Shown here one piece after another: positions 1 through 64,000 of a stretch of DNA of 64,000 nt. Position 1 is the first letter of the stretch, and the number at the start of each line of letters is the position of its first letter. The position numbers and the translations under genes were made by a program. Source of the stretch: Ascidiella aspersa (taxonomy: Eukaryota); contig OZ004612.1 of assembly GCA_963924565.1 (NCBI GenBank), positions 7,378,001 through 7,442,000 of the forward strand, given 5' to 3'. The notes under the pieces were generated by a model, which had not been told where the DNA came from, searched no databases, and was given only the letters and a program-made list of their open reading frames with translations.

Positions 1-2450
1 TTGGTGGATTCTGGAGCAACTGGATGTTACTTGGATAGTCGAGTATGTCAGGAACATCACTTACCTGTTTCTGGGCAAAGATCCAAAGTAGGTATGGCTT
101 CACGAAAGGCTGCAGCTGAGGTAATTGGCACTACTTGTACAACATTGTGGCTAAACAAATCCCGCTATTCTCTGACATTTGAGGTGGTTGATGAATTATG
201 TGCTGAAGTTATTCTGGGACAATCATTTCTCGGCCTTCATAAAGGGGCATTCTTTCACTTTAAGGGTCCTCGTCCTCTTCTTAACATTTGCCCTACTTAC
301 GCTGATGACCAATCTTTTATCCATAAGGTAGTTTTAAAACTTCTAGAAGAGGAGATTATTGAACCTTCAAGAAGTCCTTGGCGTGCACAAGTTTTGTTGC
401 AAAGAGTGGTAATCACCGCCGTCAATTGGTCATTGATTACTCTCAAACTGTGAATCGCTTTACACTTCTAGATGCATATCCGCTGCCCAGGATAGATGAT
501 CAAGTAAATGCTGTTGCTAAAGGTAAACTCTTTAGCACGCTTGATTTGCGCTCTGCCTATCATCAGATTCCCCTGCATGAAGAAGATAGACCTTTAACCG
601 CTTTTGAGGCCGATGGTCGACTATATCAGTATAAAAGACTGCCTTTTGGATTGACCAATAGAGTATCTGTTTTTCAAAGACTAATAGATGCTATCATTTC
701 AAAATATGGGTTAAGAAAAACGTTTGCCTACCTGGACAAAGTAACTGTGGTGGGAAACTCACATGAGGAACATGACAGAAATTTTGAAGCCCTATTACAT
801 GCTGCCGGGAAGGAAGGCCTCACCTTCAACAAAGAAAAGTCACCTATTGCAAAGAATGAAATTCAACTGTTGGGATACCTGGTAAAGCCTGGTAAAATCC
901 AGCCTTATCCTGAGCGATTGTAGCCACTCTTGAACATGCCTGTGCCTCAAACTCTTGTTGAACTGCGACGCGCTGTGGGTCTATTTGCATACTATACCCG
1001 TTGGGTTCATCAGTTTTCAGATAAGGTTCGACTCCTTGTCAAAGCCATTCAGGAAAAGGCTCTCCCATTGGCTAAACCACAAGCTATGGCTTTTGCAGAG
1101 CTTAGAAAAAGTTTGGCTTCCGCCTGTCTGAAAAATATTGATCCTTATCAACCCTTTACTGTGGAATGTGATGCCTCCCAATTTGCACTGGCCGCTACCC
1201 TGAACCAATGTGGTCGCCCTGTCGCTTTTTACTCACGGACCTTTACAAAAAGCGAACTCAACTACCCTATCGTGGAGAAGGAGGCTACAGCTATTATGGA
1301 GGCTACGAGAAAATGGAGTCATTTCTTGCATGGTAACACCTTTACATTATTGACTGACCAGCGTGCTCTTTCTTATATGTTTGATCATGTGCGCCCAGGT
1401 AAAATAAAAAATGCTAAGTTCCAGATGTGGCAAGCTGAACTGGAGGCCTTTTCATATCGCGTTCACCACCGTCCTGGTAAACTAAACATTGCTCCTTTCA
1501 AGAACTTCTTCTCTATGTTTCATGGGAAATGCTGGACTAGTCCAAATCCATAGGCAATTGGGGCACCCTGGGGTAACACGCCTACTTCATTTTATAAAAG
1601 CGCGCAACTTACCTTACTCTATTAATGAGGTTCGGCAAACATGTGCAGAATGTAAAGTTTGTGCCGAAGTAAAACCTCGTTTTCACCGCAAGTCTAATGA
1701 GTCTTTAATCAAAGCTTCTGCTCCATGGGAAAGAATTAGCATTGATTTTAAAGGACCTGTCAGGGGTAGAAGACATTACATTCTCTTTGTGGTGGATGAG
1801 TTTTCCCGTTTTCCTTTTGCAATTCCCTGTTCTGACATGACTACCAAAACCATCATAGCTTTGCTAACTTCGCTTTTTGCTCTTTTTGGTCTACCCTCTT
1901 TCGTCCACAGTAACCGGGGCACAGCCTTTGCTTCTGGTGAATTTAAAAAGTTTTTGACCGATAGAGGAGTGGTCCCAAGTCGGACTACTCCCTATCATCC
2001 TACTGGTAACAGCCAATGTGAAAGAGTGAACCAAACCATATGGCGAACGGTTAAACTCCTTTTAAAGGACAGGGGTCTGGGAGAAGATAGATGGGAAGAA
2101 ATCTTAGTGGAGGCCCTTCATTCCGTAAGATCTCTGCTTTGCACCTCAACAAACAAAACCCCTCATGAGCGTTTTTTAAACTTTGGACGAAGAACTATGC
2201 TGGGGAGATCATTACCATCATGGCTGCACCAGCCTGGAAAAGTTTTGATGATACGTTTTGTGTGAAATAAAGAAGATCCCTTAGTTGATGAGGTAGACTT
2301 GCTGGAAGCCAATCAAAGTTTTGCACATATTCGTCTTCCAGGGGGGTGTGAATCGACAGTGTCTGTGCAGGATTTAGCTCCTTGCCCTGAAGACCATGAA
2401 GTCCCTCCACTGCCAGATTCAGAATCCTTTGGTGAGTGTCTTGAATATGG
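1..2450 (+). mobile_element. Degenerate Ty3/Gypsy LTR-retrotransposon pol (PR-RT-RNaseH-IN), 5' part outside window
   Basis: Protease LVDSGA (D at 7-9). RT motifs IIEPSRSPWRAQV, LDLRSAYHQI, YKRLPFGL and YLDK (for YLDD, 729-740). RNaseH ECDAS, EKEA, TDQRAL. Integrase H-x4-H...CxxC, IDFKGP, HSNRG (for HSD), SQCER. Integrase after RNaseH is Gypsy order. Frameshifts near 395 and 1495, stops at 921-923 and 2263-2265. No PPT or 3' LTR recognised, so the right end is approximate. Confidence 0.95.
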
Positions 2451-3215
2451 AGTCCCAATTCCTACCAATTCGGTAAATTTGTGCCATGTAACTTATTCAA
2501 TGTTATTTATTACGCTATGTTTATTTGTGACATGTTGTGTTGCAGGTAATGTTTAGTTAAAATTCAGTTTGATAAAAACCTAGCAATCCCTAGGTCACCG
2601 CAAAAGACAAATTGGCCATTCTTGAAACACAACAATAATGTCTAAGCCATGGCCCTCAAAGCGAGGTTAGTGAAGAGATATTTCTCCCGATAACATTACT
2701 AAAACATAAGGTGAATAAAAAATTTGTAGATGGTGGCTTGAAATTTGCAAGTAACAAGTGCCTTTTTTATAAAACAAATCGGACAGCCACCCATACTTCT
2801 CAGCACCTAATAAAAGCCATAATTTCAAAATCCTATAGCAATTGTCTAAGGTCGGGTATTCAGAAGTAATACAGTACAAGATTGTACAACTCGGTTATTG
2901 TCAAAGTTTTATAAGTGTGTTATCTTATTAAATTCACTAAAAATATTTGTTTTATTTTGAATGTGTTACAAAAAAATTGTTTTGGTATTGGTGAAACTAT
3001 TTGGTGGAATGGAAAAAGTCTAAAAGTAATGCACTATGCTAGAAACCAATGTTTTCACAATCATGCAATGTAGAATTGTAGTCTTATCTACTATAATTAA
3101 AGATAATGTTGAAGTATGTCTACCAACATATTTTACCTAACCTTCCTAATCCATTTAAGATTAAATGTTAATCACAACTTGAAAAAATAAATAGGTGTTT
3201 CATACTAATACTCAC

Positions 3216-3255
3216 CGGGTTGTAGCGCACATCGTGGTTTGAACCAGGTCGGCTT
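3216..3255 (-). CDS. TNFR-like exon 7, juxtamembrane cytoplasmic RSRPGSNHDVRYNP
   Basis: Acceptor tcttttag, donor CCG|gtgagt, 40 nt, phase 2 to 0, open in the required frame. Confidence 0.75.
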
Positions 3256-3434
3256 CTAAAAGATGACGTAGATTAATAAAAAGGGCTATAACTCAACAAA
3301 CAAACAAGTAAACCACTGTGTTTGACAAAGATATACATGTATATAACATTTTTTCAACAAAAAATGGTCAGCTGTTACAATAAAAACTAAGGAATGTATA
3401 TTTTTTAAATCCAAATCTGCAAAATATGTTTTAC

Positions 3435-3519
3435 CTCTTCTTTTTCCAAATATAGCCAACTACTGCCAAAACAATAATGATGATACCAGCAATGATGCCC
3501 ACCACCCAACCACTACCAC
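3435..3519 (-). CDS. TNFR-like exon 6, transmembrane helix GGSGWVVGIIAGIIIIVLAVVGYIWKKK
   Basis: Acceptor ttgtttag, donor AG|gtaaaa, 85 nt, phase 1 to 2. About 21 hydrophobic residues followed by KKKR. Confidence 0.9.
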
Positions 3520-4630
3520 CTAAACAATAGTGTGTTAATAATAATTTGTAAAATATATAAAAAAACATTATTTCACTCTTCTTATACTAAGGCTCTTATA
3601 CTGGGCCAGTGGTTCCCAACATGGTTCACAGTTTTTTATTTCATTTATTCGGTTAAATAATTTTTAAACCATAGAGTTTTTGGATCTTTAAGCAGCCAAG
3701 CCCAGGCACTTAGCAGCCCCAACAACTCTTGTTATTTGGCAAATTCAAATTCAAATAACATTATATTGAAGAACGTGCAAATCTTTTTTGCCTAATGCTT
3801 AGCACCCAGTTCTAAATTCAAAGTTTTGTTGGTTAAACCACTAAACACAACTTTTTAACCCTTGCATGAATTTTAGAGTTAAATTCCGTTATATATTTAG
3901 TACAAGTTTTACCACCAAAGGAAGCTATCTGAGATTTTTTGCTCAATGACATGTTATGATGTGACTTTATGATGCCAAATTTGAAATTCTTTGCCCTATT
4001 CGAAAAAACGCTAAACCCCTGCAGTTTAACTGGTTTAGCTAGGGGGTCAACAGCTTTCAACCGAACGTTTAAAATAGAACAGTCCATGACACTAAAAAGG
4101 GAACAACTGTATTACATAATGCATACGGCTTAACCTTTTATTAAATATAAACCCATGGATACAGAAATATGCCCATAAAAACAGCAAAAATATAACTTTA
4201 AGTTATGAAAAGGCTAAGTAGAAAACATAGTTTAGTCACAAAATTTATAGAGGTGGTTGGGTCATTTTCAAGTTTGTTAGTCAATTGCAAGTTACTTAAC
4301 AGACTATAACAAAATATGTTTTCTTGCCAAAACAGAAAACTTTAAGATGCTGCATTAAATATTTTATATTTTTAGTACCTTTTCTACCAGGCATTATCGG
4401 CTAAAAATGCATGGCAATACTGATAGAAAAATTATAATTTTTGTCAGGCCCACTACATTATTTGGTGAATCAATTAGAAAGTTATAAAAGTTAAAGATTT
4501 TATATCACTCTGACAGAGTGATAGTTTATGTGCGGCATTACAAACAATCATTAGATATCTCCATAACATGTTGACCACAACTCTAGTATGAAACAGCAAA
4601 CTTTTTATTGCACATTAGCTGTATACATAC

Positions 4631-4818
4631 CGCTCTGGGGAGATGATGTTGGTTGATCAGCCAGTTTTGTAGTGGAAACAACGGGAGGGACTGTTTCTTT
4701 CTCTGTTATTGCTGTTGTTGTTGTTTCTTCCGGTGGTTTTGGGTAAGGGGCAGGAGTTGTTGTAGTTTTAGTGGACATTGATGGTGTGTTGGTGGTAGTG
4801 GTGATTGTGGATATAGAA
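4631..4818 (-). CDS. TNFR-like exon 5, Thr/Pro/Ser-rich (mucin-like) stalk
   Basis: Poly-T acceptor, donor G|gtatgt, 188 nt, phase 2 to 1. Lies within track ORF 4605..4874. Confidence 0.88.
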
Positions 4819-5329
4819 CTAAAAAAAAAAATAAAAAGGTCATGGATAATTAGGATTGTGTTAAGGTTTGACACTGGATTGTCACATGGAAATTAAGAGA
4901 CGATGTACCCACTTATAACTAGAATACTAGAGAAACTCTGCTACACTGAACACATGAAAAGGCAAAGAATGCTGCTTTTCAAAAACTAATAATTAAAAAT
5001 GCTTATAAAACACCATACAAGCAGTGTGCAAGGGTGTTGCAATTCCTTTAATGAACATATAAAAATTAATCCATCTGATACACATGTCAACAGTATTGCA
5101 ACATAAATAAAGCAGTTTTAAATAATGAAATTGGCAACAAAATATGCTTATCTAAACTTTAGGTAAAGGGAGGCTAAAACAATTAACTATGCATGCCTTG
5201 AAAGATTCTGAAACTGATAACAGCGGCCAGTTTTTCTAAATGTATAATGTCTTTTTAAGACATCACATGTCCTATATGTTTCCTAGGTTTGTAAAAAAAT
5301 AATTCAAAATGTAATTAAGAGTGACTTAC

Positions 5330-5518
5330 TAATCAATAGGTGTGCATTTCTGGGTAAAAGACTCTTTAGGAGACTCGAATCCTTCCTGACACCATCTGCA
5401 ATCAGTGTCATTTTCATAATTTCCAGGAGCGACCATTCCGTAACCCCTCTTGCATGCACTGTGGCTCTTACACTTATCGGTTTCTTCATCTAGGAAGGTT
5501 CCCTCTTTACATCGGCAC
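5330..5518 (-). CDS. TNFR-like exon 4, CRD3 and partial CRD4 (CRCKEGTF...CKSHSACKRGYGMVAPGNYENDTDCRWCQEGFESPKESFTQKCTPID)
   Basis: Acceptor catccaaag, donor TA|gtaagt, 189 nt, phase 2 to 2. Classic TNFR C-x-C-x-x-G-T-F and D-T-x-C-x-x-C-x-x-G-F pattern. Confidence 0.9.
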
Positions 5519-6033
5519 CTTTGGATGAATAATATGAAACCACCGATTTACAAAACACTGAAAATGTGAGTTGAGTATCATGTCAAAAATAAGACTCCTA
5601 ACTGGTGCTACCAAAGTTGTGCTTTAGCTACATACATAATACAGGAAGGAAGTAATACAGAATTATAGAATGATTAATCTGCAATTCAAAATATATCATT
5701 TTCTATATCTTCTGGTTTTTAAGTATAACTTGCAGCATTAAAAATAGTTTATAACCTAAATTTATATATAACACCACTTTAGCTTAAAGTATCATATCTT
5801 AATCTCGAAACATTACAATATAGGACTTTCACAAATATTTAAATCAGATTTTGAAAATCTAGCAAATAAAAATCAGAAAAAAAATATTAGTCAACAATAG
5901 CAACATACGGAAATGTGGTATATCTTTTTACCAGCAGGCTTGTACAATATTCATTTTTAAAGCTCCTTTGCTATCAATCAGCAAAGAAGCAAAACAATTT
6001 TGGAGATGAACTTTAATCCTCCTGTCTAATCGC

Positions 6034-6984
6034 TAGGGATGTTCAAAGTAGAATACCAAGGTATTCTAGAATAATAGGTTTCGAATCTAGAATAACGAAT
6101 CCAGAATAGCGAATCCTAGTGTATTTTTATTAAATTATTTAACCTCGTTTTTGTTTAGGGAATGGATTAATCTTTTTCTACCCTACAGGGCCCACATTCA
6201 CAGCAATAAATCGCCCAAACAATTTGCTAACATGTGTACATTATAATGAAAATGTTTTACATTCTTAACAACTGTCATTTGAAGCAGTTGCGTAAACTGC
6301 ATTACATGTCCACTGTCCAGGTTGTTGCCAATACTTATATTTTTGCCAATAGTGAGTACAATGCAACACTGCATACAGAACTCTTTAGCAATTCGGTACA
6401 GTTTTTAAAAGCATTGTTGGGTCTTAGTGATTTTTTTTTTGACTAATTGATCTGTTATGCAGTCAAATAATGTACTGCAAATAATACAAAGTTACTATTG
6501 ACATAACGATTACTTGACAATTTACGCTGTGCATAACTGCATAACCTCGCTGAATATTGGCCTAAAGTTGACCTTAAGTAACCCTATAGCGCATTTTCTC
6601 GATGGCCAGCACGTGTTACTTTTGCAACTTAACGCATAGGGAAATTGCGAACTCCGCTCCTGACATTACACGTTAATCGCTCGCCCAATAACGCTTGATT
6701 GACACTTAATTATTAGACGAACGTTATCGCCTGACGCGAAGTAATTGGTCGCCCGAAAAAACGCTGACACTGCACTACCAGGTTAAATTTAAAACAAGCA
6801 CCATAAAATGGTCGCCGCAGCGACATGCCAACTTACCGCACGCGTTTGTGCAATTAGGCGCAACAATCGGCGGTAAAACATTAAATTTTACGGTTCCAAT
6901 TACCCGAAATAAACGACAGAATTGGATTCGAATCTCATCTGGATTCGAATCCAAGGATTCTATATTCTACTTTGAGCATCCCTA
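6034..6984. mobile_element. Non-autonomous hAT DNA transposon (951 bp) in a TNFR intron
   Basis: TIRs TAGGGATGTTCAAAGTAGAATA / TATTCTACTTTGAGCATCCCTA. Perfect 8-bp TSD CTAATCGC (6026-6033, 6985-6992). Subterminal (C)GAATC repeats. Confidence 0.9.
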
Positions 6985-7846
6985 CTAATCGCCCTGTGAG
7001 CATTCAGAGCAACAAGGGTTCGTCGAGAGTCTTTTAGCCATTTTGGGCGTTAAATGCACACAAGGAGGTGTTTATCCAAAATTTATCACACTTTGAACTA
7101 TACTAAATTAAACTTGAAAAAGCAACATTTTTTTATTTACAAAACGTTGCTGCCAAATGTTATTGTAAAAGTGGGTGTCAATGCATGCTGTTTTATATTT
7201 TGAAATTTCAATAAAAAGGGAAAAGTAATCGCTGAAATGCTTAAAGCAATTGGTTGCAAACAATGTCAAACTGTATAAATATTTGAAACAAAAACTATAA
7301 AGGTGGCAAATAATTTTTTGAATTTACTTGTTTTGTCAAAATTATACAACTTTTATTTGGCCTTTTTATTTTTTCATTTTTACACTGTTTTAATTTTATA
7401 CCTTGATTTTTTTGTATTCAATTTTTCATAAACATCATCAAGCCTAATTTACATGCCAAGTTCGTTAAAAAACTTTTTTTTCTTTACACAAGAAATTCTT
7501 GTAGGTCATCAACACAAATTAACTGGATTTATCTAAAATTGTTTAAAGTTCATGTTTATAATGGTGCGATTTTCATGTCAATCCAGAGCAAAGATCTAAA
7601 ACTAAAACTGGGTGTATTAAAGCAATGGGGGGGGGGTATAAGAATCTGTCGAGCTGAAAGGGGTGCTGAATATCATAAAATCCTCATAATAAGTTTTATA
7701 CCACTTGGGTGTCAAAAAAAAATGTTTGGTGTTTAATGAGCTGCAAGTAATAGTTAAGCTTGGTACATTTAAGGAGTAAGTGAAGAATACAAGTAAACAT
7801 ATTTCTTATAAACTTAACCTAATTAATTATTTTACTGTGCACTTAC

Positions 7847-8017
7847 ACTGCAGGATAAGTTCGATTTCCTTGTATTCTATCCATTCCTTCTGTACAGAAT
7901 GGAATTGCTGGAATGCAATTTTCGTGAGGATGAGGAGACTTATCCATGTAAGACTGGTTTTTAGGGTTGTCAGGGTCAAATGGACACAGTGTGCAAACTG
8001 TGCTATTTTTATCGTCC
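7847..8017 (-). CDS. TNFR-like exon 3, CRD1 end and CRD2 (DDKNSTVCTLCP...SYMDKSPHPHENCIPAIPFC...NRTYPAV)
   Basis: Acceptor ttttgcag, donor GT|gtaagt, 171 nt, phase 2 to 2. Lies within track ORF 7843..8028. Confidence 0.9.
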
Positions 8018-8649
8018 CTGCAAAACATAAGAATTCAACGGGTTTCCAAAAGCACATATGTATATTGTATATCTATACATTTAAAATATAATCAAAATAA
8101 TTTTGAGTAAATCTAATGTTTTCTTAATATAAGACACATAAATAAACACAGCGTGTATGTGACACAAAGGCCTTAAGACCTTAAATGTACATACCAAGTC
8201 GTCATTTTTCAGTATTCTTTAGTCAAACAAGTATTCAAAAAAAAGCAGTTGTTTTATTAAATTTTTTCTAGCAAAATGTCAGTTGATTGAAACTCACCTA
8301 GCGATAGTAACTTAATGCATTTTTGTTTAGTTATTTGTGCAGTATTGTAACAATAAGTTTAAATGTGCATATGGGTGACAAATAATATTTAAGTATCTAC
8401 TATTCAAAGACACAGTTTGAGAACTGCCTTACAGTGACATGGGATACTAACAACTTCATACTAACACTGAAAGCCATCACAGACTAGCCAAAACTGTCTA
8501 GTAATGACTTAAGCAAGGCATGTTACTAGCCTGCAGTGAGGTACTATGGTACAGAAACAGTAATCGTTGGTCAAAAAACAGCTTCAGAGGGGCTAAATTG
8601 CAGTTGTTAATAAACATTATGTGTTTGAATCTTTTATTGAACTTCATAC

Positions 8650-8815
8650 CTAGTACACCGTTTCTCCATGAAGTGACCTTTCCCACATAGACAGCATGTG
8701 AAGCTCATTCCGTCAAGTCTAGTGTGGGTGTGCTCATTGTATGATGTTGGTACAACAGGAAAGCAGGGGTTCACATCTTTTTCATTTGTCCTTGCACTGG
8801 CAACTTGAGCAAATG
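8650..8815 (-). CDS. TNFR-like exon 2, end of signal peptide and CRD1 (NPC...FTCCLCGKGHFMEKRCT)
   Basis: Acceptor (t)n-ag, donor AG|gtatga, 166 nt, phase 1 to 2, TNFR CC-x-C-x-x-G pattern. Confidence 0.9.
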
Positions 8816-8934
8816 CTAAAAAAAAGTTTCTGACATAATTTTTTTAAATATTTAATAAACAATTACACATAGCACTAATACTCATGATGCCTTCAAATTG
8901 GCTTACGAAAAAAAAATTTTGTTGGCCTAATTAG

Positions 8935-9006
8935 GATCTTTGTGCAAGCAAGGCCAGAAAAACCACTAGCCTGTGGTGAGGTTTGAACTCACGACCTCCG
9001 GCCAAC
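8935..9006 (-). repeat. Possible tRNA-derived SINE fragment (B-box / T-arm)
   Basis: Minus strand reads GGAGGTCGTGAGTTCAAACCTCACC, a tRNA T-arm with a GTTCRANNC B-box. No D-arm or A-box seen. Confidence 0.4.
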
Positions 9007-9370
9007 ATATATGTAAATTGTGTATTTAATTGTACAAAAAAATTATAGCTAAACAAACAGGATATGATATTAGTAGTTTTTTCAAAGTTACACAAAATAT
9101 TTAATAGGCAATAAACAATATTTACTGCTTTGTGATTCAACACAAACAAATTGACAAACCAAGTCTAACCTTTGTTATAATATTTAACTTCAAATCAAAA
9201 TGTAAAAATTGTTTTTCTCTAAAACAATATTATGTAAGAAAATATAAATTAAATCAGGTGTGATTTTGTCAATTTATCAGAGTATATACAAAACAATTAT
9301 GCTGAAAATTTAATTTTAGCGGGAGCCTCACTTTTATAGTTTGTAAGTAAAACAACCTATCTGGACATAC

Positions 9371-9419
9371 CTGTTGCCGAGAGGCCAAAAACAAAAGATA
9401 TTAACAACTTCTTTGACAT
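9371..9419 (-). CDS. TNFR-like exon 1, signal peptide MSKKLLISFVFGLSAT
   Basis: ATG at 9419 (another in-frame ATG at 9446). Donor ACAG|gtatgt, phase 1, matches the next exon. Confidence 0.8.
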
Positions 9420-9499
9420 GTTCCTAACTTGAAAGCAAATCCTCATAAAGTTAAGTGCCACTAAATTACTGGAAAACGTAATGTTATTAAACAACTAAC

Positions 9500-9702
9500 G
9501 GCGCTGGTCTAGAATCCTACCACAACGTTGAAATGATTATTAAGCAATGCATAATATGTGGGTTAGGGTGTCGGTTAGTGTTTGGGTGTAGGTAGGTCAA
9601 GTAATATTGTTTAAAACTATTACTGGACTCACCCAAACCCAAACGCTAACCGGCACCCTCACCCAAATAATGTTCGTTGTGGTAGGATTCTAGACGAGCG
9701 CC
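9500..9702. mobile_element. Fold-back MITE with GGCGC termini, 8-bp TSD and internal telomere-like inverted repeats (copy 1)
   Basis: TIR GGCGCTGGTCTAGAATCCTACCACAAC / GTTGTGGTAGGATTCTAGACGAGCGCC. TSD CAACTAAC at 9492-9499 and 9703-9710. Confidence 0.88.
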
Positions 9703-10221
9703 CAACTAACTACAACTATTAAATGCCTAACTACTAAGAAAATTAATGTCAGAGTTGAGGACCTAGCCTAGATTCCTGTTTTTTTTATGAAATCATCCCT
9801 AAGAAATCTTCCCTAAGAAAAACCCCCAAAAAATCCCCCGAAAAATAACCCGAGCGAAGTATGAGCGCAGAGATTTTTATAGATCAATACCTCCCAAAGT
9901 TGTCAAGTTACAGTCATTTTTTTTATCATTTCTGTAATATTAAGGTTGGCTATCACGAATATGTCTTTTTAATAACGGTTAAGTGTTCACTAGGGAGATT
10001 ATTTTGGGACTTGTCAAAAAAGTCAAAATTTTGTAAAAATTTACACGTTCAAGCTATTATATTATTATTGTATGTGTAGAACATATGTCGCGAACTTATA
10101 TTTTCTTGTGGCCAATAAATTAATGGACATTACCCTAGTGTTCTTATATCGAGAATAGACTGAGTTGAAAAGTTGGATTCCTGGACGTATTTAAAACAAT
10201 TTGGGTGTGATCTATCTAGCC

Positions 10222-11291
10222 CAGCGCTCCGCAACCCTTTTTCACTTGCGGCATACCCATAGAGATAAAACAATTTGGCGGCACACCTACAAAATGTACG
10301 TTGGTCGACTATAGACTAAATCAGGAAATATCGGAGGCAGCGAAAAGAAAATGAGCTATGTATGATAAAACTCGCTGAAGGCGCCGAAAATTGTACGTAT
10401 TACTTTTGTAGCAGCTTGCGCTGCCCCATATTATTACCGGCTTGAAACCCCGGCCATCCAGATGAAGCAGGCTGGCCGGTTGTGACGTCGTCACACCAGC
10501 CTCTGTGAATTCATCAAATTGACAGCTTATTGCCTGATCGTGTTTTAGTCGATTGTCCGAGTTTCCTTTTTCGATGCGTCGCCGAATCGAACTGTTATGA
10601 ATTATAATTAACGCCATCTGGTATTAAGCATAAAAGGGATTTTGTTTTATGCCAAAAACAGCAGTCTTGCATACTGTTCACTCCTGGAGTCCAGATCGCG
10701 TACGTTATACGGAGGTAATTATTGTACGTATATCCCAAATACCTGTAAGTACTGTTTGTCGTTTGTTTATTGGCAATAAATATTCTTTCATTGTGCTTAA
10801 TACCCACACTTTCCTTAATTTTCTGATTTTGCGTTTTTGCAGCCTTACTAAAATTTTCCGGTCAACGTCCTGAAAATTGGGCCCCTTGCGAAATCTGATA
10901 ACAGAGGGATTTTGCTGCCAAGACTAAATTATACGATCACATATTGTCAATAATATGTTTACAACGATGATTTATCCCTTTACACTTTGGTTTAACGTTT
11001 GAAAACATTCGTTGTATGTTTGTACTCCTGGTAGTTTGTTAGTAAAAAAAAACTATATTTTGATATTTGATTTTCGGTAACAGAAAGTAACACATGTTTT
11101 AGAGTTTTAGAAAAGTTTAAAATATTATGGAGAGTTTGTAAAATTCTACCTGGATTATTGCATAAGATCAAAATACCTGCCTAGATGACATACAATTTTC
11201 GCGTCAATTCGACTGTTCATTAAAAGTGCATCTCCGGGAACGCCACGGCACACCTGGCATGGTCTCGCGGCACGCCGGTTGCGGAGCACTG
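10222..11291. mobile_element. Non-autonomous hAT (Charlie-like) DNA transposon (1070 bp)
   Basis: TIRs CAGCGCTCCGCAACC / GGTTGCGGAGCACTG. Perfect TSD ATCTAGCC (10214-10221, 11292-11299). Subterminal CGGCACAC motifs at both ends. Confidence 0.9.
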
Positions 11292-11639
11292 ATCTAGCCT
11301 CACAATGGTTAAATTAACACATCACAAATGTTCATTTAACCAGACAATGAAATTACCGTAGCATCAAAAACTCAACAAATCATATTCTGTAAAAAGGCAA
11401 TTGAACAAAAGTTACAGCAATTTAATATGCGTAGCAAACCTACAACACGTTGAATGACGTTGTTATCTGCAAGCATATTTACAAAATCCGCACAGTGCCA
11501 CTAAAGAACAAAATGGCCTATACTGAACGTATGTGGGTTTATAGGGATATTCTAAACCCTAAAGGTTTGGTCTTTTAAACAATATTTTTGTCATATTAAA
11601 AATACCTATGGGTACACTATACACGGGTCTGTAATGTAG

Positions 11640-11913
11640 CTTGATAATAAATTGCAAAGACAAAAAGGTCGAGTAGATCGACATCATTTTGATTAAGGTA
11701 CAGCGGGGTACCTGTTTAACACCTGAAGGTGCTAAATTATGCTCCTACTTTTCAAACTCAGACTAACAACAATTGCGTCCCATCTCTTATAAGTGATGCT
11801 TGAATTGCTTCTTAGTCACATTAACTGTAAATGATACAAGCTCGTATCGAAACGTCTTAATCAAGATGGTGTCGATCTACTCGACCTTTTTGGCTTTGCA
11901 ATTCATTATCAAG
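11640..11913. mobile_element. Inverted-repeat element, probable Penelope-like retroelement / retrozyme remnant (copy 1)
   Basis: About 58-bp inverted repeats at 11640-11697 and 11856-11913. Contains the hammerhead-like motif. Related to 25037-25181. Confidence 0.65.
11821..11860 (+). ncRNA. Degenerate minimal type I hammerhead ribozyme motif
   Basis: TTAA-CTGTAAA-T-GATAC-AAGCTC-GTATC-GAAAC-GTC-TTAA. Two mismatches to CUGANGA. Confidence 0.55.
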
Positions 11914-13196
11914 AATACCTATAGATGTTAAAAGTGTTAAAACTCGTTATATTGGCATCAGATTAGGTCAAAACTAAGAATTTTCTTCAGATAAATTAGT
12001 TTCTCTAAGATCGCAGTCTTTTGCTAATTTTTGCTAGTTAGTTTACAACAAAACTAATGCACTAGAATTGTGTAAAAGTTGAAATTTGGATGTCCATTAC
12101 CTCTTATTTCGTCCCGATGCCGATAACCGACATTTTGTGCAAGAAAAGAGCACCATCCATTCGTTCCGGTTTAAAGAGACATCATTATTTATTATTATGT
12201 TCAAAAATTTAAAATTAGTCAATTTACAACGTGCGAACGTATTTCAACAAAAGTATTATTTAGCGATTGAAAACTTAGTTCTTTATTGTTAATTTGCAAT
12301 TTAAAAAAATCTTAACACTTGGAACGCAAAACATAGTTGAAATTCTGAAACTGATTTGATCCCGGTCTGGGTGATTTCATGTTTCAAACCACACTGCAGG
12401 TTAGTTCTTTCTAACCTTGCCTTGTTCGTATAAAAATCCTTATTTTTTTACTGATTCGGTTCGTCCAAACTCCAGAAGATCTTAAACAGGGCAATTTCCA
12501 GACAGGAGTGAATTTAATGTTTATATATTTATATATATACATATATTTATCTGCGCTGCGCCATCATGATTGTCTAATAAGTTGTTTATCAGTGTTAGTA
12601 ATTCTTGTGCAAAAACTAGATGTTTTGGCCATATTTGTTTTTAATTTATCTTAATTTTAGTAAGGGCCTACAATTGAACCACCAAGAACATGTCGTTTCA
12701 CTCGACTTATTTTATGCCATTTGTAGGATTGTGCTTTAGGCATATAAACCGACAATTCTGTCTAAAACATTTTCTAAAACGAATTATTGTTTTATATTTT
12801 GATAAATTATCTATAAGCCTTCCTAAATTACAAAAGTATCGCGCTTCTGAACCTAGATTTATTGCACCTTTTTTCTATGACCACAGGCTGACGCGGTGTA
12901 GGATTGAACCCTATCCAAAAAAACATAGAATTTGGGACTGATAGCTTTCACATCTTAAACGTTTTTCCAAAAATATTTTAGTAAATGTAACAGCACCGGG
13001 CAACGCGCATTTTGTTTTATTCTATGAGTCACGTCTACTTTCAAATGTTTTCGCACCTTTTCGCTGAACAGGGGGAGACAGTGCATAATATGTGTATCGT
13101 TTTGCTGTTGAGCATAATCTATACTAAAAATCAGGTCGTGACTTTCTAATACTCGAAGCCAAATAATTACCTTGTTTAACATATTAATCACTGAGT

Positions 13197-13670
13197 TAGT
13201 GTAGTTGGTAAACTTCAAATGTCGCGGCCCAAATTTGCCTTTCAACGGCTATTGAAGCCCCACTCTAACTAAACATTCTACAACAATATGGTCAAGGATT
13301 TGGGGGCGAGGGCATAAAAATGTTTAGTAAGACGTCACAAAATTACGTCAAAAAATTTATCCTAAAAAAAATATTGTTCTCGAGCGAAATCGCGAATTTG
13401 CAGCTGGACACATGACGCGACGCAACATGCCACAGTAAGCATTGCACTTTTTGGAGGAATAGAATTGATTAAACCCTAAAATGTTTGGAAAATGATCCTA
13501 AATGAAATGTTAAGCCATAACATTTTAAAAATACCGTAGAATAAATGCACGGCGATCACGCGGCCCACAACTACCTGATAAATGTAAAATATTAAAAATT
13601 AGTCCGCTGCCCACTAAAAGTCGCACGAGGGCCAACATTTGAGCCGTGGCTAAAAGTTTACCGACCACTG
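13197..13670. mobile_element. Degenerate hAT-like MITE
   Basis: Right end AAGTTTACCGACCACTG versus left TAGTG(TA)GTTGGTAAACTT. GCGGCCC subterminal motifs. TSD poorly conserved. Confidence 0.5.
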
Positions 13671-14135
13671 GACTAATTGTATTCGTCCCTATCACATTTG
13701 GCGTTGTGTATACTTTCTGGTCTTATTTATTTCATTTTACTATACGTGTGAGTCATTTCTATTTTGTTTTTTAATCTCACTTTGCAATTTTTACTACTAG
13801 TATTTAAGGTACTAATATAGATGCTAAAGCGCTTGTCAACTTTAAAGAGGTTGTATTTTATTTGTAGTGTGAAAATGTAAAATACTCTAAATTTGCTTTT
13901 ACTTAGATAAAGCAAAAGCTTTAGGCTACAAATAAATCAAAATATTTGATTAAACGGCAAAACAATTTGCAGGTCTACGCTTAAGCACCACACAAGTCAA
14001 ACGGACATATCTAGAAATGCGGATATCCTTAAACAAAGCTACACTTGACTGAGTAGTTACTCGATTTAACCTTAACCTAGTCTAGTAGATAGATGTGATG
14101 TAGTCCTAATGATTTCAGTTGCTGTTTAGTGACTT

Positions 14136-14655
14136 GACCTAATAAAGTCTTTCGGGTTAAATGATTTGATTTGGCGTCAGTTTTTTAGACAAATGGCTTG
14201 ACTTGTGTTAAGGTGCTTTAATTGAATACATTTTAGCAAAATAAGATTATTTTATCCAATTATAAAGTTTAATAAATTTCCCTCTCTATGTTTCGTTATA
14301 ATGTTTATCTATGCAATGCGTTTAATATTAAAACTTGACTTAACTCAACTTGGACTTAGACTAAGTTTTCTGCGAATGACTTGACTAGTACTCAAATCAT
14401 TCAAAATCCATAGTCGAGCTATATAGCGTAATATTCTTGCAAAAACAATTGGTGATTGTTTGGTTACCTCTAACCATTTTAAAGTCTCTATTAATTTGAA
14501 TATTTATACAACTCATCAGACTTAATAAAGTCTTTCGGTTAAAATGATTTGATTTGGCAGTTTTTTAGACAAATGACTTGAATTATATCAGGGTGCTTAA
14601 TTGAATTCATTTCACTAAAATTGTTTTTTTTAGCCAATTATAAAGTTTACTAAAT
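14136..14655 (+). repeat. About 140-bp diverged direct repeat (14136-14278 and 14519-14655) in GACTTGACT-rich repeat sequence
   Basis: Shared TAATAAAGTCTTTCGG..AAATGATTTGATTTGGC..GTTTTTTAGACAAATG..CCAATTATAAAGTTTA. Confidence 0.8.
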
Positions 14656-17600
14656 ACAAACTTGCTATACGTTTGGATGTCAAAATTGTGACTTGAATTG
14701 CTCTTGTTTTGGCAATTTGGACAAAGACTTAATTAAGTTAGTTTTGCTTAGAATTCAGAAAAAAATTACTTCCAATAAGTACGTTTTTACGGCACCCTCC
14801 CGATAATGTGCTTACTATTTTTACCATTTCCGGCATTGGGATGTTTTTCTAACCATAGAGAAAAGGCGAGAAATCGCTTTTACGACGTTTGCGTCCAACC
14901 GGCTCAACGGGCAATTAACGCGAAACGGCGTCCGATGTTTTGTGGCAGTCGCAGATCACTGCCCCTGCTTTCCCTTCCCACAGCGACCCACTACAAGGGT
15001 GAGGGGCGGGGGCAGGTGGTGGGGCAAACCGTGGGTTACGCCTTTACGTTGCGACCGAGAATAGCCGGGTTCTATGGGTTTGGGGGAAATGACGCTTTAC
15101 GCCGTATGGGAGTATAGCAGAAAGTCGGGGTTCGTGTTTTGTTTTGTATGGGAAGTTGTCTTGACCTCTATGCGTGAAAATTGCTGGATGGTGACTAAGT
15201 GCCTTAAAATTTAGGAACGAAGTATAACCATATATTTTTGTTTAAATTTAAAATAGAAAGTCGGTTGTGCAAGTATGGTAACAGATTTGCCAGTGTATTA
15301 ACAATTGGCAAAAAGATTCTTAAAAAGTGGGTTGCACTGCATATACTGGATCCTTTACTTTGCGGCCTGTCGGATTCGGACTCAGAAAACATTAAAAGGG
15401 CGCAAGATAGTGCGGCCATCGACTAGAAACGTAAACCATGAGTTAAAATCTAGTGGTAATCCCAGTCTTCCCGACCGTAATGTCGACTCACAATCTCTAG
15501 CCCAAAACTGCAGGAGAATCGAAGAGTGTGAGGCCAAAGTAACTAGCGCAAACGTGTTTAGATAAGGAATAAACAGGTTTAAAGTGGGGTGCAGAAATAA
15601 CGAGGCATGACGAGATACGCGAGTGAGCATGCAAGAGTGAAAACAAGGTGAAAAGAATACAAAGCAAACGACAAAATAATCTGTTAAACAGCAATTCAAT
15701 TTAAAAATCCAAGCATGCGCCAAGACATGTTTTATGATAAAAATTTTAATGACCAGTACTTCCGTGCCGAATGCTCAAAATTTAACAGAATAAAGTTGAA
15801 CGACTTTTTGGCACACATTTCCATATACGGTGTGCTTTCAAGTGCAAAGAGTGTTAATGGTGACCACGTAATTTTTGCGAAAGTGTCGCGCGACATTGCT
15901 GCATCGCGTGCCTGTTGAAAGTAAATCTTTTGTGGCAATTTCCTCTGCTACATCGCGTGGCCCCACTTCCTACTTTCTGTGTGCGTTGCAAACAAGCCAA
16001 CGCCGTGGTCTGTTAAGAGTGCCATAACGTATAACGCCTTGTTTTCTGTAATGCCGCTCCGGGATCTTTGTAGGTTTGCTCTATAAGAATACTATGAAAC
16101 AAAATAGGTAAAAATCTACGTAAAAAATACTACTAAAATTTAAGGACATTTTGGCGGCCAGATTTTGTATTTAGCGCAGATTTATTTAGAATTTAAGAAC
16201 CCGACTATCTTATACAAATGCAACCATCAACACCCTTAGCATAAACCAGTGTTGATTCGCAAATGGTTCCTGCGAACAAATCTTTTCGCCAGTTTTTAGG
16301 GTGAGCATCCTAATACTGAATAGACATTACAATCAACTTAAAGACTGTGATTAGGTAGATGGTCGGTTGTAATTCTACCAGTGTTGTACTTAAGTCTAAG
16401 TCCCAATCAAGTCACATTTTTAAAGTTTATACAGTTGAACAATTTAAACTATACTTTGGGTCAAAGTCAATTCATTTTAAACAAATTACAAGTCCCAGTC
16501 AAAGGATTTACTTATCAAGTCACCAAGTTATTCCCACAGCATCGTCAATTTCCAAGTGAAGTAATACATTTCTATCGAGCAATAAGAGTTTTTTCCAGGC
16601 ATCCTATCACATCACAACGACCAAAAACAAAGCAAAGGTAACAAAGCTATATAACGCGTAAAATCTAATTGAGTCCCATCATTTTTACCAAACTTGTATC
16701 AAATAAACACACATACAGTAGTTTCACTCCGGTTAAATTGTCGAAATGACTCGTTTCAAGTCATTTGTTCGAATGATTCAGATTAAGTCAAATTAATTTA
16801 CTCAAACGACGCACTTCGAGCCATAAAGTCACTTAAAATAGTGACTTGAGTGCATTTAATTAAGTTATTCACTTTAATCTTTACAGCAATGAATTTCATA
16901 CGGTATGTTTTACCTAACATCAATCATACTATAAATTTTGTTCTATTGACTTTAAAACAGTTTGCTGTTATCAGCATCTTGTTTTATTTTAGCTGAGTTC
17001 GTCTCTCAAAACCACCCACCCTGCTTTACAGTCAAGCAAGCAGGCCGTCGTGTGTTATCAGATATCGCCCAGGGCCCCCGGCTAATACATGAGCGGCATC
17101 AGTTTCGCCTGTCCAAATGGCCCGAACGGAGCCGCGGACGCCGCACCGCCATTTAGGGCCGGCGGGGCGGAACGGCGCAGGTGAAAATTCCATCGGCCAC
17201 CCCCCCTGAAAATTTGTGGTTTGGGCCGCTGGCACGACAAAGAAAAGCTAGATATAAGAGTCCGTTTCGCGCGATTGTTACCGAAAGGTCCTGAAGGCGA
17301 TGCTTTTTTTAACGAGCCGTCAGATCAATAGCTTTTCTCGCCCGCTCGACAGCTACCGGCCACGTCAATGAGGCAACAAAATATGTACTATGTCGCCCAA
17401 ATTTAGTGGTTTCAATTCGAAAGTTGACTGTGTCTCGTTTTGGCGATTATACGTTGGATTTGGTGCAGTTATGCGGTGTATAAATCTTGTTTCGCGTTTT
17501 TGTAATTGGCGTGTAAGCATTTGTTGTTATAATCTAATAACTCGCATAAAATTCAAGTTGTTTTGATTTATTAGTTTTTTGGTGCTAACGCGTGTAGTCA

Positions 17601-20180
17601 ATAGACACATAACAACAATACTGCTAAATCGATACTGGCACAATAGAACAGATAAAGCAAGGTGCGAAAAAAAATAGTTAATTTAATTACTATGGTAAGG
17701 TTTTTGTCCTAAGATATAGTTATGCAATCAACAAACCACAAACTTAAGTATAGTTTTTCCTATAGATTTATTAAACTTTACAACCGTTTTACAAAAACTG
17801 CTGTACGTCTTGTGAAAGCATAGGAGTCTGAAACGATTAAACGGCGTTGATAAATGTGTATTCATGCGCAATGTTCCCAGTGCAAATCGCGATAATGTCT
17901 TAGAAACGCGATCACCGATCAGCCTTCATCAACGTTTTAACGCGTCTGCAGTGTTGAACTTCGGCGCTAATGGGTCCACGCAAAATTATATCTTCAGACG
18001 AAATACGGCGGCGGCAGACAAGCTAATGCCATGAGCAATACGCTATCGCGGTATCGGGTTATGCCAGATGGGACGGACGAGATAGGTTTCCTATTTCTCA
18101 TCAAAACAAACACAATTAGGCGTAATTAAGGGGGACATTAACTTTATTTAGGCGGGCGACCTATTTCAAACCATGACATAACGCCTGCTGGCTCAGCTGC
18201 CCCGTTGGCCACCCGAGCCGATAATTGCGAATTTATATTTATGTTTATTTATAGAGATTACCAGTTTTCAAGTGTTCGCGCGTGCAAAATACGCACTAAT
18301 GTTCTTCGTTGTTTGGAATTTTTAACGTATAGCCCACGGATCCGCGCGCTTTTTGGCGAACGCAATTACGTGCGATTGGTCAAGTGCCTTAAGGATGAAA
18401 TTTCATTCCTGGATAAGTGATTGGCCTCTTCGCTTGTCACCAGCCCTAACCCGAGGATCTGGGCCGACAGCCACCCACCCACCGGCCCGCCAAGATATAT
18501 CGTTGTTTTGGAGTGATTGCCTTCACAATTAGCGGCCGCGCCAGGTGATATCGGATTTCTCCCGCCGCCCCAACGCTTTCCAATGTAGTCCTGGCGACCC
18601 GCTGGCGTTCTCGATAATGGTCGTTTACAAATTGGCTTACGGGCCCTAAACACGCCGGAGGGATTGGGCGCTAAGCCAAAGTGTAAACTACTTTCGAGGG
18701 GCGCCGCAGTGCGTTTTTCCCGTGGTTGTCGTCACAGAGCCAACTGAAGCGCGCGCGAGCTGGAAAAGTTGAAAAATCAAGCCGGATTACGGCGGCGACG
18801 GCCCACGCTTATCCAATTTTAAAGGCCGGGCGCGCGTTCGCCGACAGTTGGGCAACATGTGCCGACAGCGCTGTTATTGTGAGTTGGCTGGCGGCGGGCT
18901 AGCATTGGTCGGCTGAGTAGCAAGCGCTGGATAAGCCGTCGCCGGTCCACCGATGCATAATTGATGCAGCACCCGGGCCGGATTGACATATTGGAATTCT
19001 CCGATCGATATATTCGGCGAAAAGGAGAGAAAGAAGAAGGTGTAGACTGGCCGCGACCGCGCGCGCACCCGATCGCCGGGCACAGTTGTAGCTCTAGCTC
19101 TTAAAGGCGGCGGCGTTTCAGCGAAGAAAACCCCGGGTTTCTATCAGCGCACGCTGCTGAGTTAGCTCGCGGAAAAAAGGAGGCTTTCGCGTTTCGCCCG
19201 CCCTCTTGTTGACAGCCTGTTGTTGACAGCCCGGTAAATGCGATATTTAGCAAATATTGGACTTGTGGATTACCGCCAAACCGCCGCTGTCAGGCCCGGC
19301 GCGCTTTGAAGACCTTGAAGTCGGCCAGCAGCTTGGCTGGTGATTTGTAGCGCTTTACGGCGGTACTATAGATCGCGTTCAGGAAGTTAGCCCAGGCTAG
19401 TAACCTCGAAAAAGTTTCAAGCTCTGTTATTCTATATTATACTGTAGTCAGTCTTTGCTTGTTGTATGTAAGGCCACTTTTAAAGGCAGTCATTTTTAAG
19501 TTTATAGCGGTGCGAATATATATAAATCGCGCTATTAGTGAACTAGGTGGTCACGTTTGCTGGCCAAGCCGGGCGGCGTTGTCAGGGAGTGCTTCTTTTC
19601 GTTTTGGCCAAAACTCGAACGCTCGGCACGATTGGAAAGCACGCTCCAAGTCGGCCAGTTTTATTTTTCGCGCATTCTCCGTCTCGGGCGTAAACAGCAT
19701 GATCGGAATTCGGCCGTGGCAACGCGCGGCGAAACAGGAACCGCGCGATCACGTCACGGCCGTAAAACTTCGCCGCTCGCGTAACGGGCACGGGCGCGCA
19801 TTAAAAGTCGCCCCGATGGTATTTGTTCGCGTCTCGCCGACTTTCGCGCACCAAACGCTTTGCGGCAGAGGCACCAGCACTCGTTAAAGCTGATTTTACG
19901 GGCGCAGGCTGCAGCGGGACACGGAACTATAGCACTACCAGCAGCAGCAGCGACATCATTAGGCATTAAGGCGCTGTACACTGAGCATGACTGGTGTATC
20001 CGAGCGTTAGCCGACGCTAAAGAAACCGTGCATGGACTTATACCCACTATCGCCCAGCGCTGAGCACCACACCTGCCCGACTGAAAGCGAAGGCGATGGA
20101 ATGATTTTCTGGAGACTTATCGCCGAGCCAAGCGTGTACGATTACCTTCGCAACGGCGGCCCAGCGCCCTTCGGCGAGCT

Positions 20181-20206
20181 ATGCACAGGAAAACAAACAT
20201 TCCCGG
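20181..20206 (+). CDS. KIF26: Probable first coding exon of KIF26-like (MHRKTNIP-G)
   Basis: Consensus donor GG|gtaagt in phase 2 matches the 24517 acceptor. In-frame ATG at 20181 with an upstream in-frame stop at 20082. Lies in a GC/CpG-rich region. No homology support. Confidence 0.45.
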
Positions 20207-22806
20207 GTAAGTGCCAGTGTTTGTCGAGCCAAAAGCTTGTATTTGCTCGCCTTTGTTATGGTTATTGGGACTTATCGTGCTGCTTCGCTCTCTCTCTATA
20301 AGTGTCAGCAAAGTTTGCGTCTGTATTTTTGTCCACAGCGCTGCAAAATGTAATTTCACCTTTAGGCAGCATTGCTGCTCAACACCATTTTTAAACTATG
20401 ATAACTTATATACAAAGCATTTAAATAAAGTGGTAATTTATCTGTAACTGTGAAATGTGCAAACTTACGCTCTCAAAATAGATGGTATTAATTGCTGTGT
20501 TCGACAATTGCAATAGGTATGTGTTAAACCTGTTGAAAACCAACTGCTCAAACTAATGAGCTTTGCGTCTTTATAATCGCCTAAATTATTCAGGTTACGT
20601 TGTACACACGCTTTTACATTAAGGCTTAACAAGGGCACGACTCGTTATTGAGCAAGTGTAATTCAATTTCCCGCCCGTAGAACGAGCCTGGCATTACTGC
20701 GGCTGTATAAAGGCAAAACAGCGAAAGAGTGCCTTGTCGATTCCCGGGGCTTGGGTCGTAAACGGCAGGAGAGCCGCCCGACGACTGGAATCAATGAATT
20801 ATTCAGTGAAAGCTCCCAAGTCCAAGCTCTAGGCGAGCGGCGAAAGGCAGCAACAGAAACAGCAGCGTTTATTGCCTGTCGTGCCGCCGCCGAATTTCTA
20901 AGTGGGTTTACTTGTACGCTGTGTGCTGCGTGTGAACAAGCTATAGAGCCCGTCAGAGCCCGGTTCGATTTTTGAATGATTTACGACGAGCCTCTTTGCG
21001 CAATACCTTCACACGGTGCGTCACACCTAAACTACACATGTCTATACAGAGGTTTTATAACTGTGCGCGCAGTGGGTGGCTATGCACTGGAGGCGGGCTT
21101 CTCTTTTTAGGGTATATTGGTTTCACCAGGGCCAAATTTAAAGTTGTCATTTTGATTTTGCGACTTTTTAGTTTTGACCTCTTGGCCTTTAATCGGATCA
21201 CCCCGTTAGCGCACTTTAACCCCAAGAGGCTACGCCCCTGGACCCATTGGCCGCAAAGTCACTGCGGCGGCGGGCTTTCATGACGTCACAACGACCTGAC
21301 GCAGTCGGCGACTCTGTGATGTGCGCGGGAGAACGTAAATCCAGTCATGACGGAACGTATTTCACAGCGCAAAACAGGCTTGATCGCACCGCGGAAAACC
21401 TAGGACCTGTCACCTGCCCAATGCTGCTGCTGTAAATATCAAGTCCTCGGCACTTGATTCGATTTAAGCCCCTTTATTGAGCGCTCACTAATCAGTTTAG
21501 CCCTAACGCGCCCAAGGTCTTTTTGTAGTGCAGTAATCGCCCGGAATTTCGCCATGGATGTCATCAGGTGAGATGTTTCAATAAAACGATGGTTTAAGAA
21601 CAAAATAGGACACAATTCGAAGAAATTGGGCGTTTGAATGCGTTAGAGGTGAAAACATTTTAGGCCAAAAGTCGTCGATGACCGTAAAAGCGAAGGACCT
21701 AGATCACTTTGTATTTTAGTCCTCATTCACCAAGGTCTTTATGCGGGCGCGTCACTGGCACACAGACTTATAACAAAACAGGATAAATTTTAAAGAAGTT
21801 GAGCGTTTGATTATTATCGGTGTTAAGAATTTCGGAAAGAATTTTTTTAACCTCGATTCAAGATTCAGTGTTCATTGTTTTACAGACCCTATGCGGAAAA
21901 TTTTTGCTACAGACGTAAAACCAGTTAGTTAAGACTTCGTAGTCACCGACATACCAGTTTAAAACAAAAAATCATAAATTTCGAAGAAGTTAGGCTTTTG
22001 ATTAGCGGCGCTTACACCATTTAGGCGGGAAACTTTGGCGGCCCACCAACGTTAAGGAATGCAGTCGGATTAAGTGGCAGCACATGAACACCTACAGCGG
22101 CTTAGTTGTGGCGTGCATGAGTAAACTGAGGTAGCGGGGTTTCGTCACGGGAGAGGTGCTCAATTCTTGATGATTTCACTGCAACGTGTAACCTGCGCCG
22201 CTGCGAGAAACGACTTGTCAGATTCGGGGTGCTGACGAGAAGCCCCCTTACCGACCCTCGATGACCCCCTGTTTAGAAGTAATCGTCATATTATCTTTAG
22301 GGGAATAGAGAAGAATTTAAATGGCGTCATGTGTGATTCTTTGTGGTGGGGAGGGATAATCCCTGTTTCACTGTCACCGTTTCCCATGAGTTTTGCTACT
22401 TAATCTTGTTTTAAATTTATTCATAATATGCCGAGATGAGTTTGAAAGATTGGGACTATTTGGATAAATTTAGAAAGATTAGACTAATTTGAAATAGCAC
22501 AAAGCCTCAAAATTGTCTGATAAATTGATCAACGCGAGTAACGCATATTATAAAGATGATTAAAAATGCAGCTTAAAGAATGATGGTGTACTCCCATAAG
22601 GACTGTGATCCAGCAATAATCGGCCAAAATCGGGTAACTCCAAGCTTTCGCCTCCACCCTAGACCCACATACCTTTGAAACTTGTCAATGGAGGCAAACG
22701 AAAACGAAGGCGGAAGTTTACATCAATTAGGGACCTTTGGACAGGTAGCCACCGATTCCCAGAAAGAGGATAAAGATAAAGTAAAAGAGAAAGGCAATAG
22801 AGCGGG

Positions 22807-22825
22807 AGAGAGAGAGAGAGAGAGA
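22807..22825. repeat. (AG)n microsatellite
   Basis: Directly visible dinucleotide run. Confidence 0.9.
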
Positions 22826-23983
22826 TGGTGGTCGAGTTAGAGGTTTAAAGTTCGCGCTTTGTGTAGTAAGCAGCCGTAACCAAAACAGGCGCGCTGGAGG
22901 AAAGCTAATGGGCCTATCGGAACGGGCGAGAAAGTCGACCAAACGCAGGTGGCTTGCCTGGGCATTGGCTCTGGCCGGGCGGCTAAGGGCGATTAAAACT
23001 CGTGCAACCGCGTTCCCGGCATTGCCGCTGTTTGTCGACCAGGGTATTAAGTAAATTAAGTCGTTCGCTTGGCAAGAACTCAACGATGCATTTTTGCCGA
23101 AATGTACCGACCTGACAGCTTTGGAGACGAAAAAGTCAGTTGGCAATGTGTATGTAAGGGTCGTTCCAGTTTTTGATGCTGTTACGATCCCTGGGTTTAA
23201 ATACAGATAATTCGCTATTCTAGACCGGTGTGAGGATTTTCTAACGTATTACTGAGTAAGTCGGCTGGAACTACGATTAATCTAGGCTGGGTATAGTGAG
23301 AATGTTTGTAACATCTACGGAAGATGTTTTTTGTTTTAAGATGTATTAACCGACTTTAGTAACCCCATAATCTATTTTGGGGCCGATACGATTGACGTAA
23401 CAAGGAGGTTTGAATTTTAGGCGTTCATTTAATGCATTCTTTGGGGATACGAACTTGGCTCACCCCTTATACCACGAACAGCTTTATCATTTGTAAAATG
23501 CACAGGTGGGTAAATAAATAGCCATGCCGGGCCGGGGCGTTCCCGTAACACCTGGTGTGTTGCAAACACTCGGCCGACTCGTCAAATGCCAATTAAGCAA
23601 AACTTAAGCAATCGCCCAAGCTATGGCACCTTTATTTCGCGTTGGAAGCCCAGAGAGGCCTCCTAGGCAGCATTTAATCCGGCTGTGGGTATGTGGCTTG
23701 CGCTGGTGTGTGCAAACAGCACAAGGCACAACGAACGGCCGCTGCTGCGGCTGAATCGCCTTTTAATTCAATTCGAATTTAACTTGCGTCGTCCTTATTT
23801 GGCCTAAACGTGCCGCTTGCCCGAGCCGCAGCTCGGTTGCATGTGTAGGTTTTAACCTCGCCACTCGAATAAATACAACATATGTAGTGTATGTAAATGT
23901 GCCCCGGAGCTGCCCTTTCAATAAACTTGTCGCATAGGTAGTCTGAAATAGCGAGGAGAAAACAAACGAATGCTCATTTCGCC

Positions 23984-24052
23984 ATAAGTCGCCAAGTTGT
24001 AGGATAAGTCGCCAAGTTGTACGAATTCGCCAAGATGTAGGATAAGTCGCCA
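23984..24052. repeat. Minisatellite, about 3.5 copies of 20-bp ATAAGTCGCCAAGTTGTAGG
   Basis: Head-to-tail units with no spacers. Confidence 0.9.
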
Positions 24053-24516
24053 GGGCAGCAGAGTGGGATGAGGCTCATTGTGCAGTTTTCCTTGCGAATT
24101 GTGTAAAATATGTTCAGACCGAGTTGTGTACGATCGCTTATACAAAGATCGAATTCGACATCTTGAGAGAGGGTCTTTAATCAAAGTCTGTCCGCCTGAG
24201 TGATGAGCGCGATTCTATTTGAGCAAGAGGAGGCAGGCGATGCCTTTCGCCGCGAAATAAGCGAGTGCTGTTTAACGGCTGACAAGCTGATCGATGACCG
24301 CGATTTCGTTTGCGCTGGAATTTTACTGTCACAAATCGCGAGCAAACATAAGCGGGGCAGACCGTTTTGTCGGGTTTGTTATTGTAAAACGGATTGGGTC
24401 GCGGACCAGTTCCGCATCAGACCTTTTATTACACAAAAATCGATGGTTTTCCTATAGGCAGGCAACACCAATTTGTTAGCACCTTTTTGTTATTCGTGCT
24501 TTGCATTCCTTTCCAG

Positions 24517-24946
24517 ACCCCAAGTAAGAACTGCTACAAGCAACGGAAACGCATTCTCGACGAAAGCGAATCGTAAAAAGCAAGTCGGGGACAACAACCA
24601 TCTAAACCAGAATTCGCACCAGCGATACCAAAACGGACATCTCACTCAGCAGCAGTACAACCACCAGCGGCACCAGTACCAAAACCACCAGATCGGCCAT
24701 CAACAGCAACCAGCAGGCAAACACCAGCAGCAACAACAGCAACCCAACCCCAAGCGACAACCTGTCGCGTGTCGCGTGCAGCAGAACGCGTCGACGGGCG
24801 ACAGGATGCGACAACGCCGGGTATTCCCCACTAATTACTGCGCCCTGCTTAAGAAGGCCCCACCACCCATTCCCACCAATCTGATTAAGGGATTAAATGG
24901 GGTTGACCACTCGTCCAGGAAAAAGGACCATCCGGGACTCGGAAAG
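24517..24946 (+). CDS. KIF26: KIF26-like exon, Gln/His-rich N-terminus and pre-motor segment (FPTNYCALLKKAPPPIP...KDHPGLGK)
   Basis: Acceptor ttcctttccag, donor AAG|gttggt phase 0. PGLGK joins directly to VKIMLRI of the next exon. Confidence 0.9.
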
Positions 24947-25036
24947 GTTGGTGATCTTAGTGTATAACTTTCGGGATAACAGGATGCAACATTGCAGATC
25001 AAAGGACCATTAACAATATAAAGTAGAGTAGATTAA

Positions 25037-25181
25037 TAAAAAAATTCAAAGCCGAAAAGGTCGAGATCTGTCTTGATTAAGACGTTTCGATACAAGCTTT
25101 TAACCGAAGATGATACAAGCTCGTATCGAAACGTCTTAATCAAGAAGATGTCGTTTTTAGCTTTGGAATTTATTATCACAT
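25037..25181. mobile_element. Inverted-repeat Penelope-like/retrozyme remnant (copy 2) in KIF26 intron
   Basis: CTTGATTAAGACGTTTCGATAC (25072-25093) is the reverse complement of 25123-25144. Shares sequence with 11640-11913. Flanked by TAGATTAA direct repeats (25029-25036, 25182-25189). Confidence 0.65.
25100..25139 (+). ncRNA. Degenerate minimal type I hammerhead ribozyme motif
   Basis: TTAA-CCGAAGA-T-GATAC-AAGCTC-GTATC-GAAAC-GTC-TTAA. One mismatch (U4 to C) to CUGANGA. Confidence 0.6.
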
Positions 25182-27517
25182 TAGATTAAAATTTTAATAA
25201 TCATCTGAAACATGGTTTGTACATTAAACCTTAAAATTAGCTTTGTGATGTTCTTATTCATGTATTAAACATAATAAGAGTAGGTAAAAACATACAAACA
25301 ACCAACAGGTGACTTATCGGTATAACAATGCTTTCCTGGTGCTAACGTAGGGTACAATTACCGGCGTTTCGTATTGTTAACGTCGTATAGCTTTGCTATA
25401 CTTATAAGAGCAGCAGCTATAGCGAGTCATATAATCTGACTAAGTATTTAATCCGTTGTATCTATTGTAATGGTTAAGTGTGCGCCAATTCACAACCCGT
25501 TATATAACAATGGCCACTCGGACGTTGTTGCCACGCTTTCAGCTGTCTGTTCACAGTAACTCTATGTTTTACGGAGGAAGCTGAACTCTATACTCCACTA
25601 ATAGGATTAAAGGATTAATGATTTCGGAGCTCATTGCTTACGTTCACGCAATCCAAGCATTTGACTCTTGTGTCCAAGGTATATGGCACAATGACACACA
25701 TACAGAAAAACCAAGCTGCTGTTTCTGCCGTCCATATAATTGCTAGTCATGATAAGAGCGCGTGCGTTCCTATTTTAAGATTGAGTGCTTGCCGTAAGGT
25801 GTTGTCATTTTTTTAAGAGCACAACACTTATCTTTGCAACAACATGCGCGATTTTATTTCAAGGTAGACAAAATCCAGCCAAGCGGCGCAAAACCATTTC
25901 AAGCGTTTTTACGACGGCTATCTTAACCTGACGATAACAACATTAAAATCATTTGTTGGCTCATTATCCGCAATAGCAAATGATGCACACACTCTCTAAT
26001 ACATTTATCACCGACTTTACCGCAGTAAGCAATCAATTTGTACCTGGCAGTTAAAGTGTTTTACTGGAGTTTAACTGCTTTACGGGTTTGTTTTACACAC
26101 ACTTGTTTGACCAGTGCTTTCATTACTCTCCAGGTCATCTGGAGACTAATTTGTCAGTTTAATTTTGCGGCTTGACGTTTAACCGATATGGTATCGTTTA
26201 AATAAGGGGCGCTGTATCCTAGTAACCTCATGAGTTTAATCCAGTTTCATGCTCTTTAGGTTTAATAGTTGCACAATTACAAGATCTTAACGAGATGCAC
26301 AACAGATTCATCTTCGTAAATTAAGCAGCGCAAAACTTGTCATACACGAACGTTTATTAGATTAGAGCCATTTATGAAGGCAACTCCTTTGAAAAGCCAT
26401 GCGGTCTAACTTGTTTTGCAAGCCAAAAACGTCTTAGAACCGCATGAGGCCGACGCATGTCGCTGGAAGCGGGCGTAAATGAGATCTTTAGATTTGCCAT
26501 TCGTTAAGTCGCCTGAACCGCAAGTGCACGTCAGTCGTTTGCGCGAACGCACAGAGATACGCAATGTCATCATTCCAGTCTTCGCGGCATCTCGCATTTT
26601 CCTATAGTGCGATGTTGCACTGAATATGTGACGATGGAAATCACCTCGACCCTTGCAAAATAAAGTCGATCTTAATTCCTGATCAGTAACAGCAGAATAC
26701 CCTAGCAAAGCTAGCAATTCAGGTCCGATACTATTAAAAGATCTTAAAAGATATATATTTTCGAAAGGCATCGTCAGTATCTTTGAATAAACCAACGCAA
26801 CAGTCTTCCTGAATTGTGCGATTAGAACTGCCAGTTTTCTCCCACAAGTTTGCTCAACAAATTGGTGCGAAATGGTAACTGGCAGTTCATAAAGTGACAG
26901 TAATGTACTAGTAAAAACTGCAGGCGTGAAAAACGTGCATAAAACGATCTTTTGCGGCGACCACAAGTAAACCGACTGAGATAGATTCCGAATAAATGCT
27001 AGCGCCAATTAGAGCGCCAAATTGGAGCGGTATGTTCGCCTTTCCGCAGCGCTAAGTGCCCCAACGCGCATGTAGTTTACACACACGCGCGTACGCGCAC
27101 ACATACTCACACACACACACACGAAATCTGCGAGGGTTACCGGGGCAGCGGCACCAGCGGATCGCTTATTAGTCGAGCCGGGGCCGAGCGTGCCCGAAAG
27201 ACCGCCAAGGCTCCTTTTGATTCGGCGCCTATTTGCCCCACGCAAATACGGCCAGCGGGCGCCCTTATCCCCCGCAATGCTTTCGCTGTGGCTGTCGCCA
27301 GAGTTGTGCCATGTTTTTGGACCAAATTGCCGACGGCGAGCGCCTCTTCTGAGATTCCGAGACGCCTGTGCGGTTATTAGTTGCGGAGGGGGCGGTTAAA
27401 AGACGCCACATAAACATTTTGCCTGGGTTTCATAAGTCCATTTTAATAACTTCTTGCTATACGTTTTACGTACACCTCGAGCCAAACGGCGTTATACAAC
27501 CTTTCCTTTTAAGACAA

Positions 27518-27883
27518 GATCGACAAAGTGCTGGATTTTAAGTAACATGTGGATTTCCCTGGAAGTGTTGTTCAATTAACGCTACAATCGCCTTTAATAT
27601 TTAGCTCAAACGTGTTATAATCGAATAGTAATTACTTTTTGCCAAATGCACTTTCCTTACATCACCGGCACTATATAGCCTTCACCTACCAGACGTGAAA
27701 GGTCGACTGCTGGATTTAAGAAACTTGTCGATTTCTCCTGGCAAAGGGGGTTTTATGGACGTAACAACCGCATTTCACTTTTAGCTCAAACTTCCAATAA
27801 TTCAGTTCTAATTACCACTTGCAATGACGTTTCCTTGCACCCGAAGCCACCAGCACTATAGTATATAGCCTAGACGTGATAGG
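27518..27883. repeat. Old tandem duplication, two ~180-bp units
   Basis: TGCTGGATTT..AAG, GATTTC..CTGG, TTTAGCTCAAAC, TTTCCTT, CACC.GCACTATA and AGACGTGA each occur twice in the same order. Confidence 0.8.
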
Positions 27884-30800
27884 CCTTGAGCCGGTTCGGC
27901 TCGTTCATGCCCCGCCAATCGCGCCTGGCATCTTCTCAGATCGCATTTATCATGTTTGATCAAACCTTTGCGTGCGAAAATACACTTTCCGGCGAGTGGA
28001 GATCGGGCCGCCAACAGCACCGCACGGAAGCCCGGCGAAATCGGGAAGTGGCGGTTAAACAAATGCCGTCGTCGTGTTTGGGTAATTCCGGCAAACGTTG
28101 ACGTGTGAAAGCCGTAAATCATGGTCGGTTGCCGGCGATTCGACCAAATTGGACTTTGTCCGCAAAATTAGGTTGGTCCTAGTAGGGAATATCGGGGTGA
28201 ACGGAGGGTCATTTTGTTATAAATTTTATGCCAAATTTTACCAAAATCCAACACCTATCGTATGCTATTTTATAACTTGATATGGCGGCCATCCTTTTTA
28301 CGTTTATCTTTGATTTTTCACTTTGCCTAATTCCTGCAAGTTATTTGAAAATGTCAGACCCTCAATTGATAGCTTTTTTCTACCGCGTCCAAATAGTTTC
28401 CGCGTGAATATTTAAAATGTTCAATAATGTTGCTTAAAAAATCCTTGGTAAGTTTTATTCACTTTGGCACTTTCTTATAATATTGCTTTGGAAGTTTGCC
28501 AAAGATAATCACAAATATCAAACAAAATCTACTTTTGTCGGCAAATACATTCTCCAGCGTGCATTTATCAATGAAGTAAAAAACCCTTTTCCAAAGTCCG
28601 GTTTAGATTCCAGTTCGGAAGAATATACTTCAACTGGCGGAGTTCACGTCTGCATAAAATGTTATGCAAAAGCGACCAGTCGTCCAGCGCCAGTCAGCAA
28701 ATCCAAACCCCCACAATTTCACCAAATCACTGTTTTCGCGTCGCTTTTGTTATTGGCTTTGGACGCCGCGCGCGGCAGAAACAGGAACGCGTGCGATTAC
28801 TGTTCAGATATCAAACGCCGTATATTTTCCCTTCACTCGCCGTGTGTGCCCGCTTGAAGAAAAGGACACTGTTTAAACACGGTCTCAGCCCGGGCACCCT
28901 TGTCGGTTTTGTGTGCCTCAGAAGTCAAACACGCTGGCCGCGCGCGCTCGCGTACTAATACATTGTCGACGTCACAGGCAATTTGCTGACGTCATAATTG
29001 GAATGCTGAGCCGCATCGCCATGACAATCGGGCGGACGTTATCTGTTTTTTTATTCCCTTGCAAAGGTGACCCTGCTGTCGTTAAGGTTAAAGGCCCGGT
29101 TAACGAGCCGACCGCGCAAACTTTCACCCAATAAAAGTTTTATCGGGCGTGAGGCGGGCACGATGGCGAAATGTTTGTCAGGCAATTATAACGGCGCTTG
29201 GTGGAAGGCCTCTGAGAAGAGTTCGACCTAGGGTGTACGCGTTTTCAAGGCAAAGGGCTTGCAACGATACGTTGACAGCATAACGCCTAACAAAGATAAA
29301 AAATTCCTGATTTGTAAAAAACTTTATGGTTTTAAATGGAGTTACGCCGTATTTCTTACTTGCTCGAGGTTAGAATCTTGTCAAATTTTCCTCCCAAAGT
29401 TTGCTATACTTACGATAGGTTTTGTGATACGACATAGTTTTAAGTTAAAAACGGTGGAATACATGTGCGAAAGAAACATTGACAGTCAACAAAATACTAT
29501 TTTTTATGTACATTAATAGTGAAGCTCAAATGTAAGAAGTCTGGCTTAAAGTTGCCCACAGCAAAAATACAAATAGATTTCGCAAATTATAAGAGGTTAA
29601 TTCCACCGGCAATTCTTTTACATTCCCGGGGGCAACGCCAATGATATTTTGTATTATTTTAACCCCGGGCGTTTTACCATTTCAAGTTGGGGCGACATTG
29701 TATTAAGATGAGACGTGTGTCGACTGTGAAACATTTGTCATTCTTCCAAGCTAGCTCGCGTAGGTATATTTTCAAACTGGCAAAAACGGGTTTATTATAC
29801 CAGCGGTTAAACACCTGTTAAATTAGATAGACTATAGCAAGCCACCTCGCTCACAACAATAGCTTCCTATCGTGTTTCACGCGACACACGATAGATTTCT
29901 ATAGCTTAAAACGAAATCTTACATTAACCCAAGAGACAATGCCGAAGAAAGGGGAAATGGGCTTAGACGCTGTGTGTTGCAACACCGATAGTAATCGTCG
30001 GGTAAGCGGAAATCCAAACTCAAACGCTCGAGTAGTTGCAAGAATTTTTCGTATTCCCGTTTTAAGTGCAAGGGATTGTGTATCAAGCAGATTTCTACGG
30101 GCGTTTAAAATTACAAAGTTCTGCGCTTTAAAAAATCTTGATTAATGCACCTGCGCGCATGCAATTCGAACCGAAACTACGCCAGGAATCCTATAAAATG
30201 GAGTCGATCAAGCCTCTTAACGTTTCCGACCAAAAACAAACCGATACAATTGCTTTCCAAATCCCAGCGCAACAAACCACGGCGCACTGTCCAATGTGTA
30301 CAGGAGACACATGCGTATTAGAAATCGACGTGCGTATAACGCAACCCGTGATTTACGGCGTGACGTCACAGACAGAGGCCGACGCACGTCACGCCAAACC
30401 AGTGGGACGGAACACGAGGGGTGCTGCCGCTAGCCATGAGGCGATTCCGTTGGTTACCAATGCACAGTGTTTAATACGACGCCGCCTGGATTTGTTGTTT
30501 TGTTGTGTTGAGCGCTTTTCATTGCAATACACGAGCGCAATCTGTCGTTGGCTCACGGTCGATTTTAATGATTTCCTAATCTTCCCTTTGGTCTTTCGGG
30601 AGCCGGACCGTCGCGCCGTGGCCCGGAGGCGCGCGCACACGGCGACAAAATTGTAGGTCGCCATCGACTTGCCTCTGAACGGACAAAAGGCCAGGGCAAC
30701 ATATTTTCGAAATTGGCTATTGCGTTTTTTCGGGAATGCGCCTAAATTACAAAACCAGGTCTTGTGCCTGTAAGCCGTTTGGGTTAATGTACATTTTAGG

Positions 30801-31484
30801 GATGAGGTCCCCTACATTTTCACACAAAATTAATACTAAAACATTCTTAGCTTTTAATCAGCGTTTAAATAAACCTGTTAAAAAGTTTTTTTGCCATTTT
30901 ATACACTTTATATATTATTTGGTCCCAACAATTAAAAACATACTTTTAAATGGTCAGCATTAAACCTATAATTAAAATGGCCTACATTTATGCCAAAAGT
31001 CTTATATATATTGGATTCCTTTGCTGGTTAAAAGTCTTGCTTGGCAAAAGAGAAACAAAACCGCTCTCCGACCGCTATATACGATTGGACTCGTAAATTA
31101 CGGCTTATGTATTATTCAGCGAAGCGCATTAAGCTTTAAAGGGCCTTGACTGGGACGAAAGCTCAATGGCGCAATGGCGCAAGGCTTCAACCAGTGTAAG
31201 GTATTTTGAAGATAATTCCACGCACTTGCAGAGCTATTAATTATGTCATAGGCATAAAGTCACAAACTTTAAGTCGATACAAATCAATACGATGGCAATT
31301 AAGTGTTTCACTCTATTTTGGTTCGCACAGTACGCCCTTAACTAAATACGTACAGCTTTTCATAATGGCCTTACAAATTACCTCTAATTTGTTCCCTAAT
31401 AGCCGCTTTGCTTGAGCGCAAATCGAAAATGTATCATTATGCACCAGTAGAGAACATGACTCTCAGTCGCCGATCCCTAGCGCG

Positions 31485-31520
31485 GGGTCAAGGGTTCACG
31501 GGGTCACGGCGCAAAGGTCA
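31485..31520 (+). promoter_or_regulatory. Cluster of four RGKTCA nuclear-receptor half-sites (DR2-DR2-DR8), candidate RARE
   Basis: GGGTCA-ag-GGTTCA-cg-GGGTCA-cggcgcaa-AGGTCA. Confidence 0.5.
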
Positions 31521-34500
31521 AGTGTCACTTCGGTGCGGCGTCGAGAGTCCGGCCATCCATAAGGGTCGCGTTTCCGCCCCCTACTTGGCCACGTCACTCG
31601 GATGGGTGAAACATTATAGGGGTGTAGCGTTGCCCCTTATCGGATAATCTCGCGCCCCCTGTTTTTATCGCTATTGAGAAGCGCGAAGAGAAAATTTGGG
31701 AAACTGCTTGTTCGTTTATTTAAAGGCGACGGTTTTGGGTGGATCAGATCATCTGGGGTGGGCGAAATAAGCCACCGTTCTTCTGACGCTCGTTGTGCAA
31801 CAAGGGCTTGCGTTGTTTTGTTTTAAATAAAACATTTTTTACAAGCTTTTATAATTACGAGGCTGAAATAATAAAAGTCAATCACTTGATTCAAGCACAT
31901 TGAAGTCACTTGATTTTCGCAAATTTTACTTTTTATGGGGTTGAATATGTAAAATATTATTCATAATTGAATGAGTTAATCTATTTAATAGTATGATATT
32001 TAGTATTGAATTTTAGTTGGACTTGACTTGGCATGGTCGATTTATTTGATTAGATCGTGTTATACAATTTGTACTTTTGTGGCGTAACTGACTTTAGTTG
32101 GAGTTGTGTCATTTTAAAACACTTTTCAAAACCCTTCTTAATTGTGTTGTGATGTTACATTTTGTCAAATAATAAACATTAACAAAAATATAGTGAGCAC
32201 AAGTAAAATAGAGCAATTTAAAGAGGGTGTGCTCTCATATTTTGGCAACAACAACAGTTCACGCAGAACATAATTTAAGCCGACGGGGCTTTCTGTTAAT
32301 GGGTTCTTTTTAATTTTTTTGTGTATGCGCCTAATATATATTTATACACTTTTAGGACATTTTTTTAATGTTTTTTACCGTCTTAAGTGCTTGACACCGT
32401 TCGAAACGGAAAAGTGTTTTCAAACTCCCGTCATGCCGCTCGCTTTGAAAAACACGCGCACTTTGAAAAGCCATTTCTGTCCACAAACACCTGGCTTACT
32501 TAACTAAAGTGTTACAGGCGGCAAGAATAAGGTGCCAAAGTACACCGCCTCGAGAATCAATCGGTTTTCCGAACATGGTTCACACACCAGTCATGGCGCT
32601 TGTTTGGAAAACGACTTCCCCCGGGTTTGGCCAATTGCAGCGACCTTACCTGTAATGTATGTAGACCAGTGAAAGTGAGCGGCGCGCACAAAGCCTATTG
32701 ACGTACGTAAGGCGAAAGTTATTTCGGTGAAATTGCCGTGAACGAGCCGACGCGAAAGCTCGGCTGTCGCTCTGGTTTGCTATTTTCTTCGTTTTCGCCT
32801 CGTCCCTTTAATGCGAAACACAATAGCTCAAAGGAGATGTTATGGCGGCCGAAAATAGCTTTTTCTGTAAGACTGTCGTCGCTTTGAATGCCATGATAAA
32901 AGTCGAAATGATCGGTTGTTTCAGCGGGGGTGTTTGGGGGTATTCTATAACTGCTGATAGTTGGGGGTGATGCCGTTCTCCGTAATAGTGATCGTATTCT
33001 GAAGCAAACACGAGTTTCCTCCAATTAATTGCACTAAAGCTCATATTAAATTCCATAAAACCGTAGTTATGTATAGGCAGTGGCATTCGTGGCGATTTTT
33101 TTTCTTTTAAAAGGTCATTCGAAACGTTCACAGTAACAAAACTAATATAATAAAGCGAAAATAAATAAGGTATGAAAACTCGAAACTTTAATGTTATTCT
33201 ATTGTTTGTAGCTGGAATTAAACACATTATAATGTGGTGTCGCTTGCACCGAGAAAAGTCGCAATACATTTTGTTGTTGTTATTGCATTCGGCTTATACT
33301 TGCAAAAAGGCAACGGCGACCAACGTAGCCGCAAAGGCAGGTGCAACGAAAGCAGAGCTGTTGGCGTAATAACGGCGCACCACAATACTTGCTCTTGAGA
33401 CTTGTACACCTTGGCTGGTTGTTGCCGCGCTCTCAAGTGCTGGTTTCCACAGGCTCGAAAAACTTAAACGATCGAGCGAGTGAACAGAGCACACAAAACG
33501 CACGACGTTTGAAGCATCTCATAGGTGAAACAGGTGCCCGCGACGATAGCCGCTTGTCACTCTGGCGCGTTTAAAGCGAAAGCGCAGTGCTGCTGTTGTC
33601 ACAGGCATTTTCCGTTAATACCCAAAAAGCAGGTGCGCCGGACCCCTATATAGTCGAAAAGCCGCGAGAGCAAGAATCACACGACTCTCTGAGACAAGCC
33701 CCACGCATAGACTTCTCGACTAAATCGCGAAAGTATTCGCTTAAAAGCCGCAGAGCGATGGCATCGGTTACTCGGAACGATGCTGCCTTGTCAATCTGGG
33801 CAAATGATGGGCGCTGGAATTTCACTTTCGACTTAAGTCAAGTAATAGATCCCAACGGGAATAGGGAACCCATACGCCTGTGTTAATCCCTCAAACCGCG
33901 CCAGACCCGGGACGGGTGCCATGGGCCGCATTTCGGAGCCAAATCGCGGCGTCATAAGGGTTTGTGTGCGCACCAAAGCGGTTGCAAGATAGGTTGTTTC
34001 GCTAGATGCTGTGCCTCGTCATATAAGTGAGCAATGCGATTCGTTCAATTCATATTCGTGTAATCTTTTTTGGTGGTGGGAGATCAGCCGCTAAGAATAT
34101 TGAAGCGCCGGAATCTATAGCATTATTGCAATGGCCACCATTGCAAACTCATCATAACCTATTGAACTCATTTGTTTTCTTGCCCTATAGTACATTGCCT
34201 CCAACAATCGGCTTTGGATATTGTGCATTTGACTTGGTATTCAAATAAGATTCTGTTATTGAAAAAAAACTGTTTTTAGTAAATTATACTAGAATTACTG
34301 AAGCTGGTTCAAAAAAGAAAGCGTAATCCTTGTACGATTAAGTAACGATTCATTATGAGAAAACAAGACTTTACTTGTCTGCAATATATGACGCTTTTGT
34401 AATCTACGGTTTAAACAAAATTTGTGTGTTGTAGCTGGATTATTTGTTTTATCTTATAACAAATATCGATTCAAAAATTGAAATGAACCACCCTTTCGTT

Positions 34501-36031
34501 TAAGGTATTTTTTCACACTTGCGATCAACCAATCATAGCCTTTTATTCTCAGTAAAAGCGGTATTGCCGTCAGATTCGGGCGTTGAAAATGGGCGAACGC
34601 TTTCATACAGTGCGCAGATTGATTTGGGATTCTGCAAATGGAAAACGTTTCGATCTGACGTAAACGATTTACGAGCCCGGGAACAATCGTGTTTGCTGGG
34701 TTCCAATTTCAAGTTTTCAAATTGCAATTTCAAACCGCAGGCTAGGCTCTAAGAAACATAAAAAGTTGCACTTTAATAGAGAGTTTTCTGGCAAGGAGAC
34801 ATTGCTCTCCCAATTAATGGGCGCTGAGAAGCAAAAACGCGTGAGAGGCGAAAATGAGAGATATATCTACCGGCTTCCGCGAAATTGGCAGAAGGGTTTG
34901 TTTGGGCTTGGGAGCAACGAAGCAATTTCGAAACCGCCGACGAAGGCCGTTAAAATTTTATTTCCGGCATAAAAATCTTGCGATAGGCGACCGCCTTTTG
35001 ACGCTTTGCAGCCAAAACATTTTACTTGGCCACTAAACACAGGCAACTATATAAGGTGCAGTGGTGACCAAGAATAACCGCCAAAAAGAGGCCTAAAAGG
35101 CTTGTTACCATGAAGTCTACAAAATATCAAATCTTAAAACTTTTAACACGCTAATATGTCGTTTTAACAATAAGGACACAAATTATCGATTTTCATATTT
35201 GTAGACCTAAAATATTAATTTTAAACTTGAAAGATCTTGAAGATCGACTTTTTTATATGCTTGATATTGGCAGACTTTCAACTTTTTGCGGGAATTATGT
35301 TAAGACCACGGTGGAAATTTAATAGTCTTACTTTAATCGAACAACAAGGTGTGGCGCACAGTAACTTTTAACCACTTTCGCACCCTCTTCCTAAAATTGC
35401 AGCCCGCTGCTTTTTAGGGCGGCCAAATTTCCAACCATGTCGCTTATTGCTTGTCGCGTGCGGCGCGACGTTATTGTGTAGCGGGGCGGCGCAGTTGAAA
35501 GGGACTGGACCGACATCTTGCCAGGCTCGCCGCTGTATACACAGCTGGTTCTGGCGTGTATAGCAGCCGGTGTGTGTGTCTCAACACACGTTAGGCCGTG
35601 TGATGTCTCGCTGCCAGAACGGGCTGCAAAGGTCTGGACGACATAAGCGCTCGTGAGAAACGGTAACGTTAAAGTGTTTTACGGCCGATTCCGTCGCCTT
35701 GCTTGCCTGTCGCCCAGGCCTTTAATAAATCTCGTCGAAATGAAGGCAAATACGCGCTAGCATGAGAGGCATAGTTGGCATGATTATATAGAACAATAAA
35801 TAAATCGCAACCCAATAAAACCCAAACCACTAGGGGTGGACACTAATAATTTTCTTCAAAAAACCTTTTTCATAGAAAGGAATCAGTATTGTGGCGACCA
35901 TGGCTCGGTTTTTCAAAATGAATTTCTCTTGTCTTTATTCATGGCGCATTCGATGTATTTCCCGTCTTCGAAAATGTCTATAGTGGACCCAAACAACAAC
36001 AACATATAGGGCCAATAAACAATTTGCAGAC

Positions 36032-36291
36032 TAGAGATATTGACGATTCGTAATTGGCTTTAAAGAATGCAACATAGCCTAGAGATCATCGTAGGAATCA
36101 ATATATATCGCCCTTGACTTGTACGTATTGCCCGTGTTAATATTTTTGGCGATTTCGGTGTATAGTCCTTGTCCCACGATACTTTTGTGGCACTAAACAA
36201 AAACGTAAGCTCAATGAAGGATATACAGATTAGAGATCTTGACGATTCGTAATTGATATCATACCATGCAACATAGCACAGAGATTATTGT
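36032..36291. repeat. About 60-bp direct repeat pair spaced ~200 bp
   Basis: TAGAGAT.TTGACGATTCGTAATTG...ATGCAACATAGC..AGAGAT at ~36032 and ~36231. Confidence 0.8.
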
Positions 36292-39200
36292 TGCCCCCAA
36301 GGAAGATTTTCGATACATTCGGGCTACCCAAATCGTAAACTGTTAACTATACACCAGGTGGTATATTGTCACGTTGTGAAAAGTTGTTTTTCGTCGAGAT
36401 GGAAAGCGATCCGACCCTGATCTTCCACACCTTGCTTTGGTTAATTCGTAATCGGATATCACACGCGGATTTGACTTTTCTCAAAATAGCCGAGGAAGTC
36501 GTGTGGCTTACGCGTTCCATAAGTATGTTATTATCGTTGTGTTGTGTTTGGGGCGTGGAGTAATGGCGCATTAAATATGTAGGTAACATCGATACAAAAT
36601 GCAAAGCTGGAATATGCGATATAATCGGCAGTTTTTCTCTCCTGTTTAAACCCTTGGAAAGTAGCTAAATCCACTATTATCTTTGTACAATAAAAAAGAA
36701 AAATTGTTAAAATCGCAAAAACATACATTATTTCAATTTTGTTTTGTTGAATTTTTTTTAAACCTAATAAAATTACTTCGAAGACTCACTTGTTAGACTT
36801 CACGTTTTCATTTTTGAAAATACACAATGTTAGTTTTGCCCCTTATATGTACAAGGGTCGGTTTCTAAAACGAGATTATGCGCAAATTCAGATTGCGTCT
36901 TACGGCGGTGACAATTTTGCGCCGGCGCGGGCCTGTCATTAGCCTATCGCGGCGCCCCCTTAATTTCGCAACCCGCTCGTCAATGCAATTTGCGATTTCA
37001 AAAGTTGAACTTCAAGTTTCAGCGTCAAAATAAAGCGATTCATGCGCGGGCCTTGAAGGCGCAAAGTATATTTGCCAGGGTTGTAAACAAGTAGTTCTGA
37101 ATTGACTTATGTCTCAATAAAGTGATTTGTGAAATAACTCAAGTCCAAGTCAGGGCCATCAATTAAAGTTTAAGTCATTAACATAATAAACATATTTAAC
37201 TTACAAATATATAACTCTTCCGATTCTAAGCAATATTAAAATTAGAAAACAACAAAAATGCATTATATAGTAAGCCAGCTGCTTCAGCCAAAATCGAGGT
37301 TGAAAAACGAAATGTCCCCCAAAATTTATAATGAACAATATGGTCAAGTCTTTTATTCAAAAGAATATAATCACGTTAGGTAATTTTGCCCAAAAGTACA
37401 GTCGTCTAAAATCCCTGACGTCACTAAAACTCGGATATCGTCTCATCATTGGATCTTCTGCGTTTTGTTTTTTAGCCGGGATCATGTTTTGTTGCTCGAC
37501 TTTTCTCCAAAGGTATTAAGAACGAAAGTGCGGTCGAATATTAAACGTCTGTGTTTGGCAGAAACCGCGGACGTGTTTGCAAACAGCAGGTCGTCGTCGT
37601 TTTGCGTCGAATTCGGAATTTTCGAGCGGCTCCGAAGCGAAAAGGCTATAATCTGTTTACCGGCTGCACTGGAAAAAGGTGATTGGCAAAGTGGCGAACC
37701 TGCCTAGTCGAGTGGTCGCATAGGCCGATGTTTGCCGCCAGGTGCTCACTGCTCAGCTGTCGTAAGCCGTGCAAGCGGCGAATTTTACCGGACCTCCGAT
37801 CGTTGTTTATACCCAACCTTAAAGCCGCCGTAAGCGCCCGCAAAGTTACACGAAACCTCTTCCTTTTTTTCGATCGGTTGACACCGGCTTCGATTTTAAA
37901 CTTGTTTTCCAGCATTGCTTAACCATTATTATCAACAGTTTGAATGGCACAGCGGAAGCTTAGCCTTTGCACACTGCTTTTTGTTATATTTGCGCTTCCT
38001 ATAGGAAAAAATAATCAGTCCTCTTTTAACTGCACTGTTTTGCATTTCGCAAATGTGAGAAACGCGTATTAAACTCGCTACGCACTTTTATACAACCTAC
38101 AAATCAATCTCGCTTTCCAAAGGCAAGATTAGGGTGGGGGAAGTGTAAAAAAAATAAAAAAAATACTTGGTCGCCACGTTACACAAACGCCCTCTAAGAT
38201 TCGAACAAAAATGGTTAGGCGACAAATTTCCAATACATTTCTAAAATAGTAATCAAGCTTTCGGTTAAATCAGTTCTTCTCAAATTTTTCGCGGCCAACA
38301 AAAACTTAAGGTATAATCTTTGGCGACCCTCTTCTTTTCACCGAACTTTTTGAGAAAGGAAGGCGCGTTCTTCAAAGTGGCCACATCAACCGAGCCTTGC
38401 ATTCCCGTGGTCCCAGGGCAAGGTCGATTTCTGTCGATTCGCCTGTCGGGGAGTGAGAGAATGTCCGACATAACAACGAGAGAGGGCCTCGGAAGGAAGG
38501 AAAACCCAATCAGACGCAATAACCGAGCTGTCGTCACTAGCTCAGCGCCCGTTGAGATTTATGACCAATAGCCGCGTCATCGCGGCAGTGTGTGGATCAA
38601 TCTCCTTTGCTGGACTGCTGCCGGTGCTGGTGGTTCTTATTGATTGGGCTGATACACTGGGGGACTTGGGATTGATTGCTTTGTGGCGTTAATTTGAAAT
38701 TGCCTGGTGCACGTTTTAGGGCCGGGCTTTGGTGTCGACCGCTTTTACTTGTGATCTTCTGTTGCCATCGTGCAATACTTTAGATGATACCAGAGCTATC
38801 TAGAGTAAGTTGTTATGTGTTTGAAACACACTGTAACGGTTGCAGTGTAATACATCCCTTAAATAAATACGTCTATACGGGAAAAGCGAGAACAAATAAA
38901 GACTTGGCTAACACCAACAGCATATAAAACACTGTATGATCACTTTTATCAGAATTTTTTTACTTGGGATGTACAACCTTATTTGGGGTTAGGGGGTGGA
39001 TTTTACCAGAGGCAAAACACAATTTTGTAAGTGGTTCGATTTAAATTCTATTCCTGTTAAGGATTAAATAACAGTGTTATCGTTGCCACTGTTTATCGCG
39101 ATAACCTACTTAATTCTTATTTAAATAGGCTATTGGGAGTTTGATGGTCCGTCCGCGCAACTCTACTTCTTACAGTGGTAAAATGGAGAAACAAAAGCCT

Positions 39201-42200
39201 AAATGTCACTGATTTGGATTACAGACATTCCACCATAAGAGCGATAAAATAAACCCGGGAGAAACGTTTATGACCAAGCTAAACTCTCGTGAAAAATTTC
39301 GGATAAAACATTCCGCCCATATTTGACACGTTGTCTGCTGTCTTATACACGTTTCGGTTGTGCATTACCACATAAAATCATAACAGTCTATTAGTTGCTT
39401 ATCGGTCCATTAAAGTAGATTTATTCGTGAACTGGTTGTAGGGTTTCTAAGGATTTAGAGACAATATGAAATTCTTTATAAAGCTAGAAACTTTTTATGA
39501 ACCTTATTTGAAAACATCACACTATTATCTTTAATTTCTCATGGGCTCGGATTTTATGTCAATTCAAAAAAATTGTTACAAAGCATTGAAAATTTTCCTT
39601 CAGTTATAGTTTAGACCTGACGATGTAGATGTAAGTTAAGGGCTGCTGTATGGACAGCAAATACGCGCCGCGCATTGTGCATAAGCAGTCGGCATCAATG
39701 TGGGCTTCCATATCGATCGGTCGGACGAAGTCCCTACTTACTGCAGCAAGACGCAAGCAAAAGACAGCGACGGCGACATATGGCTTATTCGCGCCAGGCG
39801 CTTAAGTGAAATTAGCTGCTGACCAGAAGTAAGCTAGCGACGGGCGAGCGGCAGCCGACTTGATTAAGATCGTCGGCACCAGCTATCCCCGATTTCCCCT
39901 TGTCTCTGTCGCCGTCTCGCCTTTTCTCTCTTTCTTTAGCCTTGCCTTGTCTCGGCCAGTAATCGAATATATGCGAAACCCGAGCGTTATCTGGCGACGA
40001 CCCTTTTAGCGCGTTATAGCATCGCTGCTACGAGAGATAATGCAGTTTTATTTTATTTTTCGTCTTTCTCGAAAACGCGCGGCGCCGCCCTAAAAGCGCT
40101 GATGGCGTTTTTAAACGAGCGAATTTATCAGCCGGCAAAGATGTTTTCCTCCCCCCGAATTCTGACAGCGGCAACATTTTCACACGAAAAAAAGGAACGA
40201 TTTTAGCAAACGATCACCCAAGATGTAGCAGCACACGCTATAAGAAACACTTGTCCATATAACAGCGCTTTTTAACCGATGGACTCTTTCAGGTGGGCGC
40301 GCACTTTCGACTGAGATATTTTAATTTTGGTTCGGAAATCTCAAGATGGGAAAATGAGTTCCTGAATACAGAATAATTTTTGGTGTGAAAATTGCACCGA
40401 TTTCGGATAAGGATTGAGTGCATTTGCTCTTTTTGTCAATTACTTTACCGCAACACCATGTTGTGAACCCTAAAATGAATTCTTAGTAAAAGGTGCCGCT
40501 GTCATGACGTGGAAAATATAGGCTAAAATGCAAAAAAAAGGTTTGGAAGCGCTGTCCTATGAGGTTGATAGAAAAACAGAAAACGAGAATTACGAAAGCG
40601 AGGGAAGACGTTGAACGGGAAACTCCCTGTACTTTGGACCACCGAGTTATCGGTCAACTAAATCCTCATGCTGGTCGCGCTTAGGCCTTTTAGCACGCCT
40701 TAAAAAATTGGCCTATATTTATCGCGGAAATCCGACTCGGCCGCTGTGCGACTTGCATTAAGTCGAATAATAAGACAAGTCCGAGATGCGAGCTCTAATC
40801 CCGCACTTTGCCTGGCCTTAACTCGATTCCCGCGCGAGTTTCTTTTCTCAATGGGAATTAAAGGCGTCCGCGTGCGGTTTAAGGTGTATTTTAATCGCGC
40901 TACTGAGAAGCGACCTAAACATTCGAGCGAAGTCGGCTTAATTAGCTTCCGATGATGGCAAAACAAGCGCGGTGGCCATAACCAACGACAACATCGACAA
41001 AAAGCACATCTGCTCAATCTGGCTCCTCTCATTGGGGCACGGGCTTGAACCAGGTCGCCTCTGACGTTGGGAGGCCGCATTTTTGTGTGTATCGTGTAAT
41101 TGGCGTGTAACGAGAGGTTCAAGGCACTCCGTCATGCCTTGGTCCGTAGCAATTAGGCCTGACCTAAGGGCCAGTGTTCGGACCCCGGGCTCGAAATATC
41201 CCTTGACGCCGAATTTCACGCGCGCGCTTTTTCACACCGCCGCGTATGGCGCAGGGTGTCTCGCCAGCCGACTTGGGATTCCCGAAACGAGGCCAGGTCC
41301 TAGATCGCCGCTTTTCACGCGTTCGACGGGCGACAAGTTGACGCGGACCGCCCGCGCGCCTTGGTTCAGTGCGGTTTTCGCGGCGTGGAATTACAACAAA
41401 ATCAGAACCCCTGACACACAGGTTTAACGGCCCACCAGCACCTTTACTACAACATGTTTGTATTATGGCGAGTGCCACACGCAGAGACGGTTCGGAGAAT
41501 TTATACCTCTTCGCCAAACTATATTTGGGATGTATGAAGTTGTCAGATCCGGCTGATACCTGATACTATAGTGGTAATATCGCTACTCGTTCGATACTAG
41601 TATTGGTGCCGATCTGATTTCAAATTGACAAGTATATTCAAACTATGGTTTGCAAACCAACGCAGCAATTTCTATCTTGAAAGGTTACTTTCTTATTGAA
41701 TGGTGTATTAATTAATAAAAGTTAACCAAGATTTTTAACACAAATGCAACTTTTTGCTGTTTAAACTGGATTTCATTTTATCGATTTTGTTATTTGCCCA
41801 TAGTAATCAGAATTCGTTATAACAGATTCTGCGTAAATCCGAATGGTGAACAACAAACGATTCTGGTTGCACATCAATGATAAAGATTAAACTGCGTACA
41901 GGACCTAGTGAACCGAAAATAAATTTGTTTATATGTCACATGATAAATATATTTCGCTCCTAAAAGTTCATAGTTACGATGTAATTTACGGACGCCCGTA
42001 CTTTATGCTCAAAATATCGGGTATCGGAATACGATACCAAATATCGTGCATCCCCAGCCTGAACCACCCGCTGGCGTTCGAAGCGAGCCCTGGAAATAAA
42101 TAGACGCGACTGTAAATTAGAGAATATACAGACAAGAGCCGACGAAATCCCCGGCGAACGTCGCATTGCACCGAGCAAACAGACATGACCAAATATAACT

Positions 42201-43078
42201 CACAGCGGTCGGTCGTTTCTTGGCCCGCCGCCGAGGCACTAGTCCCGGGAGATTGAGTCATGTTTTCCTATTGTCAACACCAACAGTAAGTCGCCATGGC
42301 GAAGCGGGAAAGTTGTGGTGGTGGCCTTATGAGCGCCACACAAACCCGTAGTAAGGGAGCGGTCACCAACAGCATCCCCGTGGCGATAAACCGTCGTAAA
42401 TTTGTTTTCCGGCTGGCGATTTTATTTTTATTTGAGCACGCGCGGTTTTTAGGGTAAGGAGAATGTGTGTCTTTCAGTGCAGATGTTTGCGTTTTGGACG
42501 CCTTGTGTGTGTGTAATTTTAAAACCGCTGCACACTTTCACGTTAGTGTTTTAAGTTGGTGGTAGCGTTTAGGTTGGGGTTATTTTGCAGTATCACTAAT
42601 TAACGGTAATTCCTTACAAGATCCTTAATATTTTACAAAGCTGAACGAATTTACGAGAAGGTTTGATACGTTTTTGCCGACATTTTCGGTGTTATATTTT
42701 AAAAGTGAAACGTTTTCCAACTTTTTACCTGTAAACTTTATCCTGCCGCTATGAAATTTCGACAGTTCCTGCCATTTCGGATTCCCACGCCCCCTGTTAC
42801 GTCACATCACGAGGATTGTAAAATTGCGATGACGTCATACAAGAAATAATAGCTCCCGTACCTCAATTCGATCTTAAAGACCGACTTTCGCAATTCTAGC
42901 AGTGCGCTTGCAACCCATAAACAGGGACACCGTTAAACGGCAGGTCGGACTTGGAAATGGAAATAACCAGCGCCCTCTGGCCTCGTAAAGGGCGCCGTCG
43001 TAAATTTCGCTTCCACTAAAGCGCAACTGATCGTGCAAGTGCGCCGTAAAAACGGAAGCACGCACGCACACGCACAAC

Positions 43079-43080
<2 letters not shown>

Positions 43081-43121
<41 letters not shown>

Positions 43122-43141
43122 ACATACACACACACACACAC
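43081..43141. repeat. (CA)n microsatellite
   Basis: Directly visible. It explains the VC/HT-repeat ORFs in the track. Confidence 0.95.
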
Positions 43142-46045
43142 GTCAAAGGTCGTTTACCCGGGCCGAATGTTTTTCCGAACCGTGCAAGAAAGATAGGCCA
43201 TGCTTTGTGAGGGGCCAAAGGTAGCGATTTTAATGAGCCGCGTTGCCTCGGTGCTGGTTTGCAAAATAGGCACCGATCCGATTCACTATTTCCCAGCTTT
43301 GCAAGCCATTTTATATTGACTTGACTCTACAAAGAGTCATTTGCAAAAAGAAAGCACGTCCAAGCCAGTTAATTGCAATATATAGTCAAGTCCAAATTTA
43401 TCATTAACCCCAGCCCACTAATCAGTTAGCCTAAGACCGTGGGCCTGTTTAAGTCATTCACATGGTAAATGAAGTCAGTGGTGTCAAGCAATATGAAATG
43501 AATTGCATTCAATTTCCAGTAGTATTGCGCAAAGCAAACACGCCTAAAATGGCAGTTACAATTCGTTGAAAACAATAACTAAAGTGCAATTTGGTCGACT
43601 AATTATTTTCAATCAATACAACAATTTCTTGATGGGTAAGCTCGCATTAATCGCAAGTACCTTAAAGTTACTTCAAAACGTACCCCCGCCTTAACACACA
43701 ATTCGAATAAAATCGAAGTGTCGTCACTTTTACACCCCTGTTTCACTTTAAGCATACATTGCTCCGAAACCAGAAATTTCTTTATGGCCGTCCTGTTTTG
43801 CTGCCGTTTCCAACACAGCTGCGTTAAGCGCGCTTTATGAAGGTTGGTGGGCGAAATAAACTTTGCTGTATTAAGATTTCATAGCATTCTTGTGGCTTTT
43901 GGAATAACTGTCCCGAATATTTATCCAGCGATGTGCAAACAGCTTTTCAATTGTTTACGTGTTTAATATAGCGACTGAGAAGAGGAAACGAATCTGATTG
44001 TAAAACGTTGTGTTTAAGTCAAACACAGATGAAATATATGATAAATTTAGGGCTTTTTAATATCGGCAAAACACACAACCCCGAGATATTTTAACGAGAT
44101 TAAACAGAAGACGTGGAAAAAAAAACACTATTTGCTCGACAGTTATTGGTAGTTTGACATGGCTTTATAAATAATGATCGCGTGCGTTTGAAAAGCCGCA
44201 AACTCATAGCTGTATGCGAAATACGACTAAAAATCAAATCTAGTGGCTGTGGCAATGAAATTACAGGCGACTTTTCGTTGGCATTTGCAAGAATTTTAAC
44301 AACGGATGCCGAAACTTTAGCAGAACTTTTAAAGATCGAGTTCTTGTTATAAAATACCCTATTACAAGGCCACATAGAGTTCAGCCTACGTGACAAGCAG
44401 CCTATGACGTACCTTTGACTTTGACCTTTTGTCGTCTAATGTTGTTTGCCTTGCTTTCAGTCGCTATCGTAAAACGACCAAAATTTTAGGGTTTTGCACT
44501 TTACGATCGGTTGACCTTTTTTGCAAATGAATGAGTTACATTCATGGGGCACTTAAAACCCGGCGGTCTGTGCGAAAAAATGGGTAAACCAAGGTTTATT
44601 GTAAGATGAGGTAAAAGCCTAAATTTCAAACTTTGCTTTTTTGACGAAAGTACATTTTGTTTGTAAAATGTTAGCGGCGACTAGACTCCAGGCCGATAAA
44701 AGAAAAAATCCCAATGATTTTTTTGGCATTGTTTTTACTTAATGATTATAATTTTCCCTTAAATTTGAAACTAAAAAAATTCGGAAATATATTCAACCTA
44801 TTGGACACGATCTAGGCCCAATCTTCGAATACTCGAGAGCGTAAAATGAAAAAAATGGGCATGACCCTTGAAGCAATGCTCCGAAATAGTTCGTAGTTTC
44901 AGTAGGCATACTAATATAATTTAAGCCCCATATGGACATTAGTAAAATCAACCCTGCCTGCATCACACCTAGCTTCCCATGGAATGCTTTGAAAGTCCAG
45001 GAAAGATGTCCCTGGTAAGCATTTCCATCGTCACAAAAAAAGTTATATGTTATGCGAGTTTCAACAGCAAATTTCATGCAAAATAGTCCATTTAAAGCGC
45101 GACATTAGCATAACTTCATAAATGCTTTTGCTCCTATTGCTATCGGCGGCAACAACAAAGAGCCTATACGTCACGCCTCTTCTGATCTATTGTACTCGCC
45201 CGGATGTCTCTAGCTTCGTAAAACGCTATGTTCAACTTCGCCATACGCACGCGGGCATTATAGCCTGGGTCAAAGGACCCTCTCTCCCTACTCTTGGCAA
45301 TGCTGTGTACCCGCTATATCCGCCACACGCGCCCAACTATATAGCGGTTTGTGGATTCGCCAATCGTCTTTACTCGTTCACGCATCGCGAGTGTCGAAGG
45401 CCCTTGAGTTCTGGCGACGCCAGCACGACAAATTGCGGAGCAGGTATTTGGGAGTTGGCGAAATTTTTGAGGGCCTTCGCCGCTGCTGGTTTGGCACGTG
45501 CCTTTACACGACACGTTTTTCAAGATGTTCGCTACTCCATTTCAAAGTTGTCGCCCCTTACCCAATGTTATCTCTTCCGCAAAGAATGCCGGTTTAAACA
45601 AATTGTGGGGAGCCTTGGCCCTTGTCACGTTCAAAGTATTTGAAATAATTCTAAAACCTTGGCCTTGATCCTCCCACAAAACAAACAATGTAAACGTGTC
45701 TACTTTTTTACAATTATTTGGGACGCCTCGCAAAACATTCTTGCACGTTTATTTCGCCTTAATCCACAAACATTACTACTTGAGGGAGGTCATATCTCTA
45801 GCATACACACGTGGTATTGTTCGGTTTCGTTATGAAGGATTGCGAACCGGTTTATTGATTAAAAACATAAATTTCCTAAATCTCGACTTTTTACACTCCT
45901 GAGAGAATTACTTTTGTATGGCTTTGACGTTGGTCAGTGCGACTTTACAAGTGGATGATTATAATACAATTTAGTATACACAATTTAGGTGGCGCAATTG
46001 ACTAATTGTAGTTTCAGATTATTATGGTATACTTCAAAATGAGAC

Positions 46046-46118
46046 AAATGTAACTATCAACCAAGATCAGTATGCAAATGACAAAATGTAACTATCAACC
46101 AAGATCAGTATGCAAATG
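46046..46118. repeat. Tandem duplication with 35 identical bp
   Basis: AAATGTAACTATCAACCAAGATCAGTATGCAAATG at 46046-46080 and 46084-46118. Confidence 0.9.
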
Positions 46119-46532
46119 GTTCAGCATATTTATTAAATAACAACAAACAACTTAATAGGTGTCATTGCGGCATCAGAAAGGTATCGCACTTATACACGTG
46201 TTTATAAACAGTTTTCTGTTTATTCTTATTAAAGTTTATAAATGTAGTTTCCTATTGTATTTAATTTTTGAGTTTTTAAATAGAGATTTTTCCTATTCTG
46301 TTTATTGCAGAGATCTATCATAAACAACCATAACTATGCCAATCAAAGGTATGTAGAGTTATGATTACCAGACTGTATAGCATGTTGATACGCATATAGG
46401 TTTAACACCTCACCAAACACTACACGTAGACGGAACTCAGAGTAAACTGTTCTAACAAACTACAACTGACCAAATATACCTAGTGCAGTATTTCTAAAAA
46501 GCAACAAACGTCACAAATCTTTTTTCATCCAG

Positions 46533-46763
46533 GTGAAGATCATGCTCCGCATCTCGGACTCGGATGCGATGAGAGGATCCGCTCCCTCCTCCCCTGCATC
46601 ACCAGGAGTGGGAGTAGGAGCAGAGGAGTTCCTCCGGGTGGAGAGCAACCGAAAGCACGTGAGCGTCTTCACCCCTCGAGACCCCCGCGAGCCCCACAAG
46701 GAGATCATAGCCGCTCCTAAAGTCTACGCATTCGACTCGATTTACACCCCTCGCTCGACCCAG
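46533..46763 (+). CDS. KIF26: KIF26-like motor exon (VKIMLRI...PKVYAFDSIYTPRSTQ)
   Basis: Acceptor tttttcatccag, donor CAG|gtaaga, 231 nt, phase 0 to 0. Confidence 0.95.
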
Positions 46764-46886
46764 GTAAGATTTTGTGGTTATTTTAAAACGTAAATCGTCA
46801 TTTTAGGAAAGGCCGTACTTTTATGAAATCCAAAACCATTAGCAGCAGGGTTTTCCTTCGATCACTGTTCCGCTGACGCGTATATA

Positions 46887-47000
46887 AACAATAAAACTCA
46901 AAGTTTTCAAAAACCAGAGTAAAACCGGGATCAGACGGTTAAAATGTCTGATCCTGATTTTACTCAGGTTTTTAAACTTTTTTTTTTGGTTTTATTTGTT
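46887..47000. repeat. Imperfect fold-back inverted repeat
   Basis: AAAACCAGAGTAAAACCGGGATCAGAC pairs with GTCTGATCCTGATTTTACTCAGGTTTT around a 9-nt loop. Confidence 0.75.
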
Positions 47001-47985
47001 CGCCATTATAGGTATCGTTAACACCTAGTAATAAAACGCAATTTTATTTATATTTTGCAAACTTCCCGCTTCTTATTAGTGAATGGTAGATAAAAGTGAC
47101 GTGCATTCGCCGCGCGAAATATGTGATCATATAGATCTACAGTTGATCTTCCGACCTCGCGCAAACTGCCCTTGAAGCGTTAGTCTACTTATATGATATT
47201 TGAAGACAAAAACATTTCACCCACGACACGACATTATCTGCCTGTTAATTCAAGTCAATCTCCTATTTGTGTTCAGTTTACGCACGATTCAATTACGGCG
47301 TTTTCAGGCCAAGCTCAATATTTGTTATTTTGTGTACGGTAATTGGTAGTGAGGATTAGAAATATTGCGCTTCGCCAATCGGGCCGAGTGTCTGGTTGCA
47401 GATTAGTGTTGTGACCGCACATTTGTTTTCCAAGTGCAATGCATCCCGGTTAATCCAGAAACGCCAAATTAACGGGAAGTTTTGGTCCTCGGGGCAAATT
47501 TACGACACAATTGAGAAAACAAGCGTCCGTATAAGGCATCAATTATCATTTAAAGCTCAACGTCGAACCTAATAAGAAAAGTAATTAAAACGCAAATCCA
47601 GATGACTCACTTTCGCGTGACCAAAAACAACCTTACAACTTGTACACAGTTCCAAGTGCCAAGTCGCGGCATTTGGATATAGGGAATAGGTTTAATAGAA
47701 GTATACGCCAGTTATTATTTTGTAACCGTATAAGGCGTTACGTCATGCGCCCATAACTGCGACTTCGATTCACAAAAAGGGATAAAAATAGAAGACTCTG
47801 TTCCCTGGCGAATTCAAATCCATTAACGCCGAGCGACTGGGACATTCGATTTCACGAGCGAGCAAAAAAATTCCCGGGCTTTTAGGCGCGACAGGGCGGA
47901 CTTGAACCGCGAGCGACTGCCACCAATTTCCCGGTTTATGAGCATGGCAGTAAACCCGGAGCTAGTTTTCCCTTTTTATTTGCAG

Positions 47986-48079
47986 GCCGAGGTTTGCACC
48001 ACCGGTCTGGTTGACGTCATCCAGGCGGTCCTGAACGGAGCAGACGGCACGCTTTTCTGCTACGGACAAACCAACCTGG
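47986..48079 (+). CDS. KIF26: KIF26-like motor exon (AEVC...NGADGTLFCYGQTNL-G), P-loop start
   Basis: Acceptor tatttgcag, donor G|gtaggt, 94 nt, phase 0 to 1. Confidence 0.95.
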
Positions 48080-49274
48080 GTAGGTGGCCTACGACGTTCG
48101 AATTAGGGACGTACAATATACTTCCTGATATTTTCGGTAAAAAATATAAAAGTCCCATCCGATAGCAAATGACGTCATTTCTATGGTCTGAACAGAAACA
48201 TTGATGAAGTTAAAGCGTGCAAACGTAACTGCTTTCAGGTTGTTAAGTACAAAAATGATTTAGCGATAGGAACTAACAGTTAGTTTTGCTGTTATTATGC
48301 TATAAAAAGAAAAAAATGCCTTCTAAGTATGAAAACGTTCAGCTAGCTTGCAAACAATGAAAATGCTTTATTGGTATCGAAATAAGCACCGATATAATAT
48401 CCAAGTATGTACCGATACTATAGTTGGCATTAGGATTGGTACGATATTATCGCAATCCTCATAAGGTGTTTCTCATAAAAAAGTTTGCCTTTGCTTTCTC
48501 GATCAATAGGAATATAAAACAGGTCCAGGTTAATGAGCTTTCGCACTCCAATGACACGCTCAAACTTGTCACAAAAACTAACAAGCGAAGCTCTTGCCGT
48601 TTAAACTGTGCATATTAAAAGGTATTTTATAGTTTTATGGTCGAATGCAAATGAAATCCAAAAGGTCGATTAGTTGGAAATTCTCGGCGAATGGGATTTT
48701 TACGACGGTAACGCGTTCCGATCTTGAATAAACGTACAAGGGAATTGCACTCGTCGTAAAATCGGCAATGTCAAGGCGCTTCAGTTGTCGGTGAAATTGC
48801 ACTCTGATTTTGCGTGTAAAAACGGCATGAAAAACGACGCACTCCTTATTTAGTTGTGCAATTCACACTAAATCAATGAACTGCTTTCATTTGGAAAAGC
48901 CTCGTTACTGCCAAAAGTCCATTACATTCCCGAAAACACGTTTGAAATTCTAATCTAAATGCTAAACAATCACTATAAAATCACTATACAAGCCATGCAT
49001 GTTGACTGTAACCTTTCAGATCTCGCCCACAACATAAGAGGGCGTAGAAATAAAGTATAAAATATTTATGAACTATGGAGCATAATGGTTGGAGCTTGTA
49101 GTAAGACCTAATAAGAATATCTAAGTCCAAAAAGAAGTAATAGCTTAAGATTTTCACCGCTTCGAACAAAAATCCAAATAAAAGAAGGCATCTTTTTGAA
49201 CGTTTCGAGTTCTCTTGATTTATTTTCAACACCATTCTTACTACGACTTATGAGCTAGTTATTTGTCCATGCAG

Positions 49275-49472
49275 GCAAGACCTACGCTCTTATGGGTCGC
49301 GATTCTTCGATCGACCAAATGGGTCTGCTACCGTGCGCCATCTCGTGGTTGTATCAGTGCATTGGCGAGCTGAAGGAACAGCAGGGAACCAGAGTGGCGG
49401 TGAGCGTGTCCGCCATCGAAGTGCACGGCACCTCGGAGAAACTGCGTGATCTCTTGGGAGGATACGGCGAAG
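49275..49472 (+). CDS. KIF26: KIF26-like motor exon (KTYALMG...LLPCAISWLY...LRDLL)
   Basis: Acceptor ccatgcag, donor G|gtaact, 198 nt, phase 1 to 1. Confidence 0.95.
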
Positions 49473-50305
49473 GTAACTGGGTTTCAGTAGATTAGTAATA
49501 CGATGTCTTGACTTCAAGGTAGCCAACAGTTCGGGCACTAGACTGAAGTTCGATGGGCAATGGGTATTTCTTAATATTGCGACCTGCTGGTAAAAAATCG
49601 ATTTTATTGTTTAGGAAATTGTGTGACTATTGTTGTACAACAGCATCTTGATATTTATCAGTGCGAGTAGGAAAGGGGGATAAAATGATTGTATCATTTA
49701 CAGCACCGCCTGGCCTGATAATACGAAAAGCTGTTTAAAAAAGAACAGTGGGCCCATAAAAAAAACAATAAATGGGTATTGATGTGCACGGATGCAGATA
49801 TAGCTATTGTCCGAAAATGCAACAAGTCATAAAAAACTGTTGCTTGGGCGCAAGCGAATCCACACCCGTACGTATTCGCGAATATGGCTTTACTGACTTA
49901 CCGGTTACACAGTTTAAATAAAAAGCTCATCTTAAAATAGATTTTCATGAATTGTCTCGAAGGCGATCCAAGTTAATACGATTATACAGTTGTTTTCTCT
50001 CTCGCCTTAAATCCGACGGTTTTTCAATCGTTTTATGGTTTGCATCACCTTTACAGAAATGCCAAATATTTCGGTCGTAATCGGCCACAGACTAAACGAT
50101 CAAGGCCCAAAAATAGACACACAGCGGGTGCCTTGCATTTCAGCTGCGGATGTCCACGGGCGTGTATTCAATATAAGCGCGCCATTATTGCCTGGATTAC
50201 ACGGCAAAAGAAACGTGGCCTGTTTACGATCGCGCGGCCTTACGCGCGCGGTTTTGTTGCCGAGCCATAACGGTGTTTAACGAACGAAATCTCTGCGTTT
50301 TACAG

Positions 50306-50358
50306 ATGTCAGACCCGGGTCTTTGGCGATTTGCGAAGATCCTCTGATGGGAACCCAG
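50306..50358 (+). CDS. KIF26: KIF26-like motor exon (DVRPGSLAICEDPLMGTQ)
   Basis: Acceptor ttttacag, donor CAG|gtgagc, 53 nt, phase 1 to 0. Absent from the ORF track. Confidence 0.92.
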
Positions 50359-50849
50359 GTGAGCGGCTATTTCCTTGTTATCGCCCACTATGTATATAAT
50401 CGATTGAGTTAAATAAATAAATGCAAGACAATAAAAAAAATGCCGGCGTTGCTTATACTTAGCCATATGCGGTCACTAATAACTTTCATATGGTAATAAT
50501 GCTAATCAGGAGGCAAACAATTATACGAAATCTTTGCCTCTAACCTTTTTAATCTATAGGCAAATTTATCCATAGTTTTATGGCTTATTAAAAGCAATGT
50601 AACACAATAATTATCGTGTCATAGATTTATAATTTTGCTTTTAATGTTTTAGTTGCAGTTTATTTTGTCATATTTCTTACGTTCAAAGCAACGACGAAAA
50701 CCTATACCAACAAAAACAGACTGAAAACAAATATTTAAAAAAAATATGTTCATTACTACGAAAAAAATATTTGAAACAAATTTCTCAGCATGCTAATTCA
50801 CAAACACACAGCCACTATACTCATTTTAACCATTCCCCGGCGCTCCCAG

Positions 50850-51027
50850 ATCGTGAACCAAAGCGAGATCCGGGCCAGTACAGTCGAGCGGGCCGCCTAC
50901 CTCCTCGACGCCGCCCTGGCCGCACGTAGCTGCTCCGGATCAAGGGACACCCCCCAGGCTCGACGTCACTCGCACATGTTCTTCACCCTCAATGTGACGC
51001 AACAACGCGCCGACAAAAACGGCGAGG
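50850..51027 (+). CDS. KIF26: KIF26-like motor exon (IVNQSEIRAST...RRHSHMFFTL), switch I region
   Basis: Acceptor ctcccag, donor G|gtgagt, 178 nt, phase 0 to 1. Confidence 0.95.
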
Positions 51028-51047
51028 GTGAGTTGTTTACCTTAAAT

Positions 51048-51305
51048 CAGGGGTTCTTAAACTGGGTTCCATCATAGACCCTTTTGGGAGTCCGTGAAAT
51101 AGTTTCAGGGGTCCACGAAGGCCTAATAAAAATATTTATGTATATTTAAGTAGTAATCGATTTTTCATAGAAAAACTTTAATTAAAAATAAAACATTTTT
51201 GCACTGAATGTGTCGAGACTCCATTTCATTTTCACATGTTTTGGACCGGAAACATCAGATTCCTGAAGTTGTATTGCGACGGTTACGACGTCATCTCTGA
51301 ATATG
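51048..51305 (+). mobile_element. hAT-like element left end, truncated (copy A)
   Basis: Starts CAGGGGTTCTTAAACTGGG. Colinear with 53153-53428 up to GACGTCATCTCT. Confidence 0.75.
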
Positions 51306-52941
51306 TATTGCCTACTATTGTCTACGCAAAGCAAAAATAATTGACTGGTTTGCGGTAAAACATTTTTTAGAACGACTGCCTCAATTGCATGTTACGTTTT
51401 TAACAAAAACGACCCGCAGAAGAGATTTTGACGTAAATCCCTGTGGCATTTACAGAAACAAAGACTTAAAGTTCCTGAAATAAATTCAGCTATTCTATAA
51501 ACGTCTTCTGAAAAACATATTTCTGTTTTTCTTATACGAAACGATTTGGCATTTTGGTTGTTTTAATTTAAACATCCCAAATCGGTGGTTTAATCGCCAG
51601 TTATCCCTTTTTCCAAAGGCTTTTACTTAGTATGGTTCACCACCAGCTAAATTCAATATCGCTGTCCAGTTGTCTAAACAATTTACATTGCTATCTCAAT
51701 ATGTCCTCAGTGTATTTAAACAAAGCATAACAATCAATACATGATTTAATTGCGAGCCCCTACCTTGTTTTAAAAGAAGCCCTAAGTTAAATAGAACCGA
51801 CACTGAGTTAAATGCCAGTCCCAAACACTGATGCCCACAATCAAAAAAACGCTTCGCCGTGTATCAGCCCGTTATGGAAGCGACAGCTGTTTAATTAAAT
51901 TACGTTCGTCGCGAAAAATGCCATTCAACGACCAAGGCCGCGTACAATGCCGCTCGGCCGATGAAAGCGAAGCGAATTGCGGTCGGTCTGTTTGTGTTTT
52001 GTCCTCATTCTTTCACGCCGGAAAGAGCCGCGACCGTAATTAGGCCCTTCGAGCGTCCGGCAAAACAAGAATTTCGCCGCAAATTGTAGACCGCGTCAAA
52101 TTATACACCAGAATCGTGCTTGCGAGCGAATTGATTGCGATCCAGGCAAGACGGCGATTTCAATTGGGACCGAAATATTGAATAACCGAAAGAAGACCAC
52201 CGTAGAAGTGGTGGAAAAGGCGGCCATCTCGTATCGCCTTGGCGTCCATTATTCGCCTTTGATCATTTTTGTTCTGTCTCGATTAGCCACCCTAAACACA
52301 GCTGCGGATAGCTATTTAATGACACCTTTGAAGAGAACACTCAGCGGCCGGTCCGAAGTGCAATGTTTAAGATGATTTTGTCCTCCCCCGAAAATAAATT
52401 TCACTTTTTTATGTGAAATACATTAATTGATGATGTTTCAACGTTGATGTTTCTTTCAAAAAATATTAGTTTGGACGAAGGGCGGTAATGACAGCTATTT
52501 ATCTGTGGTCATTAACAAACTGCGATATATTTATATCCTATTGGTATGTTGTTGTAAGATCCATCAAGACATTTAAAGTTCCATGAATTTTATTGAAATA
52601 GGGATTTTGAATTTTCTATATAAACTGTAGCTTGTATGCATATATATAGCATACAAATTTTCAACTATAGGGCCTAAACGACATTTGCCATTTGCCAACT
52701 ATGAAAGACATTTTCTAAATCTATATTAGCAATATCATGTCAATTAAGTACCGGAACAACGCAAATACATTTGTAATATCTATACTTAATAAATTTTTTT
52801 TGCGAGAACTATTGATTCTCCGCGTAACTGCAGTATTCTGTTTTTAAATAAAGTTGTTTTTAAACAACCTCCGTGCTTAGTGTTGGCTTTCACAAAAAAT
52901 GGAGAAAATATAAATTAACATTTGTCATCCTTCCTTTGCAG

Positions 52942-53092
52942 CCGGTCTAGTGCGCAGCCGTCTGAACTTTATCGATCTCGGTAGCTGCGAGAAAAACCTC
53001 ATCAAGACACCCGGCTCTCTAGCGCTATCCCTGTCCTCCCTAGGTCACGTGATCATGGCCATCGTCAACAACTCGAAGCACGTGCCGTTCAG
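52942..53092 (+). CDS. KIF26: KIF26-like motor exon ([13 protein letters not shown]...SKHVPF), switch II region
   Basis: Acceptor cctttgcag, donor AG|gttggt, 151 nt, phase 1 to 2. Confidence 0.95.
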
Positions 53093-53152
53093 GTTGGTTG
53101 ATTTTTGTAACTTGCCCCTGCGATTCCAGATACCAGATACGACACTCTTACC

Positions 53153-53428
53153 CAGGGGTTTCTTAAACTGGGGTCCACGGACCCTATGGGGGTACATGAA
53201 CTAGCTTTAGGAGGTTCATGAAGGCTTAGTTGAAATTTTAGTATAAATTAGTAATCAAATTTTCAAAGAAAAAGAAAAAGAAAAAAAGTTTAATTAAAAT
53301 AAAGCGTTTTCGCACTGATTGTATATTTAGACTCCATTACACTTTCACATTTTTTGGACCCAAAACAGTAGATTTTTGAAGTGTATTTGTATTGTGACGT
53401 ACATTTATGACGTCATCTCTAAATACAT
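53153..53428 (+). mobile_element. hAT-like element left end, truncated (copy B)
   Basis: Starts CAGGGGTTTCTTAAACTGGGGTCCACGGACCC. Colinear with 51048-51305. Confidence 0.75.
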
Positions 53429-53916
53429 CGCCTCTGTTCAAATTTGCTTGTTTACCCGGGTAATGGCGCCAATTGATATCGAATCGGACGGTCACATTTT
53501 TTATCGGAATAAAATAAATACCGAGCTGCATGACGTAGTAACGTTTGCCTTTCTCTTTTTTGTACGTCACGACAAACTTGTACCAATGATCGAGTGTTTA
53601 ATTGCTCTCATTGTCGCGGGCTCGACCGCCTTAATTTGGTCGTCAATTTTTTTAATTTTAATAACTACAGACGGAGGTGCTTTCTCTCTTATACCTTCGC
53701 GCTGTTTGTCCTCATAAGGTTATCCGGGTTTATTGTCAATTTTTGTGATATATTAGTCTGAAGTTGTTAGGCTAAAAAACACATCAGTCTAACTTAGGTT
53801 TCTGCACAATTGTTAGTAATTACAAATGATTAAAACACTTAATAGAAAAACGTTCATCATTCTTAACACCAGGAAATAAATTTCGTTACCAAATACATTG
53901 TTTTTTACATTTCCAG

Positions 53917-54079
53917 GCAGAGCAAATTGACGTGCGTTTTGCGAGATCGACTGGGCAACGTAAACTGTCGAACGGTGATGCTCGCGCACGTATCACGTGA
54001 TCCGCGTCACTACGCCGATACCATGGCAACGATCCAGCTGGCGTCACGAATACACAGAGTGCTTAAAAAGAAAAACAAG
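53917..54079 (+). CDS. KIF26: KIF26-like motor end exon (QSKLTCVLRDRLGNVNCRT...ASRIHRVLKKKNK)
   Basis: Acceptor atttccag, donor AAG|gtaagc, 163 nt, phase 2 to 0. Confidence 0.95.
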
Positions 54080-54313
54080 GTAAGCAAATCGGTGGTTGGA
54101 AGTTTTATTACAATTATCCCCAGGATTTAAACGTCAATTATACATATTTGTCTTCGTCAATCACTTTCAAAAATGCTCTCGGCAAACTGTTACTTGTTTG
54201 TTTTTGTTGAAGGTTAGAAATGGTCAAAGACAATTGGCACCAAATGGGATTTGAACTCAAAAATGTCTCAAATAAAATGTTTTTTGAACACAGCCAAGTG
54301 AGTTTCAATAATG

Positions 54314-54500
54314 GGCGCTGGTCTAGAATCCTACCACAACACACATCATTTCGGTTTTGGTTAGAGTGGGTCAGGTATTATTATTAAATAATGAATATTA
54401 TAATAATACTTGACCCACCCACACCCAAACGCTAACTCGTACCCTAACACAATTATTGTGCGTTGTTTTAACAATTGTGGCAGCATTCTAGACCAGCGCC
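54314..54500. mobile_element. Fold-back MITE, same family as 9500-9702 (copy 2, apparently opposite orientation)
   Basis: TIR GGCGCTGGTCTAGAATCCTACCACAAC / TTGTGGCAGCATTCTAGACCAGCGCC. TSD CAATAATG / CATTAATG (7 of 8). Confidence 0.88.
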
Positions 54501-56462
54501 CATTAATGGTATTTACTTCGAAAAACACACTTGGATTCATTCATCCTTCAAATTTATGCCAAATATCCCTGATGATCATTTTTGTTCGGCGTAAGAATCG
54601 TTTAAATTTTAAAATAAAAACAAATGTAACGCAATTTCTCAAAAATGTGTAATCCGCTACCGCCGCCTTTTGCTGAAATCCAATTTACATTTATGCATAT
54701 TGTTGGGCCTAAACAACGCCCTCAAGGTGCAAAAACAAAATGCTGCAGCCAATTAACCCGGCTGCATCAGTAACGAACGGATTATTGTAGCACCGAAAAG
54801 CCAATCGGATTAAGCGATCTGAAAAGACAGGCGGTAGCCTTGCGCCGTTTGAGCCCTTATAAATGATTCAGAATGTTTAGTTTGGAAATCTTCCCGGTTG
54901 ATTAGGGGACCTGTAAGCTGCTTCGCATTAGGCAAGGCACAAATTAACCTTCTTTGTCCCAAGTAAATAAGTATAGAGAGTAAACTAAATTGGGCGCTAA
55001 TTGTAAAGGAAATCATGGTCACCGCTGTGGTAAACTTTGATAATGGATTTGCTTTTGATTGTAATTCCGCGTTGGTTTTGAGTCGTTTGTAAACATTCTA
55101 AAATTCTCCGGTTCTTGATTCTTCGAAATAATTTCCACAAGGGTTCTAAGCCGTTGTTTATTTTGCATTCTTTAATTCCCCGCTCTTAAGATGTATGTAT
55201 AGGCTACATCGTTTATTGGTTCAGTAGAAGGCATACCATTGAACACTCCTGGATTTGCCATTCTTAAGAAGTATAAATAGTCTAATAGGCATCTTGTATT
55301 TGTGTACAAAATACATGTCAGCTACCAGCAACAAATAAAATCACTTTAAAGAAGTTAAACAAAAAACGAATCAGAACTAAAAAACAATTACATTTCAGAT
55401 TGCCAGGATCAATTTTCAACGTTTCGTCAACGTAAATACTCAATTAATAGTCGGACATTTTTGCGCCTAAGCCATGTGATTACACGCCCTTTCGAATTCC
55501 AAAGCAGCGTAATCGTTTCAAGCCGGTCGCACAGTTGCTTGTTTTTATAGCGATCTTATCACGGTACGCGACATAGCCATTTCAAAGCTTTCCGACCCCG
55601 ACTTTTTGCCGTGCCTTGTTGCTACTTTCAAATCCTAATCCCGGTTACAAGGCAGCATCAAAGCGGTCTCTTTCCGATCTACATTCTCGTAACACGTTGC
55701 CACCAATTTTGCAATTTACACAGCTATTTTACACATAGTTTTGCGGGTGAAATAAAGTTCGGCCGGGTTGGCGAAAGGGTGACTTTCAAGTAGATCCGAC
55801 CCGTTATTTCAAAACGTTTTGAGCGAATGAACCGGTTTATTTGATGTTCTGAAATGTAGAGCTGCTTTGACAAATTCGCACTGTTCGACTTAATAAATCG
55901 GTTTAAAAAATACTATACAATACTTGTTTGGAGAGCTTAGGGTTTTTAATCTCTTTCTCATCAGTCGTCAAAGAGAAATCTAGTTTAAAATTAAATGACT
56001 CTTGCCTAAAGTGTTGTTTTTTTTATTCCGCACATAATTAGGCAAATATGACCTTTTGTATCTGTTCGGACAGTAGTCTCGATTTTGAAATCGACAAAGT
56101 ACACTCCTTAGACACAAGTCAAGTATTTTCAAAGGCAGAGTTGTTTTGTCAACTCTATACAATGCGAAAATAAACGATTCTTTAAAGCATTCATGATTGT
56201 ATTCGTTTTTGGTAATAAATATGCCCAAATGCAATTAGATTACTTGACCTGTGTGGGTTAAGTCAATAAAAATATTAAGTCAAATACAAAAATAAAATAA
56301 AAAATACTTTAACAAAACGATGGTTTTAAAATATTAATAACAATATCGTATTCCCAGCGGTCATATTACTTTTCCAATCGTTCGCTGAAGCAAACCCTTA
56401 AAAAAAATTACCCGGAAAACGATATAAACCTATATAACAAACAACTCTTTTTCTCCGCAAAG

Positions 56463-56560
56463 GCTCCCAACCAGTCGTCGGTACGTTATGGGGTAGACTC
56501 GAGAATTCACCAGAAGCACATGCGCAGAGCCAGAGAGGACGACAGTATGCTGGGATCCAG
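56463..56560 (+). CDS. KIF26: KIF26-like post-motor linker exon (APNQSSVRY...DDSMLGS)
   Basis: Acceptor ttttctccgcaaag, donor AG|gtaagc, 98 nt. Phase 0 to 2 is exactly what is needed to bridge the flanking exons. Confidence 0.82.
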
Positions 56561-57386
56561 GTAAGCCCATAACCTTCTATATGCTTTGATTCCATGGCTG
56601 ATCGATGGTGGTCGGTTTCTTTGCGACTGTCACCAAACAGCACCCTAAACCAACAGAGGCTGCCCAACGTAAATAGGACCTCGGCGGAGATTTATCGCTT
56701 TTATTTGTTATTTGATGCAGACGAAGGGTAGGAGGGGTTATCTGCCGATCTTGATCGTTTTAACGTTAATCCACCCCGCCCCAGCGCCGAGCCCCTTCAA
56801 ATAAAAAGCGATACGTCAAATTCCAGTTTGGAAGAAAGTTTTTGCACAACAATTCGTTTCAGATTCATAGCAATTTACACCAATGATAACTGACTAAGTT
56901 TCGAACCCACGCCTGTACAATAACACCCGTATGCTTTATGAGCGCGCAGTTGTTTTACGACCTATCGCGGTGATTTTTATGACGCGTTGGTATTTTGCTC
57001 TGACGCGCTTTAACATGAATGCTGGCGCGTTTACAATACCATAACACACACCCATTACTGGGAGGTGTGTTTTTAGGTACAGACACATTTCAAACCTGCG
57101 CTCTTAGCATATTTTAACTTGAATATGTTGTTAGTCACTAATATGGCTTCTATAACTAAATCTATCGATATGCCTTTCCTTATGCCTTCGTAGCCCCAAA
57201 CAATTACAAGGGATTGACTAAACCGCGCTAACAAACTGTTAGTATTTTCGGTACTCTATTTTACTGTTAGTAGTTTAGGTACTCTATTTTAGGAAATACG
57301 AGGACAAACCCCATGTTCGCCAAATTTTACACCATATAATACATTTCCTGTACAAGTAATAACCTTTAAACAACGTTTTCTTACAG

Positions 57387-59816
57387 CTCAGGCATGGAAT
57401 GCACATCAGGAAGCGAGCTCTCTTGCGACACTGTGGTCTACGTAAACCGAAACGGCGTTGCCATGAGCGACCGCGAGCTGACCGACAACGAGGGCCCGCC
57501 GGAATCGGTCCCGGTCCTGTCGGGCCCCGGGAAATACCCGCCCCAAGTTTTGAGTCCTGTAATGGGCGAGGCGGTGGTTTACAATGTGCCCGAGGCTCGG
57601 GTTCGCCCTGTCCAAGAAGTGATGTCACAGCAGAGCCACAAACAGCAACAGCTACAGTATAAACAGCAGCAGCAACAGCAGTACCAGATCCAGCAACAGC
57701 AACAATTCCGAAAGCAACAGCAGAACAGGCAGCAGCTTAACGATATCTCGCAGCAACAGCAAAATCAGCACCGCCAAGGCTTGCCTGTGGCCAAAGTAAA
57801 GGGCTGCGTGGCCGGCTCCATGCTGCCGGTTCGATCACCCAACCCTCGGAAAAACTCCCTGCTGGAAACCAGCTTTTCAACCTCGGTCACTGTCAGCGAC
57901 TCAACTCCCATCAACTCGCCTGCAAGGAGCGGCAACAAACCGGTCAAGCCCCCGCGTTCGGCCGGCAAGGCGCAGAACTTTACCTTCGACACGTCGAATT
58001 GCGAGAGCAACGGCGAAAGAGGTCAAGAGGGTTCACCTGCTTACAAGAGCGAGCAAACGCCGGGTAAGGGCCCTGGGGCGGCTCAGGCCGTGTTCGGCGA
58101 CTTAGCGCGCTCGCCAATTCGCAAGAGTAACGAGCCGCCGCAGTGCGACAATAACATTACCGGCCTGGGGTCGAACGCGGACGCGGCGGCCCGCGAAGGT
58201 AATACATCAACATTAACGCGCGGCAACGTCGCCAAAGCGGCTTTGCACTGTGACCGAAGCGCCGAAGCCGCAAGCATCACGAACGGCTGCTACGAGGACG
58301 TCCTAGTACCAACCACCTCACACCAAACGGCCTGGGCACCCAACCCAAGGCCAGAACCAGCAGCAGTTAGTGAAGACCCGCCAATATACGAGAACGTGAA
58401 CCCCAAGGTTGAGGCGGATCCGCGTCCGGACAGCATGGTCGTGAACGTGGACGATCGTGATTGGCCCAATGAGCGCCTACGTCATCATCAGCAGCAGCGG
58501 GAAGATGACGGTGACGCGGTCGACTTTTACTGCTTGACCTTGACCGCCATGAACCCGCTGGTGCCTTTGTCGCGTCGCGAGTTCGCGCAGGAGATCGCTC
58601 GCATCAAGCGGCAGCGAGCCACAAGCGAACAGCCGCGCACCAAGCAACAGCAACAACAGCGCCTGAGACAACTGCAGGACAAGGTGGCCGGACAAAAAAT
58701 GGCGTTTGTCGATGAGGATGCGACGCGACAAGCGCTGAGACAACTGCTCGAAGCTGAAAAGACCCTGGAGGAACTGGTGCTCGACGAGAGGCTATTCAAG
58801 CCTAAAGAGGACTTCGATTTTTCCGACGATTCGCCCACCATCAAGAACAATAACAACGAGTGGGCCTGGAAGCTCGGCAATCCAGTTATCGAACTTACCG
58901 ACGATGTAACGGACGCAGACGACGTTGAGGTGCTGACCGAAATGCCGAAGCTTAACTGTGATTACTACGGCGTCAATGGCCCGGGATACGGCGCGCTTGA
59001 TGGGTTCGAAGGCCCGCGAAGCCTGGCTGAAGTCGCGAATGGCGGCTGCCCGAACAGCAACGAACCAGCGCATCGCCATGTCTGCCTGTACGACTCGAAC
59101 AGCCTGGAAATGAACTACGTGAGCCAGTGTCGCAACCAGCAGGAACACCAAGAGCTCGAAAGAGGCCAGGAAAGTCCTTCGCGGCTCTCAGACCGCTCCG
59201 ACTCGCCAGGAAAACGAGTTGTAAAGGACAGCGAGCTACGAAGGCGTACCAGTCGCCCGGTGATCATCACCAAGTCGTTTTCACGCGAAGGCGCTCAGCT
59301 GACCCTGGTCAAAAAGGACAAGGGCAGCAAGCCGACTCTGGAGTTGCAGATTACGCGCGAAGAAGTGAAGAAGGATTTAGACCCAAAAGATCGCAGCAGC
59401 AGGCTTAAAAAGCCCAGCCAGACAAACCGCGCGCGAAAGAACGGCATCTCGGCCGACCCGCACTCCAACGAAAACAAAGCGAAAGCGAACGATGGTGAAG
59501 GGCAGAAGCGATCCAAATGGCTTGGCTTGGGGAGGTTTGGCAGCAAGAAGAGCGAGAAGGCGCCAAAGCGGGAGGGTGGAAGCCCGTCAAAGGCGAGCCT
59601 TGTATCTAAGCTGCTGACACCAAAGATAAGGCGCGCACAGAGTTGCAAGGAGCCTCGTAGCAACCGCAAGTTAGCAAATGCCCTGGACGCGACCCCGAAG
59701 CGCCAGCCGGACGTCGTGATGGTCGGTAACGGGGTTAACCCCCTTGCAAAGCTGCCCGGTGGCAAGCCGGTCACCAACGGAATACTGTCCAACGGACACA
59801 CAAGGGTTCAGTCGCG
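57387..59816 (+). CDS. KIF26: KIF26-like large tail exon (2430 nt; ELSCDTVVY...[12 protein letters not shown], polyQ, low-complexity tail)
   Basis: Acceptor ttcttacag. Donor CG|gtaagt overlaps the apparent ORF stop. Corresponds to track ORF 57394..59820. Confidence 0.93.
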
Positions 59817-60282
59817 GTAAGTGTCTAGTTTTGGGATCTCACTCTATTAAACTTGAGTATTGGTTTAGAGTTTAGAAAGATATACAACTTTTACAGTTAT
59901 TGCAAAAATTGACAGCTAATTTGTTGCGGATATTACAAAAAATGGCACAGGATAACAAATCGATTTAATATTTTAATTGTATTTGAAAATTTACTTGAGT
60001 TTTAGACAATATCAAAAAAGTGTTTGGCTAATACCTTTTAAAATGGCCTAGCTCTAAATGGCCTGAACTAACATTTTAGCAGCCGAATATGTCTATACAG
60101 TACTGGTAGGCTAGGAAGGTAAATTTAGTTTTGTAATATGATAGTAATAAGTAGCAACTTGACATAAAAGCATAATATCGTACGTTAATTCCTTTCAGGG
60201 AATTAACGCTATTCGCTGTACAATAGTGCTTCTGCAACAGTTATAAACGTATAATAAACTAAACTGTATTATTTTGTTTTAG

Positions 60283-60430
60283 CTCTACGGGTGACACGGA
60301 TAGCGGATCGACAACCGACTCGACGAGAAGCCCGAGTCCGAAACCTATTCAGAAGAAGAAAGGGTCAGCAAAGTCCGCCCAGAGTCCGTCCAGGTTCGGC
60401 TTCAGTCGCAAGAGCAGGAATAAGACGTAA
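60283..60430 (+). CDS. KIF26: KIF26-like terminal coding exon (STGDTDSGS...SRKSRNKT*)
   Basis: Acceptor ttttgttttag in phase 2, GC-rich open frame to TAA at 60428-60430. Confidence 0.8.
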
Positions 60431-61425
60431 CACAGCAAGCAAAACGGTTTGAGAATGCTGCTTTCTTTGAAGAGTGACAATCGCCCTGTTTGATTATCAT
60501 TGAACGACAAACGGTTGTTTGATAACTTCACTGTGTGCTGATTAGTCGAATCGCGTTTTTCGGATCTATTGGTTCTTGCTGAAAGCTATCGGTACGAGTT
60601 GAAATGGCATTGTCAAACGTACTTTTTGCATTTCGTTAAACAAATTATTGTAAACTACGAACAGGAGACCGGCTTTCGCTTACAGATCTACTAAAAACCA
60701 ATGAAAGAAAATTTGAAGTTGTATTGAAGCCTCTGCTTCACCACTGACATTACATGACAAATCACCTCCAACGATAGAAGTAGTTTAGTCATTTAATCTG
60801 AAACTGCCGGCTTCGTAATACCTGACATCGTCCGCATTTTCCAGTGTTCCGCCTTTTAGCGTGGCCATTTTCCACCTTTAAGCAGTCGAAGTCCATGTCG
60901 GTTAGCTAGCATCGGCTACTGTATTTTTATTTTGCCGTTCTCGTTTATTTGCTTTTCGTTGCAGAGAGTGAGAGACCTATCATCGATCGTCCTATCAATT
61001 TTATTTCGTTTATTTGTCACCTCCTTTTTTCTACATTTAGTTCCCCCCTTTTGCGTTTTTACTTTGCGTTTCCCTTTCCTTTTACTTTCACACGAATCAT
61101 GATGTTTGCCTCCTTTCTGCCATCGGCGCTTGGTGTGAGCGTGTCCAATGTCGACGTATACGTTCAGCTTGTTTTTTTCTAAAGATACGACAGTCGCGTT
61201 TTGTGATCACTTAAATAATAAAGAAAATATTTCGAGAAAAAACGCTTGTAGGTTTGAAGATTTTCAAGGTGTTATGTTCATCGCAGGATTATAGGGACTG
61301 TAGTAAACTTAACCCATAACAAAATGTCTACCCTGGGCTAAATAAACTTAAAGACTAAGGCAGAATTTTATAAACGGTTCCTTAACAAAAATATTGCCAA
61401 ATTAGACAAGTAATACATAATATGG

Positions 61426-61426
<1 letters not shown>

Positions 61427-61452
<26 letters not shown>
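61427..61452. repeat. (TA)n microsatellite
   Basis: Directly visible. Confidence 0.9.
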
Positions 61453-61457
<5 letters not shown>

Positions 61458-61621
61458 TTAAGTTTTGGTAATTTATAAAAGTGATATTTTATTCAATCTG
61501 GTTAACGAATTACTTCCTGTAGTTAGCACTACCCCAAGTTAAAAGAAAGCCGTACTATTCTAAAGCTATAGGGTGTACCCTACCCAGTAGCCTATTAGTA
61601 AAATAGTAAAACTGAGTAGAC

Positions 61622-61973
61622 CAGTGCTTTTTAGCTTTAAAATTTCCATCCGCACATTTTCATTTCGGAAAATTTTCATCCGCACGAAACAAGCACAGGT
61701 GTAAGTTTGCAACCTTTAGCTTTATTTGTGAAATAGCAATGAAAGAGTTTGTGTATTAAAAGGTAAAAACCGTGTGGCTAAGCCTTGACCGATATAAAAC
61801 AAATAGCTTAAGCTGAAATGAACCGCTATACGAAACTATACTACTGTACCTGTAACGCATAAGTGGGCACACCATCTATTTAATTACTGTATTACACATA
61901 ATAAAAAAAAATAATAACATGCACCATTTTCATCTGAACATTCATCCGCATGACGTTAGTCATCCGCATTCCG
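61622..61973. mobile_element. hAT-like MITE with deleted right TIR
   Basis: Starts CAGTG. Perfect 8-bp flanking repeat GAGTAGAC (61614-61621, 61974-61981). CATCCGCA motif twice near each end. Confidence 0.65.
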
Positions 61974-64000
61974 GAGTAGACTATTTTGCCAAATTATCAC
62001 CCAAAATTTACTACCGTTTCTTAAAACATTTAGTTCAGGGGTGAAATAGAATTTTATTAGCAGAACTATGACAAATTTTTTTACCGAGACGCATGAATTT
62101 TTTCAGAGATGACGTCACAAAATAACGTCATAACAAGGTATCATAAACACGTGATCTAAGGAACCTGAGGTTATAGTTCGAGATAGTGCAGAAATATGCA
62201 ACTAAAATCTGTGCTAAAGGCATTCAGGGAAATGGTGTGATCGCCTGGTAAAACAACGGACATGATCAAGAAAAAAAAAACTTTTTTATTATAAAAAGCT
62301 GTTAGTTCAGCCAGACGCTGGCATTGTTTTGAAGTAAATTGCATACAAAATAAGCAGATTTCAGACATACAACACCTTTAATTGTCATGCATTGTTACGT
62401 CACAAACGATATAGTTAATATTACGTTTGCTACACATTAATGTAGTTTTACTACTTTTAGACAGTTTTTGCTCTTTTGGGTATTGCGTTTAACACTCATT
62501 CAGTTGCTGCTCGAAAAGGTTTGCTAACACTGTTTTTGTGTTCGTTACAGGAGTTAATACATTGGCAAAAGCTAAACAAAAAAGTCCAAACTTTTTGGCC
62601 CCCCAAAAATTTTCGGCTTGCTACGCCACTGCCCGACAGTCTTTTCGGGCAAAATGACTAAATCGCTTGACTAAAATCAAATGTTTCAATTAGATATTTT
62701 TTTGTAAAATAAGGTTATTTTTATGTCAATAGTTTTTTTCTTTCTAAAATTGTTAAATTTTTGTGTTGCTATCAATGCAAAACGTATTTTGTAAGTTTAC
62801 ATTTATATTTATTTGTAATACCAATGTTGGGACTTGAATTTGATTTATTTTGGTAACTAAGGCCCTTTTTACTGTTTTATACCTTTAAGGTATTTTTTTC
62901 ACGTTATTAGTGCAAATTTATTTTAGGGATAAGCTCAGTCACCTCCAATTCTTAACCTAATGTTTTTTTGAAAGATTTGTGTAGTGTGCATGAATTTACC
63001 GACTAAGAGCTATTGTGTTACAGTAACTTTTATGATGTATTTGCTTATGTCAGAGAATTATTGTCTATGCGAAGCAACGCTACTCGCACCAAAGTGTTAA
63101 ATGCTAAATGGTCTGTTCTGCGATTACCTCTGCAGTCAGCAGTTGGATTGTCTGTAGCTATTTAAGACCGCTTTCCGCTTGTAAACTAACTTCTAGCATC
63201 TCCTATATGCTAACTTGTCCGCCTACTATAGTTTCAACTGGCTGTTCGTTTATCTGCTAATACAATTAATAATCACTAGAAGCCTTGTGATTGGCTAACG
63301 AGTTTTACGCACACAACCTTCAAGTCAACTTAAAATTGAGTCAGGAGTTCAACAATTAAACTCGTGCCCCACATTAGCCTCTAGAAATCACTAATACGCA
63401 AATCATGGCTAAATTATATCATTTTCCTACTGGATCGGCACAAAAGTACAGGTATTACTACCTAGAATTGTGTATCGGCCCCGGTTCGATATTATCGGTC
63501 ATGCATGTCTACTGCCAATAAATTGTAACAGCAAATGGACGTCTCTCTATATGCACCCAAACGTCGGGCAACTGAGCCTTTGTGAAATCTTTTTTTACTG
63601 CATGAATGCGTGTCTTTCCATTTTGAAGATGCATTTATTTTGTGCAAAAAGGTAAAAGAAGGAACGAAACGATCGGCGGCAAAGCATTTCAAGTGCACGA
63701 GAGGTACTATACCACTCGGAAGGCCAAACGCTTCCGACATAACCAAGCAAAAAGGAAAAGGGTGGTAAAAAAACGAACAGTGTTGTCGTGTAATGGGTCG
63801 CAAACACGTAAATACGTGTAGCAATAAAAACAAATTGTGACGTATGCTGTCGGCAACACTTGGATCAGGATTGTTGAAGGGTCGGACGTCACAAAGACCT
63901 ATGTCGACGTCATAGGAGCAATCTCTGGACGTTCTGTTATGTCCGAAAGACAGGCTGGTGTCGATAAACAAAAGTTAAAATGGCAGAGTAGAGGAAAGAA

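Follow-up and report, generated by a model that had tools for sequence, protein, structure and literature searches.

A head-to-head insertion of a Penelope-like family in Ascidiella aspersa whose altered hammerhead core probably reflects neutral decay

Minimal hammerhead ribozymes (min-HHR) are described in metazoan Penelope-like elements (PLEs), and the statements made here about this and the other published systems refer to the available parts of each source. Single minimal hammerheads showed no cleavage and their dimers cleaved weakly (Cervera and De la Pena 2014, PMC4209133). The hammerhead of the Anolis element was cleaved only with the element's protein, while core mutants were still inserted in vitro; this protein cuts and extends both strands in vitro, with two internal start sites for reverse transcription (Frangieh et al. 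2024, PMC11167929). Elements of this kind typically leave truncated, inverted copies with a tail at one end and duplications of 8–10 bp (PMC8557442, PMC3846280), and the inversions have been explained by self-priming on an antisense template (PMC3846280).

We analyzed an insertion at 25029..25189 of a 64,000-nucleotide stretch of A. aspersa DNA, the whole of which is called the window. It is very probably a 160-bp head-to-head pair of truncated Penelope-like end-pieces, of which the genome holds at least several hundred; its core change is likely neutral, and its hammerhead motif is predicted to be inactive.

The insertion and its surroundings

The features of the locus, and the other copy to which it is compared, are as follows (family positions are numbered from 0 at 25111, the U after the core).

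11601..11922: copy 1, a head-to-head insertion in its own right, from the same Penelope-like family
24518..24946, + strand: putative kinesin exon, its reading ending in HPGLGK, with a predicted GT donor at 24947
25029..25036, + strand: left copy of TAGATTAA, a probable target-site duplication
25037..25099, − strand: inverted 5'-truncated arm, possibly reaching about 25023, with the CUGANGA half absent
25100..25103, + strand: 5' strand of helix I (UUAA), the 5' end of the sense arm, at family position −11
25104..25110, + strand: hammerhead core CCGAAGA (CUGAAGA in the family), with U4 changed to C at 25105
25111..25127, + strand: unpaired U, helix II (GAUAC/GUAUC, 5 bp), and 6-nt loop II
25128..25139, + strand: GAAAC-GUC, the loop-less palindromic helix III and the 3' strand of helix I, in the layout given in the available part of PMC4209133
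25140..25178, + strand: 3' part of the pseudo-LTR with a 12-nt deletion, stopping at the short end point of the family (+79)
25182..25189, + strand: right copy of TAGATTAA

The inverted arm begins where loop II begins and continues across the 3' strand of stem II and GAAAC-GUC into a decayed tail, which agrees with the preliminary description of a head-to-head inversion breaking at the stem II loop. The junction lies at 25099/25100, at the edge of loop II, and is uncertain up to 25102. The arms 25071-25102 and 25114-25145 are 94% complementary and form a 32-bp stem. The reading of the motif as a minimal type I hammerhead of a retroelement was also upheld: GAAA, the NUH cut triplet, and a palindromic 15.2-16.2 without loop 3 are present at 25128-25135, and helix II with G10.1-C11.1 and an unpaired base after A9 is present in 25111..25127. 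The predicted cut falls after 25135, between +24 and +25. The insertion itself has CCGAAGA in place of the CUGANGA found in its family, and Rfam gave no hammerhead match at gathering score within the 64-kb window.

Copy 1, 13.3 kb away, is the only other core-bearing copy in the window. Its inverted arm (11610-11697) carries a long tail, its sense arm extends to 11913, and a clean 9-bp duplication stands at 11601 and 11914. The two cores previously reported, CCGAAGA (25104-25110) and CTGTAAA in copy 1 (11825-11831), were read directly in the sequence, and they do deviate at different sites, namely position 4 (C25105) here and positions 6 and 8 in copy 1. The 33 identical nucleotides said to follow the core lie within an identity of 35 (25111-25145).

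The insertion is about 80% identical to L160, a longer copy of the family (BLAST, deletions counted). It has two short tails, a minority pattern seen in 4 of 48 inverted copies, and so part of its shape may be due to later deletion. Two contig sets under the same species label both contain the insertion, and one set differs at two tail positions. Other repeats were observed in the window. A second small inverted-repeat family has two copies, at 9500-9704 and 54296-54518, whose centres differ in orientation and which may represent another Penelope-type stub family; a direct duplication of about 380 bp occupies 14136-14655; and TTAATCAAG also matches 30137-30145 and 39859-39867 (− strand), with 1.2 matches expected by chance.

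The preliminary description placed the motif in sense within the pre-mRNA of KIF26, about 150 nt past a donor. The position agrees with the sequence: the downstream + strand exons match Pfam Kinesin (two of three above the cut-off) and a GT donor is predicted at 24947, 157 nt before the core. The name KIF26 was based on motifs and is presumed here; comparison with the atlas and PDB names only "kinesin". The reading HPGLGK could continue without a break of phase into VKIMLRI, which follows an acceptor at 46533, one of the 5 candidates listed. The resulting predicted phase-0 intron (24947-46532, 21.6 kb) splits GLGK/VKIMLRI at the start of the kinesin motor. The exon 24518..24946 is rich in Gln, His, and Asn, and no reads fell on it in one RNA run, of which about 6 in 100 were sampled.

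The family, its parent element and the ancestral core

The genome (309 Mb, 75 contigs) was searched for copies of the family, and 1236 first-look candidates were obtained. A 25-nt stretch of stem II/III had 397 exact matches, and a 27-nt stretch of the tail had 400. The stem II/III stretch has CUGANGA in front of it in 240 of the 397 copies (60%). Among exact 17-nt matches, CTGAAGA was found 545 times, CTAAAGA 59 times, and CCGAAGA 9 times; the flanks of these nine are varied save for one similar pair, and they look mostly independent. RNA reads at 25105, which come from other copies, have U in 197 of 203 cases. The ancestral core of the family is CUGAAGA, as the preliminary description had reconstructed from the two window copies. 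Its statement that the copies complement each other holds as evidence for this ancestor; nothing points to functional complementation.

G5 (25106 in the window) was changed in 13 of 62 and 26 of 134 arms (about 19–21%), roughly twice as often as the other G positions, an excess that could reflect mild selection or a hot spot. A CUAAAGA subfamily was considered and set aside; despite the 59 exact matches, no linked marker reached a p below 0.03 in 135 arms.

Longer copies came to light when the upstream part of copy 1 was used as a query, and in these the motif is linked to coding DNA for a reverse transcriptase (RT) and a GIY-YIG-type endonuclease. The order in L054 and L160 is RYVDD, VVY-CSC-GASYIG, stop, 3' UTR, hammerhead, and tail, with the frame broken. 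DKG and YVDD motifs are present in the longer copies, RVT_1 was above the Pfam cut-off in two of the four pieces scanned (loci L161 and L166), and two His follow VVY-CSC-YIG in L160, as in GIY-YIG with CCHH. A database protein, P0001, which is 51% identical to the endonuclease end, has both RVT_1 and GIY-YIG (PF01541) above the cut-off. The endonuclease piece of L160 alone had no Pfam GIY-YIG match, the L054 fragments had no Pfam match, and the RT piece had none in PDB by sequence. No intact full-length master copy was present among the 15 RT loci examined.

The linker motif CX2-5CxxC is not visible in L160 or L169. Absence of the linker finger marks the Penelope/Poseidon clade in the available part of PMC8557442, and therefore the parent, an endonuclease-bearing (EN+) PLE judging from its motifs, probably belongs to this clade. 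The AUG at the base of stem II (25110-25139 in the window) opens a reading of 9 codons before a stop, and a second AUG stands at +34; an ORF start sought beyond the tail yielded two matches with no common continuation. One long copy with an inverted tail (L166:700-2830) is inserted in the coding sequence of another retroelement, which we take to be integrase-like.

Core changes and predicted folding

The preliminary description tied the core change to the sense intronic position of the motif. A stronger form of this idea is that selection shaped the copy: left intact in sense, the hammerhead would cleave the kinesin pre-mRNA, and only an inactivated copy could have become fixed in the intron. 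The motif is indeed in sense to the kinesin exons and shortly past the predicted donor, the core is changed in both window copies, G5 shows its twofold excess, and both contig sets hold the insertion. Moreover, tandem retrozymes are reported to be excluded from introns and exons (preprint 10.64898/2026.07.22.740005, available part), from which it follows that selection on genic hammerheads can exist. We nevertheless consider this explanation quite unlikely. The core is altered in about 40% of all copies, the share expected under neutral decay, and two altered copies out of two are thus unremarkable (a chance of about 0.16). In addition, cleavage by a single min-HHR requires a dimer or help from the element's protein, according to the available parts of PMC4209133 and PMC11167929, and stem II is sequestered by the inverted arm in the predicted fold.

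The frequency of changes across the family bears on the same point. We used 93 arms picked on the tail alone, representing 90 loci from the first 100 of 400 matches on contigs C1-C2, a few of them near-duplicates. The 12 core positions differed from the majority in 60 of 860 cells (7.0%), compared with 301 of 3617 (8.3%) at other positions, or 253 of 3453 (7.3%) when two polymorphic sites were left out (Fisher p 0.21 and 0.77, respectively). At the rate seen for the six CUGAnGA positions, 59% of cores would be expected to be intact, close to the proportion seen in the 397 copies, although the two samples were chosen differently. Core changes in the family are at the neutral level, the core being no more mutated than its neighbouring positions. 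The proposed tie to intronic position is therefore unsupported, and U4 to C in this insertion is likely ordinary decay.

The 176-nt stretch folds at −61.9 kcal/mol (z = −9.5 against shuffles). In this insertion, stem II has a predicted pair probability of 0.0 with the inverted arm and 0.78 without it, and forcing the hammerhead helices would cost a predicted 32 kcal/mol. Helix II reaches 0.76–0.98 in family arms folded alone. The helix I strands are complementary (4 bp), with a predicted pairing of 0.0 in five folds, including that of an intact solo copy. From these models, the hammerhead of the insertion is predicted to be inactive in place, buried by its inverted arm.

Such a stable hairpin could in principle have acquired a host function through co-option, perhaps giving rise to small RNAs or modulating splicing near the donor, and the long complementary stem close to the predicted donor would be in keeping with this. 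We regard co-option as highly unlikely. The copy is decayed, as its identity to L160 indicates, one contig set differs in the tail, almost no RNA reads lay on the inverted arm in one run, and the Rfam miRNA matches were far below gathering score; the 19 matches at E<=10 are all chance hairpins. No host-gene role is proposed for the insertion, and the reading as a decayed pair of Penelope-like end-pieces is retained.

Copy ends, their proposed origin and known systems

Inversion was common in the family. Among 85 loci (90 from the first 100 of 397 matches, minus 2 repeated and 3 in duplicated segments), 48 had an adjacent inverted arm and 37 had none. The breakpoints were scattered from −153 to +77, several of them within stem II, and so the break in loop II is one common outcome and nothing special. 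The ends of family copies cluster near +80 to +88 and +109 to +111, and 42 of the 48 inverted copies have exactly one long-ended arm (p 5e-8 against independence). Duplications of at least 8 bp were found at 27 of the 85 loci, compared with 1 of 85 control windows, and their lengths range from 6 to 14 bp. In many cases the short end and the target duplication share 2–5 bases.

The repeats reported to flank the insertion were recovered, with TAGATTAA standing at 25029 and 25182. Relative to the BLAST ends, these 8-mers are displaced inward or outward by 9 and 3 nt. The left one falls inside a stretch that matches the tail of the element itself at 20 of 28 bases, with its reverse complement matching at 6 of 8. 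We are inclined to take the pair as a true target-site duplication, typical in length though ambiguous in its left copy.

A palindromic MITE-like DNA transposon that moves whole and duplicates 8 bp of its target, its resemblance to a hammerhead being incidental, would account for the short foldback shape and the exact flanking repeat but is scarcely credible, because the centre varies by copy, 37 of the 85 loci have no inverted arm, duplication lengths are not constant, long copies run into RT and endonuclease coding DNA, and the fixed unit, terminal inverted repeats, and fixed duplication length of MITEs are replaced here by varying junctions, ends, and lengths.

On the reading of the insertion as paired Penelope-like end-pieces, its origin may be pictured as follows. 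The element's endonuclease would have nicked both strands a few bases apart, and the 3' end of each nick may have primed reverse transcription at one of two internal start sites near the tail. The two short cDNAs would then have been joined at their truncated ends, leaving the tails outward and a short target duplication. Later decay would include the loss of 12 nt from the right arm and of smaller pieces from the left, together with substitutions such as U4 to C. We infer that priming from both nicked strands is to be favoured over the antisense self-priming of PMC3846280 (available part).

The 5' ends of the copies showed a further pattern. Among the 93 tail-chosen arms, 25 end at −15 to −12, against 2.0 expected, and 14 of them exactly at −14; about 3 near-duplicates are included, and alignment ends are good to about 2 nt. 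At the cut site (+24 to +27) the same arms showed no excess of 5' ends (5 against 3.7 expected, p 0.31). In contigs from a public run, possibly the window's own source, the joint was at −14 in 4 of 15 cases among the joints listed, and the depth climbs steeply there. Position −14 is the A of an initiator-like TCACATT, 30 nt after a conserved TATAAG.

L160:2618-2648, and near 11788-11818 in copy 1: stretch from TATAAG to −14 (−44 to −14)

This pile-up suggests that short copies are run-off products of uncleaved RNA starting at the front edge of the ribozyme. Put more fully, the element's RNA would start at −14, the first base of helix I, and most short copies would be run-off cDNAs primed internally about 95–125 nt downstream on uncleaved RNA, while the rule of one long tail in 42 of 48 copies would arise if a dimer primed each of the two strands at a site of its own. 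We judge the fuller account evenly balanced between right and wrong. It was not found described in the accessible literature searched.

An extra G before −14, as expected of a copied cap, gave a weak signal (10 of 24, p 0.046, the background still including C, impossible there) and carries no evidential weight. Two other causes of the pile-up were considered and rejected. A splice acceptor at −17 does not fit a peak at −14 instead of −16, and the upstream flanks have no common leader. The GUC before −14 as a second cut site allows no helix I or III on inspection. RNA reads from the pLTR in one run showed no pile-up of starts and ran about equally in both directions, and 95% of them run into unlike sequence; they look like read-through of scattered copies and have no bearing on the start site.

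By itself, the insertion is of little import, being a decayed transposon stub and ordinary mobile DNA. The family, in contrast, offers naturally occurring data on Penelope transposition, a process in which the mechanism behind inversions and tails is called undefined in the available literature. Its hundreds of copies provide end-point statistics comparable with the in vitro Poseidon system, and the ends of the copies say that inserted copies mostly come from RNA uncut by the ribozyme. If the run-off account is true, genomic stubs would reveal where the RNA of a Penelope element starts in vivo and where both of its priming sites lie.

This particular Penelope-like sequence family was not found described in the literature searched, while the class itself is known, and the features of the insertion match published Penelope biology. 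The min-HHR of metazoan PLEs (PMC4209133, available part) share with the family the CUGANGA/GAAA core, the unpaired base before G10.1-C11.1, the complementary strands of a short helix I, and the palindromic loop-less helix III, and they likewise occur as thousands of dispersed single motifs per genome, with opposite-strand pairs 100–700 bp apart. Helix II has 5 bp here, compared with 7–8 bp in Schistosoma and 6 bp in D. virilis, and U4 to C sets this insertion apart. The non-LTR retrozymes of the accessible preprint text (10.64898/2026.07.22.740005) are also non-coding and PLE-related, with a type I hammerhead, but they form head-to-tail tandem arrays, whereas this is a single, dispersed, inverted stub; assignment to that group was therefore rejected. 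Poseidon PAc of Anolis carolinensis (PMC11167929, in the part available) has the same succession of RT and C-terminal GIY-YIG with a hammerhead in the pLTR, the same two preferred 3' end points about 25–30 nt apart, and inserted copies that likewise appear to derive from uncleaved RNA; its ORF starts at the AUG of the stem II base, which in our family opens only the short reading noted above. Finally, the Penelope of Adineta vaga (PMC3846280) and the PLE layout of Craig et al. (2021, PMC8557442), as far as these sources were available, show the same head-to-head inverted truncated pLTR, the same tail at one end with duplications of 8–10 bp, and the same TATA and initiator-like words (TCACT, ACATT) in the pLTR, while most copies here differ from those elements in measuring about 100–250 bp and containing no coding DNA.
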